Below are positions 1 to 64,000 of a stretch of DNA of 64,000 nt, in pieces. Under the pieces are notes generated by a model that saw nothing but the letters and a program-made list of their open reading frames with translations, was not told the origin of the DNA and made no database searches. Every line of letters begins with the position of its first letter. Position 1 is the stretch's first letter. The position numbers and the translations under genes were made by a program. The stretch lies in the IMG/VR virus record IMGVR_UViG_3300035703_000006, positions 62,001 to 126,000 of that record, one strand, 5' to 3'.

Positions 1-1
1 G

Positions 2-481
2 AATTTTATTCAAAAAGGTCGTGCTCTTGGTGAGCTTGGTCACCCAGATGGGCCAACTTTAAATCTTGATAGAGTTTCTCATAAAATCACTATGCTTGAA
101 AAAAATGGTGATAATTTTATAGGAAAAGCAAAAATTCTTGACACTCCAATGGGAAAAATTGCATCTTCACTTCTTGGAGAAGGTGTAATGCTTGGTGTTT
201 CTTCTCGTGGTGTTGGTTCTCTAATTCCAACTAATGAAGGATATTCTTTAGTTGGCGAAGATTTTATGCTTGCCACTGCAGCAGATATTGTTGCAGATCC
301 CTCTGCCCCTGACGCATTTGTAAATGGAATTATGGAAGGAAAGGAGTGGATTTATGATTCAAATAAAAAATCTTGGGTTGCAGAATCAATTAAAAATATT
401 ATTGAAAAAGATGTAAGGCAAAGACAATTGACTGAACAGAGAAGGTTGCAACATTTTGAAAAGTTTTTAGGTATGCTGTAA
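2..481 (+). CDS. gp21: T4-like prohead core protease gp21 (5' truncated by window edge)
   Basis: Frame is open from base 2 (NFIQKGRALGELGHPDGPTLNLDRVSHKIT) and continues into the tracked ORF. It has the ALGELGHP and GVSSRG protease motifs and lies directly upstream of gp22/gp23. Confidence 0.95.
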   Translation, partial: NFIQKGRALGELGHPDGPTLNLDRVSHKITMLEKNGDNFIGKAKILDTPMGKIASSLLGEGVMLGVSSRGVGSLIPTNEGYSLVGEDFMLATAADIVADPSAPDAFVNGIMEGKEWIYDSNKKSWVAESIKNIIEKDVRQRQLTEQRRLQHFEKFLGML

Positions 482-505
482 TTTTATAGTATTAAAATTC
501 TAAAT

Positions 506-513
506 TATAAATA
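506..513 (+). promoter_or_regulatory. T4-type late promoter TATAAATA upstream of gp22
   Basis: Exact TATAAATA 40 nt before the gp22 start. Confidence 0.8.
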
Positions 514-552
514 AATATAGATTTAAGACATTAGTTAAATCGGAGAGTTCAA

Positions 553-1779
553 ATGTCCCGTGGTAAAAACTTACAAGAAATGGAATCAGACACAAAACAA
601 TCTAAAACTGCTGTAAATGCCGGTGCAAAGGCAGCAGAACCAATGCCAAAGTTAACCACAGGAATTCCTGATGGACAAACCGGCAGTTGGGAAGATCTTG
701 GTGGACCAACACCAGAGAATTATCGTTCCGATGACGATTCATCAAAATTAAAAGATCCTTCTACAACTCTAAAGCAAGTAAAAGATGTTGTAACCAAAGG
801 TGCCAAGGCAGCTGAAGGCATGAAGAAAATGGCTTCACCAGTCAAAGAATCTTCAGAGGAAGATGAAGATGAAGAATTAGTTGAAGATGAATATGAGACA
901 GAAGAAGGTGAAGAAGAACTAGAAGAAGCCCATAAAAAAGAATCTAAAAAGGGCGAAGAAGAAAACGAAGACGAAGAAGAAGACGAAGAAGAAGATGATG
1001 AGGAGGAGGAGGATGAAAAAGAAAAAGCAATGAAAGAAGCTTTTGCAGAAATTGAAGAAGAAATTGAAGAAGATGTTTCTGCACTTCTTTCCGGTGAAGA
1101 TCTTTCTGAAGATTTTAAAGTAAAAGCAAAAACTGTTTTTGAAGCAGCATTGAATGCTAGAACTCAGCAGATCGAAGAAGCAATTCAATATCACTATGAG
1201 CAAAGACTCGTAGAGGAAATTGAATTAGTCAAAGAAGAATTGACAGATAGACTTGATTCCTATCTTGAATATGTTTCAGATGAATGGATTCAAGAAAATG
1301 CTCTTGCTATTGAGCAAGGCATTAAAACTGAAATGACTGAGAGTTTTCTCTCAGGAATGAAAAATCTTTTTGAAGAACATTATGTATCAATCCCTGAAGA
1401 AAAATATAATGTAATTGAGAGTATGGTAGATAAACTTGATGAAATGGAGACTAAACTCAACGAGCAAATCGAAAGAAATGTTGCTCTAAATAAGAGATTA
1501 GCAGAATCAGTTACTGATGTAATTTTTGCTGATGTCACTGAGGGTCTTGCTCTTTCTCAGAAAGACAAACTCGCTTCTCTTGCCGAAAATGTTGAGTTTG
1601 ATAGTGAAGAAGACTATCGTGAGAAACTAGTAACTCTCAGGGAATCTTATTTCCCAAGATATGCTGGTACTCAACTAGATAACTCAGATTATATCGCAGA
1701 AGGTATGGAGTATCATCAAGAGGTTTCAGGGTCAATGGCCCATTATCTTGATGCACTTGGAAGAGTTTCTAAGAAGTGA
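553..1779 (+). CDS. gp22: Prohead core scaffold protein gp22
   Basis: Very acidic coiled-coil protein with motifs KAKTVFEAA and YLEYVSDEW; sits between gp21 and gp23. Confidence 0.93.
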   Translation: MSRGKNLQEMESDTKQSKTAVNAGAKAAEPMPKLTTGIPDGQTGSWEDLGGPTPENYRSDDDSSKLKDPSTTLKQVKDVVTKGAKAAEGMKKMASPVKESSEEDEDEELVEDEYETEEGEEELEEAHKKESKKGEEENEDEEEDEEEDDEEEEDEKEKAMKEAFAEIEEEIEEDVSALLSGEDLSEDFKVKAKTVFEAALNARTQQIEEAIQYHYEQRLVEEIELVKEELTDRLDSYLEYVSDEWIQENALAIEQGIKTEMTESFLSGMKNLFEEHYVSIPEEKYNVIESMVDKLDEMETKLNEQIERNVALNKRLAESVTDVIFADVTEGLALSQKDKLASLAENVEFDSEEDYREKLVTLRESYFPRYAGTQLDNSDYIAEGMEYHQEVSGSMAHYLDALGRVSKK

Positions 1780-1828
1780 TTTTTAAATTATAAACAATCA
1801 AACTAAAACTTTTAAAGAGGTAAAAAAA

Positions 1829-3262
1829 ATGCAAATGTTCAACGCAGAGCATCTGCAGGAGAAGTGGTCACCACTCCTTGATTATCAGGGTCTAGACCCA
1901 ATCAAAGATTCACATCGCAGAATGGTAACTGCAGTTCTCCTGGAGAATCAAGAAAAATTCCTTCGTGAAGAAAGATCATTTCTTTACGAAACTGGTGCTC
2001 CAACAAGCACAACAGGTTCAACATCCAATACTGCTGGTTTCTCCGGTGGTGCCGTAGCAGGTGGTCCAGTAGCAGGTTTCGACCCTGTTCTGATCTCTCT
2101 GATTCGTCGTTCAATGCCTAACCTGGTCGCATATGACCTCGCAGGTGTTCAACCAATGAATGGTCCTACAGGACTCATCTTCGCAATGCGTTCACGTTAT
2201 ACCAACCAGTCTGGTTCTGAAGCATTCTTTGATGAAGTTGATACTCAGTTCTCTGGTAGAAAGGGTAATCAATCTCAGTATGCAGTCAATCCCGTTGTTG
2301 AAGCTAACGTAGGTTTCGGTACTACTGCTGCTCAAACAGGAAACAATCCTGGTCTTCTAAGTGCTGGTGGTGGACAGCAAGATTATAACGTTGGTGGTGG
2401 TATGTCCACTGCTGATGCAGAAATTCTTGGATCTGATTCTGGTGCAGCATTTAACGAAATGGCATTCTCAATCGAGAAAGTCACCGTTACTGCAAAGTCA
2501 AGAGCACTGAAAGCCGAGTATTCACTTGAGCTTGCACAAGACCTTAAGGCAATTCACGGATTGAATGCTGAGGCAGAACTTGCTAACATTCTCTCAACTG
2601 AAATCCTCGCAGAAATCAATAGAGAAGTTATCAGAACTATCTACAAGACTGCAGAAACTGGTGCTCAGCATAACGTTGCTACCGCAGGTACTTTTGACCT
2701 CGACATCGACTCCAATGGTCGTTGGTCGGTTGAGAAGTTCAAGGGTCTGATCTTCCAGATCGAAAGAGATGCAAACGCAATTGCTCAGCGTACTCGTAGA
2801 GGAAAGGGCAACATCATTATGTGCTCATCTGATGTTGCTTCTGCACTTTCAATGGCTGGTCTCCTTGACTACACCCCTGCACTTAATGCAAATCTTAACG
2901 TAGATGATACTGGCAATACATTTGCTGGTGTTCTCAACGGTAAGTATCGTGTATATATTGACCCATATTCAGGTGGTTCAAACCCAAGTGCTTCTGGTGG
3001 TCAGTATTATGTTGTTGGTTATAAGGGTTCTTCCCCTTATGACGCAGGACTCTTCTACTGCCCATACGTTCCTCTCCAAATGGTTCGTGCCGTTGGTGAG
3101 AACACCTTCCAGCCTAAGATCGGATTCAAGACCCGTTATGGTCTTGTTGCTAATCCATTTGCTGAAGGTAAGTCATCTTCTGCACCTGAATCCACTCTGG
3201 GTCGTATTCAAACTAATAGCAACCGCTACTACAGAAGAGTATTGGTTAAGAATCTTATGTGA
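1829..3262 (+). CDS. gp23: Major capsid protein gp23
   Basis: LISLIRRSMPNLVAYDLAGVQPMNGPTGLIFAMRSRY, KSRALKAEYSLELAQDLKAIHGL and FQPKIGFKTRYG are hallmark gp23 motifs. Confidence 0.99.
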   Translation: MQMFNAEHLQEKWSPLLDYQGLDPIKDSHRRMVTAVLLENQEKFLREERSFLYETGAPTSTTGSTSNTAGFSGGAVAGGPVAGFDPVLISLIRRSMPNLVAYDLAGVQPMNGPTGLIFAMRSRYTNQSGSEAFFDEVDTQFSGRKGNQSQYAVNPVVEANVGFGTTAAQTGNNPGLLSAGGGQQDYNVGGGMSTADAEILGSDSGAAFNEMAFSIEKVTVTAKSRALKAEYSLELAQDLKAIHGLNAEAELANILSTEILAEINREVIRTIYKTAETGAQHNVATAGTFDLDIDSNGRWSVEKFKGLIFQIERDANAIAQRTRRGKGNIIMCSSDVASALSMAGLLDYTPALNANLNVDDTGNTFAGVLNGKYRVYIDPYSGGSNPSASGGQYYVVGYKGSSPYDAGLFYCPYVPLQMVRAVGENTFQPKIGFKTRYGLVANPFAEGKSSSAPESTLGRIQTNSNRYYRRVLVKNLM

Positions 3263-3282
3263 GTTTTATCACATTACATCAA

Positions 3283-3308
3283 GAGGTCCGAAAGGACCTC
3301 TTTTTTTA
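3283..3308 (+). terminator. Intrinsic terminator after gp23
   Basis: GAGGTCC-GAAA-GGACCTC followed by a T run. Confidence 0.9.
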
Positions 3309-3329
3309 TGCAAATAAATAAAAATAAAA

Positions 3330-3872
3330 ATGGCTCAGAGTCCTTGGTCAAAACAAATTGATAATAGAAATTTTTTATCCCCTGTAGGATTTAAATTTAC
3401 CTTATCCGAATATCCTAAAGTTGATTTTTTTTCTAATTCATCACAAATTCCAGGAATAAACTTAGGAGTTTCAATTCAATCAAATTATTTAAAAGATATT
3501 CCAATTCCTGGAGATAAAATTTCCTATGATGATTTTTCTTTTGAATTTTATGTAGATGAAAATTTACAAAATTATTTACAAATACATAACTGGATAAGAG
3601 GACTCGGATACCCAAATAGTGTTTCAGAATTTCAAAATTTATTAAATTCTGATGAATTTAATCCAGGAGTTCAAGATGCTAATTTCGGACAATCTGATGG
3701 AAGTTTAATCATCTATAATAGCAATTATAATCCCATAGGACAAGTAAATTTTAGAGGATTATTTCCAGTTTCCTTATCTACTTTAGATTTTACTGCAAAG
3801 GCACAAGATATAAATTTTTTGACTGCAAATGTAACATTCAAATATACTTTATACGATATAATCGTTTATTAA
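3330..3872 (+). CDS. gp3: Tail tube terminator / tail completion protein (gp3, gp19-like fold)
   Basis: NRNFLSPVGFKF, F.VDENLQNYLQIHNWIRGLG and TANVTFKYTLY motifs; usual position after gp23 in cyanomyoviruses. Confidence 0.85.
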   Translation: MAQSPWSKQIDNRNFLSPVGFKFTLSEYPKVDFFSNSSQIPGINLGVSIQSNYLKDIPIPGDKISYDDFSFEFYVDENLQNYLQIHNWIRGLGYPNSVSEFQNLLNSDEFNPGVQDANFGQSDGSLIIYNSNYNPIGQVNFRGLFPVSLSTLDFTAKAQDINFLTANVTFKYTLYDIIVY

Positions 3873-3876
3873 ACTT

Positions 3877-4305
3877 ATGGACATTGATGAAATTCAAACA
3901 TTATGGGAAGAGGATTCAAAAATAGATCCAGATAATCTACATCAAGAATCACTTAAAATTCCTTCTTTACATTCAAAATATTATAAAATATACAATAATA
4001 TTATTCTTCTTAAAAAAATGGAAGAAAATAAATACAAAATTCTTAGGAAGGAAAAATGGTTATATTATTCAGGAAAAGCAGAACCAGAAGTATATAAAAA
4101 TAATCCTTTTGATCATAAAGTATTAAAACCAGATTTAGATAAGTATATGGATGCTGATTCTGATTTACTCAAAATTGCATCTAAAATTGAATACTATCAA
4201 ACTATGATAAATTATTTGGATAGTATTTTAAAGACAATATTAAATAGAACTTATCAAATCAAAAATGCTATTGAATATATGAGATTTACTGCAGGATATG
4301 ACTAA
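3877..4305 (+). CDS. uvsY: Recombination mediator UvsY
   Basis: SLKIPSLHSKY, KWLYYSGKA and RTYQIKNAIE motifs; precedes uvsW. Confidence 0.9.
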   Translation: MDIDEIQTLWEEDSKIDPDNLHQESLKIPSLHSKYYKIYNNIILLKKMEENKYKILRKEKWLYYSGKAEPEVYKNNPFDHKVLKPDLDKYMDADSDLLKIASKIEYYQTMINYLDSILKTILNRTYQIKNAIEYMRFTAGYD

Positions 4306-5761
4306 CATTATTATACAAAAAAAGAACGAAATATACTTAAAGGTGGAAACTGAGCCACACATCCATCAAGAACTTTTTGATTATTTTACTTTTGAGGTTC
4401 CTGGTGCAAAATTTATGCCTCAATATAGGAGTAAATATTGGGATGGAAAAATTAGATTATACAGCAGTCATACTGGAGAGATTTATGTTGGTTTGCTTGA
4501 TAAATTAGTTGCTTGGGCAAAGAGATACGAATATTCAGTAGAATTTAAAGAAAATAAATTTTATGGATTGCCATTTGAAGAAAATGAAATGATTTCTTTA
4601 AATGGTATTTCTGATTATATGAATAAAATTTCAAAACATCAACCAAGAGATTATCAAATTGATGCTGTTTATGATGCTTTAAGATACAATCGTAAACTTT
4701 TAATATCCCCAACAGCATCTGGAAAATCACTAATGATTTATACGATTGTAAGATATTTTGTAGATAACAATAAAAATATTTTATTAATTGTTCCAACTAC
4801 ATCATTGGTTGAACAAATGGTAAAAGATTTTACAGATTATGGTTGGGATTCTGATAATTATTGTCATAAAATTTATTCTGGAAAAGAAAAAATTACAAAT
4901 AAACCAGTAGTAGTTACGACTTGGCAATCAATTTATAATCTTCCTAGATCTTTTTATGAAAACTTTGATGTTGTAATTGGAGATGAAGCACATCAATTTA
5001 AATCAAAGTCTCTTGTGGGCATTATGACCAAGATGGATAATGCAAAATATAGATTTGGGTTCACTGGAACTTTAGACGGGTCACAGACGCATAAGTGGGT
5101 ACTTGAGGGACTTTTTGGTCCATCATATAAAGTCACTCAAACAAAAGAACTAATTGAAAAAGGACATCTTTCAAAATTACAAATTAAAATATTATTATTA
5201 AAACACAATTCTCAACAATTCAATGAATATGAGGAAGAAGTTCAATATATCATTGGAAATGAAAAGAGAAACAATTTTATTAAAAATCTTGTATTAGATT
5301 TAAAAGGAAATAGTCTAGTTCTTTTTAATCGTGTCGAATCTCATGGACAAATTCTATATGAACTTATAAATAATTCAGCTTCAAAAAAAAGAAAAGTATT
5401 TTTTGTCCACGGCGGAGTTGACACTGAAACAAGAGAAAAAATAAGAGAAATCACAGAAAAAGAAAATGATGCAATTATTGTTGCATCTTATGGAACATTT
5501 AGCACTGGTATTAATATTAAAAATCTTCATAATGTAATTTTTGCTTCACCATCAAAATCAAGAATTCGCAATCTTCAATCAATAGGTAGAGTTTTAAGAA
5601 AAGGAGAAAACAAAAACAAAGCAATACTTTATGATATTGCAGATGATGCAACATACAAATCAAGAAAAAATTATACTCTTAATCATTTAATCGAAAGAAT
5701 TAAAATATACAATGAGGAAAAATTTAATTATGAAATTTTACAAATTAATTTTAAAAAATAA
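4298..5761 (+). CDS. uvsW: SF2 DNA helicase UvsW
   Basis: SPTASGKS Walker A, GDEAH, QSIGRVLR motif VI, and N-terminal FEVPGAKFMP..KYWDGKIRL. Confidence 0.96.
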   Translation: MTNIIIQKKNEIYLKVETEPHIHQELFDYFTFEVPGAKFMPQYRSKYWDGKIRLYSSHTGEIYVGLLDKLVAWAKRYEYSVEFKENKFYGLPFEENEMISLNGISDYMNKISKHQPRDYQIDAVYDALRYNRKLLISPTASGKSLMIYTIVRYFVDNNKNILLIVPTTSLVEQMVKDFTDYGWDSDNYCHKIYSGKEKITNKPVVVTTWQSIYNLPRSFYENFDVVIGDEAHQFKSKSLVGIMTKMDNAKYRFGFTGTLDGSQTHKWVLEGLFGPSYKVTQTKELIEKGHLSKLQIKILLLKHNSQQFNEYEEEVQYIIGNEKRNNFIKNLVLDLKGNSLVLFNRVESHGQILYELINNSASKKRKVFFVHGGVDTETREKIREITEKENDAIIVASYGTFSTGINIKNLHNVIFASPSKSRIRNLQSIGRVLRKGENKNKAILYDIADDATYKSRKNYTLNHLIERIKIYNEEKFNYEILQINFKK

Positions 5762-6154
5762 ATGGAAGAAGAGTTTTACGGAATTATAAAATTAACTTCT
5801 GGAGAAGAAGTTTTTTCAAAGATATGCCCTTGTGAAGATGATGATGAAACTTTTTTAATGTTAGATTGTCCGGTAACTATGGAAACGATTGTAGTTCGTC
5901 ATTTAGGAATGACTACAATTAAAGTAAGTCCTTGGATTAAAATGAGTGATGAAGATTTATTCATTGTAAAAATGGATAAAATTATAACAATTACAGAAGT
6001 CTCAGATAAAGACTTAATTAAAATGCATACAAAATATGTAAAAGATAAAAATAGAAAATCAAATAAAACAAAGTTATCAGAAAAAATGGGATATCTTTCT
6101 AACATTGCTGATGCCAGAATATCCTTAGAGAAGTTATATAAGTCTAATAACTAA
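5762..6154 (+). CDS. Conserved T4-like cyanophage hypothetical protein (Sm-like N-terminus IKLTSGEEV)
   Basis: 130-aa ORF abutting uvsW, in the usual slot before gp55. Confidence 0.75.
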   Translation: MEEEFYGIIKLTSGEEVFSKICPCEDDDETFLMLDCPVTMETIVVRHLGMTTIKVSPWIKMSDEDLFIVKMDKIITITEVSDKDLIKMHTKYVKDKNRKSNKTKLSEKMGYLSNIADARISLEKLYKSNN

Positions 6155-6187
6155 AAGATATAATTTATCTTCAACCCTAACAGAGTG

Positions 6188-6216
6188 ATTTTAATTGTAT
6201 TTTATTTGTTTGTCAA
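6188..6216 (-). promoter_or_regulatory. Antisense sigma70-like promoter (TTGACA-17 bp-TAAAAT on minus strand)
   Basis: Minus strand reads TTGACA (6216-6211), a 17-nt spacer, then TAAAAT (6193-6188). Confidence 0.5.
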
Positions 6217-6276
6217 GTTCTCATTGATGTGGTAAAATTGTAGTTATTATCGGTAGTCTTACTCTCTCCTTTACAA

Positions 6277-6747
6277 ATGAATAAAATCAAAAAGAATCCG
6301 CATTACGTAAACAATAAAGACTTTTATGATGCTTTATTGGTTTATAAGAATAAAGTTAAAGCAGCAAAAGAACAAGATTTGCCAGCTCCACCAATAACAA
6401 ATTATCTTGGAGATTGCTTTCTTAAAATAGCAACTCATTTATCTTATCGTCCCAATTTTGTAAATTACATTTTTCGGGAGGATATGATTAGTGATGGAGT
6501 TGAAAATTGTGTTCAATATATTAATAATTTTGATGTAAATAGATCAAATCCATTTGCATATTTTACACAAATTGTATATTATGCTTTCTTGCGTCGTATT
6601 CAAAAAGAGAAAAAGCAGATGGAAATCAAAGAGAAAATTATTGAAAGAAGTGGATATGAGCAGTTATTTTATGTGGATGATGACTCTCCAAATTCTTCTG
6701 ACTATAATACAATCAAAGAAAACATTCAAATGAAATCATATCAATGA
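6277..6747 (+). CDS. gp55: Late transcription sigma factor gp55
   Basis: HYVNNKDF, YLGDCFLKIATHLSYRPNFVNY, DMISDGVENC and NPFAYFTQI motifs. Confidence 0.97.
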   Translation: MNKIKKNPHYVNNKDFYDALLVYKNKVKAAKEQDLPAPPITNYLGDCFLKIATHLSYRPNFVNYIFREDMISDGVENCVQYINNFDVNRSNPFAYFTQIVYYAFLRRIQKEKKQMEIKEKIIERSGYEQLFYVDDDSPNSSDYNTIKENIQMKSYQ

Positions 6748-7784
6748 AAATCGGACTTATAACTGACACTCATTATAATTTTCGTAAAGCTAATAAAGCA
6801 TTTCACGAATATTTTGAAAAATTTTATAATGATATATTTTTTCCAACTTTAAAGAAAAATAAAATTAAAGTAGTTGTTCACCTTGGTGATGCCTTTGATA
6901 ATCGCAAGGGAGTTGATTACTGGGCATTGCAGTGGGCAAAGAAAAATGTATATGATAAGTTTGAAGAACTTGGAATTAAAGTTTATAGTATTGTTGGAAA
7001 TCACGATGCGTACTATAAAAATACGAATGAAGTAAATTCAATTGATGTTTTATTGAATGAGTATTCAAATATCGTAAAAATATCAGAACCAATTCAAACT
7101 CAAATTGGTGATACTGAATGTGTTTTCTTGCCTTGGATTTGTTCTGACAATGAGAAAGAAGTATTCTCTTTGCTGGAAAAGACAAGTGCAAAGGTTCTAT
7201 TTGGTCACTTGGAATTATCTGGGTTTTCTGTTTATCCAGGACACGTACAGGAAAATGGATTAAGTAAAAATATATTTCAAAAATTTGATAGAGTTTTTTC
7301 TGGTCACTATCATACTTCTAGTAATGATGGAAAAATCTTTTACTTAGGAAATCCATATCAAATGTTTTGGTCGGATGTAAATGATAAAAGAGGATTTCAT
7401 ATTTTAGATACTGATGATTATTCTTTACAAAGAATTGAAAATCCTTATACAATGTTTGAAAAAGTTTACTATAATGATGAATGCGAAGATATTGATTTTT
7501 CCTTATTAAAAAACAAAATGGTTAAACTTTTTGTTGAAAAAAAAGAAAATCATCTAAAGTTTGACAAATTTGTAAGTCAAATTATGAATGCAAATCCTAT
7601 AGAGTTTAAGATTGTTGAAAATTTTGATGTTTATGACGAAAATGTAAATAATGAACAATTTTCGGCAGAAGATACACTTAGCATTTTGGATAAATATGTT
7701 GAAGAAGCTGAATTTAGTTTGGATAAAACAATTATTAAAAATCTTCTAAGAGATGTTTATAAAGAAGCATTAGAAATAGAATAA
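6744..7784 (+). CDS. gp47: Recombination endonuclease subunit gp47 (Mre11/SbcD-like)
   Basis: Metallophosphoesterase motifs DTH, GDAFD, GNHD, GH and SGHYH. Confidence 0.95.
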   Translation: MKIGLITDTHYNFRKANKAFHEYFEKFYNDIFFPTLKKNKIKVVVHLGDAFDNRKGVDYWALQWAKKNVYDKFEELGIKVYSIVGNHDAYYKNTNEVNSIDVLLNEYSNIVKISEPIQTQIGDTECVFLPWICSDNEKEVFSLLEKTSAKVLFGHLELSGFSVYPGHVQENGLSKNIFQKFDRVFSGHYHTSSNDGKIFYLGNPYQMFWSDVNDKRGFHILDTDDYSLQRIENPYTMFEKVYYNDECEDIDFSLLKNKMVKLFVEKKENHLKFDKFVSQIMNANPIEFKIVENFDVYDENVNNEQFSAEDTLSILDKYVEEAEFSLDKTIIKNLLRDVYKEALEIE

Positions 7785-8071
7785 TGTATATACTATCAAT
7801 TAAAGAACAAGAAGATGAAGGTGCTTATGCAGTATTGAATGAAGACGGAGATAAGACTTTGTATATTTTTGAGGAAGAAGATGACGCTTATAGATACGCT
7901 GGACTTTTGGAAGCAGAAGATTATCCAGAAATGTCTGTAGTTGAAGTAGAAGATGAAGTAGCAATAAAAACCTGTGAAGTGTATGGATATAGTTATGCTA
8001 TAATTACCCCTAATGACTTTGTAATACCCCCACGAGATTATGATTCTGTTCAAAAAAATTTCATATCGTAA
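7784..8071 (+). CDS. DUF3110-like hypothetical protein
   Basis: FEEEDDAYRYAGLLEAEDYP resembles the cyanobacterial DUF3110 family; lies between gp47 and gp46. Confidence 0.6.
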   Translation: MYILSIKEQEDEGAYAVLNEDGDKTLYIFEEEDDAYRYAGLLEAEDYPEMSVVEVEDEVAIKTCEVYGYSYAIITPNDFVIPPRDYDSVQKNFIS

Positions 8072-9755
8072 TTTTTTATCATCTGGAAATCAACCAACAC
8101 AAATTAATTTGGTTGACAATCAAACAACATTGATTGTTGGTTCTAATGGTTCAGGAAAAAGTACCTTGCTGGATGCTTTATGTTTTGTTCTGTTCAACAA
8201 AGCATTCCGAAAAATTACAAAACCTCAACTTATAAATTCAACTAATTCTAAAGATTGTTTGGTTGAAATTGAATTTAGTATTGGTACTAAAGAATATAAA
8301 GTAGTAAGAGGAATCAAACCAAATATTTTTGAAATTTGGATTGATGGTGTATTACAAAATCAATCTTCTGCTACTACTGACCAACAAAAACAATTAGAGG
8401 AAAGTATTCTTAAATTGAATTATAAATCTTTTACTCAGATTGTGATTCTTGGTAGTGCCTCTTTTGTTCCTTTTATGCAACTCTCTGCTGCAACAAGAAG
8501 GGAAATTGTAGAAGATTTGTTGGATATAAAAATATTTTCTTCTATGAATTCTGTAATTAAAGATAAGATACGTAAATTCAATGAAGAAATAAAAGATTCA
8601 TCTTTTCTTGAAAAATCAACAGAAGAAAAGATTGAAATGCAAAAAAGTTTTATTGAAGAACTTGAGAATCGTGGTAATGCCAATATCAATACCAATAAAG
8701 AAAAGATTGCCAAGTTAGATGCCGAAGTTGCTGATTGCATGACACATATCTCTATAGTTGAGGCATGTCTTTTCAATAAAACTAAATTACAAGAAGAAGT
8801 TATTGGTGCAGGGGATAAGTTGCTGAAACTTAATAATTTAAAAGGCAAAATCTCTCAAAAAGTATCTACAATTACTAAAGAGCATAAGTTTTTTACTGAA
8901 AATTCGGTCTGCCCTACCTGCACTCAGACTATTGAAGAAGAGTTTCGGTTAAATAGAATTACGGACGCTCAAAATAAAGCAAAGGAACTCCAAAAAGGTT
9001 ATCAAGATCTTGAGGAGACTATAAAAGTAGAACAAGAGAGAGAGCGTCAATTCGTTGCTCTATCTACGGAGATTGCAAAACTTACAAATGAGATTTCTCA
9101 AAACAATACTCGGATTTCATTCAACCAAAAACAAATTAGAGATCTTGGAAATGAAATTCAAACTATTACCGAACAATTTAAAAACAGAAATTCTGAAAGA
9201 GATGAATTAAAAAAGTTAGAACAAAAACTTACAGAAATAGTAACAAATAAATCTAAACAAAAAGAAAATATTTCAAATTATGAATTTCTCCATTTGCTAA
9301 TGAAAGATGGAGGGATAAAGGCAAAAATTATACAAAATTATTTGCCTACAATGAATCAACTCATTAATAAGTATTTGCAGTTGATGGATTTTTACATTAA
9401 CTTTACTTTTGATGAAGAATTTAAAGAACTTATAAAATCTCCAATCTATGAAGATTTTAGTTACGAGTCTTTTAGTGAAGGAGAAAAAATGAGAATCAAT
9501 CTCTCAATTTTATTTACCTGGAGGGAAATTGCGAGACTTAAGAATTCTGTAAATACAAATCTCCTTATTTTGGATGAGGTTTTTGATAGTTCTTTGGATT
9601 TTGCTGGAACTGATTATTTTACACGTATCATTAAATTTATTATTAGTAATACTAATGTATTTGTTATATCACATAAGACAGATGAATTAATTGATAAATT
9701 TGATAAAGTAATTAAATTTGAAAAAGTAAAAGGATTTAGTAAAATGATTGACTGA
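8040..9755 (+). CDS. gp46: Recombination ATPase gp46 (Rad50/SbcC-like)
   Basis: GSNGSGKST Walker A, CPTC zinc hook, FSEGEK signature and LILDEVFD Walker B. Confidence 0.97.
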   Translation: MILFKKISYRNFLSSGNQPTQINLVDNQTTLIVGSNGSGKSTLLDALCFVLFNKAFRKITKPQLINSTNSKDCLVEIEFSIGTKEYKVVRGIKPNIFEIWIDGVLQNQSSATTDQQKQLEESILKLNYKSFTQIVILGSASFVPFMQLSAATRREIVEDLLDIKIFSSMNSVIKDKIRKFNEEIKDSSFLEKSTEEKIEMQKSFIEELENRGNANINTNKEKIAKLDAEVADCMTHISIVEACLFNKTKLQEEVIGAGDKLLKLNNLKGKISQKVSTITKEHKFFTENSVCPTCTQTIEEEFRLNRITDAQNKAKELQKGYQDLEETIKVEQERERQFVALSTEIAKLTNEISQNNTRISFNQKQIRDLGNEIQTITEQFKNRNSERDELKKLEQKLTEIVTNKSKQKENISNYEFLHLLMKDGGIKAKIIQNYLPTMNQLINKYLQLMDFYINFTFDEEFKELIKSPIYEDFSYESFSEGEKMRINLSILFTWREIARLKNSVNTNLLILDEVFDSSLDFAGTDYFTRIIKFIISNTNVFVISHKTDELIDKFDKVIKFEKVKGFSKMID

Positions 9756-9771
9756 CCTTTGATTCTTTGAT

Positions 9772-10152
9772 ATGATTGGTAAAGGTTGCTATGACTTCTT
9801 TACTATGTTTGGACCAGAAGATGAAAAAAATTTCAATGAATTTATACTTACTATGACTGACAATACAAATGCTAATGGTTTCTGGAAATATAATGAAGAT
9901 AAAATCCTGAAACAACTTGAGCAATATATTGCTGGTACTTATAGTCAGCATTATGTTGATCGTACTGGTGGAGGAACAGAGCAAACACTTGATAAGATTA
10001 AACATAATCGTCGTGAAGGGTTTTGTGCTGGTAACGTGACCAAGTATATTGATAGGTATGATACAAAAGGAACTCCTCGTGCTGATCTATTCAAAGTTTT
10101 GCATTACACAATTCTTTTGATTAATCATCTAAATCTTATTGAAAACAAATGA
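9772..10152 (+). CDS. Conserved phage hypothetical protein (DUF3310-like); true start may be a downstream ATG (MTDN...)
   Basis: YSQHY, GFCAGNVTKYIDRY..KG and DLFKVLHY pattern. Confidence 0.6.
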   Translation: MIGKGCYDFFTMFGPEDEKNFNEFILTMTDNTNANGFWKYNEDKILKQLEQYIAGTYSQHYVDRTGGGTEQTLDKIKHNRREGFCAGNVTKYIDRYDTKGTPRADLFKVLHYTILLINHLNLIENK

Positions 10153-10835
10153 AATTGAAACCCCAAACTATGAAACTTTCTGAATCTACTATTACTATCC
10201 TTAAGAACTTTGCTTCGATTAATCAATCAGTTTTGGTTAAGACTGGTTCTAGCCTTCGTACTATTTCTGTGATGAAAAACATTCTTGCGGAGGCAGAAAT
10301 TAAAGAAGAATTTCCAAAAGATTTTGCAATTTATGATCTTAATCAATTTTTGAATGGATTGAACTTGCATCAAGATCCAGATCTTGATTTTGCCAATGAT
10401 TCTCACGTAATTATTCGTGAAGGAAAAAGAAGAGTAAAATACTTTTTTGCCGATCCTGAAGTAATTGTTTCTCCGCCAGAAAAGCAAATTTCTCTTCCAT
10501 CTGAAGATGTTTGCTTTCAATTGGAACATTCTCAACTTGATAAACTCATTAAGGCATCTGCAGTTTATCAACTCCCAGATCTTTCTGCAGTTGGTGAAGC
10601 AGGTGTAATTCGTCTAGTTGTTCGTGATAAAAAGAATGACACTTCAAATGAATATTCTATTGTAGTTGGTGAAACTAATTCTACCTTTACTTTTAACTTT
10701 AAGGTAGAAAACATTAAGATCATTCCGGGTACTTATGATGTAGTTGTTTCACGTAAACTTTTGTCTCGTTTCACCAATGAAAAGTACAATTTAAATTACT
10801 ATATTGCTCTGGAACCTGATTCTTCTTTTGAGTAA
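10149..10835 (+). CDS. gp45: DNA polymerase sliding clamp gp45
   Basis: MKLSESTITILKNFASINQS, FAIYDLNQFL and YYIALE motifs. Confidence 0.96.
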   Translation: MKLKPQTMKLSESTITILKNFASINQSVLVKTGSSLRTISVMKNILAEAEIKEEFPKDFAIYDLNQFLNGLNLHQDPDLDFANDSHVIIREGKRRVKYFFADPEVIVSPPEKQISLPSEDVCFQLEHSQLDKLIKASAVYQLPDLSAVGEAGVIRLVVRDKKNDTSNEYSIVVGETNSTFTFNFKVENIKIIPGTYDVVVSRKLLSRFTNEKYNLNYYIALEPDSSFE

Positions 10836-10838
10836 TTT

Positions 10839-11366
10839 TTGATTTTTTATATTATGAATATTTTTGTCACTTCTCCTTGGCCTGCAGAAAGTGCTATTTG
10901 TCTTCCCGACAAACACATTGTGAAGATGCCTCTAGAGTGTTGCCAGATGCTTTCCATCGTGGCATCAGAAAAATGGGGGCATGGTTATGGTACTCTTCCT
11001 AAAATAGATGGAACCCCTTACAAAACCGAAAAAGGTGCGTTTCGTAATCACCCCTGCACTAAGTGGGCAATAGATAGCATTCATAATGCTTATTGGTTGA
11101 TTAAGTGGGGAATGAACTTGTGTGATGAGTACACGCTACGATACAATAAAGTTCATTCTTGCTACAAGACTCTTGTAGATGCTTACTATCTTTTTCCTAA
11201 AGGTAAGATTACTGAAGTAACACCATTTGCTCGTGCTATGCCAGATGAGTATAAACTTGACACAAGCATTGACACTTTTACTGCTTACAAGATGTATATC
11301 GCATCCAAACCTTGGGTTGCATCTAATTATCTTCGTATGCCAGAACGAAAACCTGAATGGATCTAA
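10839..11366 (+). CDS. Pyrimidine-dimer DNA glycosylase / DenV-like family protein
   Basis: MNIFV..., DKHIVKMPLECCQMLS, HPCTKW and PFARAMPDEYK pattern typical of this phage family. Confidence 0.65.
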   Translation: MIFYIMNIFVTSPWPAESAICLPDKHIVKMPLECCQMLSIVASEKWGHGYGTLPKIDGTPYKTEKGAFRNHPCTKWAIDSIHNAYWLIKWGMNLCDEYTLRYNKVHSCYKTLVDAYYLFPKGKITEVTPFARAMPDEYKLDTSIDTFTAYKMYIASKPWVASNYLRMPERKPEWI

Positions 11367-11369
11367 ATT

Positions 11370-12314
11370 ATGACAAGTGAATTTCTTTATGTGGAAAAGT
11401 ATCGTCCTCAAGTGATTGATGACTGTATTCTTCCTGATGATACTAAAAAAACATTTAAGGAGTTTGTGGAGAAAGGAGAAATTCCAAATCTTCTTCTTGC
11501 TGGACCTCCTGGTATTGGTAAAACTACAATCGCAAAAGCATTATGTAATGAATTGGGGGCAGACTATTATGTCATCAACGGATCCGACGAAGGACGTTTC
11601 TTGGATACTGTACGGAACCAGGCAAAAAACTTCGCTTCGACCGTCTCACTTACGGGATCTTCTAAACACAAAGTCATCATCATCGATGAGGCTGATAACA
11701 CAGGAAACGACGTACAACTCCTACTACGGGCGAATATTGAGGCATTTTATAACAACTGCCGATTCATCTTCACCTGTAACTATAAGAACAAAATCATTGA
11801 ACCTCTCCACTCCAGATGTGCCGTCATTGACTTTACAATTAAAGGAAAACAGCGAGTACAACTTGCAGGGAATTTCTTTCAAAGGTTACAATTTATCCTC
11901 AATCAAGAAAAGATTGAGTACGATCAAAAAGTCGTTGCGGAACTCGTATCCAAATATTTTCCCGATTTTCGACGTGTTTTAAACGAGATTCAAAGATACT
12001 CTACTGGAGGTAAAATTGATTCTGGTATTCTTGCATCTTTCTCTGACATTTCTGTAAATGAACTTATTAAAAATCTCAAGGATAAGAACTTTCCTGAAGT
12101 TCGAAAGTGGGTGGTCGGGAACTTGGATAACGACGCTAGTAGTCTACTTCGCAGGGTGTATGACGCCTGTTATGATTGCCTTTCGCCCCAGTCTATCCCT
12201 GCTGCCGTTCTTGTTATTGCTAAGTATCAATACCAATGTGCGTTTGTGGCTGATCAGGAAATTAACCTCCTAGCAGCATTGACAGAAATAATGTGTGAGT
12301 GCGAATTCAAATGA
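11370..12314 (+). CDS. gp44: Clamp loader large subunit gp44
   Basis: LYVEKYRP, GPPGIGKTT, IIDEAD, SRC and FPDFRR RFC-type AAA+ motifs. Confidence 0.97.
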   Translation: MTSEFLYVEKYRPQVIDDCILPDDTKKTFKEFVEKGEIPNLLLAGPPGIGKTTIAKALCNELGADYYVINGSDEGRFLDTVRNQAKNFASTVSLTGSSKHKVIIIDEADNTGNDVQLLLRANIEAFYNNCRFIFTCNYKNKIIEPLHSRCAVIDFTIKGKQRVQLAGNFFQRLQFILNQEKIEYDQKVVAELVSKYFPDFRRVLNEIQRYSTGGKIDSGILASFSDISVNELIKNLKDKNFPEVRKWVVGNLDNDASSLLRRVYDACYDCLSPQSIPAAVLVIAKYQYQCAFVADQEINLLAALTEIMCECEFK

Positions 12315-12517
12315 ATCCATATAAAATTAATAAAGCATCTCTCTATGAGATTCCAATAAAAACAAATCCTGAAAATGTAAAAGAAGCAAATGAAGGTTTG
12401 TTTCGTGCAAAAATGACTCTTCCTGCTGCTGCAAAACATTGTGGTATGACACAGAAAGAGATGAAACTTACTTTTTTTGAATACTTGAAGTATAATAAAC
12501 CTGATTATGAAAGTTGA
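12311..12517 (+). CDS. Small conserved hypothetical protein
   Basis: ORF coupled between gp44 and gp62 (LPAAAKHCGMT, HTH-like). Confidence 0.6.
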   Translation: MNPYKINKASLYEIPIKTNPENVKEANEGLFRAKMTLPAAAKHCGMTQKEMKLTFFEYLKYNKPDYES

Positions 12518-12893
12518 ACTTAAAGATTGGTTGAATTCAATCAATCAGACAAAGGTTAATTTAATTGATGAAAATCCTTCACTTGAAAGGGAATATCCTC
12601 CATATGTGATCAATCGGTGCTTTTCTGGTCATATTGATTGTATAATGTTTGCGAATGAAATGAATCAATATCATTTTCTTTCAAAGAAGATGCAATATGA
12701 TTTTTATATAAATAGTCTGAGGAAAAAGAAAAGATTTTCTCCTTGGATTCGTAAAGATACAATTAAAGATATCGATTGCATTAAACTTTATTATGGATAC
12801 AACGATGAAAAGGCAAAGCAAGCTTTGAAAATTTTAACAAAAGAGCAAATCAATTTTATAAAATCAAAATTTGAAACTGGAGGAATGAAATGA
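12507..12893 (+). CDS. gp62: Clamp loader small subunit gp62
   Basis: LKDWLNSIN, YPPYVINR, RKKKRFSPW and YYGYN motifs. Confidence 0.92.
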   Translation: MKVELKDWLNSINQTKVNLIDENPSLEREYPPYVINRCFSGHIDCIMFANEMNQYHFLSKKMQYDFYINSLRKKKRFSPWIRKDTIKDIDCIKLYYGYNDEKAKQALKILTKEQINFIKSKFETGGMK

Positions 12894-13330
12894 CTGCTAT
12901 TGTTGAACCTATTGTGAATTGGACTCCTGAACAAATGATTGAGGTGGTTTTAAACGAACCTGATGACTTTTTGAAAGTTCGTGAAACGTTAACTCGTATT
13001 GGAGTTGCCTCACGTAAAGAAAAAAAGATTTATCAGTCTTGTCATATCCTTCATAAGCAAGGTCGATATTATATTGTTCACTTTAAAGAACTTTTTGCAC
13101 TTGATGGTAAGTATGCAAACTTAACATTGAATGATGTTCAAAGAAGAAATAGAATTATTCAACTTTTGTCTGATTGGGGACTTATTACAGTTGTCAAGGC
13201 AGAAAAAATTGTAGATATTGCTCCTTTGAATCAGATTAAAGTTATTTCTTATAAGGAAAAGGGTGATTGGATTCTAGAAACCAAGTATAATATTGGTGCA
13301 AAGAAAAAAAAGGTAGAAGATACCGAATAA
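12890..13330 (+). CDS. regA: Translational repressor RegA
   Basis: PDDFLKVRETLTRIGVAS and YQSCHILHKQGRYYIVHFKELFALDG. Confidence 0.97.
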   Translation: MTAIVEPIVNWTPEQMIEVVLNEPDDFLKVRETLTRIGVASRKEKKIYQSCHILHKQGRYYIVHFKELFALDGKYANLTLNDVQRRNRIIQLLSDWGLITVVKAEKIVDIAPLNQIKVISYKEKGDWILETKYNIGAKKKKVEDTE

Positions 13331-13336
13331 AAAATG

Positions 13337-13362
13337 GACGGGTTTCCTGCCCGTCTTTTTTT
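13337..13362 (+). terminator. Intrinsic terminator after regA
   Basis: GACGGG/CCCGTC stem followed by a T run. Confidence 0.75.
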
Positions 13363-13437
13363 ATGATCTATTATAATTATATACGGATGCCGAAAGGATC
13401 CACACAAAACAAACTCGCTTTTAAAGGAGCTACTATA

Positions 13438-13872
13438 ATGACTAACCTCACAAGGTATACTGCTGCGGATCTTCCTACCTTAATGGATAGAATTACTCGC
13501 AATAGTATTGGGATGGACGAATACTTTGATCGTCTATTCAATCTTCACGAAACTACTTCTAATTATCCACCTTACAATCTTGTGCAAGTCAGCAGTGTTG
13601 AATCTCGTTTAGAAATTGCACTTGCAGGATTTAAGAAATCAGAAGTTAATGTTTTTACCGAATATGGAAAACTTTTTGTTGAGGGGCAAAAAGAAGATAA
13701 AGAAACTAATACTCAATATGTCCATAAAGGTCTGGCTCAAAGAAGTTTCAAAAGATCTTGGACAATTGCAGATGATACTGAGGTAAAAGATGTAATTTTT
13801 GAAGATGGACTTCTTTCAATCCAATTAAGAAAAATTGTCCCTCAGCACCATCAAAGAAAAGATTATCTATAA
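13438..13872 (+). CDS. hsp20: Small heat-shock protein Hsp20
   Basis: YPPYNL, EIALAGF, HKGLAQRSF and DGLLSI motifs; AAGGAG Shine-Dalgarno before ATG 13438 (the track start at 13363 is too far upstream). Confidence 0.95.
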   Translation: MTNLTRYTAADLPTLMDRITRNSIGMDEYFDRLFNLHETTSNYPPYNLVQVSSVESRLEIALAGFKKSEVNVFTEYGKLFVEGQKEDKETNTQYVHKGLAQRSFKRSWTIADDTEVKDVIFEDGLLSIQLRKIVPQHHQRKDYL

Positions 13873-13906
13873 ATAATAATTGAATATCGTCGGCGTTTTT
13901 GCCCAT

Positions 13907-13960
13907 TGGGGAGGTAACTGGCAAAATCCAGTTGACAACTCCCCTTTTTTGTTGTAAAAT
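13907..13960 (+). promoter_or_regulatory. Terminator hairpin (GGGGAG/CTCCCC + T run) enclosing TTGACA, with TAAAAT 17 bp downstream
   Basis: TTGACA at 13932-13937 and TAAAAT at 13955-13960. Confidence 0.7.
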
Positions 13961-13980
13961 GTTAAAAAAGTTATAATGAA

Positions 13981-14352
13981 ATGACTATAAAACTTGCAAT
14001 ATTAAAGTCTGGAGAAGATGTAATTGCTGACATCAAAGAACTTATTTCAGAGGATGAAAAAGTAATTTCTTATGTTTTTACTGATCCATTTTGTGTTAAA
14101 TTAGTTGAACCAGAAATTTTAACAGATGCTGATCCTCAAAAAATAAACAGGCAATATAGTTTATCTGTGTATCCTTGGATACCACTTACTGAGCAAAAGG
14201 ATATCGTAGTTAACCCTGACTGGGTTGTTTCTATCGTAGAACCTGCTACGACATTAAAAAAATCTTATGAGGAGAAAGTTTATGGAAGAAGCACAAACAA
14301 AACAATTGATTCAGATTCTAGTACTTCAGAACAACTTGAATCTGATAACTGA
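13981..14352 (+). CDS. Conserved cyanophage hypothetical protein upstream of gp43
   Basis: IKLAILKSGEDVIADIKE...YPWIPLT; usual position. Confidence 0.75.
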   Translation: MTIKLAILKSGEDVIADIKELISEDEKVISYVFTDPFCVKLVEPEILTDADPQKINRQYSLSVYPWIPLTEQKDIVVNPDWVVSIVEPATTLKKSYEEKVYGRSTNKTIDSDSSTSEQLESDN

Positions 14353-14554
14353 AATTGAAGAGATTCTTGTTGATTTTGGTGAACCAAATTGCAAATTGAC
14401 AAATCCTTATATTATAAATGAAGATAAAACCCTTTCTTCTTGGTTAAGTGAATATACAAATGATATTGAAATTATGATTAGTTCAGATAAAATTCTGACA
14501 ATCATTGAACCGAATGGTAAACTACTTGACGAATATTTAAAAATCACAAAATGA
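14282..14554 (+). CDS. Conserved cyanophage hypothetical protein
   Basis: EEILVDFGEPNCKLTNPY...MISSDKILTIIEP; overlaps the gp43 start. Confidence 0.7.
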   Translation: MEEAQTKQLIQILVLQNNLNLITEIEEILVDFGEPNCKLTNPYIINEDKTLSSWLSEYTNDIEIMISSDKILTIIEPNGKLLDEYLKITK

Positions 14555-17043
14555 AATTTTACACCAATGTCTATGAAAAATTTAATAAAATTATGGTTCG
14601 TGGATATGACAATGGTGAATATTTTCAAATAGAAGAGGATTATCAACCAACTTTTTTTGTTTCCTCAAATAAAAAAACAAAATATAAAACTCTTGATGGA
14701 TATTTTGTAGAATCAATTCAACCTGGAAAAATTTCTGATTGTAAAGAGTTTCTTGAAAAGTATTCAAATGTAGATGGTTTTAATGTTTATGGTAACGACA
14801 ACTACAAAGCACAATATATTTCCGATAAGTATCCTGAAGATGAAATTAAATTTGACATCACAAAAATTAGATTAGTCACTATTGACATTGAAGTTGCTGC
14901 TGAAAATGGATTTCCTAATGTATTTGATTGTGCAGAAGAAATTTTAACTATAACCCTTCAAAATTATGCAACAAAACAAATTATTTGTTTTGCTAATGGC
15001 AGAGAATATAAAAATACACGTAAAGATGTTGCTTATGTTGAATGTGTTGATGAAGTTGATCTAATTAATAGATTTCTCTCTTTTTGGCAACAACATACAC
15101 CAGATGCCATAACCGGATGGAATTGTGAGTTGTATGATATGCCATATATTGCAGGACGTATAGAAAGGATTCTTGGGGAAAAAGAGGCACGTCGTCTTTC
15201 TCCGTGGGGGAATATTCGCAGAAAGGAACTAGTGATTCAAGGAAGAGAGCAAATTTCTTATGAAATTGCTGGAGTATCTGTAATTGATTATCTTGATTTA
15301 TATAAGAAGTTTACTTATACAAATCAAGAATCTTATCGTCTTGATCATATTGCTTTTGTTGAATTGGGTCAAAAGAAATTAGATCACTCTGAGTTTGATA
15401 CATTTAGGGAATTTTATACAAAAGACTGGCAAAAGTTTGTTGATTATAATATCAAAGACGTTGAACTCGTTGATCAACTGGAAGACAAGATGAAACTTAT
15501 TGAATTGTGTCTTACTATGGCATATGATGCTAAAGTCAATTACAATGATGTTTTTTATCAAGTAAGGACTTGGGATGCAATTATTTACAATTACCTCAAA
15601 AAGCGTAACATTGTAATTCCACCAAAAGACAAATCATCTAAAGATGATAAATTTGCAGGAGCATATGTTAAAGAACCAAATCCTGGAATATACGATTGGG
15701 TAGTTAGTTTTGACCTCAATAGTCTTTATCCTCATCTTATTATGCAATATAATATTTCACCAGAAACTTTAGTTGAAACTAAACATCCATCAGCTTCAGT
15801 TGAAAGAATACTTTCAAAGCAAATAAGTATTGATGGAGAATATTGTGTTTGTGCAAATGGAGCACAATACAGAAAAGATATTAAAGGATTTCTTCCAGAG
15901 TTAATGGAGAAAATGTACAATGATAGAGTAATTTTCAAAAAGAAAATGCTTGCTGCAAAGCAGCAATATGAAAAAACTCCAACTAAAGAATTGGAAAAAG
16001 AAATTGCCCGTTGTAATAATATTCAGATGGCAAAGAAAATTTCTTTGAACTCTGCTTATGGTGCTATTGGTAATCAGTATTTTCGTTATTATAAACTTGC
16101 AAATGCTGAAGCAATTACTTTATCTGGACAAGTATCAATCCGTTGGATTGAAAGTAAAATGAATCAATATCTAAATAAAGTACTAAAATCTGAAAACGTT
16201 GATTATGTTATTGCTTCTGATACTGATTCTATCTATCTCAATATGGGTCCTTTGGTTCAAAGTGTATACCAGGGAAGAGAGAAAACTAGTAAGAAAGTTG
16301 TTGGGTTCCTTGACAAGATCTGTAAAATGGAACTTGAACCTTATATTGAAAGTTCTTACCAAGAATTGGCAGATTATGTAAATGCTTATGCACAAAAGAT
16401 GCAGATGAAACGAGAAAACATTGCTGATCGTGGAATCTGGACTGCCAAAAAAAGATATATTCTTAATGTGTGGGACTCCGAAGGTGTTAGGTATGAGCAA
16501 CCAAAACTTAAGATTATGGGTCTTGAAGCAGTTAAATCATCAACTCCTGCACCTTGTCGTCAAATGATTAAAGATGGTCTTAAACTTATCATGACAAAAA
16601 CCGAAGATGATTTGATTGAATATATTGATACATCAAGAAAAAAATTTAATAGTCTTTCTGTTGAAGAGATTTCTTTTCCAAGAACAGTTAATGATGTTGT
16701 AAAACATAAAGCACAATCTACAATTTATGGAAAAGGAACCCCAATTCATGTTAGAGGTGCTCTTCTTTATAATCATATAATCAAAGAAAAAAATCTTGAT
16801 AAAAAATATGCAACTATTCAAAATGGTGAAAAGATAAAATTTTGTTATCTTAAACTTCCAAATCCAATTCGTGAAAATGTCATATCATATATTCAAGAAT
16901 TTCCAAAAGAATTGGCACTGGACAAATACATTGATTATGAATTACAATTTAATAAAGCATTTTTAGAACCAATGAGGGTTATTCTTGATGCTATTGGTTG
17001 GAAAGTTGAAAAAACTATAAGTTTAGAATCATTTTTTGCCTAA
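14551..17043 (+). CDS. gp43: Family B DNA polymerase gp43
   Basis: DIE exonuclease motif, FDLNSLYP, KISLNSAYG and SDTDS; uninterrupted, no intein seen. Confidence 0.99.
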   Translation: MKFYTNVYEKFNKIMVRGYDNGEYFQIEEDYQPTFFVSSNKKTKYKTLDGYFVESIQPGKISDCKEFLEKYSNVDGFNVYGNDNYKAQYISDKYPEDEIKFDITKIRLVTIDIEVAAENGFPNVFDCAEEILTITLQNYATKQIICFANGREYKNTRKDVAYVECVDEVDLINRFLSFWQQHTPDAITGWNCELYDMPYIAGRIERILGEKEARRLSPWGNIRRKELVIQGREQISYEIAGVSVIDYLDLYKKFTYTNQESYRLDHIAFVELGQKKLDHSEFDTFREFYTKDWQKFVDYNIKDVELVDQLEDKMKLIELCLTMAYDAKVNYNDVFYQVRTWDAIIYNYLKKRNIVIPPKDKSSKDDKFAGAYVKEPNPGIYDWVVSFDLNSLYPHLIMQYNISPETLVETKHPSASVERILSKQISIDGEYCVCANGAQYRKDIKGFLPELMEKMYNDRVIFKKKMLAAKQQYEKTPTKELEKEIARCNNIQMAKKISLNSAYGAIGNQYFRYYKLANAEAITLSGQVSIRWIESKMNQYLNKVLKSENVDYVIASDTDSIYLNMGPLVQSVYQGREKTSKKVVGFLDKICKMELEPYIESSYQELADYVNAYAQKMQMKRENIADRGIWTAKKRYILNVWDSEGVRYEQPKLKIMGLEAVKSSTPAPCRQMIKDGLKLIMTKTEDDLIEYIDTSRKKFNSLSVEEISFPRTVNDVVKHKAQSTIYGKGTPIHVRGALLYNHIIKEKNLDKKYATIQNGEKIKFCYLKLPNPIRENVISYIQEFPKELALDKYIDYELQFNKAFLEPMRVILDAIGWKVEKTISLESFFA

Positions 17044-17180
17044 TGGAATTACCTATTACCGAGAAAGAGTTAGAAACAATTATTATGTCTTTAAAGGATA
17101 AACAATATTCTCTTTACTCTAAACTTTGGTCATATAAAATTAACAATTTAAACAAGGAGAAAAAGAATGGATTTTCTTAA
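17043..17180 (+). CDS. Small hypothetical protein (45 aa, [14 protein letters not shown]...)
   Basis: Read by eye; ATG overlaps the gp43 stop. Confidence 0.45.
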
Positions 17181-18171
17181 AGATATTGTAAAAGAAATTG
17201 GTGGGGAATATACACAACTCGCTGCTGATATTGATGAGACCGAGACTTATGTTGACACAGGTTCGTATATTTTTAATGCACTGGTTTCAGGTAGTATATT
17301 TGGTGGTGTATCTGGCAATAAGATTACTACTATTGCTGGAGAGTCTTCTACTGGAAAGACTTTCTTTTCTCTCGCTGTGGTTAAGAATTTTTTGGATAAC
17401 AACCCCGATGGGTATTGTCTCTATTTTGATACTGAAGCTGCTGTAACAAAATCTTTACTTCAAAGTCGTGGTCTTGATATTAATAGAATTGTTGTAGTTA
17501 ATGTTGTGACCATAGAAGAGTTTCGTTCAAAGGCACTTAAGGCAGTTGATTTGTACCTAAAGAAAAAAGAAACAGAACGAAAACCCTGTATGTTTGTTCT
17601 TGATTCTTTAGGGATGCTATCAACAGAAAAAGAAATTCAAGATGCTTTAGATGATAAACAAGTTCGTGATATGACAAAATCTCAATTAGTGAAGGGTGCA
17701 TTCAGAATGCTAACTCTTAAGTTGGGACAAGCAAAAATTCCTATGATTGTTACTAATCACACTTATGATGTTGTGGGGTCTTATGTTCCTATGAAAGAGA
17801 TGAGTGGTGGTTCGGGTCTTAAATATGCTGCATCCACAATTATCTATTTGTCTAAGAAAAAAGAAAAAGACGGCACAGAAGTCGTGGGTAATATTATTAA
17901 AGCAACTACACACAAGTCAAGACTAAGTAAAGAAAATAAAACGGTAGAAATCCGTCTTTATTATGATGAAAGAGGATTGGACAAGTATTATGGTCTTCTT
18001 GACCTTGCTGAAAAATATGAAATATTTAAAAAAGTGGGAACAAGATATGACATCGGTGATGGGACAACTCAATTTGGAAAAACTATAAACGAAAATCCAG
18101 AAAAATATTTTACTCCACAAATTATGCAAGCAATTGATGAAGCAGCTAAGAATGAATTCACTTATGGGTGA
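17167..18171 (+). CDS. uvsX: RecA-like recombinase UvsX
   Basis: [21 protein letters not shown] and [11 protein letters not shown] motifs. Confidence 0.96.
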
Positions 18172-18722
18172 TGAATAATATTAGAGTCATAAAAACTGGA
18201 ATTGATGTATCTAAAATTTTAGATCAATTAAAACAATATCCAGAAGATTGGGGTTCTCAAAAGAATATTAAAGATAAAAAAATAGAACAACTTGACCCAA
18301 CAAAATATGCTGTTACAGTTGATGTTCTTCAACTAATAATGGGTGGAATTGAAAAAGAAGGACAATACGTTGGAAATACCGAGATTTGTATACAAACACC
18401 AGCATATGAAAAGCACACAGAGATTCTTAAATTTTTAAAAACATATTTTAAGAAAATACGTCGATGTGCTTTTCTTGCTTTACCAGTTGGTGAAATTGTT
18501 GGAACACATATTGATGAAGGAACTTATTATCTTACAAAAGATAGATACCACCTTTCCATTCAGGGAAAATACAGGTATAGTGTAGGAGATGAAACTATGA
18601 TTGTAAAACCTGGAACTTTTTTTTGGTTCAATAATAAACTTCCCCATAGTGCTGAAAATATTGGTGATGAGGTTAGAATTACTTTTGTATTTGATGCACC
18701 TCATCACAAAAAAAATCCATAG
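18168..18722 (+). CDS. 2OG-Fe(II) oxygenase, aspartyl/asparaginyl beta-hydroxylase-like
   Basis: HxD (HIDEG), RYHLSI, and [12 protein letters not shown]...RITFVFD. Confidence 0.8.
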
Positions 18723-18733
18723 TTAGAGGAGAA

Positions 18734-20113
18734 ATGGAAAAAGTTGAAACTACGATTCTTAGAAATCTCTTATTTAATAATGATTATTGTAGAAAGGTGT
18801 TGCCTTTTATAAAAAATGAATATTTTGAGAATCTTCACGAGAAAGTAGTTTTTGAGGAGATTTGTAAATTTATTGTTGCATATGAGCAACTTGCAACTAA
18901 AGAAGTTCTTTTGATTGAAACAGAAAAAAGGACTGATATTACAGAGGATACTTACAAAGTTATTTGTGATTATATTTCTAAACTTGATGATGCTCCAGCA
19001 GATAATCAATGGCTGATAGATACTACTGAAAAATGGTGTAGGGACAGAGCAATTTATCTTGCACTGATGGAATCTATTAAGATTGCTGACGGACAAGATG
19101 AAAAGAAATCAAGAGATTCTATTCCAGCAATTTTACAAGAAGCACTTGCTGTAGGATTTGATAGTCACATTGGACACGATTACTTAAAGGATTACTTAGA
19201 AAGATATGAATCTTATCACCGAAAGGAAGATAAAATCCCATTTGATTTGGAGTATTTTAACAAAATTACCAAAGGGGGTCTCCCTAACAAAACTCTTAAT
19301 ATCGCACTTGCTGGTACAGGTGTCGGGAAATCTTTATTCATGTGCCATATGGCTAGCTCCGTCTTGCTCCAAGGACGGAACGTTCTGTACATTACGCTTG
19401 AAATGGCAGAAGAGAAAATTGCTGAACGAATTGACGCAAATCTCTTGAATGTAAATATTAAAGATATTGAAACATTACCAAAAATGATGTTTGATACCAA
19501 AGTAAATAATATTGCAAAGAAGACACAAGGAACTTTGATTATTAAAGAGTATCCAACTGCTTCAGCACACGCAGGTCATTTTAGGGCACTTTTAAATGAA
19601 CTATCTCTTAAGAAATCATTTAAACCTGATATTATTTTCATTGACTACCTTAATATTTGTGGTTCCTCAAGATATAAGAGTAATTTTTCAGTTAACTCTT
19701 ACTCTTATGTTAAAGCAATTGCAGAAGAACTTCGTGGTCTTGCGGTTGAATCAAATGTTCCTATCGTTTCAGCCACCCAGACTACTCGTAGTGGTTTTTC
19801 TAGCTCTGACCCTGACCTTACTGATACTAGTGAGTCCTTTGGTCTTCCTGCTACTGCTGATCTTATGTTTGCCCTTATTAGCACAGAAGAGTTAGAACAA
19901 CTTGGGCAGATTATGGTAAAGCAATTGAAGAACCGATATAATGATCCAACAATGAATAAAAGATTTGTTGTTGGGATTGATAGGGCAAAAATGCGTCTTT
20001 ATGATGTTGAACAAAGTGCTCAAAAAGATATACTTGACTCTGGACAAGATGAAGAGTATGATAATAATGAAAATAAAAAATCTAAAAAGTCGTTTGAAGG
20101 ATTTAAATTTTAA
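18734..20113 (+). CDS. gp41: Replicative DNA helicase gp41
   Basis: LAGTGVGKS, ITLEMAEEKIAERIDAN, IDYLNI, SATQTTR and SESFGLPATAD motifs. Confidence 0.97.
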   Translation: MEKVETTILRNLLFNNDYCRKVLPFIKNEYFENLHEKVVFEEICKFIVAYEQLATKEVLLIETEKRTDITEDTYKVICDYISKLDDAPADNQWLIDTTEKWCRDRAIYLALMESIKIADGQDEKKSRDSIPAILQEALAVGFDSHIGHDYLKDYLERYESYHRKEDKIPFDLEYFNKITKGGLPNKTLNIALAGTGVGKSLFMCHMASSVLLQGRNVLYITLEMAEEKIAERIDANLLNVNIKDIETLPKMMFDTKVNNIAKKTQGTLIIKEYPTASAHAGHFRALLNELSLKKSFKPDIIFIDYLNICGSSRYKSNFSVNSYSYVKAIAEELRGLAVESNVPIVSATQTTRSGFSSSDPDLTDTSESFGLPATADLMFALISTEELEQLGQIMVKQLKNRYNDPTMNKRFVVGIDRAKMRLYDVEQSAQKDILDSGQDEEYDNNENKKSKKSFEGFKF

Positions 20114-20529
20114 TGGAAACTGCTAAACACGTTAATTTTAATAAGTATGCTGAGTTTGTGGATGCTGTAACTTCTGATGCATCCAAAGATTTTCTTGCAC
20201 TCTCTGACCGATTGGTTGAACTTGATGAGAAGGGTGCTAATATTGAACGACTCCTTACTGCTGCTGTTGGTATTAATGCCGAAGGTGGTGAATTTATGGA
20301 AATTGTCAAAAAGATGGTCTTTCAAGGTAAACCATATAATGAAGACAACCGAGAACACCTGATTATTGAACTTGGGGATATTATGTGGTATGTTGCTCAG
20401 GCTTGTCTTGCACTCAATGTAAGTCTTGATGATGTAGTTGCTCGTAACGTGCAAAAACTTCTCAAGCGTTATCCTGAAGGTGCTTTTGATGTTTACTTCT
20501 CTGAAAATCGTGCTTCTGACGACCGATGA
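20113..20529 (+). CDS. mazG: MazG nucleotide pyrophosphohydrolase
   Basis: AEGGEFMEIVKK...ELGDIMWY...N..KL..RYP. Confidence 0.92.
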   Translation: METAKHVNFNKYAEFVDAVTSDASKDFLALSDRLVELDEKGANIERLLTAAVGINAEGGEFMEIVKKMVFQGKPYNEDNREHLIIELGDIMWYVAQACLALNVSLDDVVARNVQKLLKRYPEGAFDVYFSENRASDDR

Positions 20530-20681
20530 CTGAAACTTCTTGGCCTTATAACCATAGGCATTCTTCTGAACTTTGGAATATTACTGCTGAAATACTTACA
20601 GAACTTTCCCGAAGAGATGAAGTTAAGTATCGTGTAAAGGCAACAGAAGAATCTGTAAAGAAAAAATTGGAGGTACTATGA
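20526..20681 (+). CDS. Small hypothetical protein (51 aa)
   Basis: ATGA-coupled on both sides; MTETSWPYNHRHSSELW... Confidence 0.55.
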   Translation: MTETSWPYNHRHSSELWNITAEILTELSRRDEVKYRVKATEESVKKKLEVL

Positions 20682-20860
20682 CTAAAGAAAAACAAGTAAC
20701 AATTAAAATGGATGTTCGTTCTGCTGCCGCAGTTCGTCAAATTCTTTTTGAATCTCAAAAGGGATACACTTATGATGAAGTATGTGTACCTCCAAGAATT
20801 TCAGATATTCGTGTAGTTATTTCTAATCTTGATGATGCAATCGGTAAAGTAGTTGAATAA
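20678..20860 (+). CDS. Small conserved hypothetical protein
   Basis: GGAGG Shine-Dalgarno; VRSAAAVRQILF. Confidence 0.65.
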   Translation: MTKEKQVTIKMDVRSAAAVRQILFESQKGYTYDEVCVPPRISDIRVVISNLDDAIGKVVE

Positions 20861-20872
20861 TAAAAAAAATAT

Positions 20873-20910
20873 CCCCTAATTTTCTAAATAAGAAAAGTTA
20901 GGGGTTTTTT
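20873..20910 (+). promoter_or_regulatory. Terminator-like hairpin with late promoter TAAATA in its loop
   Basis: CCCCTAATTTTCT pairs with AGAAAAGTTAGGGG (one bulge); TAAATA at 20885-20890; T6 follows; ATG at 20912. Confidence 0.7.
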
Positions 20911-20911
20911 A

Positions 20912-21679
20912 ATGTCCGCACAAGCAGCTGCAGCAGGAAAGAATTATGAAACTGCACTTAGAAATAAATTGAATGCAGTATTCAAAAATATTCCAAGGAC
21001 TGCTGGATATTCATCTGGTCCTGATATAACCATACCTTCAGTGAATAATCCTGGCCAATCTTTGTTGGTAGAAGCAAAAACAACAACAGGTGCTGATTTT
21101 GGACAAAAAGCAATAACATTTAATGGAAGTTCTTGGGTTCCATCAAGTAAAAGAGATGAAGTCGCAGATATATCTGCTTTATATAATTATCTTTTTAACA
21201 CTTATTCTATCGGGAGTTTAATAGCAGATGCCTGGGACCTTCCGAATAAAAATATAACTGCAGAAGATTTACAAGAAGCAATCAATGTAAAACAACTTTC
21301 TAAACTTTTATATTATGAAAAAATACTTAAGCAGGCAACGGGGAGGGCAAACCCATTTCCTACAAAAACATTAGTTCAGGGTCCAAAAATTTCCGATAGT
21401 ATCATTAATTATTATAATTCTAAAGGAATTTATTATATTCAAATTAGAAATAGTGGATTTTATGTTATGGGTGAAGACGTAAAAAATTTGAGAGGTCTTT
21501 TGGGAATAAACATACCTTCCTTTAATCCCACTACTGCTGAATTAGTTTTGAGAGGAAAATCAAGTTTATCCCAACGTACATATAGTCCAACTTTAACCTT
21601 TAAGTCTTCTGGTCTTCCAGCAAGTCAATATAGTTTAGATAATGGCACTTTAATTAATTTACTACATAGTAAATTATAA
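20912..21679 (+). CDS. PD-(D/E)XK restriction-like nuclease
   Basis: YE..L...GPDITIP...LVEAKT pattern. Confidence 0.6.
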   Translation: MSAQAAAAGKNYETALRNKLNAVFKNIPRTAGYSSGPDITIPSVNNPGQSLLVEAKTTTGADFGQKAITFNGSSWVPSSKRDEVADISALYNYLFNTYSIGSLIADAWDLPNKNITAEDLQEAINVKQLSKLLYYEKILKQATGRANPFPTKTLVQGPKISDSIINYYNSKGIYYIQIRNSGFYVMGEDVKNLRGLLGINIPSFNPTTAELVLRGKSSLSQRTYSPTLTFKSSGLPASQYSLDNGTLINLLHSKL

Positions 21680-21701
21680 ATACTTAAAAACTATAGTAGT
21701 A

Positions 21702-22901
21702 ATGAAGAGTTTTGCTCAATTTGTAAAAGAAGCAGTAGAAACCCTTGCATCTACCGAAGCAAAAAATCGTGGTCTTGTTGGAAACGGGCACGGAGACTGG
21801 TATGATAAGCAAGGAAATTTTGTTGCGAAAACGGTTAAGGGAAAATTAAAGTTTTTTGGTCAGGGTGATACAAAATCACAAGATGGAGTTCCTGGAGAAG
21901 AAGTAAAGCAACAAAGTCGTTCTGCACAAACACAAACACAACCAACTACGACAGAACAACCACCAGCAGAACAAACTGGTAATGGAATTGTGATGGTTTT
22001 GGGAAGATTCAATCCTCCATCTAAAAATCACCAACAATTATTAAAGGCTGGATTTAATAATGCAAAAAGAATGGGATATGAGTATAGAATATATCCAAGT
22101 AGAATACAGGATGGACAAGCAAATCCATTAAGTCCAAAGACAAAGATTTCTCTTATGAGGATGATGTTTAAGGAATATTCTGATTATATTGTTGATAGTG
22201 AAGAAACAAGAACTATTTTTGATGCATTAGTTTCAATTTATAATGATGGGTATACTGACGTTACTATTGTAGTTGGTCAAGATAGATTGGGTGAGTTTCA
22301 AAGTTTAGTTCATAAGGGTGAGGGACAAGATTATCAATTTAATAATATTCAAGTAATATCTGCTGGTGTTAAGGATCCTGATGGTGAAGTTGAAGACCCA
22401 GGATCTTCTGCAAAGATGAGAACAGCAGCAGCAATAGGAGATTACGCAACTTTTGCTCAGGGAATTCCTTCTGGAGTCAAGCAAGTAGATAAAGAAAAGA
22501 TATTTAATATGGTATCAAAATCTATGAATGTTACTGAGGACACTGAAGTTTGGAGAATTGTTCCAGAACTTGATTATGATGGAATGAGATGGAATTATAA
22601 AAATAATGGTCTTTTTGAAGTTGGTACATTTGTTGAGAGTTTGAGTAGTGGTCTTGTTGGGAAAGTATTCCGTAGAGGTTCTAATTATTTGATTTGTGTA
22701 ACAGAAGACGGAAAAATGTTTAAGAATTGGTTGAAGGATGTTCGTGAAGTTTATGAGGTTGGGACTTGTAAATACAGAAAACACGCACAAGAAATAACAC
22801 CAGAAGAACCTGTAGTTTCTTTTACTGATGTTGAAATTAAGGAAACTATGCCAAAGAAAAAGATAAATATCAATAGGAAAAATTTATCTACAAAAAGATG
22901 A
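21702..22901 (+). CDS. Cytidylyltransferase-like (HIGH-superfamily) protein, probable virion protein
   Basis: GRFNPPSKNH, IVVGQDR and SSAKMR motifs; late promoter TATAAATA just upstream. Confidence 0.8.
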   Translation: MKSFAQFVKEAVETLASTEAKNRGLVGNGHGDWYDKQGNFVAKTVKGKLKFFGQGDTKSQDGVPGEEVKQQSRSAQTQTQPTTTEQPPAEQTGNGIVMVLGRFNPPSKNHQQLLKAGFNNAKRMGYEYRIYPSRIQDGQANPLSPKTKISLMRMMFKEYSDYIVDSEETRTIFDALVSIYNDGYTDVTIVVGQDRLGEFQSLVHKGEGQDYQFNNIQVISAGVKDPDGEVEDPGSSAKMRTAAAIGDYATFAQGIPSGVKQVDKEKIFNMVSKSMNVTEDTEVWRIVPELDYDGMRWNYKNNGLFEVGTFVESLSSGLVGKVFRRGSNYLICVTEDGKMFKNWLKDVREVYEVGTCKYRKHAQEITPEEPVVSFTDVEIKETMPKKKININRKNLSTKR

Positions 22902-24478
22902 AGGATTGGACAGAGATTATTTCTGAAGCAAGAGATAGAAACAAAGAAAAGGAAGAAAGAAAGAGAAGACTTAAAATTGCTAAAACAGCAATGAAAGGCT
23001 CTGCTGCTCTGGGTAAGAGTAAAACTGGAAAAAAAGAAGATAAAAAAGATTCCAGATATTTGGATTATCTTGAACGTCGTCAGGCAACAAGAGAGCAAGA
23101 AATTGCAAAACAAAGAGAACAGGAGGAGATAAATAAAAAACAAAAATTAATAAGATCAAAAGAAAAAAATTTAGAAAAATCAAAAGAAAGAATTAAATCA
23201 GCACTTGGTGGGGTAAATACCGATACTATTGGTGCCGAGGAAGGTGGAGCAACTGCCACAATGAAGGCACTTGGCAATTTAGGTTCTCTTGCTGGTGGAT
23301 TGGCAAAAGCAGCAATTCATACTCCTGGATATCTTAAAGCAAAACGAGATCTCAAAACGGCAAAAGAAACTGAAGTTACTTCAAATCAACCAGAAAAAGC
23401 AAGAGAAAGAAAAAAACCAGGAAGACCAAAAAGACCTGGAACACCTTCATCTTCTCAACAATCTCAATCCCCATCATCAAATACAAATCAAAAGAAACTC
23501 GTACCTGCAACTAAAAGACTTGTTCCTGCAACTAAAAGACTTCCACCATCTGGTGGTGTTCCTGAAGGTTTACGAGGACCAAAGGCAATGACTTTAGGGC
23601 AAAGAGCAAGACAAAATCCAAAAATTAGAGCAGGTTTGATTTCGCAAAGAATGAATACTGAAGAGTTTTCAAATTGGAGACAAGAATTTACAGAAGAATT
23701 TTTATTTGAGATTGACGAATTAAAAAACGATAAAAATAAAAAGACCGATAAAAAGTCTAAAGTTGTTGATGTGATGAAAGGAACTAATTCAAAAATTGTT
23801 GAGATCAATCCAAACATTTCTGAAGACCATAAAGAAATTGCAAGTGGTCAGAAAAAAGATGATGAGGGATATATGGCAAATGTTGAATTGGATCAAATGG
23901 AAAGAGCAATCAAAGCACTTCGTAAAAAAATAAAAAAAGCGGATATGCAGATGCCTGCTTGGGTACAATCAAAAATTACAAGAGCCGCAGATTATATTGA
24001 TACTGCTTCTGAATATTTGCAAAGTGATGAAAGTGTTGATGAGTCCTATGAGAGTGAAACTTTTCGTCAACATTCAAGATCTGAATTAAATTTGCCAAGT
24101 AGTTCTTCTTCATCTACTACAAAGTCTTTTTTGAAAAGAATGAAAGAATTGAATATGAATCCAGGTAAACCAAAAAAGAAAAAGAAAAAGAAAGATATGA
24201 GTGAAGCAGTTGATAAAAATGCAATGAAGTGCAACAAACCAAAAGCACAAGCACACGGATCTGGTGAGACTGGAAAATCTCACATTGTAAAGGCTTGTGA
24301 AGGTGGAACTGAAAAAATTATTCGTTTTGGTCAACTTGGTGTAAAAGGTTCACCAAAAAAGGAAGGTGAGTCTAAAGCATATGCAAGTCGTCGTCATAGA
24401 TTTCAAACAAGACACGCAAAGAATATATCAAAAGGTAAAATGTCCGCTGCTTATTGGGCAAATAAAGTTAAGTGGTGA
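22898..24478 (+). CDS. Large multi-module basic protein, probable head-internal protein
   Basis: Low-complexity basic N-half; conserved EGYMANVEL...PAWVQSKITRAADYI module; C-terminal KSHIVKACEGG.EKIIRFGQ...F..RH...SAAYWANKVKW module. Confidence 0.7.
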   Translation: MKDWTEIISEARDRNKEKEERKRRLKIAKTAMKGSAALGKSKTGKKEDKKDSRYLDYLERRQATREQEIAKQREQEEINKKQKLIRSKEKNLEKSKERIKSALGGVNTDTIGAEEGGATATMKALGNLGSLAGGLAKAAIHTPGYLKAKRDLKTAKETEVTSNQPEKARERKKPGRPKRPGTPSSSQQSQSPSSNTNQKKLVPATKRLVPATKRLPPSGGVPEGLRGPKAMTLGQRARQNPKIRAGLISQRMNTEEFSNWRQEFTEEFLFEIDELKNDKNKKTDKKSKVVDVMKGTNSKIVEINPNISEDHKEIASGQKKDDEGYMANVELDQMERAIKALRKKIKKADMQMPAWVQSKITRAADYIDTASEYLQSDESVDESYESETFRQHSRSELNLPSSSSSSTTKSFLKRMKELNMNPGKPKKKKKKKDMSEAVDKNAMKCNKPKAQAHGSGETGKSHIVKACEGGTEKIIRFGQLGVKGSPKKEGESKAYASRRHRFQTRHAKNISKGKMSAAYWANKVKW

Positions 24479-24527
24479 TTAACGACTAGTTTCAGATAAA
24501 TAAATTTGAATCTAATATGGAGGGATT

Positions 24528-24701
24528 ATGGGAGCAGTAGTTGCGGTGGTAAAACCACTAATTCTTCAAATTGCTACACATCCAGCAGTTAAAAATCTTG
24601 TTCTTGATTTACTTAAAAAGTATGTTGATAGCACAGATAATAGTATTGACAATGCTGTCTATGAAATGGTTAAAGATCTTCTCTTTAAACCGCAGAAATG
24701 A
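24528..24701 (+). CDS. Small conserved hypothetical protein (57 aa)
   Basis: MGAVVAVVKPL...DSTDNSIDN; GGAGG Shine-Dalgarno; not in the track. Confidence 0.65.
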   Translation: MGAVVAVVKPLILQIATHPAVKNLVLDLLKKYVDSTDNSIDNAVYEMVKDLLFKPQK

Positions 24702-24862
24702 TTACTTGTTTTGTGACTAATTGGGGAGTGACCATTATTCTTGGATTGTTGTTAACTGCATCTGAGTGGTTAGCAAAAACAAAAAGATTTGAAGAAAATG
24801 GTTTGCTCGATTTATTTTCAAAATTTTTAAAAATTGTTTTACATAAAGAAGACAAAAAGTAA
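24698..24862 (+). CDS. Small membrane protein (54 aa)
   Basis: Hydrophobic WGVTIILGLLLTASEWL; ATGA-coupled. Confidence 0.55.
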   Translation: MITCFVTNWGVTIILGLLLTASEWLAKTKRFEENGLLDLFSKFLKIVLHKEDKK

Positions 24863-24915
24863 AGGTCTTCTTTTTTTATAAATATCAATATAAGAAAAAC
24901 TTACGGAAAAAAAAA

Positions 24916-25806
24916 ATGGCACTTTGGGGTAAGGCAGACGGCATTTTTTCACCAGGAACAATCAGTGTAGATTATGCCAATAAAACAATTACTGGTTCTG
25001 GTACTTCATTTAGAGCAGTAGGTGTTACAACTGGTGCAACAATCACCATTGGTGCTGGAGGTACTTTTGGAAATGCAGTAATTTCTGGTATTACTTCTGA
25101 GACCCAAATTTCAATTGCAACTACTCAATATTTGAGTGGTGCTGCTATTGCAGGAATTGCATATTCAATTTCACAAAAACCAGTTTATACTTTAGAGGAT
25201 TCGAACTTTGCTACAATAACTGGTGCTGGAAATTCATCATCAACAAACCGAGTTTATGGTGTTGATGAGTTTGAGCAAACTGCTGCTACTGAGTCTGGTT
25301 CTAAGTATGCTGCAGCACACGCAGGGTGGGTAGGAGTTCACACTTATATTGATTGCGATAATCAACTGAGAGTTAAAACAGAAGTTCTAGTTGCAATGTC
25401 TGGTATTAGTACCAGTGCTCTTCCAACATATTCAGCAACTGGTGATGCTGATGATGATTTAGTATATGCAGATAATTACATTACCATTAGTGTTCAACCA
25501 ACTGCTTTGGTTGGAGTTGCTACAACAGCAGCTCAATCATTCGCAGTTACTGCTGCAGCAAACGATTCTGCGGCACTTTCTTATCAGTGGCAGTTCTCAA
25601 CTGCTGCTGTTGGAGCAGCATTTACCAATGTTACAACTGGATTGCTTGGTGGTCTTATTTACACCAACCCAACTACAGCAACTCTTGGAATTGCAGCAAC
25701 AACTACAACTGCTAACAGACCTAATGGTTACTACTTCAGAGTTAATATTACCACTGCTGCTGGTGCTGCGAAGACATCCGATACAGCAAGACTCACTTAT
25801 GCATAA
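24916..25806 (+). CDS. Virion structural protein with C-terminal Ig-like domain
   Basis: MALWG start; Ala/Thr/Gly-rich; ISVQP...LSYQWQ...GYYFRV Ig pattern; TATAAATA upstream. Confidence 0.7.
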   Translation: MALWGKADGIFSPGTISVDYANKTITGSGTSFRAVGVTTGATITIGAGGTFGNAVISGITSETQISIATTQYLSGAAIAGIAYSISQKPVYTLEDSNFATITGAGNSSSTNRVYGVDEFEQTAATESGSKYAAAHAGWVGVHTYIDCDNQLRVKTEVLVAMSGISTSALPTYSATGDADDDLVYADNYITISVQPTALVGVATTAAQSFAVTAAANDSAALSYQWQFSTAAVGAAFTNVTTGLLGGLIYTNPTTATLGIAATTTTANRPNGYYFRVNITTAAGAAKTSDTARLTYA

Positions 25807-25813
25807 TTGATAT

Positions 25814-26185
25814 ATGAGATTTAATGAATTGAATGAAGATAATTATTTAATGTTTGCAATTAAGCATTATGATAATCCACAATCTTTGACTCAAGATGAT
25901 TTTTATGAAGATCTAAAAAGATTTAATTGGATTAATAGATTACTGAAAAAATATAAATCATCCGGAACATTAAATATTCATCTTTTAATTAATCACTTTA
26001 TAATTCTTTATAATGTATTTGGTGATGCTACAACACCTTTGTTATTTTATAAAGTTGATAGTCAATTTTGGAGTATTCTTAAAACTTTTATTGTTTATTT
26101 GGGAAGACTTCCAGAATATCCAAAAACTGATGTTCATAGCATACCAGTAGATATAGATTTTCTAAAGCAATTAAATGTAGTCTAA
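25814..26185 (+). CDS. Conserved T4-like hypothetical protein
   Basis: FAIKHYDNP...EDLKRF..I.RL...LINH.IILYNVFG. Confidence 0.8.
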   Translation: MRFNELNEDNYLMFAIKHYDNPQSLTQDDFYEDLKRFNWINRLLKKYKSSGTLNIHLLINHFIILYNVFGDATTPLLFYKVDSQFWSILKTFIVYLGRLPEYPKTDVHSIPVDIDFLKQLNVV

Positions 26186-26406
26186 TGGATAAAGTAGATA
26201 GATTAATTAAAATTATTCGGAATATTAAAGAGGAAATGGGATCTCCTGTGATTGCTAATTCTACAAACAATCCAAATGGACCAATTAATATCGCAGGGTT
26301 GCCACCAGACCAACCACCAGTTGATTTGAGAAGAGGAAAAAGAAGAAACTGGAATCCATTTTTTAAAGATCTTGCAAAAATGCAAAGAAGAAAACCATTG
26401 CGATAA
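26185..26406 (+). CDS. Hypothetical protein
   Basis: Coupled ORF; GLPPDQPPV motif. Confidence 0.6.
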   Translation: MDKVDRLIKIIRNIKEEMGSPVIANSTNNPNGPINIAGLPPDQPPVDLRRGKRRNWNPFFKDLAKMQRRKPLR

Positions 26407-26410
26407 AAAA

Positions 26411-26833
26411 ATGTTTCAATCATCATCTACCGAAACAAAGATAGCATTACTAGAAGAACGCATTAATGTTTACGAACAGATGATGGAAAGAATTGATACA
26501 GCAATTCAAAAAATTGGTGAGACGAGTCAAAATATTAGTCAAATGCTTGCTATTCATAATGAAAAGATTGAACAATGTAACCGAACTGATAATATTATTG
26601 TCACTATGATTGAAGATATTAAAAGATCTTCAAAAGAACAGCACGATCAGATAAGTAAAGAATTGGGAGAAAGGATAGATAAAGTAGAGGAAAAGGTAGA
26701 AGGTATATCAAAATTTAGATGGCAAGTATTGGGTGGATTGGCAGTTGTTGCCATTATTATTAGATTTGTTCCACCAGTTTTCTCTTTCTTGACACCACAA
26801 CAAGAACCAAGTAGAATAGAAAGAACGAAGTGA
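26411..26833 (+). CDS. Coiled-coil protein with C-terminal transmembrane helix
   Basis: KIALLEER coiled coil; WQVLGGLAVVAIII transmembrane segment. Confidence 0.7.
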   Translation: MFQSSSTETKIALLEERINVYEQMMERIDTAIQKIGETSQNISQMLAIHNEKIEQCNRTDNIIVTMIEDIKRSSKEQHDQISKELGERIDKVEEKVEGISKFRWQVLGGLAVVAIIIRFVPPVFSFLTPQQEPSRIERTK

Positions 26834-26845
26834 TATTCTATTACA

Positions 26846-27850
26846 ATGAGTTTAGTTGATTCCAAATATATTGGACTTGTATCTTCACGTCTTCAAAAAT
26901 TTAAACAAGTAAAGAATGGTCTTTATAATTTTAGATGTCCTTATTGTGGAGATTCTCAACGACACAAGAATAAAGCAAGGGGATATATCTACAAGTTAAA
27001 AAATGATCACAATTATAAATGTCATAATTGTGGTGTATCAAGAACATTTACAAATTTTTTAAAGGATTTGGATTCATCACTTTATGATCAATATGTGATG
27101 GAAAGATATAAAAGTGGAATTACTGGAAAAAATTCTAATACCCCAACTCCAAAATTTGAATTTGAAAAACCTATTTTTGAAAAAAAATACAAGATAGATC
27201 TGCCGACAATAGCAGAGCTAAATACTGAGCATCCAGCAAAGTTGTATTTACAAAATAGAAAAATTCCAGAAAAATTTTTAGAACAATTGTATTATTGTGA
27301 AAATTTTAAACAATGGACAAATGAACAAAAATACACCTTTAAAACTACTGATCAAGATGAACCAAGAATTATAATTCCTCTCATTAATAATGGAGAAGTA
27401 TTTGGTTTTCAGGGTCGTAGTTTAAAGAAAAATTCTAAAGTTAAATACATTACAATTATTTTAAATGATGCTCATCCAAAAATTTATGGACTTGATTCCG
27501 CAGATTGGGAAAAGACATTATATATTACAGAGGGTCCATTTGATAGTATGTTCATAAACAATTCTATTGCTATGGTCGGTGCTGATATTGATAAAATGTT
27601 TTTATTACACCATTTTGATGTAGATTTTGTGATGGTCTATGATAATGAAAAAAGGAATAAACAAATTGTAGAAAGAATGGAAAAGGCAATTGATCTTAAA
27701 TTGCCTATTGTAATTTGGCCATCAGAAATTAGGGAAAAGGATATTAATGAAATGGTATTAGCTGGACTTGATGTTAATCCTGTGTTAAAATCAAACACAT
27801 ATTCTGGTTTAGAAGCAAAAGCAAAACTTATTGGTTGGAAACGAGTATGA
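26846..27850 (+). CDS. gp61: DNA primase gp61
   Basis: RCPYCGDS...CHNCG zinc finger, FQGRS, TEGPFDS and DNE TOPRIM motifs. Confidence 0.96.
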   Translation: MSLVDSKYIGLVSSRLQKFKQVKNGLYNFRCPYCGDSQRHKNKARGYIYKLKNDHNYKCHNCGVSRTFTNFLKDLDSSLYDQYVMERYKSGITGKNSNTPTPKFEFEKPIFEKKYKIDLPTIAELNTEHPAKLYLQNRKIPEKFLEQLYYCENFKQWTNEQKYTFKTTDQDEPRIIIPLINNGEVFGFQGRSLKKNSKVKYITIILNDAHPKIYGLDSADWEKTLYITEGPFDSMFINNSIAMVGADIDKMFLLHHFDVDFVMVYDNEKRNKQIVERMEKAIDLKLPIVIWPSEIREKDINEMVLAGLDVNPVLKSNTYSGLEAKAKLIGWKRV

Positions 27851-30147
27851 GCAACGGACTAAAGGTTAAAAAAAGAAATGGTTCAATTGAATCTCTTGAT
27901 CTTGATAAAATGCATTTGATGGTGGAAGAATCTTGCAGAAATCTTGCAGGAGTTTCTGCGTCTCAAGTAGAAATGCAGTCTGGTATTCAGTTTTATGATG
28001 GAATTACCACAGCAGAAATTCAAGAAATTCTTATTCGTAGTGCTAGTGATCTTATTGATTTAGATCATCCAAACTATCAGTTTGTTGCAGCAAGATTGCT
28101 TTTATTTTCTTTGAGAAAGAGTCTTTATGGTGGAATTGATTACAATCCCCATCTTTATGAACATATTTTGACTTGTGTAAATAAAGAAATTTATGATGAG
28201 CAAATTTTAGTTAAATACTCTAAAGAAGATATTGACAGAGCAAATTCTTTTATTGATCACGAAAGAGATATGCTTTTTACTTATGCAGGTCTTAGACAAG
28301 TCATTGATAAATATTTGGTGCAGGACAGGAGTTCTGGAAAAGTATATGAAACTCCTCAGTTTATGTACATTATGATTGCTTTGACTATCTTTGCAGAGTA
28401 TCCAAAAGAGACTCGGTTGGAATATGTTCGTAGGTATTATAATGCAATTTCAAAACACAAAATCAACATTCCTACACCAATCATGGCAGGGGTTAGAACC
28501 CCACTTCGTCAATTTGCAAGTTGCGTTCTTGTTGATGTTGATGATACCCTTGACAGCATCTTCAGTTCTGATATGGCAATTGGTCGCTATGTTGCACAAA
28601 GAGCAGGAATTGGTATTAACGCAGGCAGAATCCGTGGCATCAACAGCAAAATCAGAGGTGGAGAAGTACAGCATACAGGCGTTGTACCATTTCTCAAGAA
28701 GTTTGAAGCAACTGTCCGATGCTGTACACAAAATGGCATTAGAGGTGGAAGTGCGACAGTGCACTTCCCAATCTGGCACCAAGAAATAGAGGATATTCTT
28801 GTATTAAAGAATAATAAAGGAACTGAAGATAATCGTGTTCGTAAGTTAGACTACAGTATCCAAATTTCTAAACTTTTCTATGAACGATTCATCCGCAACG
28901 AACAAATCTCACTCTTCTCTCCACACGACGTTCCTGGTCTGTATGATGCTTTTGGTACTGATGGATTTGATGAGTTATACAATGTTTATGAACGAGATGA
29001 GTCTATTCCAAGAAAAACTATTGGCGGTCAAGAACTCTTTTTGGAACTCTTAAAAGAAAGAGCAGAGACAGGTCGTATTTATATTATGAATATTGATCAT
29101 TGTAACTTTCATAGTTCTTTTAAAGATAAAGTTGAAATGAGCAATTTGTGTCAGGAAATTACACTTCCAACAATTCCACTTCAACATATTGATGACCCTA
29201 ACGGAGAAATTGCTCTTTGTATTCTTTCTGCTATTAATGTTGGTAAAGTAAAGTCTGATGAAGAATTTGAAGAACTTTGTGATCTTTCAGTAAGAGGTCT
29301 TGAAGAACTAATTGATTACCAAAATTATCCAGTAAAAGCAGCAGAAATTTCTACAAAGGCACGTCGTTCATTGGGTGTTGGGTTCATTGGGCTAGCACAT
29401 TATCTTGCAAAACTTGGATTTAGATATGATTCTCAAGAGGCATGGGATGCAGTTCATGGACTCTCAGAATCTTTTCAATACTATCTTTTAAAATCTTCTA
29501 ATCAAATTGCTAAAGAAAAAGGTTCTTGTGAATACTTTTCTAGAACAAAGTATTCTGATGGAATTTTACCCATTGATACATATAAAAGGGACGTAGATGA
29601 AATTACATCTGTAAAATATCAGCATGATTGGGAAAGTTTACGAACCGACATTCAGGCATATGGTCTACGACATTCAACATTGTCCGCACAGATGCCATCG
29701 GAGAGCAGTTCCGTTGTGTCAAATGCAACAAATGGAATTGAACCACCTAGAGGATTCTTGTCCATTAAAAAGAGCAAGAAAGGACCCCTTAAGCAAATTG
29801 TTCCCCAATACGGAACTCTTAAAAACAACTATACGTTGCTTTGGGATATGCCTAGCAATACTGGGTATATTAATATTGTTGCAGTTATGCAAAAATTCTT
29901 TGATCAAGCAATTTCTGGAAACTGGTCCTATAATCCAGAGAATTATGAAAACAATGAAGTTCCTGTGTCAGTAATGGCACAAGATCTTCTTAATACATAT
30001 AAGTATGGATGGAAAACTTCTTATTATCAAAATACTTATGATAATAAGACTGATGAAATTAAGGAACCATCACAAAATATCAATGATTTAATTGACGAAA
30101 TCTTAAGTTCAAAAGGAGAGGACGATTGTGACAGTTGTAAAATTTAG
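27847..30147 (+). CDS. nrdA: Class Ia ribonucleotide reductase alpha subunit
   Basis: ATP cone (VKKRNG), PTPIMAG, SCVL, SNLCQEI, MPSESSS and C-terminal CDSC; uninterrupted. Confidence 0.98.
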   Translation: MSNGLKVKKRNGSIESLDLDKMHLMVEESCRNLAGVSASQVEMQSGIQFYDGITTAEIQEILIRSASDLIDLDHPNYQFVAARLLLFSLRKSLYGGIDYNPHLYEHILTCVNKEIYDEQILVKYSKEDIDRANSFIDHERDMLFTYAGLRQVIDKYLVQDRSSGKVYETPQFMYIMIALTIFAEYPKETRLEYVRRYYNAISKHKINIPTPIMAGVRTPLRQFASCVLVDVDDTLDSIFSSDMAIGRYVAQRAGIGINAGRIRGINSKIRGGEVQHTGVVPFLKKFEATVRCCTQNGIRGGSATVHFPIWHQEIEDILVLKNNKGTEDNRVRKLDYSIQISKLFYERFIRNEQISLFSPHDVPGLYDAFGTDGFDELYNVYERDESIPRKTIGGQELFLELLKERAETGRIYIMNIDHCNFHSSFKDKVEMSNLCQEITLPTIPLQHIDDPNGEIALCILSAINVGKVKSDEEFEELCDLSVRGLEELIDYQNYPVKAAEISTKARRSLGVGFIGLAHYLAKLGFRYDSQEAWDAVHGLSESFQYYLLKSSNQIAKEKGSCEYFSRTKYSDGILPIDTYKRDVDEITSVKYQHDWESLRTDIQAYGLRHSTLSAQMPSESSSVVSNATNGIEPPRGFLSIKKSKKGPLKQIVPQYGTLKNNYTLLWDMPSNTGYINIVAVMQKFFDQAISGNWSYNPENYENNEVPVSVMAQDLLNTYKYGWKTSYYQNTYDNKTDEIKEPSQNINDLIDEILSSKGEDDCDSCKI

Positions 30148-31306
30148 AGTCAATTCAGAAGAGGGAATTAAGGGTATGACTGTATTTAATACAACCTCTG
30201 TAGATTTTAAAAAACAACCAATGTTTTTTGGTAATCCTCTTGGCGTACAAAGATATGATCAATACAAGTATCCCGTCTTTGACAAATTGACCCAACAGCA
30301 ATTAGGTTACTTTTGGAGACCTGAGGAGGTCTCCCTCCAAAAAGATCGTGCAGATTATCAGACACTGAGACCTGAACAAAAACACATTTTTACATCTAAT
30401 CTTAAATATCAAATTCTTCTTGATTCGGTTCAAGGAAGAGGTCCTGGTATGGCATTTATTCCATATTGCTCTCTTCCTGAATTGGAAGCTTGTATGACTG
30501 TGTGGGAGTTTATGGAGATGATTCATTCTAGATCTTATACGTATATTATCAAAAATGTGTATGCAGATCCTACAGAAGTATTTGATACTATCTTAAATAA
30601 TGAAAGGATTCTTGAGAGAGCATCTTCAGTTACTGAAGCATATGATGATTTTATTAATGCTGCACAGAGATATGGTACATCTAATGAGTGGATTTTTGCA
30701 CAAGAAAATGCTGGTTATGCAAGAGAAGATCGTATTGAATTAAAAAGAAAACTTTATCGTGCTATTGCAAATGTCAACATTCTCGAAGGTATCAGGTTTT
30801 ATGTTTCGTTCGCTTGCAGCTTTGCATTTGGTGAACTCAAACTTATGGAAGGATCAGCTAAAATTATCTCTCTCATCGCAAGAGACGAAAATCAGCACCT
30901 TGTCATTACTCAAAACATCCTCAATAAGTGGAGTGAAGGGGATGATCCAGAGATGCAGCAAATTGCTAAAGAGGAACAAGATTGGGTAATCAATCAATTT
31001 AAAAATTGTGTAAATCAAGAAAAGTCTTGGGCACAATACTTATTTAAAGATGGATCCATGATTGGTTTAAATGATAAACTTCTTAACAATTATGTTGAGT
31101 GGATTGCAAATCGTCGTATGAAATCTATTGGCATTAAACCAATTTATGATATTTCTGCAAAGAATAATCCTCTTCCTTGGACTGAGCATTGGATTAGTTC
31201 TAAGGGACTCCAAGTTGCTCCGCAAGAAACAGAAGTTGAATCTTATGTTGTTGGTGGCATTAAACAGGATGTCACAAAAGATTCTTTTAGTGGATTTAAA
31301 CTTTAA
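30128..31306 (+). CDS. nrdB: Ribonucleotide reductase beta subunit
   Basis: FWRPEEV, DSVQGR, EMIHSRSY, EGIRFYVSF, RDENQH and VAPQETE motifs. Confidence 0.97.
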   Translation: MTVVKFRVNSEEGIKGMTVFNTTSVDFKKQPMFFGNPLGVQRYDQYKYPVFDKLTQQQLGYFWRPEEVSLQKDRADYQTLRPEQKHIFTSNLKYQILLDSVQGRGPGMAFIPYCSLPELEACMTVWEFMEMIHSRSYTYIIKNVYADPTEVFDTILNNERILERASSVTEAYDDFINAAQRYGTSNEWIFAQENAGYAREDRIELKRKLYRAIANVNILEGIRFYVSFACSFAFGELKLMEGSAKIISLIARDENQHLVITQNILNKWSEGDDPEMQQIAKEEQDWVINQFKNCVNQEKSWAQYLFKDGSMIGLNDKLLNNYVEWIANRRMKSIGIKPIYDISAKNNPLPWTEHWISSKGLQVAPQETEVESYVVGGIKQDVTKDSFSGFKL

Positions 31307-31332
31307 ATTTGTAACAAAAAATACAAAAAAAC

Positions 31333-31362
31333 TTGACTATATAACTGCAGAAGAGGTATAGT
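31333..31362 (+). promoter_or_regulatory. Host-RNAP (early) promoter TTGACT-18 bp-TATAGT
   Basis: Would start transcription near 31369-31371, at the first riboswitch-like element. Confidence 0.6.
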
Positions 31363-31370
31363 ACCTCTAA

Positions 31371-31421
31371 CGTTCATTTGCTATTTGCAAATAGCAAACG
31401 GAAGTAAGCCGACTCGGAACG
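31371..31421 (+). ncRNA. glnA-type glutamine riboswitch-like aptamer 1
   Basis: P1 CGTTC/GAACG; P2 is a perfect 22-nt palindrome (31377-31398); junction CGGAAGTAAG matches the glnA E-loop motif; P3 is short and atypical. Confidence 0.65.
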
Positions 31422-31441
31422 GATCAAAACCTACTATAGGT

Positions 31442-31610
31442 CGTTCATCTATGGAAGCACTCATTCTAACTTGCTTGCAGGCACAATTAATTGTTGGGAG
31501 AATTCATAAACAGGAAATTCCCAAACAAGTAAAGAATGATTTAATTTGGGAGATTAAACAAATTTCTCCCAAAGAGTGCAAAATAGACGCAAAAGCCGAC
31601 TGAAGGAACG
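31442..31610 (+). ncRNA. glnA-type glutamine riboswitch-like aptamer 2 with ORF-containing P2 loop
   Basis: 5' CGTTCA-TCTAT; 3' ATAGA-CGCAAAAGCCGACTGAAGGAACG; shares GCCGACT..GGAACG with aptamer 1. Confidence 0.6.
31451..31603 (+). CDS. 50-aa peptide nested inside aptamer 2 (MEALILTCLQAQ...ECKIDAKAD)
   Basis: Open frame from ATG 31451 to TGA 31603; two Cys; the last codons are also the aptamer 3' strand. Confidence 0.6.
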   Translation: MEALILTCLQAQLIVGRIHKQEIPKQVKNDLIWEIKQISPKECKIDAKAD

Positions 31611-31641
31611 CTCTTTAACCTCAAAATTAAGGAGAACCCTA

Positions 31642-31800
31642 ATGTCTAAAGTCGTTTATAGAGGTTGTCAGTATGACACCGAAGATGCAAAAAAAGAGTA
31701 TATATCCTGGTATAACCAAACTCATGCCCCTGCACATCCACAAAATACATATCGTGGAGTAGCATATCGTCCATGCAAAAACATGGAGGTGCAAAAATGA
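31642..31800 (+). CDS. DUF4278-like small protein
   Basis: Two YRG motifs (VVYRGCQY, TYRGVAY); AAGGAG Shine-Dalgarno. Confidence 0.8.
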   Translation: MSKVVYRGCQYDTEDAKKEYISWYNQTHAPAHPQNTYRGVAYRPCKNMEVQK

Positions 31801-31898
31801 ATACTTACTTCGTTCTTTATCTTAAGAGAAAAGCAAAAAAAGAAAAACTTCTTAAACTTGCACAATTAAATATGGCAAAGCAACCACAAGTTGCTTGA
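31797..31898 (+). CDS. 33-aa basic peptide (MNTYFVLYLKRKAKKEKLLKLAQLNMAKQPQVA)
   Basis: ATGA-coupled to the DUF4278-like gene; GGAGG upstream; followed by a terminator. Confidence 0.55.
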   Translation: MNTYFVLYLKRKAKKEKLLKLAQLNMAKQPQVA

Positions 31899-31902
31899 AT
31901 TT

Positions 31903-31935
31903 AGAGGGGCATTTGTCCCTCTTTTTTTATAAATA
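31903..31935 (+). terminator. Terminator (AGAGGG/CCCTCT + T run) abutting late promoter TATAAATA (31928-31935)
   Basis: Seen directly in the sequence. Confidence 0.8.
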
Positions 31936-31955
31936 ACTAAAAATAGTCTAAAAAG

Positions 31956-33173
31956 ATGTCCCTAAGAAATTCATATAAAAGTTTTTATAGTGAAGGTATT
32001 GCTGCAGAGCATCCAGACGTTGCTGGACAAAAAGAATTTGCCAAGAAAGCAGATGCTGAAGTTGCTCGCAGAAAAGCAGCAAGAGCAAAAAAAGCAGGAC
32101 CACAACTTCCAAGTTTTGTTGCGTCAGTAAGAAAAGAAGAAACTGAACTTGATGAAAAGATTGATGTAGGTGCTAATGTTAGTAAAACAATCAGTGATTT
32201 TGTTCATTCAAAAAGCAAAACATTCAAAGGTGACACTAAAAAACAAAGAATTAAAAGAGCACTTGGTGCTTATTATGCAGCACAAAAAGAAGAAACAGAA
32301 AACATGTATAATTACATCATTGAAACGTTAGTTGCTGCTGATTACGCAGAGAATTATGAGGCAGCAAAAGTAATGTTTGAGCACATTAGTGATGAGTTTG
32401 CTTCTACTATCCTCGAAGAATATATTGAAGAAAAGGCAAGAGGAACTAGAAAGAAATCATCTGTTCACGCATATGATGTCGATGAGACTCTTTTTGGCCA
32501 CGGAAAAAAAGGAAAACCAAACGTTCAGGTTCACGTAAAAGATGAGTCTGGAAAGAGAGTTCAAAGTTTAAGTAACCAGGAGTTTAACACTCATAAACTT
32601 CAGAAAGGTCATTCTTATGACTTTAGTGAATTCCAAAGTGCTAAGAAGTTTAGAGAAACTTCAACACCAAATAAAAGAGTGATTAAAGATATTAAGAGAA
32701 AGCAAGCAAGAGGTCAAAACGTTCATTTGATTACTGCTCGTTCTAAGTTTGATGATCCTAAAGAGTTTCACTCACATCTACAAAAACACGGAGTTAATGT
32801 TCCTTTGAAAAACATTCATTACACTGGTGGAATGAGAGGTGGTGATATTGGTAAGAAAAAAGTTGATGTTGCAAATGCAGTAGCAAAGCAAAGTGGTGCC
32901 AAGACTACACATATGTACGATGATGCTGCCAAAGTTCACAAAGCATTTGAGAAAGAAAGGGAAGAAAATCCTACATCAAAGACAATCAAAACTCATATGG
33001 TTGCACCAGGGGCAGATGGTGAGTCAAGAGTTCGTTCTTTCCAAGCAACTAAAGGTGGAACCACTGGTGGTCCGAAAAAGACCACTAAACAAAAGCAACG
33101 TGCAAGAAAGAAAGCAAGAAAGAATATGGGTGAAGAGATGACCTCTTATGAATACTGGAAGCAATTTATTTGA
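31956..33173 (+). CDS. Probable head-internal protein carrying a HAD-superfamily phosphatase domain
   Basis: HAD motifs YDVDETL, LITARS, K and YDD; acidic [IL]xE linkers; late promoter upstream. Confidence 0.7.
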   Translation: MSLRNSYKSFYSEGIAAEHPDVAGQKEFAKKADAEVARRKAARAKKAGPQLPSFVASVRKEETELDEKIDVGANVSKTISDFVHSKSKTFKGDTKKQRIKRALGAYYAAQKEETENMYNYIIETLVAADYAENYEAAKVMFEHISDEFASTILEEYIEEKARGTRKKSSVHAYDVDETLFGHGKKGKPNVQVHVKDESGKRVQSLSNQEFNTHKLQKGHSYDFSEFQSAKKFRETSTPNKRVIKDIKRKQARGQNVHLITARSKFDDPKEFHSHLQKHGVNVPLKNIHYTGGMRGGDIGKKKVDVANAVAKQSGAKTTHMYDDAAKVHKAFEKEREENPTSKTIKTHMVAPGADGESRVRSFQATKGGTTGGPKKTTKQKQRARKKARKNMGEEMTSYEYWKQFI

Positions 33174-33206
33174 TAAATAAGTATATAAAAGTACTTTTTG
33201 TGTAGA

Positions 33207-34862
33207 ATGAAAAAGCAAGACTTGGATGCTTTAGCAAGTTTATATGAGAGTGTTTATTCATCTATAGAGAGTGGTGAATATTTAGTTGAAGGTCCTTATG
33301 ATGCTGCTAATGTGAGGAGAGCACAACAATCGCAGCAAGGAAGAGATTCATTAAGAAACATAGGTGGATTTGCTGGATTAGCACAAGCAGCAAGAGCAGC
33401 TGGTGATACTGCTGGTGCTAAAAGATACATGCAAAAATCTCAACAAATTGGAGATCAAAGAAGAGCATCTGTTGCAAGAGCAAATGCTGAACAGAGAGCA
33501 TCTTCTGCTGCAAGAAGACAACAGGATATTGCTGCTTATCAACAAGCATTTGGGAGAAAACCAAATTCAAAACCAATTCAACCATCTGCATTAGCAGGTA
33601 GAGTTAGTAGCACCAGCGATATTGCAGCATTAAGAAGAGGACAAGAACAAGCAAGACAAAATCAACTGGCAGCAGCATCAAGAAAGACAGGATCGGGGGG
33701 TAATACAATACCAGTAGCAGCACCAGGATCAGCAACTTTTGCATCAACATCACAAAAACCAGTGGTTAGAAGTGTTATTGAAAAACCTCCATCAAAACCA
33801 CCAAAATCACCAACACCAGCAATTGGAAAACTTGGGAGCACCACATTTGAAAGAAGAACTCCAACTTCTGCTGAATTAAAAGCAGCACAAGCAGAACGTG
33901 CAAAACAAGAAGCATCAGGGCAAGATACTAGTTCTGTAAAGAATGCAGAAAAGGCACTTCAAGCAGCACAGAGGACAAATCTTCCTACAACTGGACCATC
34001 TCCTGCAATACCTGATTTGAAGAGTGTAAATGCAGATTTAGCAAAATTCACTCCAAGAGATATGAATAAATATCCAATAAAAACACCAAATCCTATAAAT
34101 AATACAAAACCTTCACAAACAATGAAAAGTTCTTACGAATGGCCTTCTGCAAAAACAATTAGAGATATTGCAGATGCTTATTCTTCAATCTATGAAGCAA
34201 AGAAAAAAGTAGACCAGGACCAAGATGGTGATAAGGATAAAGACTTTGCGGATGTAATGATTGCAAGAATGATGGCATCTGGAATGTCAAGAGCAGAAGC
34301 AATCGCAGCAGTTAGAAATAAAGAATATAATGAAGAGTATGAATTAGATGAAGCAACCAGAATGAGAAAGGAACTTGGTAAAGAAGGTGAAACCAGAGTT
34401 CGTGGAGAACTTGCTGCACGTTCAAGAGCATATCAACGTTCTGGTAGTATAGATAGAACCATTGCTGGAGCAGAAGCAGCAGCAGATAGAATTACTCCAA
34501 GAGGACGTAATGAAAGTCCAGGTGAGTATAAACAGAGAATGCAAAAACGTTCTAGAACTTTAAGAGGACTTGCAGCATCGAGAAGAGGTTCGGTAAGAGA
34601 TAAACCTAGAGCAGGCATGAGAGGGTATGCTGCTAAGGTAGAAGGTCCAGATAAGGAGTTACAGACAGCAAGACAAAGAGCAATGTCAGCAGGAACTCTA
34701 ACTCCAAAAGAGAAGAAACAATTAGGTGAAGAGTATCAAATTTATGAAATTGTAGCATCATATCTTTTAGAAAACAACTTTGCAGAAACAATTAATGATG
34801 CAAATGTAATCATTGAAAATATGAGTGAAGTTTGGTTAGAAGAAATCTTAAATAATAATTGA
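33207..34862 (+). CDS. Large low-complexity probable head-internal protein
   Basis: Ala/Gln/Arg-rich; LASLYESVY and IADAYSSIYE motifs; EF-hand-like DQDQDGDKDKDFAD; C-terminal YEIVASYLLENNFAE...MSEVW module. Confidence 0.7.
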   Translation: MKKQDLDALASLYESVYSSIESGEYLVEGPYDAANVRRAQQSQQGRDSLRNIGGFAGLAQAARAAGDTAGAKRYMQKSQQIGDQRRASVARANAEQRASSAARRQQDIAAYQQAFGRKPNSKPIQPSALAGRVSSTSDIAALRRGQEQARQNQLAAASRKTGSGGNTIPVAAPGSATFASTSQKPVVRSVIEKPPSKPPKSPTPAIGKLGSTTFERRTPTSAELKAAQAERAKQEASGQDTSSVKNAEKALQAAQRTNLPTTGPSPAIPDLKSVNADLAKFTPRDMNKYPIKTPNPINNTKPSQTMKSSYEWPSAKTIRDIADAYSSIYEAKKKVDQDQDGDKDKDFADVMIARMMASGMSRAEAIAAVRNKEYNEEYELDEATRMRKELGKEGETRVRGELAARSRAYQRSGSIDRTIAGAEAAADRITPRGRNESPGEYKQRMQKRSRTLRGLAASRRGSVRDKPRAGMRGYAAKVEGPDKELQTARQRAMSAGTLTPKEKKQLGEEYQIYEIVASYLLENNFAETINDANVIIENMSEVWLEEILNNN

Positions 34863-34880
34863 TAAAACTTATATATACCT

Positions 34881-34915
34881 CACCCCTTGACAGGGGTGTT
34901 TTTTATGTCTATAAT
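34881..34915 (+). promoter_or_regulatory. Terminator hairpin CACCCC-TTGACA-GGGGTG whose loop is a perfect -35, with TATAAT 17 bp downstream
   Basis: TTGACA at 34887-34892; TATAAT at 34910-34915. Confidence 0.85.
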
Positions 34916-34979
34916 GACTCTGTGGAGTTTCAAGATTATTTGTATCTATAAATATCTTGAATATTCTTAAGACCCCATA

Positions 34980-35429
34980 ATGAGTTATGAAAACCCTTGG
35001 ATGTACCAAGGAAATGTATTTGATACCGATAATATTCAAGATAACTTTGGTTTTGTATATCTTATATCTTGTAATAAGAATGGTCGAAAATATTGGGGAA
35101 GAAAGTATTTTTGGTCTTTTAGAACTCCTCCAGGAAAAAAGAGAAAAGTAAAACAGGAATCTGATTGGAAAAAGTATTATGGTTCTTGTCCTGAATTAAA
35201 AGAAGATATAAAGAAATACGGAAAGGAATTTTTTAGTAGAGAGATTATAAGTCTTCATAAGACAAAAGGAAAATGTAATTATGAAGAGACTAAACAATTA
35301 TTTTTAAATAATGTCTTAACTGAGTCTCTTGACAATGGAGTCCCTGCGTACTATAATTCAAATATACTTTCAAGATACTTCAGGAAGGATTACTTTAATG
35401 AAACTTCAAATCAAGAAAATATGCAATGA
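34980..35429 (+). CDS. GIY-YIG (Seg-like) endonuclease
   Basis: GFVYLI...RKYWGRK, WKKYYGS, F.REII and YNSNI motifs; TATAAATA at 34947-34954. Confidence 0.8.
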   Translation: MSYENPWMYQGNVFDTDNIQDNFGFVYLISCNKNGRKYWGRKYFWSFRTPPGKKRKVKQESDWKKYYGSCPELKEDIKKYGKEFFSREIISLHKTKGKCNYEETKQLFLNNVLTESLDNGVPAYYNSNILSRYFRKDYFNETSNQENMQ

Positions 35430-35595
35430 TATAATCAGTGATAGGATTGATCGTATGCATGTTTTGTGTGATGAGGGTAACTTTATAGATGCTCAAAGTG
35501 TTTATAGTGAGATTCGTGATTGGGTAATTCAAAAAGAAAATCTTGAAGTTCTATCTCTAGATTATATCAAAGATTATTTTATTGATTTTGAGTGA
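35398..35595 (+). CDS. Hypothetical protein
   Basis: C-terminal part of track ORF 35329-35595; start uncertain. Confidence 0.5.
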   Translation: MKLQIKKICNDIISDRIDRMHVLCDEGNFIDAQSVYSEIRDWVIQKENLEVLSLDYIKDYFIDFE

Positions 35596-35760
35596 AATCT
35601 AAATAATCTGATATAATGCAAAAATCCTTTTTGGATTCCTATTATGAGTAGGTTTTAATATTATTAGATTTTGATCGTGACAATCAGAGCCGTGGAGATT
35701 GCCTTCTGAGAAGAAGGTATACCCCTTTCTCTATACGGATGTAGAGTTCAATTAAATTTA

Positions 35761-36423
35761 ATGCAATCAATCTTTACAGTAGCCTTGCCCCTTTTGGCAA
35801 CGGTTACAACCAGCACGGCATCACTGCCATTCGTCAACTACAAGATGCAAGGACCTCCTCCTCCAGTTGATGTTAAACCATTTTCTGTTATTAAAGAGTT
35901 TGATCTTGTAGATGAAAAGAAGACAGCAATCCGAGAGGTTGCTCCCGAAAAACCAAAAGAGAAAAGGTTAATTTGTAAAGGGTGTTCAGAACATGAAAAC
36001 CTTGCTTTGGATTACTTCCAAGAACAAGGAATTAAAGACAGAAACGCCCTTGCTACCATTATGGGCAATATTAAGCAAGAATCTATGTTTGTGCCTAATA
36101 TTTGTGAAGGTGGTAGCAGAACCAGTTGGAGTAACTGCGGTCGTGGTTACGGACTGATTCAATGGACATCTGCCAACCGATATTATGGATTGGGTGACTT
36201 TGCTAGAAAGTTTGGTGGTTCTCCATCAAGCATTCACACGCAACTTCGTTATCTTACGAATGAAGTCCAATGGAAAGACATTGAGAGTCGTATGAAGACT
36301 CCTGGTAAGTCTATCAATCGTTACATGGACTATGCGTATAGTTGGATTGGTTGGGGGCATCATGGTGCTCGTACATCTTATGCACATGATTATGCTTCTA
36401 AACTGATTACGGTAGAAGTTTGA
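35761..36423 (+). CDS. Phage-tail-lysozyme-like muramidase with N-terminal signal/hydrophobic segment
   Basis: ALATIMGNIKQES, GYGLIQWT and TQLRYL lysozyme-like motifs. Confidence 0.7.
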   Translation: MQSIFTVALPLLATVTTSTASLPFVNYKMQGPPPPVDVKPFSVIKEFDLVDEKKTAIREVAPEKPKEKRLICKGCSEHENLALDYFQEQGIKDRNALATIMGNIKQESMFVPNICEGGSRTSWSNCGRGYGLIQWTSANRYYGLGDFARKFGGSPSSIHTQLRYLTNEVQWKDIESRMKTPGKSINRYMDYAYSWIGWGHHGARTSYAHDYASKLITVEV

Positions 36424-36464
36424 TACAATAGAATAAAAGGGAGGATTAATATCCTCCTGTAAGT

Positions 36465-36535
36465 GCGGATATGGTGTAGTGGTAACATACCATCCTTCCA
36501 AGTTGTAGTCACGGGTTCGAATCCCGTTATCCGCT
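36465..36535 (+). tRNA. tRNA-Gly (anticodon TCC), no encoded CCA
   Basis: Acceptor GCGGATA/TATCCGC, D-loop AGTGGTA, loop CTTCCAA, T-arm ACGGG-TTCGAAT-CCCGT, discriminator U; two mismatches in the anticodon stem. Confidence 0.88.
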
Positions 36536-36676
36536 TCGGGAATTCAATTCCCGATAAATTCTAAATAGAACAAGTGATGAAACCTCAAATACTCGTTGAG
36601 TCACTGAATTACGGAGTTAGTCGAAACTCCTTACATCCGCAGGTATTATTCTGCGAGAAACTATAGAGGTACTATT

Positions 36677-37045
36677 ATGTTTAAATCCGCATTCGCAGCT
36701 GTTGCTGCTACTCCTTTCCTTGCTTCGGCTGCATTTGCTGGCCCTTATGTTGAGAGCAAGACCACCGCTGCTGCTGTTGATGGTGATTACAAGGGTGCTC
36801 AAACCGAACTTCGTGTTGGTTATGAGCAAAAGACCGCTGGGGGCACAACCATCTTCGGTGAAATTGGACCTGGTTATGAATTTGTGAATGGTGGTGATGG
36901 GCAAGGTGTTGCTGTTGGTGAAGTTGGTGTAAATTTCCCGATTGCTAAGCAACTCTCTGGTAAAGTAAAAGTTGCTGGTGAGTATGGATTCAATTCTGAG
37001 GTCTTTGCTCTTGGTGGTGAAGTAAAAGTTCGTTACGCTTTTTGA
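36677..37045 (+). CDS. Small outer-membrane beta-barrel-like protein with signal peptide
   Basis: Signal peptide ending in AFA; alternating hydrophobic strands; C-terminal VRYAF. Confidence 0.7.
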   Translation: MFKSAFAAVAATPFLASAAFAGPYVESKTTAAAVDGDYKGAQTELRVGYEQKTAGGTTIFGEIGPGYEFVNGGDGQGVAVGEVGVNFPIAKQLSGKVKVAGEYGFNSEVFALGGEVKVRYAF

Positions 37046-37068
37046 TAAAAAACTCATAAGTTGAGTAG

Positions 37069-37096
37069 AAGCACCTCTTCGTGAGGTGCTTTTTTA
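37069..37096 (+). terminator. Intrinsic terminator
   Basis: AAGCACCTC/GAGGTGCTT stem followed by a T run. Confidence 0.85.
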
Positions 37097-37137
37097 TTGT
37101 ATAATAAATAAGTAAAATATTTGAAAAATTATAGAAT

Positions 37138-37395
37138 ATGGAAAATATAAAAATTAGATGTCGTTCTTGTGGAAAAGAATTAGAGGGACATCCGACTAAA
37201 ACTATAACTTGTGGTTGTTCAAATATGGCAACTATTCGTGGTGGAGTCATATCTGCATTGGATTTAAGTAATGTTATAATGTTAAATTCTATTAATAAAA
37301 AAGAAAAAACAGGTGTCCTTACATCTGAAGATATTGCTTGGCAAGAAGCACGTCGGCAAAGAAAAGTAAAAAAATTAGATTTTGATGTCCGTTAA
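37138..37395 (+). CDS. Zinc-ribbon hypothetical protein
   Basis: CRSC...CGCSN. Confidence 0.7.
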   Translation: MENIKIRCRSCGKELEGHPTKTITCGCSNMATIRGGVISALDLSNVIMLNSINKKEKTGVLTSEDIAWQEARRQRKVKKLDFDVR

Positions 37396-37473
37396 TTGTG
37401 TCTTTATATCAACACAAACTTGACATCCGTAAGGTGCTCACTAGTATAACTAGTAGTATTCATCTCAAAACTT

Positions 37474-37623
37474 ATGGATCAACATACATACGATAATTGG
37501 GTGAAGATTAAAGAAACTTTTGAAGCTTCTGGAAATCTGGATAATATGTTTTATAAAAGAGCAGTTGAAATTGTGAAAACCAGAAGAGACCCTTTGGCAA
37601 AGTTTCTTGGAGATGAAACGTGA
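37474..37623 (+). CDS. Small conserved cyanophage protein (MDQHTYDNWVKIKETFEASGN...)
   Basis: 49-aa ORF downstream of TTGACA...TATAAC. Confidence 0.65.
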   Translation: MDQHTYDNWVKIKETFEASGNLDNMFYKRAVEIVKTRRDPLAKFLGDET

Positions 37624-37826
37624 TGGAACCTTTTGATGATGATTATATGACTCGTACAGAAGTTCAGGAGATGATCGATGCTGCTATACGAAGGCACAAT
37701 CGAAATGCTTCCATTATTTCTATGTGCGTTGGTTGGGTGGTTCTTGCTTTATTTGCTGAGGGACTTTTGAGACTTGTAGGAGTGATTCCCCCACTACTTC
37801 CTTTTCTTAAAATTACATTGAACTAA
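37623..37826 (+). CDS. Small membrane protein
   Basis: EMIDAAIRRHNRNASIISM followed by a transmembrane helix. Confidence 0.7.
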   Translation: MEPFDDDYMTRTEVQEMIDAAIRRHNRNASIISMCVGWVVLALFAEGLLRLVGVIPPLLPFLKITLN

Positions 37827-37939
37827 TGGTATCAATTACAGAAGAAGATTTAAAAGAATTACAAAGAATAGTTTTACAACAGAAGATAGACGAATTATTT
37901 GAAGAACCATCTACTTACGAGGATGAAGAAGATGAGTAG
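37826..37939 (+). CDS. Small acidic hypothetical protein (37 aa)
   Basis: Coupled ORF read by eye. Confidence 0.5.
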   Translation: MVSITEEDLKELQRIVLQQKIDELFEEPSTYEDEEDE

Positions 37940-38021
37940 CACTATTTTCAACGCAATCTGTATTTTTAGTCTCATAGCAATTTTTATAAATTGGGGACTT
38001 CACAATGCCTATCCACAATAA
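37932..38021 (+). CDS. Small membrane peptide (29 aa)
   Basis: Hydrophobic; ends WGLHNAYPQ. Confidence 0.45.
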   Translation: MSSTIFNAICIFSLIAIFINWGLHNAYPQ

Positions 38022-38202
38022 GAAGTATCAGTTTGCAATGTCGGCATTTGTAAGAATGTACGGGCATGGTGTGACTTATAATCATGATATCAGGCAGTTT
38101 TGTATAGAATGGTCTGAGTGGGGTGTAAATGCTCCTCTATCAGGTCTTGATGAGGTAGACCAATATTTTTACTATGAATATAAAAACTGGAGAGGTAGAT
38201 GA
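38005..38202 (+). CDS. Hypothetical protein
   Basis: Track ORF within a coupled array of small genes. Confidence 0.55.
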   Translation: MPIHNKKYQFAMSAFVRMYGHGVTYNHDIRQFCIEWSEWGVNAPLSGLDEVDQYFYYEYKNWRGR

Positions 38203-38321
38203 TTTTTCATATTGTAGAGGCACTTGCAGCAAGTCCGATCTGGTTAGGTCTTTGTGGAGGGGGATTGATTATTCCTCCAGTTATTGGTATAATTTTGATT
38301 CATAACTCATTTAAATCTTAG
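38199..38321 (+). CDS. Small membrane protein (40 aa)
   Basis: SPIWLGLCGGGLIIPPVIGIILIH; ATGA-coupled. Confidence 0.5.
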   Translation: MIFHIVEALAASPIWLGLCGGGLIIPPVIGIILIHNSFKS

Positions 38322-38332
38322 TAATTAATTTT

Positions 38333-39352
38333 ATGAAAAAAGTATTGGTCACTGGTGGTGCAGGATTTATTGCACATCATTTGATTTCTCAAATTATTAA
38401 AAACACTGATTGGGAAATTATTAGTTTAGATCGTCTTGATTTTAGTGGAAATTTAAATCGTCTTCATGATGTTCTTAAAGACTTTTCTGTTGAAGAAAAA
38501 TCAAGAGTGAAAGTTGTATTTCATGATTTAAAAGCAGCAATTAATCCACTCATTGCTGCTGATATTGGTAAAGTTGATTATATTTTGCATCTTGCTGCAG
38601 GTTCTCATGTAGATAGAAGTATAGAATATCCACTTGAATTTGTGATGGATAATGTTGTGGCAACATGCAATATTCTTGATTTTGCTAGAAGTCTTGATAA
38701 TCTTGAAAGATTTGTTTATTTTAGTACGGATGAAGTTTTTGGACCTGCTCCAAAAGGAATTAATTATCAAGAAAATGATAGATACAATTCAACAAATCCT
38801 TATAGTGCAACAAAAGCAGGTGGGGAAGAACTTGCAGTAGCATTTGAAAACACATATGGATTGCCTGTGTATATTACTCATACGATGAATGTCTTTGGGC
38901 AAAGACAGCATCCAGAAAAATACATTCCGATGTGCATTAAAAAAATTCGTGATGGAGAAACTATTACAATTCATAGTGATCCAAGTAAAACTATTCCTGG
39001 ATCAAGGCATTATATTCATGCAGAAGATGTCGCTGATGCTCTTTTGTTCCTTTTAAATCGACCTACAATTACTGAAAAAAATTGGGGAGATGCTAAATGC
39101 CCTAAATTTAATATTGTTGGAGCAGAGGAATTAAATAATCTTCAACTTGCACAAATAATTGCTGATGTTCAAGGAAGGGAATTGAAATACGAAATGATCG
39201 ATTTTCATTCTGCACGTCCTGGACACGATCTTCGTTATGCTTTGTCTGGTGAAAAAATGAAGCAAATAGGGTGGGTTCCTAAAGATATACGTGATAGAAT
39301 CCGTGAGGTTGTTGAATGGACTCTTGCAAATGAACGTTGGATTAAACTATGA
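38333..39352 (+). CDS. NDP-sugar 4,6-dehydratase (RmlB/RfbB-like SDR)
   Basis: [32 protein letters not shown] and [10 protein letters not shown] motifs. Confidence 0.88.
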
Positions 39353-40350
39353 AAATCGCACTCATCACTGGAATTACTGGGCAAGATGGTTCCTATCTTG
39401 CGGAATTACTTTTGGAAAAAAGATATGAAGTTCATGGTATTATTCGGAGGTCTTCTCTTATTAATACTCATAGAATTGATCATATTTACAACCGCATTAA
39501 ATTACATTATGGTGACCTCACCGACTCTACTAACTTAGTAAGAGTAATTCAGCAGGTACAACCTGATGAAATTTATAATCTTGGTGCCCAAAGTCATGTG
39601 AAAGTGTCTTTTGAGATGCCTGAATATACAGGTATGGTTGATGGTTTAGGGACTTTACGTGTTCTTGAGGCAGTGCGTCTCTTGGGTATGGAGAATAAAG
39701 TTCGCATCTATCAAGCATCAACTTCTGAAATGTTTGGTTTGGTTCAAGAAATACCCCAAAAGGAAACTACTCCATTTTACCCTCGTAGTCCTTACGGATG
39801 TGCAAAGGTTTATGGTTACTGGGTGACTAAAAACTATCGTGAGGCATATGGAATGTATGCTTGTACTGGAATTCTTTTTAATCACGAATCCCCTCGTCGT
39901 GGTGAAACCTTTGTCACTAGGAAAATAACTCGTGGACTCTCTCGTATTTCAGTTGGTATGCAAGATTGTTTGTATCTTGGAAATCTAAATGCAAAAAGAG
40001 ATTGGGGTCATGCTAAAGATTTTGTGAGGGCAATGTGGATGATGCTTCAGCAAGATAATCCAGAAGATTATGTAATTGCTACTGGAAAACAATATTCTGT
40101 AAAAGAATTTGTAAATGCTGCTGGACCTTATTTTGGACTTCATATAAATTGGGAAGGTGAAGGATTGGATGAAGTTGGAATTGAAAAATTTAGTGGAAGA
40201 CCAATCATTAAAGTTGATTCAAAATACTTTAGACCAACAGAAGTAGAAACTTTACTTGGTGATGCATCAAAAGCAAAAAACGAATTAGGTTGGGAACCAG
40301 AGATTTCTTTTGATCAATTAGTTGAGGATATGTGTATTCATGGACAATAA
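39349..40350 (+). CDS. gmd: GDP-mannose 4,6-dehydratase
   Basis: [48 protein letters not shown] and RDWGHAKD motifs. Confidence 0.97.
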
Positions 40351-41260
40351 TTCTAAAGTATTGGTTGCTGGTGCCAATGGAATGGTTGGATCAGCAATCG
40401 TGAGAAACCTTGAAAGTAAAGGGTACACCAATATCATTAAAGGAACCCGTGATGATGTTGACTTCACGAATCAAGATGAAACGGAAAGATATTTCTATTC
40501 AGAAGAACCTGAGTATGTCTTTGTTGCTGCTGCTAAGGTTGGTGGCATTATGGCAAACAATAACTATAAGGCAGATTTTTTGACTGAGAATCTTCAAATT
40601 CAAACTAATTTGATTCAACAATCTTATAATTATGGAGTAAAGAAACTTTTGTTCCTAGGTTCTTCCTGCATCTATCCTAAGTTTGCAACTCAACCAATCA
40701 TGGAAGATCAATTGATGACTGGTTCTTTAGAACCAACTAATGATGCTTATGCGATTGCTAAGATTGCTGGTATTATGATGTGCCAAGCATATCGTCAGCA
40801 GCACGGGTTTAATGCCATCTCACTGATGCCTACGAATCTTTATGGTCCTAATGATAACTTTGATTTAGAGACCTCACACGTCCTTCCTGCAATGATTGCG
40901 AAGTTTCATAATGCCAAAGAATCTGTAACCCTTTGGGGTGATGGTTCTGCGATGCGTGAGTTTCTTCACGTCGATGATTTAGCAGAAGCATGTTATGTTT
41001 GTATGCAGAACTATGATGGACCAGGGCATATTAATGTTGGTACAGGTGAAGATGTTAGAATTTGGGAACTTGCAAATATTATTGCCGATGTCGTTGGTTA
41101 TGATCGTGATATTAACTGGGATTTTACTAAACCAAATGGAACTCCTAGAAAAGTTCTTAATGTAGATAAAATTAAGTCTTTTGGATGGGAACCAAAAATA
41201 ACTCTTAAAGAAGGAATTAAAAGTACTTATCAATGGTATGTTGAAAATGTTGTCTCATAA
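40340..41260 (+). CDS. fcl: GDP-L-fucose synthase
   Basis: [49 protein letters not shown] and REFLHVDD motifs. Confidence 0.96.
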
Positions 41261-42047
41261 TTTTCCAAACATTTATTGTGCGAGTTTAAAAGAAAGCACT
41301 GAAAGACAAGAAAACATAAGAAAACAATTTTTAGAAAATAATATTGAGTCATTTCAATTTCTTTTATCGGAAAGATTTGAAAATACTAATGATATAATTG
41401 AAGGTGAAAAGACTTTTTATCTTGATGATGGAACAAAGGGAGCAGTAACCTCACATCTAAGAATGATTAAGCATTGGTACTACAATACTAATGAACCTTA
41501 TGGATTTTTCTGTGAAGATGATTTAAGTTTAGAAACAATTAAATGTTGGAATTTTACTTGGGATGAATTTGTTAAAAATTTACCAAAAGATTGGGATTGT
41601 ATTCAATTAATGTGTGCAAGTGAAAATGCTGGTGACATAAGACTTAGAAAAAGAAACTGGGATGATTTTTCTGTTGGTGCTTATATCTTGACAAGAAAAT
41701 TTGCAAAAGTGTTAATTGACACTTTTATTAAAGATAATAAATTTTTACTTGAGTTTCCAGATAATCCAGATTGGGTTCCTTTGGCAGAACATTTGATTTA
41801 TTATACTCCTAAAAGTGTTATAGATAGTGTAGAATTGCAATATAATGTTTTTGTACTTCCTTTATTTGTAGAAGAAATAAAATTTAATACTACATTTTTT
41901 GATAGAAAATCAAAATATTGGGGAGAAGATACTGGAGTATATCAAGAAACTCACAAAGGACATCATATTGATTCTTACCATAAAGTTTTAAATTGGTGGA
42001 AAACAACTGGTAAAAATTTAACCATTCAAGAAATTATGAATTTATGA
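41238..42047 (+). CDS. Glycosyltransferase family 25-like
   Basis: GAVTSHLRMIK, CEDD, WDCIQL and GAYILTR motifs. Confidence 0.75.
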   Translation: MLKMLSHNFPNIYCASLKESTERQENIRKQFLENNIESFQFLLSERFENTNDIIEGEKTFYLDDGTKGAVTSHLRMIKHWYYNTNEPYGFFCEDDLSLETIKCWNFTWDEFVKNLPKDWDCIQLMCASENAGDIRLRKRNWDDFSVGAYILTRKFAKVLIDTFIKDNKFLLEFPDNPDWVPLAEHLIYYTPKSVIDSVELQYNVFVLPLFVEEIKFNTTFFDRKSKYWGEDTGVYQETHKGHHIDSYHKVLNWWKTTGKNLTIQEIMNL

Positions 42048-42709
42048 AATTTTTAACATTTTTAAATAGTGGGTGTATTGAAATATGTAAAAATATGTTG
42101 AAGTCTGCTGAAAATGTAGACATTAATATGGACGATTTTTATATTGCTTGTTTGGATGAGAATTCTTATCAACATTTTAAGCAATATAAAAATTCTTTTT
42201 TGCATATTGATCAACCCATTCTGGAATATCAAGATTGGACCTTTGATGAAAATAGTGGTTTTCGTCAAATTGTAAAAAATAAATGGAAAATTATTCAAAA
42301 AATTTATCAAGAACACAAACAATTATGTTGGGTTGACACTGACATTGTTTTTGTTCAAAACCCTGTAGAATCTATATCTGGACACCAAGAAGTTTTGTTT
42401 CAAGGTGATTCCCCTGGATCTACTTTGTGTTCTGGGTTTATGGTTTTTAATGACACAAAAGAGTGTGAAGATATCGTAAATGAATGTGCTTTGATTTCAA
42501 ATGCTGATGATCAATTAGTTATTAATGAGATAGCATTAAAAAAATATTCAACTTCTATTGCAATTTTAAATCGTGACTTGTTTCCAAATGGATATGCATA
42601 TTATACTGAGGGTAAGAAAGAAAATGCTTTAATTGTTCATAATAATTGGATGGTTGGTGTTGATACTAAAATTCAAAAATTTAAGGAGGAAAACTTATGG
42701 TACTTATGA
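42044..42709 (+). CDS. Nucleotide-diphospho-sugar transferase (GT77-like)
   Basis: DTD, CSGF, DDQ, LFPNG and HNNW motifs. Confidence 0.75.
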   Translation: MKFLTFLNSGCIEICKNMLKSAENVDINMDDFYIACLDENSYQHFKQYKNSFLHIDQPILEYQDWTFDENSGFRQIVKNKWKIIQKIYQEHKQLCWVDTDIVFVQNPVESISGHQEVLFQGDSPGSTLCSGFMVFNDTKECEDIVNECALISNADDQLVINEIALKKYSTSIAILNRDLFPNGYAYYTEGKKENALIVHNNWMVGVDTKIQKFKEENLWYL

Positions 42710-43566
42710 AGAATGATGCATTGAGACCTGCATCAATATCTCCAACTTATCCTCCATATCATACTGGAGAGTATCTAGAAGAATATTTTTTTAGAAGATG
42801 GAATGAAGAAAATATTCAAACAAATAGAGAATATATTGATGTTTTTTGGACAAATAATTTTTGCAATGCAACTTTTGCTGGACAAACATATCAAAATATT
42901 CAAGAAGAATTAAACAATACACTTTTGCCCAATGGAAAATATTTTACAGTTTCCCAATTTGATGATGGACCTTTTGAAAAATTTCCAGAAGATACTTTGA
43001 TTTTTTCTGCAGGTGGCAATCGGGAAGGGAAAAATATTATTCCGATTCCTTTAATTTGTAGTCCAATTCCAAAAGATTTAATTGAACAAAAAGAAAAAAC
43101 TATTTTTTGTTCATTTGTTGGGTCTAGAAATACTCATCACATTCGTATGGATATGTGTAAGTATCTTTCAGATAAAGAAGGATATGAAATATCTGCAGGA
43201 AACTGGTCTACTGAAGTCCCTATGGATAATCTTAAAAGATTTGTTGACATAACTTGCTCAAGTAAATTTGCACTTGCTCCAAGGGGATATGGAAAGCAAA
43301 GTTTTAGAATGTATGAAATTCTTCAACTTGGGGCAGTTCCTGTTTATGTTTCTGATGAACATTATCTTCCTTGGATGGATGAATTGGATTGGAATGAGTT
43401 TTGTGTTCCTATCAATGAAGATGAAATTGAAGAAATTGATATTATATTAAAATCTATTTCTGATGTAGAATATAATAAATTGTTGGAGAATGGAAAAAAA
43501 GTTTATCAAGAGTACTTTACTCTTGAAGGTATGTTTGAAAACATTGTGAAGAGGATTTTAAAATGA
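42697..43566 (+). CDS. Exostosin-like (GT47) glycosyltransferase
   Basis: SKFALAPRGYG..SFRMYE....GAVPV..SDEHYLP. Confidence 0.8.
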   Translation: MVLMKNDALRPASISPTYPPYHTGEYLEEYFFRRWNEENIQTNREYIDVFWTNNFCNATFAGQTYQNIQEELNNTLLPNGKYFTVSQFDDGPFEKFPEDTLIFSAGGNREGKNIIPIPLICSPIPKDLIEQKEKTIFCSFVGSRNTHHIRMDMCKYLSDKEGYEISAGNWSTEVPMDNLKRFVDITCSSKFALAPRGYGKQSFRMYEILQLGAVPVYVSDEHYLPWMDELDWNEFCVPINEDEIEEIDIILKSISDVEYNKLLENGKKVYQEYFTLEGMFENIVKRILK

Positions 43567-44336
43567 AATATTTTATGGTAATAGCTTCTTATCCGGATTG
43601 GAGGCAAGATTTTTTCAATGAAAATATGTCTCCAAGAAATAAAGAGTATTGTAAACTTCATGATTTTGAATACATAGAAATTACAGAAAAACTTGAACCA
43701 ATAAGAGGTAGAGTTGGTTGGATTAAAGCATTTAAAGTACAAGAATTGTTAAAAACAACTTTAAAAGATGGTGATGTTTTAACGTGTCTTGATGCCGATA
43801 TGGCAATTGTAAAAAAAGAAATTTTATATGCTCCTGATGAAAATAAATCTTTTGCTTATGCAATTGATTCTGGAAATACTCATTGTATGGGTTCTTATTC
43901 TCTCCGTGCAAATGATTGGAGTAGAAAATTATTTGATCTAATTGTTGATGAAAACAGATATAATTTTCTCAATGATCAAATGACAATTCATGAAAGATTT
44001 GGAACATATAGTAGTTTTTGGAAAGAATTTTATGATCAAGCATCTTGGTATTCTTTGGCTGGAATTAAAAGACATTCTGACAAATCTTTTTGGGAATATT
44101 CTGATTATGGATGGCATTCGGATAAAACAGCAACCGGTAAAGTCAATGAATGGTGCGAATATACATTAGAAGAATTACATGAGAATGTTCAAATTTTTCC
44201 AACGTCTTGGAACGTCACAGAACTTGAAGGGGAATCCTCTTGTGAATTCCTAATAAATAAAACACCAAGAGAAGATGTGATTATTCGTCATTTTGCTGGT
44301 GGACAACAATGGAGAAAGGAGTGGTTTAACCAATGA
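43563..44336 (+). CDS. Glycosyltransferase (GT34/MNN10-like GT-A)
   Basis: GWIKA, LDADMAI DxD, DQ and RHFAGG motifs. Confidence 0.6.
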   Translation: MKYFMVIASYPDWRQDFFNENMSPRNKEYCKLHDFEYIEITEKLEPIRGRVGWIKAFKVQELLKTTLKDGDVLTCLDADMAIVKKEILYAPDENKSFAYAIDSGNTHCMGSYSLRANDWSRKLFDLIVDENRYNFLNDQMTIHERFGTYSSFWKEFYDQASWYSLAGIKRHSDKSFWEYSDYGWHSDKTATGKVNEWCEYTLEELHENVQIFPTSWNVTELEGESSCEFLINKTPREDVIIRHFAGGQQWRKEWFNQ

Positions 44337-44956
44337 AAAAAGTTTTTTTGGATTGTGGTACTAATCTTGGACAAGGATTTTTGCAATTTTTAGATAAAAA
44401 GATAATAGATGAGACTTTTGAAATTCATTGTTTTGAACCAAATCCTCATGCCTTAGAATTTTCAAAAAAAAGATTTTCTGAAAAAGAATACGAAAAATAT
44501 AAAATAAATTATCATGAAGTTGCTTTATGGATTGAAGAATGTACTAAAGTATTGACTTTGGAATCATTTGATGGTGAATATTATGATCAACATACCGGTC
44601 AATATCTTGGAAGTGATTTAAAATCTGGTGGAGCTACAAATATTATGGGAGATCTTTGGGAAAAACCACAATGGATAAAGGACGAATGGTTATTCAAAGA
44701 TATTGAAGTTAATTGTATTAATTTTTCTAATTTTTTGAAAAAAAATATTAGTGAAAATGATTATGTAATTTGTAAAATGGATATTGAAGGATCTGAGTAT
44801 GAAGTTCTTGGAAAAATGATAGACGATGGTACGATTGATTTAATCAATGAAATTTATATTGAGTGGCATAATCATATGTTAAAGGAAAACTATAATGATC
44901 AAATTTTTATTGATGAAATGAAAAAAAGAAATATTAAGGTTGGTGATTGGATTTGA
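44333..44956 (+). CDS. FkbM-family methyltransferase
   Basis: LDCGTNLG, FEPNP, KMDIEGSEY and EWH motifs. Confidence 0.85.
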   Translation: MKKVFLDCGTNLGQGFLQFLDKKIIDETFEIHCFEPNPHALEFSKKRFSEKEYEKYKINYHEVALWIEECTKVLTLESFDGEYYDQHTGQYLGSDLKSGGATNIMGDLWEKPQWIKDEWLFKDIEVNCINFSNFLKKNISENDYVICKMDIEGSEYEVLGKMIDDGTIDLINEIYIEWHNHMLKENYNDQIFIDEMKKRNIKVGDWI

Positions 44957-45579
44957 TTATGAAAACGTTTATATGTCATTGGAAAAAGTTAAAAGAAAGA
45001 AAAAAATATATTTTAGAAGTTTTAGAAGAAGAAAAAATTTTTGATTATGAGTTTGTAACAGATTTTGACACTAATGATTGGGATATTGATGCTATTAAAT
45101 TAGAATATCCAAATATATTTGGGAATAATCCTTGTGGAAGAAAATTAAAATATTCCGAAATCTCATTATCCCTTAAGCACATTAAAATTATAAAAGATAT
45201 ATTTTTAAATTATGATTATGCTCTAATATTGGAAGATGATGTTATTCTTTGTGATGATTTTAAGGAAGAATTTGAAAAATCTTTTTCTCAGTTACCAAAT
45301 GATTGGGATTTAGCTTGGGTTGGTACATGTTGCAATTTACATGCTCCAATTGTTGGGCAACAAAGGGTATATAAAATGAATGGATCAAGATGTACTCATG
45401 CTTATATTATGAGCAAGAAATGTGCTTCCAAAATATTAGAAGAATTGAAATATTGTAATGATGGAGCAGATTTTTATTATAATTATTTAATAGAAAAATT
45501 TAATTTAAATAACTATTGGTTTGAACCTTCACTAGCAATTCAAAATCCTAATTACAAGACTACAATTCAAAATAATTAA
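44947..45579 (+). CDS. Glycosyltransferase family 25-like
   Basis: SLSLKH, ALILEDDV and CTHAYIMSK motifs. Confidence 0.8.
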   Translation: MDLIMKTFICHWKKLKERKKYILEVLEEEKIFDYEFVTDFDTNDWDIDAIKLEYPNIFGNNPCGRKLKYSEISLSLKHIKIIKDIFLNYDYALILEDDVILCDDFKEEFEKSFSQLPNDWDLAWVGTCCNLHAPIVGQQRVYKMNGSRCTHAYIMSKKCASKILEELKYCNDGADFYYNYLIEKFNLNNYWFEPSLAIQNPNYKTTIQNN

Positions 45580-45580
45580 T

Positions 45581-46435
45581 ATGAAAATTTCTTTTGTTGA
45601 TTTTTGGCAGTACCCAAAACAATTTGATCCAAATAATAATTTTTTTATCCATAGCATTAAAAAACTTTTTGAAAATGTTGAAGTTGTTGACCCAGAAGAT
45701 GCTGATGTAATGTTTTTTAGCGTTTTTGGTAATGAAAATTTAATGTATAAAAATTGTAAAAAAATATTTTTTACAGGAGAAAATTTAAAACCAGATTTTA
45801 AAAAATGTGATTACTCTTTAAGTTTTGAGTTTGATAATTACGATGGTAAAAATTTTAGATTACCTTTATGGTATCTTTATATTGATTGGTTTGGTGTTGG
45901 TAGTTATGGAAATCCTGATTGGTTAATACCAGAAAATTACCTTTATCAAGAGAATGAGTTCACGAAAAAGAAGAAAAATAATTTTTGTACAATAGTTTAT
46001 GGTTCTCCCGTCGAATCTAGAATTAATGCCATTCAAAAAATATCAAAGTATAAAAAAGTAGATGTATTTGGAAAAGCAAATCGAAATCACTATCTTCCAG
46101 ATGGGGAAAAATACAAATTAAATTTGTTATCTGATTATAAATTTTCTTTATGTTATGAGAATTCTGTTTCTCCTGGTTATCATACAGAAAAATTATTGCA
46201 CGGAAAAGTTGCGGGAAATGTTCCAATATACTATGGAAGTGAGACCGTCAATAATGATTTTAACTCTAAGTGTTTTATTAATACAATAAATATGACAGAT
46301 GAGCAATTTGTTGATATAATTGAACAAATTGATAAAGATTCAGGATATTATTGTTCAATAAGTAAAGAACCTTTATTTAAAAATAAAATCAATATTAATT
46401 CTGTGATCGAAAATTTCTATAAAATTTTAAATTAA
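45581..46435 (+). CDS. Alpha-1,3-fucosyltransferase (GT10)
   Basis: FFTGEN, YKFSLCYENS...GYHTEK and PIYYG motifs. Confidence 0.88.
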   Translation: MKISFVDFWQYPKQFDPNNNFFIHSIKKLFENVEVVDPEDADVMFFSVFGNENLMYKNCKKIFFTGENLKPDFKKCDYSLSFEFDNYDGKNFRLPLWYLYIDWFGVGSYGNPDWLIPENYLYQENEFTKKKKNNFCTIVYGSPVESRINAIQKISKYKKVDVFGKANRNHYLPDGEKYKLNLLSDYKFSLCYENSVSPGYHTEKLLHGKVAGNVPIYYGSETVNNDFNSKCFINTINMTDEQFVDIIEQIDKDSGYYCSISKEPLFKNKININSVIENFYKILN

Positions 46436-46446
46436 GGAGAATTGAA

Positions 46447-46989
46447 ATGCCATTAAATCCTGATGGAAATTTATTAAATGAATATGTTAAAAATAGAAAA
46501 ATAAAAGTTTTTATTGAGACTGGGACAGCAGATGGTGATGGAGTACAATGTGCTTTAGATGCTGGATTTGAAAAAATTTATAGTATTGAATTAAATTCAA
46601 GTCTTTTTGAAAAATGCAAAAAAAGATTTGAAAATAATGAAAACGTTAATTTAATATGTGGAAGTTCTGAAATTGAATTGCCAAAAATATTGGAAAATAT
46701 TGATGAATCTTTTGTTCTATGGTTGGATGCACATTTTTCTGGAGGTGATTATATTGGTGAATTGATGGATATATATTTACCTAAAGAAATAACATCTATA
46801 ATAAAATTTTCAAAAAAGTTTGAAAATAGTGTTGTTATGATAGACGATATGAATCATTTTAAAAATAATAATGGTTTTTATAATCAAATTGAAAATCTTA
46901 TAAATCAACTTAAAGGTACAGGAGAAATTAGATACTATGATTATTTGTGTCCAACACATTTAGTGTCTACTTATTTGATTAAAGATTAA
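46447..46989 (+). CDS. Class I SAM-dependent methyltransferase-like protein
   Basis: FIETGT..GDG, SIEL, GSS, WLDAH and IDD motifs. Confidence 0.7.
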   Translation: MPLNPDGNLLNEYVKNRKIKVFIETGTADGDGVQCALDAGFEKIYSIELNSSLFEKCKKRFENNENVNLICGSSEIELPKILENIDESFVLWLDAHFSGGDYIGELMDIYLPKEITSIIKFSKKFENSVVMIDDMNHFKNNNGFYNQIENLINQLKGTGEIRYYDYLCPTHLVSTYLIKD

Positions 46990-46999
46990 ATTTAAAATT

Positions 47000-47824
47000 A
47001 TGGAAAATATTACTATAGTGACAGCATTTTATGATATTGGAAGAGAAGATTGGAGTTCTTATAGTAGAAAAAATGAAGAATACTTTCGTTGTTTTAAATT
47101 ATTATGCCAATTGAAAAATAAAATTATAGTATTCAGTCAAAGTAAATTCAAAAAACAATTTGATGATATTATAGACAATATCAAATCTGATTTAATAGTT
47201 TTTTATGATGATAAAATTATTGACAATGAATTATATATTAAAAAAATAAATAAAATTCAAAAAAGTTCAGAATATTTGGATGGTATTTTGACACCAAATT
47301 GTCCAGAGTATTGGAATCCTTATTATGTTTATGTAAATTTTTTAAAAAGCGATTTTTGTTTGGAGGCAATAAAAAGAGTTCCTGAAATTGGTGATTTTGT
47401 ATCTTGGATAGATTTTGGATATGTAAAAAAACAAGAACAAATTCCAAATTCTAAACTATGGAGTTATGACTTTGACGATAAAATACACTTTTGGTGTATA
47501 AAAGATATACCTCAAGAAATAAATTTAGTTCATACAATTAAAACTAATACTGTTTATATTCAGGGATGCCATATTGTAGCGACAAAAAATAAATGGATTA
47601 TTTTAAATGAATTAATGAATAATCAAATTGAATATTTATTTTTAAATAACTTAATTGATGACGATCAAACACTAATGTTGATGTCTTATATTTCTGATAT
47701 AAAAAACTTTAAAATACATAGTGAGAATATAAATTATCAAGATTTGGATTGGTTTTTTATATTTCAATATTATAATAAAAATTGTGATTTGGATAGAAAA
47801 CAAGAAATGGAGTTTCGTAAATGA
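47000..47824 (+). CDS. HtrL/YibB (WlaTC)-like glycan protein
   Basis: TIVTAFYDIGR, WIDFG and DDDQ motifs. Confidence 0.75.
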   Translation: MENITIVTAFYDIGREDWSSYSRKNEEYFRCFKLLCQLKNKIIVFSQSKFKKQFDDIIDNIKSDLIVFYDDKIIDNELYIKKINKIQKSSEYLDGILTPNCPEYWNPYYVYVNFLKSDFCLEAIKRVPEIGDFVSWIDFGYVKKQEQIPNSKLWSYDFDDKIHFWCIKDIPQEINLVHTIKTNTVYIQGCHIVATKNKWIILNELMNNQIEYLFLNNLIDDDQTLMLMSYISDIKNFKIHSENINYQDLDWFFIFQYYNKNCDLDRKQEMEFRK

Positions 47825-48714
47825 AATTTTTAATGTTAACCAAACCAGATCATGGTGAATATCTCTCTGACATGGTTTTGCACGCTTTTAGATTTTCGGA
47901 GCATGAAATAATTGACTATCCTAGATCTTGGTATATGTATAAAGAGGATCTAAATAAAGATAATTTTGATCCTGTTGGTAAAGTTTCTGGAAATGGATTT
48001 ACATTATTTGGTACTTTACCTAAAGACAATTCGGTGGATCGAGATGATATTGAAAATAAAATTATAAATTCTTATTTTGATTATATTATTTTCCAGAGAT
48101 GTGATTTTAGTTATGATTTGGAAGAACTAGTTTTTGAATATTATTCAAATGATAAAATAATTTTACTAGATGGTCATGATGTTGATTATTTGTTTACTAA
48201 TAGAATAAATAAAGGAATTTATTTTAAAAGAGAATATACTTCATATTCCGATAAAGTATATCCAATTTCTTTTGCTTTTCCTAAGGAAAAAATAAATTTA
48301 TATTCCGAGGAAAAAACAAAGAATATTTCGGATATCATTCCAGGGCAAACTACTTTAGGCACTTACAAATATTTGACTGAAGAAAGTTATTATAGAGAAT
48401 ATTTACAAAGTAATTTTGCCTTAACTATGAAAAAATCTGGTTGGGATTGTATGAGGCATTATGAAATTATAGCTAATAAATGTATTCCTATTTTTCAAAA
48501 TATTGAGTATTGTCCAACTGAAACAATGAAAACACTTCCAAAAGATTTATTTTTCAAAGTTAATTGTTATATCAATGAAAAAGGAGTGGAATGGTTTTCT
48601 GAAAATCAGATTTATGAAGAAATGAATAATCAAATATTTAATCATTTTGTTGATAAATGCACAACCGAAAAACTATCTGAGTATATTTTAAATGTTATTG
48701 GAGAAATAAAATGA
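47821..48714 (+). CDS. Putative glycosyltransferase (GT-B-like)
   Basis: Y...SNFALT.KKSGWDCMRHYEI.A..CIP C-terminal motif. Confidence 0.55.
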   Translation: MKFLMLTKPDHGEYLSDMVLHAFRFSEHEIIDYPRSWYMYKEDLNKDNFDPVGKVSGNGFTLFGTLPKDNSVDRDDIENKIINSYFDYIIFQRCDFSYDLEELVFEYYSNDKIILLDGHDVDYLFTNRINKGIYFKREYTSYSDKVYPISFAFPKEKINLYSEEKTKNISDIIPGQTTLGTYKYLTEESYYREYLQSNFALTMKKSGWDCMRHYEIIANKCIPIFQNIEYCPTETMKTLPKDLFFKVNCYINEKGVEWFSENQIYEEMNNQIFNHFVDKCTTEKLSEYILNVIGEIK

Positions 48715-49562
48715 TTAGTGTTTCACTTTATGGAAGATTGGGAAATCATTTATTTCAATATGCCGTTTGTAGGACAATAGCAGAAACTAATTCATATGAG
48801 TATCATATACCTAGAAATTTTCTTGGAATTTTTTTTGGATGTAATTTGGGTGTTGAAAACGATAATACTAATAAAGTATATCCAAAATTAAATAATCATG
48901 ATGCAATTCAGAGATATGATGAAAAAATGATGAGTATTGCAGATGGAACTAAACTTGAAGGATATTTTCAAACGGAAAAATACTTTTTGCACAATAGAGA
49001 AAATATTTTAAAGTGGTTTTATGTTCCTGATAATCCTTCATTGATGCAAGAACTTGAAATTGATGACAATACTTGTGTGTTGAATATTAGGGGAAATGAA
49101 TATAAGAATATAAAAGATGTTTTTCTAAACATTGATTTTTGGAAACATTCTATGGATTATATGAAAAAAATAAATCCAAATATAAAGTTTTTAATTGTTA
49201 CTGATGATTTAGAATTATCTAGAAATTGGTTCCCAGATATTAAAGTTTATCATGGTGGAACAGTAAATGATTTTACTTTAATTAATAAAGCAAAATATTT
49301 AATCATTGCAAACTCTACTTTTTCTTGGTGGGCTGCATGGTTAAATGAAAATGCAAATCTTATAATAGCACCAAAATACTGGTTTAGATATAATGTTAGT
49401 GAATCTTTTTGGTCACCAGGGGATGCAATAACAAAAAAATTTAGTTACATGGATAGAAGTGGAAGTCTTCAAACTAGTGAAGAATGCGAAAAAGAAATTA
49501 CAGAAAAAAATTATGAAGATCTTGCTGAATATTTAATTAGTATTGGATGTGAAGTAGCATGA
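48711..49562 (+). CDS. Alpha-1,2-fucosyltransferase (GT11)
   Basis: GRLGNHLFQYA, GYFQ, (H/N)IRG and IIANSTFSWWAAWL motifs. Confidence 0.88.
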   Translation: MISVSLYGRLGNHLFQYAVCRTIAETNSYEYHIPRNFLGIFFGCNLGVENDNTNKVYPKLNNHDAIQRYDEKMMSIADGTKLEGYFQTEKYFLHNRENILKWFYVPDNPSLMQELEIDDNTCVLNIRGNEYKNIKDVFLNIDFWKHSMDYMKKINPNIKFLIVTDDLELSRNWFPDIKVYHGGTVNDFTLINKAKYLIIANSTFSWWAAWLNENANLIIAPKYWFRYNVSESFWSPGDAITKKFSYMDRSGSLQTSEECEKEITEKNYEDLAEYLISIGCEVA

Positions 49563-50179
49563 ATTTAGTATTAGTGACATCATGCGTACATCAATATTCA
49601 GGATATTCTTTTTACGATTCGGAAACAAGAATTAAACAGTTGATAGAATTGACAATTGATTCAGTTAGAAAAAAAATTCCAAATTCTTATATTGTCATTT
49701 TAGAAGGAAGTGAGGTTTCTCCAGAAGAGATTAAAATTTTAAAAAATAATTCTGATCAATTATTTTTACACAATGTGAAGGGGCTTGATAAAAGTTCTGG
49801 AGAAGTATCTTTAATTTTTAATTTCTTAAATTCTTTAGATTTTAAAAAAATTTATAAAAAAATTGATAATTTGATCAAAATATCTGGCAGATATTATCTA
49901 CTTGAAAATTATAATTTTGATATGTATGCCGGTTGTGTTATAAAAAATAATAAAAAAGAGTGGTCAAATGAATATGCGTCAGAGACTAGATACTATAAAG
50001 TAAGTAAAAATAAAATAGATGATTACATTAATAATTTACATAATTTAATTGTTAATGGAATGCACCGAGATATTGAGCATAGTTTTTATTTTTATAATGT
50101 TGTTACTCCAACAAATACAATTGATAAAATAGGTATTGGTGGACTTTGTGGGGTTGATGGAGTTTATGTTGAGGATTAA
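49559..50179 (+). CDS. Hypothetical glycan-island protein
   Basis: LVTS...R..Q...TIDSVR...KISGRY pattern. Confidence 0.6.
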   Translation: MNLVLVTSCVHQYSGYSFYDSETRIKQLIELTIDSVRKKIPNSYIVILEGSEVSPEEIKILKNNSDQLFLHNVKGLDKSSGEVSLIFNFLNSLDFKKIYKKIDNLIKISGRYYLLENYNFDMYAGCVIKNNKKEWSNEYASETRYYKVSKNKIDDYINNLHNLIVNGMHRDIEHSFYFYNVVTPTNTIDKIGIGGLCGVDGVYVED

Positions 50180-50182
50180 TTT

Positions 50183-50713
50183 ATGAAAGTTGGTAAAGGT
50201 ACGTATGGACATGAAAATATTTCAATTAACAAAAGTCCAGAAACAAATTATGATTTATATATTGGTAATTTTTGTTCCATTGGTACTAATTTGAGTGTTT
50301 ATCTTGGGGGTCATCATAATTATAAATGGATGACTACATATCCATTTGGATTAAAATATGATCATTTAAAATCTGTAAATGGTGTAGGTTGTGTTTATCA
50401 TAATGGTGATGTTATAATTGAAAATGATGTTTGGATTGGGATTAATTGTACTGTAATGTCGGGAGTAACAATATCAAATGGTGCAGTTGTTGCTGCAAAT
50501 TCTCATGTAGTAAAGGATGTTGAACCATATTCTATTGTTGGTGGAAATCCAGCAAAACATATTAAATATAGATTTAATAAAAATATTATCAATAAATTGT
50601 TAGAAATAAAGTGGTGGAATCTTGATGATGAGAATTTAAATAAACTTTTGCCAATACTTTGTTCTGACAATTATGACGAACTTTTAAAAATAGATTCAAA
50701 TTATTTGATATAA
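50183..50713 (+). CDS. Hexapeptide-repeat O-acetyltransferase (Vat/CatB-like)
   Basis: IGNFCSIG, IENDVWIG, GAVVAANS.V.KDV.PYSIVGGNPA and WW motifs. Confidence 0.88.
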   Translation: MKVGKGTYGHENISINKSPETNYDLYIGNFCSIGTNLSVYLGGHHNYKWMTTYPFGLKYDHLKSVNGVGCVYHNGDVIIENDVWIGINCTVMSGVTISNGAVVAANSHVVKDVEPYSIVGGNPAKHIKYRFNKNIINKLLEIKWWNLDDENLNKLLPILCSDNYDELLKIDSNYLI

Positions 50714-50724
50714 AGGAGATTAAA

Positions 50725-51261
50725 ATGATTGATGAAAAATGCTCTGGTTATGGTATAGTCGATTTAGTTAAAAAACTAAATCAACAAAATATAATTGGAC
50801 TTGAAATAGGATGTGCTGAAGGAAATACAACAAAACATCTATTGTCAAATATTTCAAATTTAAAGTTATATGGAATTGATCCGTATACTGAATATATTGA
50901 TTGGAATGGTTATGATTTAAATAGTGATCATATGGATAGAACTACTAAAAAATTTGAAGAAAATATTAAAGATTACAAAAATAGACACCATCTATATAAA
51001 AATTTTTCCGATGATGTAGTTGACAAATTTGAAAATAATAGTTTGGACTTTATTTTTATTGATGGTCTTCATACTTATGAACAAGTATTAAAAGATTGTA
51101 GAAATTATTATTCTAAAGTTAAAAGTGGGGGAATATTCTCTGGACATGATTATACTGCAATTGAAGCAGTTAATAGAGCAGTAGTTGAATTTGCTACTGA
51201 GGTTGAAATTCCAGAAATTTTTGATGTAGAAGTTGATGTTTGGTATTGGATTAAACCGTGA
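50725..51261 (+). CDS. Class I SAM methyltransferase (Methyltransf_24-like)
   Basis: LEIG, GIDP, FIFIDGLHTYE and GGIFSGHDY motifs. Confidence 0.85.
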   Translation: MIDEKCSGYGIVDLVKKLNQQNIIGLEIGCAEGNTTKHLLSNISNLKLYGIDPYTEYIDWNGYDLNSDHMDRTTKKFEENIKDYKNRHHLYKNFSDDVVDKFENNSLDFIFIDGLHTYEQVLKDCRNYYSKVKSGGIFSGHDYTAIEAVNRAVVEFATEVEIPEIFDVEVDVWYWIKP

Positions 51262-52205
51262 AAATAGCATTTCATGATAATTGTCTTTCAATAAGAGGAA
51301 CTACTGTTGCAATTTTTGATTACGCATATTGGACTAGAAAATATTTAAATATTGAACCTATTATTGTTTATAATAAGAATCTTTCTACTAATGATTTACA
51401 TGGATTCAATAAATGTTCTTCTGAATTTTCTGTTTTTAATTACGAAAGTTTTGATGAAGTTGACACTATTTTATTAAATCAAAAATGTGATGCTTTTTTT
51501 GCAATAAAAGGAGGAAAGTATGATGGAGTTATATCAAATGAAGTGAAAAATTTTATTTGCGCTGTTTCAAGTAATTGCACAAAAAACGACATTCATGGTA
51601 ATGTTTTTGCTATGGGATCAGATTGGTTGTCCAAAATTACTGGGATACCTTCTGTTCCTCATGTAGTTTACCTTCCTAATCATGATTTTGATATGAGAGA
51701 TGAACTTGGAATACCAAGAGAATCGTTAGTTTTTGGAAGAAACGGTGGATGGGAAACATTTGATATACCTTTTGTGAAACAATCAATCATGGAAGTTTTA
51801 GATAAAAGAAAAGATATATGGTTTCTTTTTCAATACACTGAACCATTTTATTATCATGAAAGAATAATATACCTTGATCCAAATTATGATTTAAATGAAA
51901 AGGTAAAATTTATAAACACTTGTGATGCAATGATACACGCAAGATACATTGGAGAATCATTTGGTTTATCGTGTGCGGAATTTTCTATCAAAAACAAACC
52001 AGTAATAACTTGGTATAATTCTCCAGAAAGAAATCATATAGATACTTTAGGAGAAAAGGGAATTTATTACAAAGATAAAGCAGATATTGATCATATACTT
52101 TACAATATTGATAAATTTGAAATAAATCAATTGGAATGGAATTGCTATCAAAATTATTCTCCAGAAAAAGTAGTTCAAAAATTTAAAGAAGTTTATTTAG
52201 ATTGA
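51258..52205 (+). CDS. GT-B (GT4-like) glycosyltransferase
   Basis: RGTTVAIFDYA and CDAMIHAR..GESFGLSCAEF...KPVI motifs. Confidence 0.78.
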   Translation: MKIAFHDNCLSIRGTTVAIFDYAYWTRKYLNIEPIIVYNKNLSTNDLHGFNKCSSEFSVFNYESFDEVDTILLNQKCDAFFAIKGGKYDGVISNEVKNFICAVSSNCTKNDIHGNVFAMGSDWLSKITGIPSVPHVVYLPNHDFDMRDELGIPRESLVFGRNGGWETFDIPFVKQSIMEVLDKRKDIWFLFQYTEPFYYHERIIYLDPNYDLNEKVKFINTCDAMIHARYIGESFGLSCAEFSIKNKPVITWYNSPERNHIDTLGEKGIYYKDKADIDHILYNIDKFEINQLEWNCYQNYSPEKVVQKFKEVYLD

Positions 52206-52206
52206 T

Positions 52207-53100
52207 ATGAAATCATTAGTAACTGGTGGTGCCGGATTTATTGGATCGCACATTGTAGATAAATTATTAGAATTAGGTCATGAAGTCATTGTGGTTGACA
52301 ATGAATTTTCTGACGTTCATGAACAATTCTATTGGAATCAAAAAGCAAAAAATTATAAATATGATATTCGTGATTATGAAAATACAAGACCTCTTTATGA
52401 GGGGGTTGATTATGTTTTCCATACTGCAGCAGAAGCAAGGATACAACCAGCAATTTTGAATCCTATTGAAGCAGTTAGCATTAATTGTGTTGGCACTGCT
52501 ACGGTTCTTCAATGTGCTCGTGAAGCGGGAGTTAAAAAAGTTATGTATTCATCAACTTCTTCTGGATATGGATTAAACGAACCACCTAATCATGAGAATC
52601 AACCAGACGATTGCTTAAACCCTTATTCTGTATCTAAAGTTGCAGGGGAAAAACTTTGTAAAATGTATACAAAGTTGTTTGGATTAAAAACAGTAGTTTT
52701 TAGGTACTTTAATGTTTATGGTGAAAGACAGCCACTTAGAGGTCAATATGCTCCAGTAGTCGGTATTTTTCTTCGTCAACGTGCCTCTGATGAACCTCTA
52801 ACCATTGTTGGTGATGGTGAACAAAGAAGAGATTTCACTCACGTATCTGATATTGTTCAAGCAAATATTCTTGCCGCAACTAAAGATGTTGAAGATAAGT
52901 TCTATGGTGGTACTTATAATGTCGGATGTGGTGTAAATTATTCTATTAATGAAATTGCTGATATTATTTCTGATAATCAAATACATATACCACCTAGAAT
53001 CGGGGAATCTAGAATTACTCTTGCTAATAATGGAAAATTAAGAACTATTTTTGGGTGGAGGTCACAAGTTAATTTAATGGATTGGATTAAAACGCAATGA
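52207..53100 (+). CDS. NAD-dependent nucleotide-sugar epimerase/dehydratase
   Basis: TGGAGFIGSH, SSTSS.YG, YSVSK, RYFNVYG and GDGEQRRDF motifs. Confidence 0.9.
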   Translation: MKSLVTGGAGFIGSHIVDKLLELGHEVIVVDNEFSDVHEQFYWNQKAKNYKYDIRDYENTRPLYEGVDYVFHTAAEARIQPAILNPIEAVSINCVGTATVLQCAREAGVKKVMYSSTSSGYGLNEPPNHENQPDDCLNPYSVSKVAGEKLCKMYTKLFGLKTVVFRYFNVYGERQPLRGQYAPVVGIFLRQRASDEPLTIVGDGEQRRDFTHVSDIVQANILAATKDVEDKFYGGTYNVGCGVNYSINEIADIISDNQIHIPPRIGESRITLANNGKLRTIFGWRSQVNLMDWIKTQ

Positions 53101-53798
53101 ATTTATTAATAGAATATTTCAGATCTGATGATTATCAAAGACATAGTGAATATTTAACTTGCATTCACGAAAATTTAGAAAATCAATATATTAAAAAAAT
53201 ATATGTTTTTATTTCTGATGACTCTAAATTAAATTTTGAATCGGAAAAAATAGAAATAATTAAAAGAGAAGAGAGACCAACATATAAAGATCTTTTTCAA
53301 TTTTGTAATGAAAATTTAAAAGACGAAATTTGTATTATTTCAAATGCAGATATTATTCTTGATGAAACACTCTATCATGTTCAAAATGCAAATTTAGATA
53401 ATGTTTTTGTTGCATTAACTAGATGGGAAGTATTTTGTGAAAATCGTGAATGGTGTATTGCACCATTTAATAATTCATCTTCTCAAGATGTTTGGATGTT
53501 CAAAACACCAATCATTACAAATGATGAAATGAAATTTACTTTAGGGAAACCAGGTTGCGATAATAAAATTGCTAAAATTATGGCAGATATTAATTATGAG
53601 GTTAGAAATCCTGCAAATCAAATTGTAGCATCACATTTTCATATTTCTGGGCATCGAACTTATGATTGGAAAGATGATAGAGTCCCTGGTCCTTATCTTT
53701 GTTTAGTTCCAAATGATGACATAAATCAAAAAACAGAGTATATTGAAATTGATGGATTTGATGCACAAGGAAGAGCATATAGGATAGAAAAACAATGA
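53097..53798 (+). CDS. Hypothetical GT-A-like glycan-island protein
   Basis: ISNADI (DxD-like), ALTRWE, SQDVW and GKPGCDN motifs. Confidence 0.6.
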   Translation: MNLLIEYFRSDDYQRHSEYLTCIHENLENQYIKKIYVFISDDSKLNFESEKIEIIKREERPTYKDLFQFCNENLKDEICIISNADIILDETLYHVQNANLDNVFVALTRWEVFCENREWCIAPFNNSSSQDVWMFKTPIITNDEMKFTLGKPGCDNKIAKIMADINYEVRNPANQIVASHFHISGHRTYDWKDDRVPGPYLCLVPNDDINQKTEYIEIDGFDAQGRAYRIEKQ

Positions 53799-54595
53799 AA
53801 GTAGGAATTATTGGAAATGGATTTGTTGGTAATGCAATTTATCAAAACATAAAAGATAAAATTGAAAACTTGTTTGTATTTGATGTTGATGAAAACAAAA
53901 GTATTAGTTCATATGATGATACAATCAGATCAGATATAGTTTTTGTATGTCTCCCTACACCAATGAAAGATAAAATGGGGGGAGAATGTAATTTGGCTTA
54001 TATTGATAATTTTTTTAATTCTCTTCCAGAAAATCTTGATGGTATTTTTGTTATTAAATCTACTATTCCGATTGGCACAACAAAAAAACTCTCAGATAAA
54101 AGAAAAGACTTAAAAATAATTCATAATCCAGAATTTTTAACTGCACGAAATTCTGTTGAAGATTTTAATAATGCTGATAGAAATATTATTGGTGGAGAGA
54201 AAGAATCATCTAAAAAATTAGAATTTTTTTATTCTCAATATTTTCCGCACATCTCTACTTTTTTAGTTTCTTCTGATGAATCTGAAGCAATAAAATATTT
54301 TTCCAATACATATCTTTCTGTTAAGGTTGCTTATTTTAATTTAATGTATGATCTTTGCGAGAAAATCGGAATCAATTTTGAGAATGTTAGAAATTGTGTT
54401 TCTTTAGATAAACGAATAGGTGAATCTCATACTTTTGTTCCTGGTATAGATGGTGATCGTGGGTTTGGTGGAACTTGTTTTCCTAAAGATTTAAATGCAC
54501 TTAATGATACTTTTAAACAGCATAATTTAAATAAATCTATTTTAGAAGAAATTTGGAAATATAATATGCAAATACGAAATGTTATTGATTGGTGA
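53795..54595 (+). CDS. UDP-glucose/GDP-mannose dehydrogenase family protein (short form)
   Basis: GNGFVG, KST.P.GT, NPEFL, K...N, and GFGGTCFPKD catalytic motif. Confidence 0.85.
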   Translation: MKVGIIGNGFVGNAIYQNIKDKIENLFVFDVDENKSISSYDDTIRSDIVFVCLPTPMKDKMGGECNLAYIDNFFNSLPENLDGIFVIKSTIPIGTTKKLSDKRKDLKIIHNPEFLTARNSVEDFNNADRNIIGGEKESSKKLEFFYSQYFPHISTFLVSSDESEAIKYFSNTYLSVKVAYFNLMYDLCEKIGINFENVRNCVSLDKRIGESHTFVPGIDGDRGFGGTCFPKDLNALNDTFKQHNLNKSILEEIWKYNMQIRNVIDW

Positions 54596-54619
54596 CATAA
54601 TAAGCATAAATACTTACTT

Positions 54620-54656
54620 GGGGTGCTTGACACCCCTTTCTTTTTGCTATATAGTT
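54620..54656 (+). promoter_or_regulatory. Hairpin GGGGTG/CACCCC overlapping TTGACA, with a -10-like TATAGT
   Basis: TTGACA at 54627-54632; TATAGT at 54651-54656; T run after the stem. Confidence 0.65.
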
Positions 54657-54681
54657 TTGTTGTAAATCTTTACAAAAGATA

Positions 54682-54891
54682 ATGTCTGTAACAAAAAATG
54701 AATTTGGGCAAATGAATATGTGGGCAAAGGAACCTGCAATGTATATGACGAAAGAAGATCTCGAACGTTATGGTATTGAACCCTATGCTGAAAAAGCGGA
54801 GAAAATGAATGGACGTTGGGCAATGCTCGGTTTTATTGCTGCTATTGTTTCTTATGCTAGCACTGGGAAACTCTTTTTCGGAGTCTTCTGA
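54682..54891 (+). CDS. hli: High-light-inducible protein
   Basis: AEKMNGRWAMLGF chlorophyll-binding motif. Confidence 0.93.
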   Translation: MSVTKNEFGQMNMWAKEPAMYMTKEDLERYGIEPYAEKAEKMNGRWAMLGFIAAIVSYASTGKLFFGVF

Positions 54892-54977
54892 TGACTGAAA
54901 CAATCTTCACAATCACTGGGGTTGCGTTCCTAGTGCTTCTGTGCTATTCTGTTGAGAAAGTTTGCGAAACTTACTGA
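54891..54977 (+). CDS. Small membrane peptide (28 aa)
   Basis: MTETIFTITGVAFLVLLCYSVEKVCETY; coupled to hli. Confidence 0.5.
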   Translation: MTETIFTITGVAFLVLLCYSVEKVCETY

Positions 54978-54983
54978 AACTTT

Positions 54984-55274
54984 ATGACTTTCAACGTTAC
55001 TCTCCGTTCCGCTGATGGAACCGAAACCACTATTCAATGCCCCGAAGATCAATACATTCTTGAAGCTGCTGAGGAAGCAGGTGTTGACCTTCCTTATTCT
55101 TGTAAGGCAGGTGCTTGTTCTTCCTGCGCTGGTAAAGTAATCTCTGGTGAGATTGATAACGAAGAACAATCTTTCCTAGATGACGATCAGATGGCAGAAG
55201 GATTTGCTCTTCTTTGTGTAGCATATCCAAAATCTGATTGTGTGATCCTCACCGAACAGGAAGAAAATCTGTGA
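54984..55274 (+). CDS. petF: Plant-type [2Fe-2S] ferredoxin
   Basis: [15 protein letters not shown]...LLCVAYP.SD. Confidence 0.97.
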
Positions 55275-55435
55275 GTGCTGGAATGCTTGGGCAACTGAGT
55301 CTTGCCCTTCAAGAACTTGTAGAATCTGGTGTCTGGTCTAATGATGACGAACTCAAAGTTTGTGTAGCAGGCACTCTACCTAAAGACAAATTTATTGTAA
55401 TTCAAAACACTACTAAAAGGGAGAAAATCAAATGA
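55271..55435 (+). CDS. Hypothetical protein
   Basis: GTG start; [13 protein letters not shown]; coupled on both sides. Confidence 0.5.
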
Positions 55436-55551
55436 AATTTGGATGGACTGAACAAAACGAACGACTGAATGGACGACTTGCAATGGTGGGATTTGTAATT
55501 GCCGTTGGGACATATCTCACCACTGGGCAAGTAATTCCAGGTGTATTTTGA
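55432..55551 (+). CDS. hli: High-light-inducible protein (39 aa; not in track)
   Basis: ERLNGRLAMVGF...TTGQVIPGVF. Confidence 0.9.
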   Translation: MKFGWTEQNERLNGRLAMVGFVIAVGTYLTTGQVIPGVF

Positions 55552-55562
55552 TGGAGGTCAAG

Positions 55563-56093
55563 ATGCGTAAGGAAGATTATCAAATTCCTCATGAAGTTGA
55601 ATTTGTATTTCGTGAAAATGGTGAGTTTGTAAATAGAACTGCTGCTGAACTTTTCGATGGGAAGCGTGTGGTCTTGTTTAGCTTGCCTGGTGCTTTCACT
55701 CCTACTTGCAGTGCCTATCAGTTACCTGGATTCGAAGAGAAATATGACGACTTTCGTAGTCTTGGCATCGACGATATTTACTGCATCTCTGTTAATGATG
55801 GGTTTGTGATGAATGCCTGGGGGCAGGATCAGAACATTGAGAAAGTAAAACTCATTCCAGATGGCAATGCATATTTCACACGTTCTATGGGTATGCTCGT
55901 CAATAAGTCTAACCTTGGTTTCGGCAGTCGCTCTTGGCGTTATGCTGCGGTCGTGGATAACGGAATCATCGAAAAACTATTCGTTGAGGAGGGTATGCGT
56001 GACAATGCCGATTCGGATCCGTATGAAGAAACTACGCCAGAGAATGTTCTGAATTATATTCGTTCTTCTGTGTTGGAATTAGAACTAGTTTGA
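55563..56093 (+). CDS. Peroxiredoxin (Prx5/redoxin type)
   Basis: FSLPGAFTPTCS, SVNDGFVM.AW and RSWRYA motifs. Confidence 0.92.
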   Translation: MRKEDYQIPHEVEFVFRENGEFVNRTAAELFDGKRVVLFSLPGAFTPTCSAYQLPGFEEKYDDFRSLGIDDIYCISVNDGFVMNAWGQDQNIEKVKLIPDGNAYFTRSMGMLVNKSNLGFGSRSWRYAAVVDNGIIEKLFVEEGMRDNADSDPYEETTPENVLNYIRSSVLELELV

Positions 56094-56115
56094 AACAATA
56101 AGAAATAATATTAAG

Positions 56116-56147
56116 ACTCTGCTCTAAATATTGAGCAGAGTTTTTTT
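56116..56147 (+). promoter_or_regulatory. Terminator hairpin with late promoter TAAATA in its loop
   Basis: ACTCTGCTC/GAGCAGAGT stem; TAAATA at 56125-56130; T7 follows. Confidence 0.8.
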
Positions 56148-56152
56148 ATGCC

Positions 56153-56317
56153 ATGCCAAGAGGACAATTGACCAAAGATATTGTAAAGTGTGAAATTCTA
56201 AAAATAAAAAATAATTTGGATAAAGAGTGGATGAATAAAAATGGATATGATCCAAAATGGTTAGCACATCAATACCTAAATAAAGTCTTAGATAAAATTG
56301 AAGAGTATAGATATTAA
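56153..56317 (+). CDS. Small conserved cyanophage protein (54 aa)
   Basis: MPRGQLTK...LAHQYLNKVLDKIEEYRY. Confidence 0.6.
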   Translation: MPRGQLTKDIVKCEILKIKNNLDKEWMNKNGYDPKWLAHQYLNKVLDKIEEYRY

Positions 56318-56347
56318 TAAATATTTCAGGCGAGTTTTGGGAAAAAA

Positions 56348-57019
56348 ATGACCTTAGATCTTCATAACTTTTTTAAGTATTATGATGATGGTAATTCAAA
56401 CCATGTGGCAGCAGTTCAGTGGTTGGAAGATAATCTTCCTGCTAACTTCATGGATGACTCTGAGACTGAATGGATTGGAATCTTTAGAACTAAACCACCC
56501 ACACCTGCAGTTCTAGCAGTTCCATATTTTAATCAAGTAGATAACTACAGAGATGCACATAGAACATGCAACTCTTCATCATGTGCCATGTGTCTTGCTT
56601 TCCTTAAGCCAGGAAGCATTAAAGGCGACGATGAGTATGTCAAGAAAGTATTTGCGATTGGCGATACTACAGACCATGCAGTACAGACGAAAGTTCTCGC
56701 AGGTTATGGAGTTAAGTCACACTTTAGCTACAATCTTTCTTTTGCTGATGTTGATAAAAGTCTTGACGCTGGGAAACCTGTCGTTATTGGTATTCTCCAC
56801 AGGGGTTCTCTTTCTGCACCTACTGGTGGGCACATGTGTGTTGTAATTGGTAAAACACCAGATGGTAAGGGATATTATGTAAACGATCCTTATGGTTCTC
56901 TGAACGATAACTATACTGGTCCTGTGACTAATGGTAAGAAGACCATTTACACCAAAGCAGTTCTTAAGCACCGCTGGTGTCCAGGAGGCAACGATGGATG
57001 GGGCAGAATCTTCGATTAA
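56348..57019 (+). CDS. Peptidase C39-like protein
   Basis: VPYFNQ, CNSSSCAM, GH and NDPYG catalytic pattern. Confidence 0.85.
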   Translation: MTLDLHNFFKYYDDGNSNHVAAVQWLEDNLPANFMDDSETEWIGIFRTKPPTPAVLAVPYFNQVDNYRDAHRTCNSSSCAMCLAFLKPGSIKGDDEYVKKVFAIGDTTDHAVQTKVLAGYGVKSHFSYNLSFADVDKSLDAGKPVVIGILHRGSLSAPTGGHMCVVIGKTPDGKGYYVNDPYGSLNDNYTGPVTNGKKTIYTKAVLKHRWCPGGNDGWGRIFD

Positions 57020-57117
57020 TTTTAAAAGAAAAATACTTAAGATCATTAAAGATCTTACGAACAATGGAAAGCATTTAGAAGCAAATCAACTTTATCAAAA
57101 ATATTTTGGAGGCAAAA

Positions 57118-57786
57118 ATGGCAAGAATTGATTTACATAACTTTTTTAAATTTTATGATGAAAAGAATCCCAATCATGTCAAGGCAGTTCAGTGGTTAGA
57201 AGACAATTTACCAGTTAAGTTTCTTGAGGATAATGTAGATTGGGCTGAGATTTATAGAGGAAAAAAGACTAGTGCTGCACCAGCATCTACTCCTGCTGCA
57301 GCATCGGTAGTTGGTGGTGATGATGTACCTCAAATGGGTATTAAATTAGTTAAAGAATTTGAAGGATGCAGATTGAATGCATACCCTGATCCTCTTTCTG
57401 GTGGTCTCCCGATTACAATCGGTTGGGGATCCACCCGAAACAAGAATGGTCAACCATTTAAAATGGGTGATACAATCACTCAAGCGGAAGCAGATGAACT
57501 TTTAATTGAGGAAGCAAAGCATCATTTTCTTCCTGCATTGCGTAAAATCCCACATTGGAGTGAAATGTCAGATGGAAAAAGAGGAGCTCTGCTCAGCTTT
57601 GCTTATAATCTTGGTGCCGGTTTTTACGGTGGTGATAACTTTAATACTATTACTCGGGTCTTGAAGAATAAAGAATGGGACAAAGTTCCAGACGCTTTAT
57701 ACCTCTACAGAAATCCTGGTTCTAACGTAGAAGCAGGACTTGCTCGTAGAAGAAAAGCAGAAGGTGAATCTTGGAAAAAAGGTTAA
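57118..57786 (+). CDS. Lysozyme/endolysin (GH24)
   Basis: KEFEGCRLNAY.D.....TIGWGST, ALLSFAYNLG and GLARRRKAE motifs. Confidence 0.92.
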   Translation: MARIDLHNFFKFYDEKNPNHVKAVQWLEDNLPVKFLEDNVDWAEIYRGKKTSAAPASTPAAASVVGGDDVPQMGIKLVKEFEGCRLNAYPDPLSGGLPITIGWGSTRNKNGQPFKMGDTITQAEADELLIEEAKHHFLPALRKIPHWSEMSDGKRGALLSFAYNLGAGFYGGDNFNTITRVLKNKEWDKVPDALYLYRNPGSNVEAGLARRRKAEGESWKKG

Positions 57787-57804
57787 ACCTCACACTTAAG
57801 GACA

Positions 57805-58164
57805 ATGGCAGAACAACAAAAAAAGGCACAATGTATGAGCACTATCGTTAGAATTACAGTTTTGAGTTGGAGTGCTGCTCTACTCACAGCATCTTATGCT
57901 GGACTATTATCTAAAATGGATCCAACTTTTATTGCTACGGTATTTACTGCCGCAGCAGCAACCTTTGGAGTTGATACTCTGAAGAAAGGAGATGATAAAG
58001 ATGGAGATCAACCAAATAGACAACCTGAGATCACCTCAGTTGAACCAACTCCAGAACCAGAACCTCCAGCAGATATCGCAGTCGCAAGTACCTCAACTGA
58101 GGGTTGCCCAAACTGTGATCCAGGAGATACCCCAGACTATAGTAGATCGTCTAGGGCAGTCTAA
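57805..58164 (+). CDS. Membrane protein (holin candidate) with acidic Pro-rich tail
   Basis: Two hydrophobic segments; directly after the lysozyme gene. Confidence 0.55.
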   Translation: MAEQQKKAQCMSTIVRITVLSWSAALLTASYAGLLSKMDPTFIATVFTAAAATFGVDTLKKGDDKDGDQPNRQPEITSVEPTPEPEPPADIAVASTSTEGCPNCDPGDTPDYSRSSRAV

Positions 58165-58894
58165 TTCACTTAGACCTCCAGTTACAAAGAGTTTGGCACT
58201 TCCTATTTTTGAAGTGCCAAACTTTACTTTAGATTATCCTGTGATTGATGTTCCAACACAGGAAGAGTTTGATGCTGCAGTAAAAGCAGATAAAGAAAAA
58301 CAACAACAGGAAATTGATAAACCAAGAGGATTGCCTGATACCTCCCCTCCTCAATTGCCTCAAGCACTTCAAACTCCCCCTTCTCAAACGCCCATTGCTG
58401 AAATACCAGCAGATAAACCTCAACTAACATTTGCCATCGGTGGAGTCGATATTAATCTACCTGATCCTTCTCTTGTTGCTACGGCAGGTGCTGTCGCAGT
58501 AGTTACGACTGCTGCAACTATGACTGCAACAACTGCACTTAATGCCCTTAAGAATGCAGCAGAACCATTAATTAAAGAGGCGACTAAGAATAAGTTTAAA
58601 ATCAAAATTAAACAAGTTAAACCAGTTCTGCATTATGTTTTAGCAGAAGGGGGTCATATTGATATTTTTGAGTATTCTTCTGAAGGAACTAAAATGATTG
58701 GTCAAACGGATAACGTAGAGCAATACATCCGTGACCAGGTTGAAATTAATGCCTTGTATGAGATTGATAATAAGATCATTATTGATGATGTAATCTCAAA
58801 TAAATTTACAAAAGAAGGGCAGAAGAGATTTAAACCTCTCTTTGCCCCTGCAAAAAAAATTGCTAAAAAACTTTCAGCAAGATTATCTTTTTAA
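57992..58894 (+). CDS. Hypothetical Pro/Gln-rich protein with an internal hydrophobic helix
   Basis: 300-aa ORF; ATAGAVAVVTTAATMTA segment. Confidence 0.65.
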   Translation: MIKMEINQIDNLRSPQLNQLQNQNLQQISQSQVPQLRVAQTVIQEIPQTIVDRLGQSNSLRPPVTKSLALPIFEVPNFTLDYPVIDVPTQEEFDAAVKADKEKQQQEIDKPRGLPDTSPPQLPQALQTPPSQTPIAEIPADKPQLTFAIGGVDINLPDPSLVATAGAVAVVTTAATMTATTALNALKNAAEPLIKEATKNKFKIKIKQVKPVLHYVLAEGGHIDIFEYSSEGTKMIGQTDNVEQYIRDQVEINALYEIDNKIIIDDVISNKFTKEGQKRFKPLFAPAKKIAKKLSARLSF

Positions 58895-59017
58895 AAATCT
58901 ATATTTGAAACGACCCAGGAAATAATTGCTGCTGGTATATAAGCAATTATGTTATATAAGGAATCAAGGAGAAAATTATTAAATCTTGATTCCTTTTTTT
59001 CTTCTTTCTTTTTTTCT

Positions 59018-59239
59018 TCAGACTTTTGTATTGTTTGAGTCATTTTTCTTTTTTAATTTGAATGCAGCATCACCAAGAAATGATCCCACAGCAAGAGTAA
59101 GAACCTTGGCATATGCATCTCTGTTTGTGGATTCCAATTCCACCATTCCTTCACTACGAATGGCAACGGATTCTACTGCAGAAATCATACAGGCACTCCA
59201 AACAATAAGAAATAATCTAACGATATTGAAGTAAATCAT
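59018..59239 (-). CDS. Small membrane protein
   Basis: Track ORF coupled to the nuclease gene; two hydrophobic stretches. Confidence 0.5.
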   Translation of the reverse strand: MIYFNIVRLFLIVWSACMISAVESVAIRSEGMVELESTNRDAYAKVLTLAVGSFLGDAAFKLKKKNDSNNTKV

Positions 59240-59649
59240 TTTTTTCTAATTTGCTTAAGAACATCAAAATTCTTGTTTTTTGTCCCACCATCATAGGCAA
59301 GGGCATAACCTTCAGTAATCATTTGTTCATTCAATGATGTTGCTTCTCCGTTAATAAACAAATGCCCTATAATACGACCATACTTTTCTGTAGAATCTGG
59401 AAGTTCTGTTTTGATAATAATATCTTTAGCACCTTCTACTCGATGCTTCAACCATTCTTTTGATTCTAAACCAAGTGCCTTTTCTTTGAGGTCTGTTGTT
59501 CTACTTTCTGGAGTATCTACACCAGCAAGACGAATGCGTTTTGTGAGGGAGATATCAAACCCCAAATCAATATCTGCGTCAATCGTATCACCATCGACGA
59601 CTTTGTGAATTTCACGAATTCTGTAAATATAAGGATCTTTGTTTTCCAT
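59236..59649 (-). CDS. Thermonuclease (SNase-like) family protein
   Basis: VVDGDT, RIRLAGVDTPE and KYGR motifs. Confidence 0.9.
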   Translation of the reverse strand: MENKDPYIYRIREIHKVVDGDTIDADIDLGFDISLTKRIRLAGVDTPESRTTDLKEKALGLESKEWLKHRVEGAKDIIIKTELPDSTEKYGRIIGHLFINGEATSLNEQMITEGYALAYDGGTKNKNFDVLKQIRKK

Positions 59650-59861
59650 CAGAAGGGTAAACCGAACTTCTGAGTATTTAGTTTGGGAATAGGTAATTTT
59701 TCAAATGCCTTATTGACTTGATTCTCTACAACTTTACCAACGAACTGCTCTGGGTTGTTGAGAATTGCTTCTGCTTTTTTATAAGTCACATAAGCACCAT
59801 AACAAAGTGCTCCACTAATCACTAAACTCGTTGTGGATAAAATAAGTGCTAGGTGTTTCAT
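59649..59861 (-). CDS. Small membrane-anchored protein
   Basis: N-terminal transmembrane helix; coupled stop/start. Confidence 0.6.
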   Translation of the reverse strand: MKHLALILSTTSLVISGALCYGAYVTYKKAEAILNNPEQFVGKVVENQVNKAFEKLPIPKLNTQKFGLPF

Positions 59862-59879
59862 TTTTTCTTTCCTCCTTTT

Positions 59880-60041
59880 TTAATCGTTCTTTTGTCGGGA
59901 CGAGAGTGTCCGTTCTTGTGAATCCATTTTGCCATCCTTCATTTCCTCATGTGCTAGTTTTAATATGTAGTAGATTACATATGCTGTAAAAATAAGACCA
60001 CAACTTAATATAATTACTACTCCCCAAGGAAATACGTTCAT
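59880..60041 (-). CDS. Small membrane protein (53 aa)
   Basis: FPWGVVIILSCGLIFTAYVIYYIL; read by eye. Confidence 0.55.
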   Translation of the reverse strand: MNVFPWGVVIILSCGLIFTAYVIYYILKLAHEEMKDGKMDSQERTLSSRQKND

Positions 60042-60235
60042 TCTCTTCCCTCTTCTTTATGAATCCAAACTTTCAAATTCTTTACATATTTTCTTAATAT
60101 TTCTGCTTGTGATAAGTGCCAGTCATCTCCAGTCTTGATATAGTTCTTAATGTGCTCATCAACAGCATCAAGACATTTTTTAATTACTGGATTCCAGGGT
60201 TCTCTAATTGGAGTATTCCATTCTCTTTTGGACAT
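60038..60235 (-). CDS. Conserved cyanophage hypothetical protein
   Basis: WNTPIREPWNPVIKKCLDAVD...W. Confidence 0.7.
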   Translation of the reverse strand: MSKREWNTPIREPWNPVIKKCLDAVDEHIKNYIKTGDDWHLSQAEILRKYVKNLKVWIHKEEGRE

Positions 60236-60335
60236 AAGTATTCAATAGTATAAAGTTGTCCTTTGTGTATAAAATCAATCTTACATAAATTCGGACCAAT
60301 CATAACATTACCAGCAATTAAAATTTCTAATAACA

Positions 60336-60449
60336 TTATTTCTTTTTGCCTCCATTTTTTGCTTTCTTGGCAGTTGCATTACCTTGATTTTGTTTAGGTT
60401 GCTTTCCACCACCAGATCCTTTCTTACCTTTATTTGCGGACTTGGACAT
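60336..60449 (-). CDS. 37-aa Lys/Gly-rich basic peptide
   Basis: MSKSANKGKKGSGGGKQPKQNQGNATAKKAKNGGKKK. Confidence 0.55.
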   Translation of the reverse strand: MSKSANKGKKGSGGGKQPKQNQGNATAKKAKNGGKKK

Positions 60450-61053
60450 TTTCTTGCATTTTTGGAGACTTAATATTTATTGAATTTGCGGGATCTATTG
60501 TAACAATTTTTGGTGGTTGTATGATGACATCGGAACATACTTTTGCATATGGACTTGTGGGGTGAAAGTCAATTCCACCTTTTTTTGCTTCTCCACATTT
60601 CAATAGTCTTACTAATTCAAAGTCAAGTCTTGCTTTTGCTGCTTCTGCGTCTTGTCTTGCAATCTCTGTACGAACTCTTTGCTTGCATAGTTCTTGTAAT
60701 GAACCATCTATGGGAATTGAGATTCCAGCAGATATTCCCGTATTCAGAGAGTTTTGTTGATATGATGTTGGATCTGTGTTATTGGAAAGGCTGTTGTATC
60801 CAAAAGTTTGAATATTAAATGTTGAACCTTGGCATGATACTCCTCCACCATAAGTATTCACAGCAAAAGGACCTTGTAGTACCTGAACGGCCTGGTTTGT
60901 GACATTACCAGTTGCAGATGCTGAAGGTCCTGCTATATTTGTATTTGAAGGTGCCTGTTGTGCATAGGCAGAGGAACACAATAATAAAGTTATTGTGTAA
61001 ATACTGAGATGCTGTTTGTAACCGATTCTTCTACGGTTTTGCGATCTATCCAT
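60430..61053 (-). CDS. Exported hypothetical protein (start uncertain)
   Basis: Signal-like LLLCSSAYA; VSCQG and four further Cys. Confidence 0.65.
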   Translation of the reverse strand: MDRSQNRRRIGYKQHLSIYTITLLLCSSAYAQQAPSNTNIAGPSASATGNVTNQAVQVLQGPFAVNTYGGGVSCQGSTFNIQTFGYNSLSNNTDPTSYQQNSLNTGISAGISIPIDGSLQELCKQRVRTEIARQDAEAAKARLDFELVRLLKCGEAKKGGIDFHPTSPYAKVCSDVIIQPPKIVTIDPANSINIKSPKMQENVQVRK

Positions 61054-61352
61054 GTTTCTTTAGAAATTCCAGGAGTCAATTGAGTCTCACTAAACTGGAA
61101 CGGAGCACCTTGATTAATGATTGTATAGTTCGCACCTGGACCTGGACGATCTGGGATATTGATATTAGTACCAGTGACTGTATAAGATGTCCCAGTAGAA
61201 TATTCTATTTGTTTAATAACTTCAATCACTTCAGTGCGAGTTTTAGTCTCGGAAGTAATTGTTCCACTTGTAAAGTTAGGAGTGACTGAACCAGCATACG
61301 AAGGAGCAATAACTCCCAAGACTGCAACCAGTCCGAGAGTTATATGTTTCAT
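60990..61352 (-). CDS. Exported beta-rich hypothetical protein
   Basis: Signal peptide; SYTVTGTNI and FQFSE motifs. Confidence 0.7.
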   Translation of the reverse strand: MKHITLGLVAVLGVIAPSYAGSVTPNFTSGTITSETKTRTEVIEVIKQIEYSTGTSYTVTGTNINIPDRPGPGANYTIINQGAPFQFSETQLTPGISKETWIDRKTVEESVTNSISVFTQ

Positions 61353-61810
61353 TTGAATACACTTAATTCAATACTACGTTGTGCTGTAGCAGTTGTACCA
61401 GAACCACCAGCAGTAATAGTAGGAACACCTGTACCTGATAATGTACCAGCGAGAGTACCTTTTTCTCCACCGATCTGAGTAACACTATCACCATAAAGAT
61501 TTGGTGAAGCAATCTGTCCTGAGGTAACTGTCTGAGAAGTTACATCAACATCAGCAGCATTGAAACTTTCTGAGAAAGTAAATGCTTGACCTGCTGTATT
61601 GATTGAGTATGTTCCTGCACCAGCAACACCGCCAAATGCAGATGATTGAATGTTGGTTCCTGAAACAGAATATGATGCTCCAATTCTCGTGGATTGAACC
61701 GCAGCACCCTGTACACCCAATTGAACAGAATCAGTGATTTTGGATGTAATTTCAGCAGCACTTACAGGAGTAACAAAGAATAACGAAAAGGCTAAAAAGA
61801 GTCTTTTCAT
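61349..61810 (-). CDS. Exported beta-rich hypothetical protein
   Basis: Signal peptide; SYSVSGTNI and FTFSE motifs; minus-strand TAAATA at 61834-61839. Confidence 0.75.
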   Translation of the reverse strand: MKRLFLAFSLFFVTPVSAAEITSKITDSVQLGVQGAAVQSTRIGASYSVSGTNIQSSAFGGVAGAGTYSINTAGQAFTFSESFNAADVDVTSQTVTSGQIASPNLYGDSVTQIGGEKGTLAGTLSGTGVPTITAGGSGTTATAQRSIELSVFK

Positions 61811-61851
61811 TTTTTTGTGACGAACACTACTTTTATTTAGTTCTTAGAGGC

Positions 61852-61885
61852 TTGACAGGAAGGATGGTGCGTAGTATGATAAATA
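61852..61885 (+). promoter_or_regulatory. Dual psbA promoter: TTGACA-17 bp-TATGAT overlapping late TAAATA
   Basis: TTGACA at 61852-61857, TATGAT at 61875-61880, TAAATA at 61880-61885. Confidence 0.8.
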
Positions 61886-61959
61886 GGTAAACAAATGTTA
61901 CGAAATCAAAACAATTCTTAACATTGTTAAACACCCGATTAACCGAGACCTATGGGTGT

Positions 61960-62050
61960 ATAAATTACGTCTCTCATGCCCACACTGGAGGGTGGTGTGG
62001 GAAATAACGTACTATCCAGTTCCCCCTGGACTTTTACTTACCCTTTAACG
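61960..62050 (+). ncRNA. Structured psbA leader, PhotoRC-II-like
   Basis: ACGTCTCTCAT, then CCCACAC/GTGTGGG and TCCAG/CTGGA hairpins directly 5' of psbA; family identity from recollection only. Confidence 0.5.
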
Positions 62051-62053
62051 AAA

Positions 62054-63064
62054 ATGACTGCTTCTATTGCACAACGCAATTCTACTACTAATCTCTGGGA
62101 ATCTTTTTGCCAGTGGGTTACTTCAACCGATAACCGCCTTTATGTGGGTTGGTTCGGTGTTCTTATGATTCCAACGTTGCTTGCTGCAACGACTTGCTTC
62201 ATCATCGCATTCATCGGTGCTCCCCCTGTGGACATTGATGGAATTCGTGAACCCGTTGCTGGTTCACTCATGTACGGAAACAACATCATCTCTGGTGCTG
62301 TGATTCCTTCGTCCAACGCAATTGGACTGCACTTTTACCCCATCTGGGAAGCTGCTTCTCTAGATGAATGGCTTTACAATGGTGGACCTTTCCAACTGGT
62401 AGTGTTCCACTTCCTCATTGGTATTTACTGCTATATGGGTCGTGAGTGGGAACTTTCATATCGTCTAGGTATGCGTCCTTGGATCATGGTTGCTTACTCT
62501 GCACCTGTTGCTGCTGCAAGCGCAGTGTTCCTGGTCTATCCTTTTGGTCAAGGTTCTTTCTCTGATGCAATGCCTCTAGGTATCTCTGGCACCTTTAACT
62601 ACATGCTTGTGTTCCAGGCAGAGCACAACATCCTGATGCACCCCTTCCATATGCTTGGAGTTGCTGGTGTGTTTGGTGGTTCTCTGTTCTCTGCTATGCA
62701 TGGATCTCTTGTTACCTCCTCACTGGTTCGTGAAACCACTGAGAATGAGTCACAGAACTATGGTTACAAGTTCGGTCAAGAAGAAGAGACTTACAATATT
62801 GTTGCTGCTCATGGTTATTTCGGACGCCTTATTTTCCAATACGCTTCCTTCAATAACTCCCGTTCGCTGCACTTCTTCCTCGCTGCCTGGCCTGTTGTCG
62901 GTATCTGGTTTACTGCTCTTGGTGTAAGCACTATGGCTTTTAACCTTAATGGATTTAATTTCAACCAGTCTATCGTTGATGGTCAGGGTAAGGTTATTAA
63001 CACTTGGGCTGACGTTCTGAACCGTGCAGGTCTGGGCATGGAAGTGATGCACGAGCGCAACGCT
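62054..63064 (+). CDS. psbA: Photosystem II D1 protein, exon 1 (337 codons)
   Basis: [15 protein letters not shown]...MHERNA; true start at 62054 (MTASIAQR). Confidence 0.98.
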
Positions 63065-63322
63065 AGATTTGTTGGTGTTGTTGCCTAGTAATAGGCATTA
63101 GAAAAATCGGGTTAAACGGGGAAACTCTCAAGTAGACAATCCCGTACCAAGTCAGAAAGGGTTTAAGTTTTCTGAAAGGTCTAACGACTAGGTAGTGAGT
63201 CCCAACAATAATCTACCCACGAATGCCCGACTCCTTAATAAACATAAGGATGAAGAGATAGTCTGAACTTACTGGCGACAGTAAGAAGTAAAGAATAAAG
63301 AGTCTTTACGATAACACAATTG
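63065..63322 (+). ncRNA. Group I intron (258 nt, IA-like, ORF-less) in psbA
   Basis: Exon ends in U and intron ends in G. P1: CAACGCU pairs with GGUGUUG. P3 TCGGG/CCCGA; P4 ACGGGGA/TCCCGT; P7 GACTA/TAGTC; extra P7.1 GGTAG/CTACC; P9 TTACTG-GCGA-CAGTAA. Removal restores HERNA|HNFPLDL. Confidence 0.95.
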
Positions 63323-63394
63323 CACAATTTCCCTCTTGACCTCGCAGCAGCAGAAGCAACACCAGTTGCTCTTACTGCTCCAACCATCGGTTGA
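63323..63394 (+). CDS. psbA: Photosystem II D1 protein, exon 2 (HNFPLDLAAAEATPVALTAPTIG)
   Basis: Canonical D1 C-terminus, in frame after intron removal; spliced product is 360 aa. Confidence 0.97.
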   Translation, partial: HNFPLDLAAAEATPVALTAPTIG

Positions 63395-63419
63395 GTTTCT
63401 TAAAAACTGAATAATAATC

Positions 63420-63447
63420 AGAGAGACCTTTACGGGTCTCTTTTTTT
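63420..63447 (+). terminator. Terminator after psbA
   Basis: AGAGACC/GGTCTCT stem followed by a T run. Confidence 0.85.
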
Positions 63448-63458
63448 GTGGTATAATA

Positions 63459-63466
63459 TATAAATA
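63459..63466 (+). promoter_or_regulatory. Late promoter TATAAATA
   Basis: Exact match 27 nt before ATG 63493. Confidence 0.75.
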
Positions 63467-63492
63467 GTTATGGAAAGTTATGAGCAACCTTT

Positions 63493-64000
63493 ATGGATTT
63501 GCACCAACTAGTAATATCTGAATGTGATAGAAGAGGATTGGAACTAATTCATCTTCCTGAAAAACTTGTTCGTCGTTCTACTGATGTGATTGTAAGTTGC
63601 CCTTGCACAGGTCAACGAAATATGAGCATAAGAAACTTTATTGTGACCTATGAAAAAGGTGGTGAAGCATTCTGTTGTAAAAGAAAAGCAAAAATTGGAA
63701 AGAATAATCCAGCATTTGGGAAACCAACTTGGAATGCAGGAACTGTTGGTGTATCAAAGAGTTATGGATTTTTCGGTTTTAAAGAAGAATGGTCTGATAG
63801 AGAAGATTACTTGTATTTTATTGAAACCATTTATGGAACATACAAGATAGGAAGGTCTTTTCATGGAATAAAATATCGTTTTACTGAAACTATAAAAGAA
63901 CTTGGTGAATGGAAAGCAACTCATAAAGAAGTGTTTGATTGTGAGAGATACATTTTGGATGCATATAAGCAGTATCAAAAGAAGATTAGTGGTATAATTG
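63493..64000 (+). CDS. Free-standing GIY-YIG/T5orf172-like putative homing endonuclease (3' truncated; not in track)
   Basis: Frame is open to the window end: Cys-rich N-terminus (CPC...CC), NUMOD3-like GKNNPAFGK, then YLYFIETIYGTYKIGRS...R...E. Confidence 0.65.
   Translation, partial: MDLHQLVISECDRRGLELIHLPEKLVRRSTDVIVSCPCTGQRNMSIRNFIVTYEKGGEAFCCKRKAKIGKNNPAFGKPTWNAGTVGVSKSYGFFGFKEEWSDREDYLYFIETIYGTYKIGRSFHGIKYRFTETIKELGEWKATHKEVFDCERYILDAYKQYQKKISGII

What the first reader, a model, noticed from the sequence alone, without database searches (positions are those of the whole stretch)
63459..64000. Unlisted free-standing GIY-YIG-like endonuclease beside the intron-split psbA: a possible new collaborative-homing pair
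An ORF missing from the track begins at 63493 under a late promoter. It has a Cys-rich N-terminus, a NUMOD3-like GKNNPAFGK motif and a YLY-x9-YKIGRS nuclease-like motif placed C-terminally. In S-PM2 the free-standing F-CphI (endonuclease VII-like) cuts intronless psbA and the intron protects its own allele. Here the same slot holds an enzyme from an apparently different nuclease family, suggesting independent evolution of the intron-endonuclease partnership (inference).
Basis: partly seen in the sequence, partly recalled or inferred. Interest (0 to 1): 0.72.

Follow-up and report, generated by a model that had tools for sequence, protein, structure and literature searches.

The report
Homing-nuclease gene beside psbA intron
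A real 201-codon gene just downstream of a freshwater cyanophage's intron-split photosystem gene psbA encodes a T5orf172 (GIY-YIG-superfamily) homing-endonuclease-like protein that almost always travels with that intron. It is probably a second, independently recruited "intron plus free-standing nuclease" partnership like F-CphI of phage S-PM2, but no cutting has been shown.

Summary
An ORF starts at 63493, 26 nt after a TATAAATA late-promoter box (63459-63466). It runs past the window to a 201-aa product.

The protein has three parts: a Cys-rich CapR-like zinc-finger module, a NUMOD3-like GKNNPAFGK motif, and a C-terminal T5orf172 (GIY-YIG superfamily) domain that keeps the family's invariant residues. 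Codon-position diversity of 0.08/0.03/0.30 shows purifying selection.

The gene follows psbA, which is split after ...HERNA by a 258-nt ORF-less group I intron, 6 nt downstream of the S-PM2 site.

- All 42 contigs with close homologues carry this intron.
- Six more lineages (31-42% identical) also sit directly after an intron-split psbA.
- Two relatives are encoded inside another psbA intron.
- Only two family members lie beside a psbA without the intron, and both have altered junction bases.

The same intron (88-100% identical) also neighbours F-CphI-like EndoVII, classical GIY-YIG and HNH genes. One of those GIY-YIG genes carries ORF201's DNA-binding module.

Cleavage, target site and intron protection are untested. 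It is a new member of a known kind, and moderately interesting.

The parts
61919..62015 (+). PhotoRC-II RNA motif in the psbA leader (context)
   Evidence: Rfam RF01717, 84.6 bits against a cut-off of 39
62054..63064 (+). psbA exon 1 (D1 residues 1-337, ends ...MHERNA; last six bases AACGCT)
   Evidence: ORF list. It is 92% identical to S-PM2 D1. AACGCT is invariant in 18 of 18 intron-bearing alleles. In the Rfam alignment it pairs with intron GGTGTT in P1.
63065..63322 (+). ORF-less group I intron, 258 nt, inserted between D1 codons A337 and H338
   Evidence: Rfam Intron_gpI 61.5 bits. Removing it restores ...HERNA|HNFPLDL.... Diversity is pi 0.038 against 0.171 in exon 1. A metatranscriptome contig joins 63064 to 63323, and two RNA-library contigs end exactly at 63322 (weak, because relatives without the intron could give the joint).
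63323..63394 (+). psbA exon 2 (HNFPLDLAAAEATPVALTAPTIG, stop at 63392-63394)
   Evidence: Translation
63420..63447 (+). Intrinsic-terminator-like hairpin with T-run after psbA
   Evidence: A similar hairpin with T-run stands at the same place in relative L002 and in S-PM2.
63459..63466 (+). T4-type late-promoter box TATAAATA, 26 nt before the ORF's ATG
   Evidence: Sequence. Present 23-26 nt upstream of the ATG in 39 of 39 relatives. Calling it a late promoter rests on established knowledge of T4-like phages and was not tested.
63493..64000 (+). ORF201, first 169 codons. The gene continues 98 nt beyond the window to G000:C1:126098 (201 aa, P0001).
   Evidence: Conserved and under purifying selection. 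It is the only copy of this domain family in the 247-kb genome.
63493..63678 (+). N-terminal Cys-rich module (aa 1-62), CapR-like zinc-finger DNA-binding domain
   Evidence: Pfam CapR E 0.005, 17.4 bits, below the 24.2-bit cut-off. Family member P0036 has CapR at E 5e-35. Model pLDDT is 81-88. The module recurs at the C-terminus of a classical GIY-YIG ORF in the same slot (L067: 35% identity, E 1e-12).
63697..63723 (+). NUMOD3-like motif GKNNPAFGK (aa 69-77)
   Evidence: Sequence. It falls in the consensus NNPxxGKxxWNxG of the family alignment. The family member on L063 passes the NUMOD3 cut-off (27 bits against 20.4). ORF201 itself does not.
63799..64000 (+). T5orf172 / GIY-YIG-superfamily nuclease-like domain (aa ~103-192, runs past the window). 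Motifs: LY(F) aa 107-109, KIG aa 118-120, R129, E151, then E173 and F175 outside the window.
   Evidence: Invariant columns of alignment A3. Pfam hits of homologues. hhalign to a phage T5 ORF. Domain model pLDDT 87.8 with AFDB matches to T5orf172/GIY-YIG clusters.

Best explanation
ORF201 is a free-standing homing-endonuclease gene. Its product joins a sequence-reading module (a CapR-like zinc finger plus a NUMOD3-like linker) to a C-terminal T5orf172 nuclease domain of the GIY-YIG superfamily.

Proposed mechanism (inferred):
1. The gene is transcribed late from its own TATAAATA box.
2. During mixed infection the enzyme cuts psbA alleles of co-infecting cyanophages that lack the intron, at or near the ...AACGCT|CAC... 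insertion site.
3. Repair from the ORF201 genome copies in the ORF-less intron and, with it, exon 2 and ORF201.
4. The phage's own allele escapes because the 258-nt intron splits the site. This is 'collaborative homing', as shown for F-CphI in S-PM2.

Shown here: the gene is real and selected; it belongs to the T5orf172 family by homology and predicted fold; it is tightly and repeatedly linked to intron-split psbA.

Inferred only: nuclease activity, the target, protection by the intron, and joint mobility.
For: **Gene and family**
- The ORF is 201 aa, with codon-position diversity 0.080/0.027/0.298.
- 37 of 39 relatives are intact (192-209 aa) and all keep the promoter box.
- Nine of 24 family members hit Pfam T5orf172. 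P0026 (23.1 bits against 20) and P0028 (MUG113, 22.8 against 22.3) pass the cut-offs.
- hhalign of the domain alignment to a phage T5 T5orf172 ORF gives E 4e-5 over 84 columns and aligns LY / K-G-S / R / E / G-TE-F.
- L107, Y108, K118, G120, R129, E151, E173 and F175 are invariant.
- T5orf172 is a GIY-YIG subfamily. One member's nuclease activity depends on a conserved Glu, and CapR-type zinc fingers are the usual DNA-binding domains of T5orf172 homing genes (PMC10448857).

**Linkage to the intron**
- 39 of 39 IMG/VR contigs and 3 of 3 ENA contigs with close homologues carry the same intron directly upstream.
- Six further lineages sit right after psbA exon 2 behind a group I intron or an intron-sized gap: P0011, P0012, P0014, P0017, L092/L097 and the P0015 group, 31-42% identical.
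- Among contigs carrying the intron's 23-mer, 41 of 54 informative ones have a family member in the slot. In a sample of intron-less alleles it is 1 of 66 (Fisher p 2e-19, not corrected for relatedness).
- The two intron-less alleles with a family member (L113, L204) read GCC|CAT and GCA|CAT instead of GCT|CAC.
- None of 7 intron-less alleles next to T5orf172 or EndoVII genes has GCT|CAC, against 40 of 72 without such a gene (p 0.005, post hoc).

**Turnover typical of homing genes**
- The same intron (88-100% identical) lies beside EndoVII/F-CphI-like, GIY-YIG/NUMOD3 and HNH_3 genes.
- A remnant of ORF201 lies in L066.
- ORF201's DNA-binding module is fused to a classical GIY-YIG domain in L067.
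- Relatives P0026 and P0028 are encoded inside a psbA intron.

**Precedent**
- F-CphI cuts intron-less psbA, and the intron protects the S-PM2 allele (PMC6083498).
Against: - There is no biochemical or genetic evidence for cutting or for a target.
- ORF201 itself does not reach any Pfam nuclease model. Its only hits are CapR at E 0.005 and a spurious NIR_SIR.
- The intron is far less diverged (pi 0.038) than ORF201's third codon positions (0.298) or exon 2 and the spacer (0.145-0.155). Intron and gene therefore have not simply spread together recently as one block. Either the ribozyme is strongly constrained, or the intron moves or is homogenised on its own.
- The contigs are related phages, so co-occurrence counts overstate the number of independent events.
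- Free-standing homing genes in T4-like phages often target a neighbouring conserved gene without any intron. Two family members do lie beside an intron-less psbA.
Confidence: 0.6

Rival explanations
1. ORF201 is an ordinary free-standing homing endonuclease whose target is not the intron insertion site. The target could be elsewhere in the psbA 3' end, in the psbA-psbD spacer or in psbD. The intron is then a closely linked passenger that is co-converted, or simply co-inherited, and gives no protection.
For: - The psbA-psbD gap is a general hot-spot for such genes. EndoVII, HNH and one T5orf172 gene also occur beside intron-less psbA in 8 of 66 sampled loci.
- This genome has a second, HNH-like ORF in the same gap.
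- Intron diversity is uncoupled from that of ORF201.
- Characterised GIY-YIG homing enzymes often cut some distance from where they bind (established knowledge of I-TevI and the Seg enzymes).
Against: - The link to the intron holds across at least seven lineages that share only 31-42% identity, while the downstream neighbours differ.
- Intron-less alleles next to such genes avoid the GCT|CAC junction.
- Relatives live inside psbA introns.
- The homologous slot enzyme F-CphI does target the insertion site (PMC6083498).
Confidence: 0.22
2. ORF201 is a domesticated homing-endonuclease relative that no longer promotes its own spread. It might act as a site-specific DNA-binding regulator of psbA or psbD expression, as CapR does and as I-TevI does when it acts as a repressor. 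Or it might be a weapon that degrades competitors' DNA, as Odn does.
For: - CapR, a repressor, and Odn, an anti-satellite nuclease, both derive from T5orf172 homing genes (PMC10448857, PMC8096241).
- Strong purifying selection and near-universal intactness (37 of 39) are unusual for a purely selfish gene in decline.
- The gene sits between a terminator and the next photosystem gene and has its own promoter.
Against: - The residues that align with the catalytic Arg and Glu of GIY-YIG enzymes are invariant across the family. A pure DNA binder would not need to keep them.
- The slot shows replacement by unrelated nuclease genes and a decayed remnant. That is the life-cycle of homing genes, not of a fixed regulator.
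- The gene is absent from every cultured phage searched and from most psbA loci.
Confidence: 0.12
3. The ORF is not a functional gene. It would be a chance open frame, or a decaying remnant, in AT-rich intergenic DNA.
For: - GC content is 33%, which favours long chance frames on some strands.
- ORF201 gets no above-threshold Pfam or PHROG hit of its own.
Against: - Third-position diversity is ten-fold higher than second-position diversity.
- Homologues at 84-96% identity stand in 39 contigs with a conserved ATG and promoter box.
- Distant homologues were found at E down to 2e-23 in a 1.8-billion-protein library.
- The domain model is confident, with pLDDT 87.8.
Confidence: 0.01

Closest known systems
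F-CphI of Synechococcus phage S-PM2, with the psbA group I intron ('collaborative homing'; Zeng, Bonocora & Shub 2009; PMC6083498)
   Same: - A free-standing gene lies immediately downstream of an intron-split psbA and upstream of psbD.
- It follows a terminator and a TATAAATA box.
- The intron has no ORF of its own.
- The protein has an N-terminal Cys-rich region and a C-terminal nuclease domain.
   Different: - The nuclease family differs: Endonuclease_7 (DHHRN) in F-CphI against T5orf172/GIY-YIG here.
- No sequence similarity between the two was detected: homologue searches with ORF201 returned no S-PM2 or EndoVII-type protein.
- The intron is a different one: 212 nt at HER|NAHNF in S-PM2, 258 nt at HERNA|HNF here, 6 nt apart.
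- F-CphI's cleavage and the intron's protective effect were shown at the bench. Nothing has been shown for ORF201.
T5orf172 homing-endonuclease genes of vibriophage ICP1 and other phages, including the one beside the ICP1 terminase intron (Barth et al. 2023, PMC10448857)
   Same: - Same architecture: zinc-finger DNA-binding module(s) of CapR type followed by a C-terminal T5orf172 domain.
- Location next to a conserved, important gene.
- One ICP1 member sits beside, not inside, an ORF-less intron.
- Both show domain shuffling between homing genes.
   Different: - The host lineage differs: T4-like freshwater cyanophage against ICP1.
- The target gene differs: psbA, an auxiliary photosynthesis gene.
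- ORF201 has only one weak CapR-like unit plus a NUMOD3-like motif.
- No cultured-phage homologue is detectable by tblastn.
- The family seen here appears specialised on psbA.
Classical GIY-YIG homing endonucleases of T4 (I-TevI, SegA-G)
   Same: - Same superfamily core: a Tyr-containing first motif, then x-I-G, Arg and Glu.
- Modular 'beads on a string' build with NUMOD3-type linkers.
- Both free-standing and intron-encoded members exist in T4-like phages.
   Different: - Domain order is reversed. The nuclease domain is N-terminal in I-TevI and the Seg enzymes, and C-terminal here.
- ORF201 does not hit Pfam GIY-YIG (PF01541).
- It has the T5orf172 signature G-(S/T)-E-x-F after the catalytic Glu.
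CapR of the Vibrio cholerae PLE satellites (Netter et al. 2021, PMC8096241)
   Same: The N-terminal module of ORF201 gives a weak match to the CapR homology domain. Family member P0036 carries three clear copies.
   Different: CapR is a repressor without a nuclease domain. ORF201 keeps a complete nuclease-like domain.

Membership tests
T5orf172 / GIY-YIG superfamily (Pfam PF10544, PF13455; clan GIY-YIG) | Significant match to the family profile | tested here: inconclusive
   ORF201 itself gives no hit. Its homologues do: 9 of 24 at E down to 3.6e-5, and P0026 and P0028 are above the curated cut-offs. These link to ORF201 at phmmer E 1.9e-7 and 5.9e-7 in a 1.8-billion-protein search. hhalign of the family alignment to one T5 T5orf172 ORF gives E 4.3e-5 at 69% probability; to the other it gives only 7% probability. 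Membership therefore rests on transitive homology.
T5orf172 / GIY-YIG superfamily | Core motifs: hydrophobic-Tyr first motif, x-I/V-G second motif, conserved Arg, catalytic Glu, distal (S/T)-E-x-F | tested here: met
   L107, Y108, K118, G120, R129, E151, E173 and F175 are invariant in 20 sequences that share 26-39% identity. They align with the corresponding motifs of the phage T5 ORF.
T5orf172 / GIY-YIG superfamily | GIY-YIG alpha/beta fold | tested here: inconclusive
T5orf172 / GIY-YIG superfamily | Metal-dependent DNA cleavage that depends on the conserved Glu | not testable with these tools
   This needs purified protein and E151 and R129 mutants.
CapR-type zinc-finger DNA-binding domain (PF21817) | Profile match and four zinc ligands | tested here: inconclusive
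   E 0.005 and 17.4 bits against a cut-off of 24.2, over aa 8-52. Cys36, Cys38, Cys60 and Cys61 are available as ligands; C36 and the CC pair are conserved in the family while C38 is not (relatives have a His nearby). Relative P0036 has three CapR domains (E 5e-35). Metal binding was not tested.
NUMOD3 motif (PF07460) | Profile match | tested here: inconclusive
   ORF201 gives no hit. Four family members hit at E 0.004-0.03, and the L063 member passes at 27 bits against 20.4. The motif NNPxxGKxxWNxG is conserved.
Collaborative homing (free-standing endonuclease plus ORF-less intron) | An endonuclease gene adjacent to, not inside, an intron that has no ORF of its own | tested here: met
   The intron at 63065-63322 has no ORF. 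ORF201 starts 98 nt after the psbA stop codon.
Collaborative homing | Intron and endonuclease gene are inherited together across genomes | tested here: met
   42 of 42 close homologues, and nearly all distant ones, carry the intron. The counts are 41 of 54 for intron-bearing loci against 1 of 66 for intron-less loci. Caveats: the contigs are related to one another, and the intron is much less diverged than the gene.
Collaborative homing | The enzyme cuts the intron-less allele at or near the insertion site | not testable with these tools
   Only indirect hints exist. Intron-less alleles next to T5orf172 or EndoVII genes lack the GCT|CAC junction (0 of 7 against 40 of 72; post hoc).
Collaborative homing | The intron interrupts the recognition site and protects the carrier | not testable with these tools
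   This needs cleavage assays on intron-bearing and intron-less substrates.
Group I intron (Rfam RF00028) | Covariance-model match above the gathering score, U at the 5' splice site, G at the 3' end, and an exon reading frame restored on removal | tested here: met
   61.5 bits against 50. Exon 1 ends in T and the intron ends in G. Removal restores ...HERNA|HNFPLDL.... Splicing itself is not shown: the RNA joint could come from intron-less relatives.

The most novel reading that the evidence does not exclude
One ORF-less intron at a single psbA site may act as a shared shield and vehicle for a rotating set of unrelated free-standing nucleases: T5orf172, EndoVII/F-CphI-like, classical GIY-YIG and HNH. 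These genes replace one another in the adjacent slot and exchange a locus-specific DNA-binding module. The T5orf172 lineage also has members that have moved inside psbA introns. If so, uncultivated freshwater cyanophages hold a natural series of intermediates for how free-standing endonucleases and introns join up to form mobile introns, the pathway proposed by Bonocora and Shub.
Probability: 0.35. Interest if true: 0.72.

Novelty: new member of a known kind. Interest (0 to 1): 0.52.

Why it matters
Collaborative homing is known from very few cases: F-CphI with psbA in S-PM2, T3/T7-like phages, and a suggested case in ICP1. How such partnerships arise is an open question.

This locus gives a second nuclease family at essentially the same psbA position, 6 nt from the S-PM2 site. 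The population data add three things:
- The same intron stands beside at least four nuclease families.
- The DNA-binding module has been shuffled between two nuclease types.
- There are both free-standing and intron-encoded relatives on psbA.

Together these make two competing ideas testable on one gene: independent recruitment, and turnover of homing genes around a stable intron.

The finding also gives a function to an ORF family of uncultivated freshwater cyanophages for which the searched collections give no informative name and Pfam and PHROGs no significant match. It also flags psbA, a widely used cyanophage marker and auxiliary metabolic gene, as a recombination hot-spot whose 3' end may not follow the genome's phylogeny.

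Tried and rejected
- **Direct family searches with ORF201.** Pfam and PHROG gave only sub-threshold or spurious hits: CapR at E 0.005, NIR_SIR, and unnamed PHROGs.
- **Cultured phages.** tblastn of ORF201, P0015 and P0017 against 50,697 phage records found nothing.
- **PDB sequence profiles.** Profile HMMs of the whole-protein and domain alignments against PDB sequences found nothing.
- **Foldseek against PDB.** Nothing reliable for the full model or the domain model.
- **Locus search with the whole-family alignment.** The search for related loci failed because no conserved stretch was available. P0013 gave no viral-contig relatives.
- **The intron against phage records.** Only generic group I cores of unrelated phages matched, and no cyanophage isolate was listed.
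- **Intron ORFs in relatives.** I asked whether those in L004 and L110 are T5orf172 proteins. hhalign says no.
- **Metatranscriptomes.** One contig joins 63064 to 63323, and two contigs end at the intron's last base. The match was loose (88% likeness, side 23), so intron-less relatives could explain the joint. I do not count this as proof of splicing or of ORF201 expression.
- **Second exon 2 copies.** I searched for a duplicated psbA exon 2 after T5orf172 genes as a footprint of insertion. Only L058 has one, and there it flanks an EndoVII-type gene.
- **Chance ORF.** Considered and rejected on codon-position diversity and conservation.
- **The other candidate partner.** I considered the downstream HNH-like ORF as the intron's true partner. 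It is absent from most contigs, where psbD follows ORF201 directly.
Full report
**Where the window lies**

The window is bases 62001-126000 of a 247,112-bp virus record that CheckV rates as complete. Its nearest cultured relatives are the Synechococcus phages DSL-LC03 and DSL-LC02 and the freshwater phage S-SRM01 (PMC8557907), at about 80% identity over 3-13% of a 22-kb query. Runs that hold this stretch are labelled mostly freshwater, lake and estuary metagenomes; the two best holders, one of them the likely source sample, are labelled subsurface. It is therefore an uncultivated T4-like cyanophage, most likely from fresh or brackish water.

**The observation**

- psbA starts at 62054, behind a PhotoRC-II leader motif.
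- Exon 1 ends at 63064 (...CAC GAG CGC AAC GCT).
- A 258-nt group I intron occupies 63065-63322 (Rfam 61.5 bits against a 50-bit cut-off).
- Exon 2 is 63323-63394. Removing the intron restores ...HERNA|HNFPLDL....
- A terminator-like hairpin follows at 63420-63443, then its T-run.
- TATAAATA lies at 63459-63466.
- Twenty-six nt later, at 63493, an ATG opens a frame that leaves the window.
- In the genome the frame closes after 201 codons (L001:1594-2199, protein P0001).
The only slip is the spacer between YLY and YKIGRS, which is 8 residues, not 9.

**It is a real gene**

Sixteen alleles were aligned. Nucleotide diversity in ORF201 by codon position:

| Codon position | Diversity |
|---|---|
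| 1 | 0.080 |
| 2 | 0.027 |
| 3 | 0.298 |

- All 39 IMG/VR relatives (84-96% identical) start with ATG and keep TATAAATA 23-26 nt upstream. Thirty-seven are intact at 192-209 aa, and two stop at 165 aa.
- Homology with the window ends 30-40 nt before the ORF201 stop codon, and the DNA beyond is unalignable (pi about 0.38). In many contigs psbD follows directly; here two more ORFs intervene.

**What the protein is**

ORF201 alone gives only a sub-threshold CapR match (E 0.005, aa 8-52). A HMMER pass over 1.8 billion representative proteins found 32 clusters.

The aligned relatives (A1 and A3) share:
- the motif NNPxxGKxxWNxG;
- a C-terminal domain with invariant L107, Y108, K118, G120, R129, E151, E173 and F175.

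Evidence that places the C-terminal domain in the T5orf172 family:
- Nine of 24 members hit Pfam T5orf172, three hit MUG113, four hit NUMOD3 and three hit CapR (best E 5e-35). P0026 and P0028 pass the curated cut-offs.
- hhalign of A3 against one of phage T5's two T5orf172 ORFs gives E 4.3e-5 over 84 columns, with the hallmark motifs in register. The other T5 ORF aligns only weakly.
- The AlphaFold model of the domain is confident (pLDDT 87.8, pTM 0.80).
- It matches AlphaFold-DB clusters named 'T5orf172 domain', 'Bacteriophage T5 Orf172 DNA-binding domain-containing protein' and 'GIY-YIG nuclease family protein', with TM 0.55-0.75.
- The full-length model matches two-domain proteins of the same names, and zinc-ribbon proteins, over residues 1-190.

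According to Barth et al. (PMC10448857):
- T5orf172 is a GIY-YIG subfamily.
- One member's nuclease activity depends on a conserved Glu.
- CapR-type zinc fingers are the commonest DNA-binding domains of T5orf172 homing genes.

ORF201 is therefore a small member of that class. It has one CapR-like unit, a NUMOD3-like linker and a C-terminal nuclease-like domain with its conserved residues intact. It is the only copy of this domain family in the genome.

**Comparison with S-PM2**

In S-PM2 the gene order is psbA (two exons), F-CphI, a hypothetical gene, psbD. F-CphI is an Endonuclease_7 protein. It cuts intron-less psbA, and the intron protects its own allele (PMC6083498).

Here the order is psbA, ORF201, a 235-aa ORF, a 256-aa HNH-like ORF, psbD.

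The introns differ. The S-PM2 intron is 212 nt and sits at HER|NAHNF. The window's intron is 258 nt and sits 6 nt further on, at HERNA|HNF. The two align only in core elements.

**Linkage to the intron**

- Every close homologue has the same intron (91-100% identical) immediately upstream: 39 of 39 IMG/VR contigs and 3 of 3 ENA contigs.
- More distant lineages also start about 50-120 nt after psbA exon 2 behind a group I intron or an intron-sized gap. These are P0011, P0012, P0014, P0017, the L092/L097 ORFs and the P0015 group, 31-42% identical to ORF201.
- P0026 and P0028 are encoded inside a different psbA intron, between D1 residues 251 and 252.
- Only two family members lie beside a psbA without the intron: L113 and L204.

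Two samples of IMG/VR contigs were compared:

| Sample | Informative loci | T5orf172-family gene in the slot | Any nuclease-like gene in the slot |
|---|---|---|---|
| Contigs holding a 23-mer of the intron (55 found) | 54 | 41 | 53 |
| Intron-less junctions | 66 | 1 | 8 |

Fisher p is 2e-19 for the family and 3e-24 for any nuclease-like gene. These p-values ignore shared ancestry and serve only to show the size of the contrast.

**One intron, several nucleases**

Among the intron-bearing contigs without a T5orf172-family gene, the slot holds:
- a 173-aa or 138-aa Endonuclease_7 protein, 40-42% identical to F-CphI, in nine contigs;
- classical GIY-YIG/NUMOD3 genes in L104 and L067;
- an HNH_3/NUMOD4 gene in L066, next to a remnant of ORF201's C-terminus;
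- no recognisable nuclease gene in L081.

Three further intron-bearing contigs without a close ORF201 homologue (L063, L092, L097) carry distant T5orf172 genes; they are counted among the 41 in the table above.

Intron identity to the window stays high across these partners:

| Contig | Gene in the slot | Intron identity to the window |
|---|---|---|
| L099 | EndoVII-type | 98.4% |
| L104 | GIY-YIG/NUMOD3 | 98.4% |
| L067 | GIY-YIG | 100% over the 189 nt present |

The flanking exons of the same contigs are only 68-90% identical.

The 254-aa GIY-YIG ORF of L067 carries, at its C-terminus, a module 35% identical (E 1e-12) to ORF201's residues 10-83. The same DNA-binding module is thus joined to two different nuclease domains at the same locus. 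That is what one expects if the module reads a site at this locus (inference).

**Hints about the target**

- In intron-bearing alleles the last six exon bases, AACGCT, are invariant. They pair with intron GGTGTT in P1.
- Among intron-less alleles with no neighbouring nuclease gene, 40 of 72 read GCT|CAC at the junction.
- None of the seven intron-less alleles next to T5orf172 or EndoVII genes does (p 0.005).
- That comparison was chosen after looking at the data, and the loci are not independent, so it is a lead and not a result.

**What does not fit neatly**

Diversity among the aligned alleles:

| Segment | Diversity (pi) |
|---|---|
| psbA exon 1, all sites | 0.171 |
| psbA, third codon positions | about 0.39 |
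| Intron | 0.038 |
| Exon 2 | 0.145 |
| Spacer | 0.155 |
| ORF201, third codon positions | 0.298 |

The intron is a sharply bounded island of low diversity, so intron and gene have not simply swept together as one recent block. Two explanations remain open. Almost every intron position may be constrained. Or the intron may be homogenised or moved more often than its neighbour, for example because every nuclease in the slot mobilises it. I could not tell these apart.

**Mechanism and verdict**

The best-supported reading is a free-standing T5orf172 homing endonuclease acting with the psbA intron in collaborative homing (confidence 0.6).

Rivals:
- a homing enzyme whose target is elsewhere, with the intron as a linked passenger (0.22);
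- a domesticated binder or weapon (0.12).

Cleavage, cut site and protection are all inferred.

The literature I could search describes F-CphI, intron-encoded psbA endonucleases in S-SRM01 and S-CBWM1 (PMC8557907), and T5orf172 genes in ICP1. It describes no T5orf172 gene beside cyanophage psbA. No cultured phage has a detectable homologue.

I file it as a new member of a known kind. The population-level pattern, one intron with many nucleases, is the part most worth following up.

Noticed in passing
G000:C1:127016-127786 (L010:1617-2387), 1.0 kb beyond the window end: There is a second homing-endonuclease-like gene in the psbA-psbD gap. It is a 256-aa ORF whose first 161 aa match phrog_953 'HNH endonuclease' (E 3e-27). 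It has no Pfam hit. It is absent from most related contigs, where psbD follows ORF201 directly.
   Followed up: partly
G000:C1:126113-126820 (L010:714-1421): A 235-aa Lys/Glu-rich ORF carries an internal repeat (..EQVDIYDIILSHFLDE.. and ..EEVDIYDIILSHLLDE..). Shorter ORFs of 156 aa with a similar N-terminus follow the EndoVII-type genes in L073 and L074. Its function is unknown.
   Followed up: no
window 61919-62015: A PhotoRC-II RNA motif (Rfam RF01717, 84.6 bits) lies in the psbA leader. The same motif precedes psbA in related contigs L004, L060, L092, L097, L099, L104 and L110.
   Followed up: no
L092 (Rfam hits 6276-8841), L060 (7115-8523), L110 (1112-2816), L004 (1704-3191): The psbA genes of related uncultivated cyanophages carry three to five group I introns each. 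Some introns contain ORFs of about 225 aa that are not T5orf172 proteins by hhalign. psbA is an intron hot-spot in this group.
   Followed up: partly
L058 (reverse-complemented coordinates 2392-2463 and 3079-3150): An EndoVII-type gene is flanked by two copies of psbA exon 2. The second, diverged copy (YNFPLDLAAAETTMVALTAPAIG) begins exactly at the intron-insertion codon. This looks like a footprint of a cassette (intron, exon 2, nuclease gene) joined to a recipient gene that was broken at that site. It is the only such case among 117 loci.
   Followed up: partly
L066:458-529, then ORFs at 544-1062 and 1088-1846: A remnant of ORF201's C-terminus (aa 167-190, 83% identical) lies directly after psbA exon 2. 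An HNH_3/NUMOD4 ORF and an ORF with a GIY-YIG-like N-terminal motif (no Pfam nuclease hit) follow it. This is evidence of gene replacement in the slot.
   Followed up: partly
L067:3554-4315 (minus strand): A classical N-terminal GIY-YIG ORF in the same slot carries ORF201's CapR-like/NUMOD3 module at its C-terminus (35% identity, E 1e-12). The domains have been shuffled between two nuclease types.
   Followed up: yes
L037:~3725-3850 and L041:~3650-3850: Two contigs from one sample series have internal deletions of 141 nt and 63 nt in the intron. The 141-nt deletion removes the 3' splice site. Their sister contigs L036, L039 and L040 are intact. These are either degenerate introns or assembly artefacts.
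   Followed up: partly
L112:496-990 (P0026); L114:3001-3717, L115 and L116 (P0028): T5orf172 relatives are encoded inside a psbA intron between D1 residues 251 and 252. The 39.6-kb L114 contig also encodes a group II intron reverse transcriptase/maturase. Whether it comes from a phage, a cyanobacterium or a plastid is unknown.
   Followed up: partly
window 63429-63457: A sigma-70-like promoter match (TTTACG, 17-nt spacer, TATAAT, with TG extension; 10 of 12) overlaps the psbA terminator just before the late box. The TATAAT lies in a 12-nt insertion absent from L002 and S-PM2. The number of such matches in the region is no more than chance.
   Followed up: no
P0021 (1950 aa): A very large protein matches only ORF201's residues 29-67, part of the zinc-finger module (E 2e-11). 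The module therefore also occurs in unrelated large proteins.
   Followed up: no
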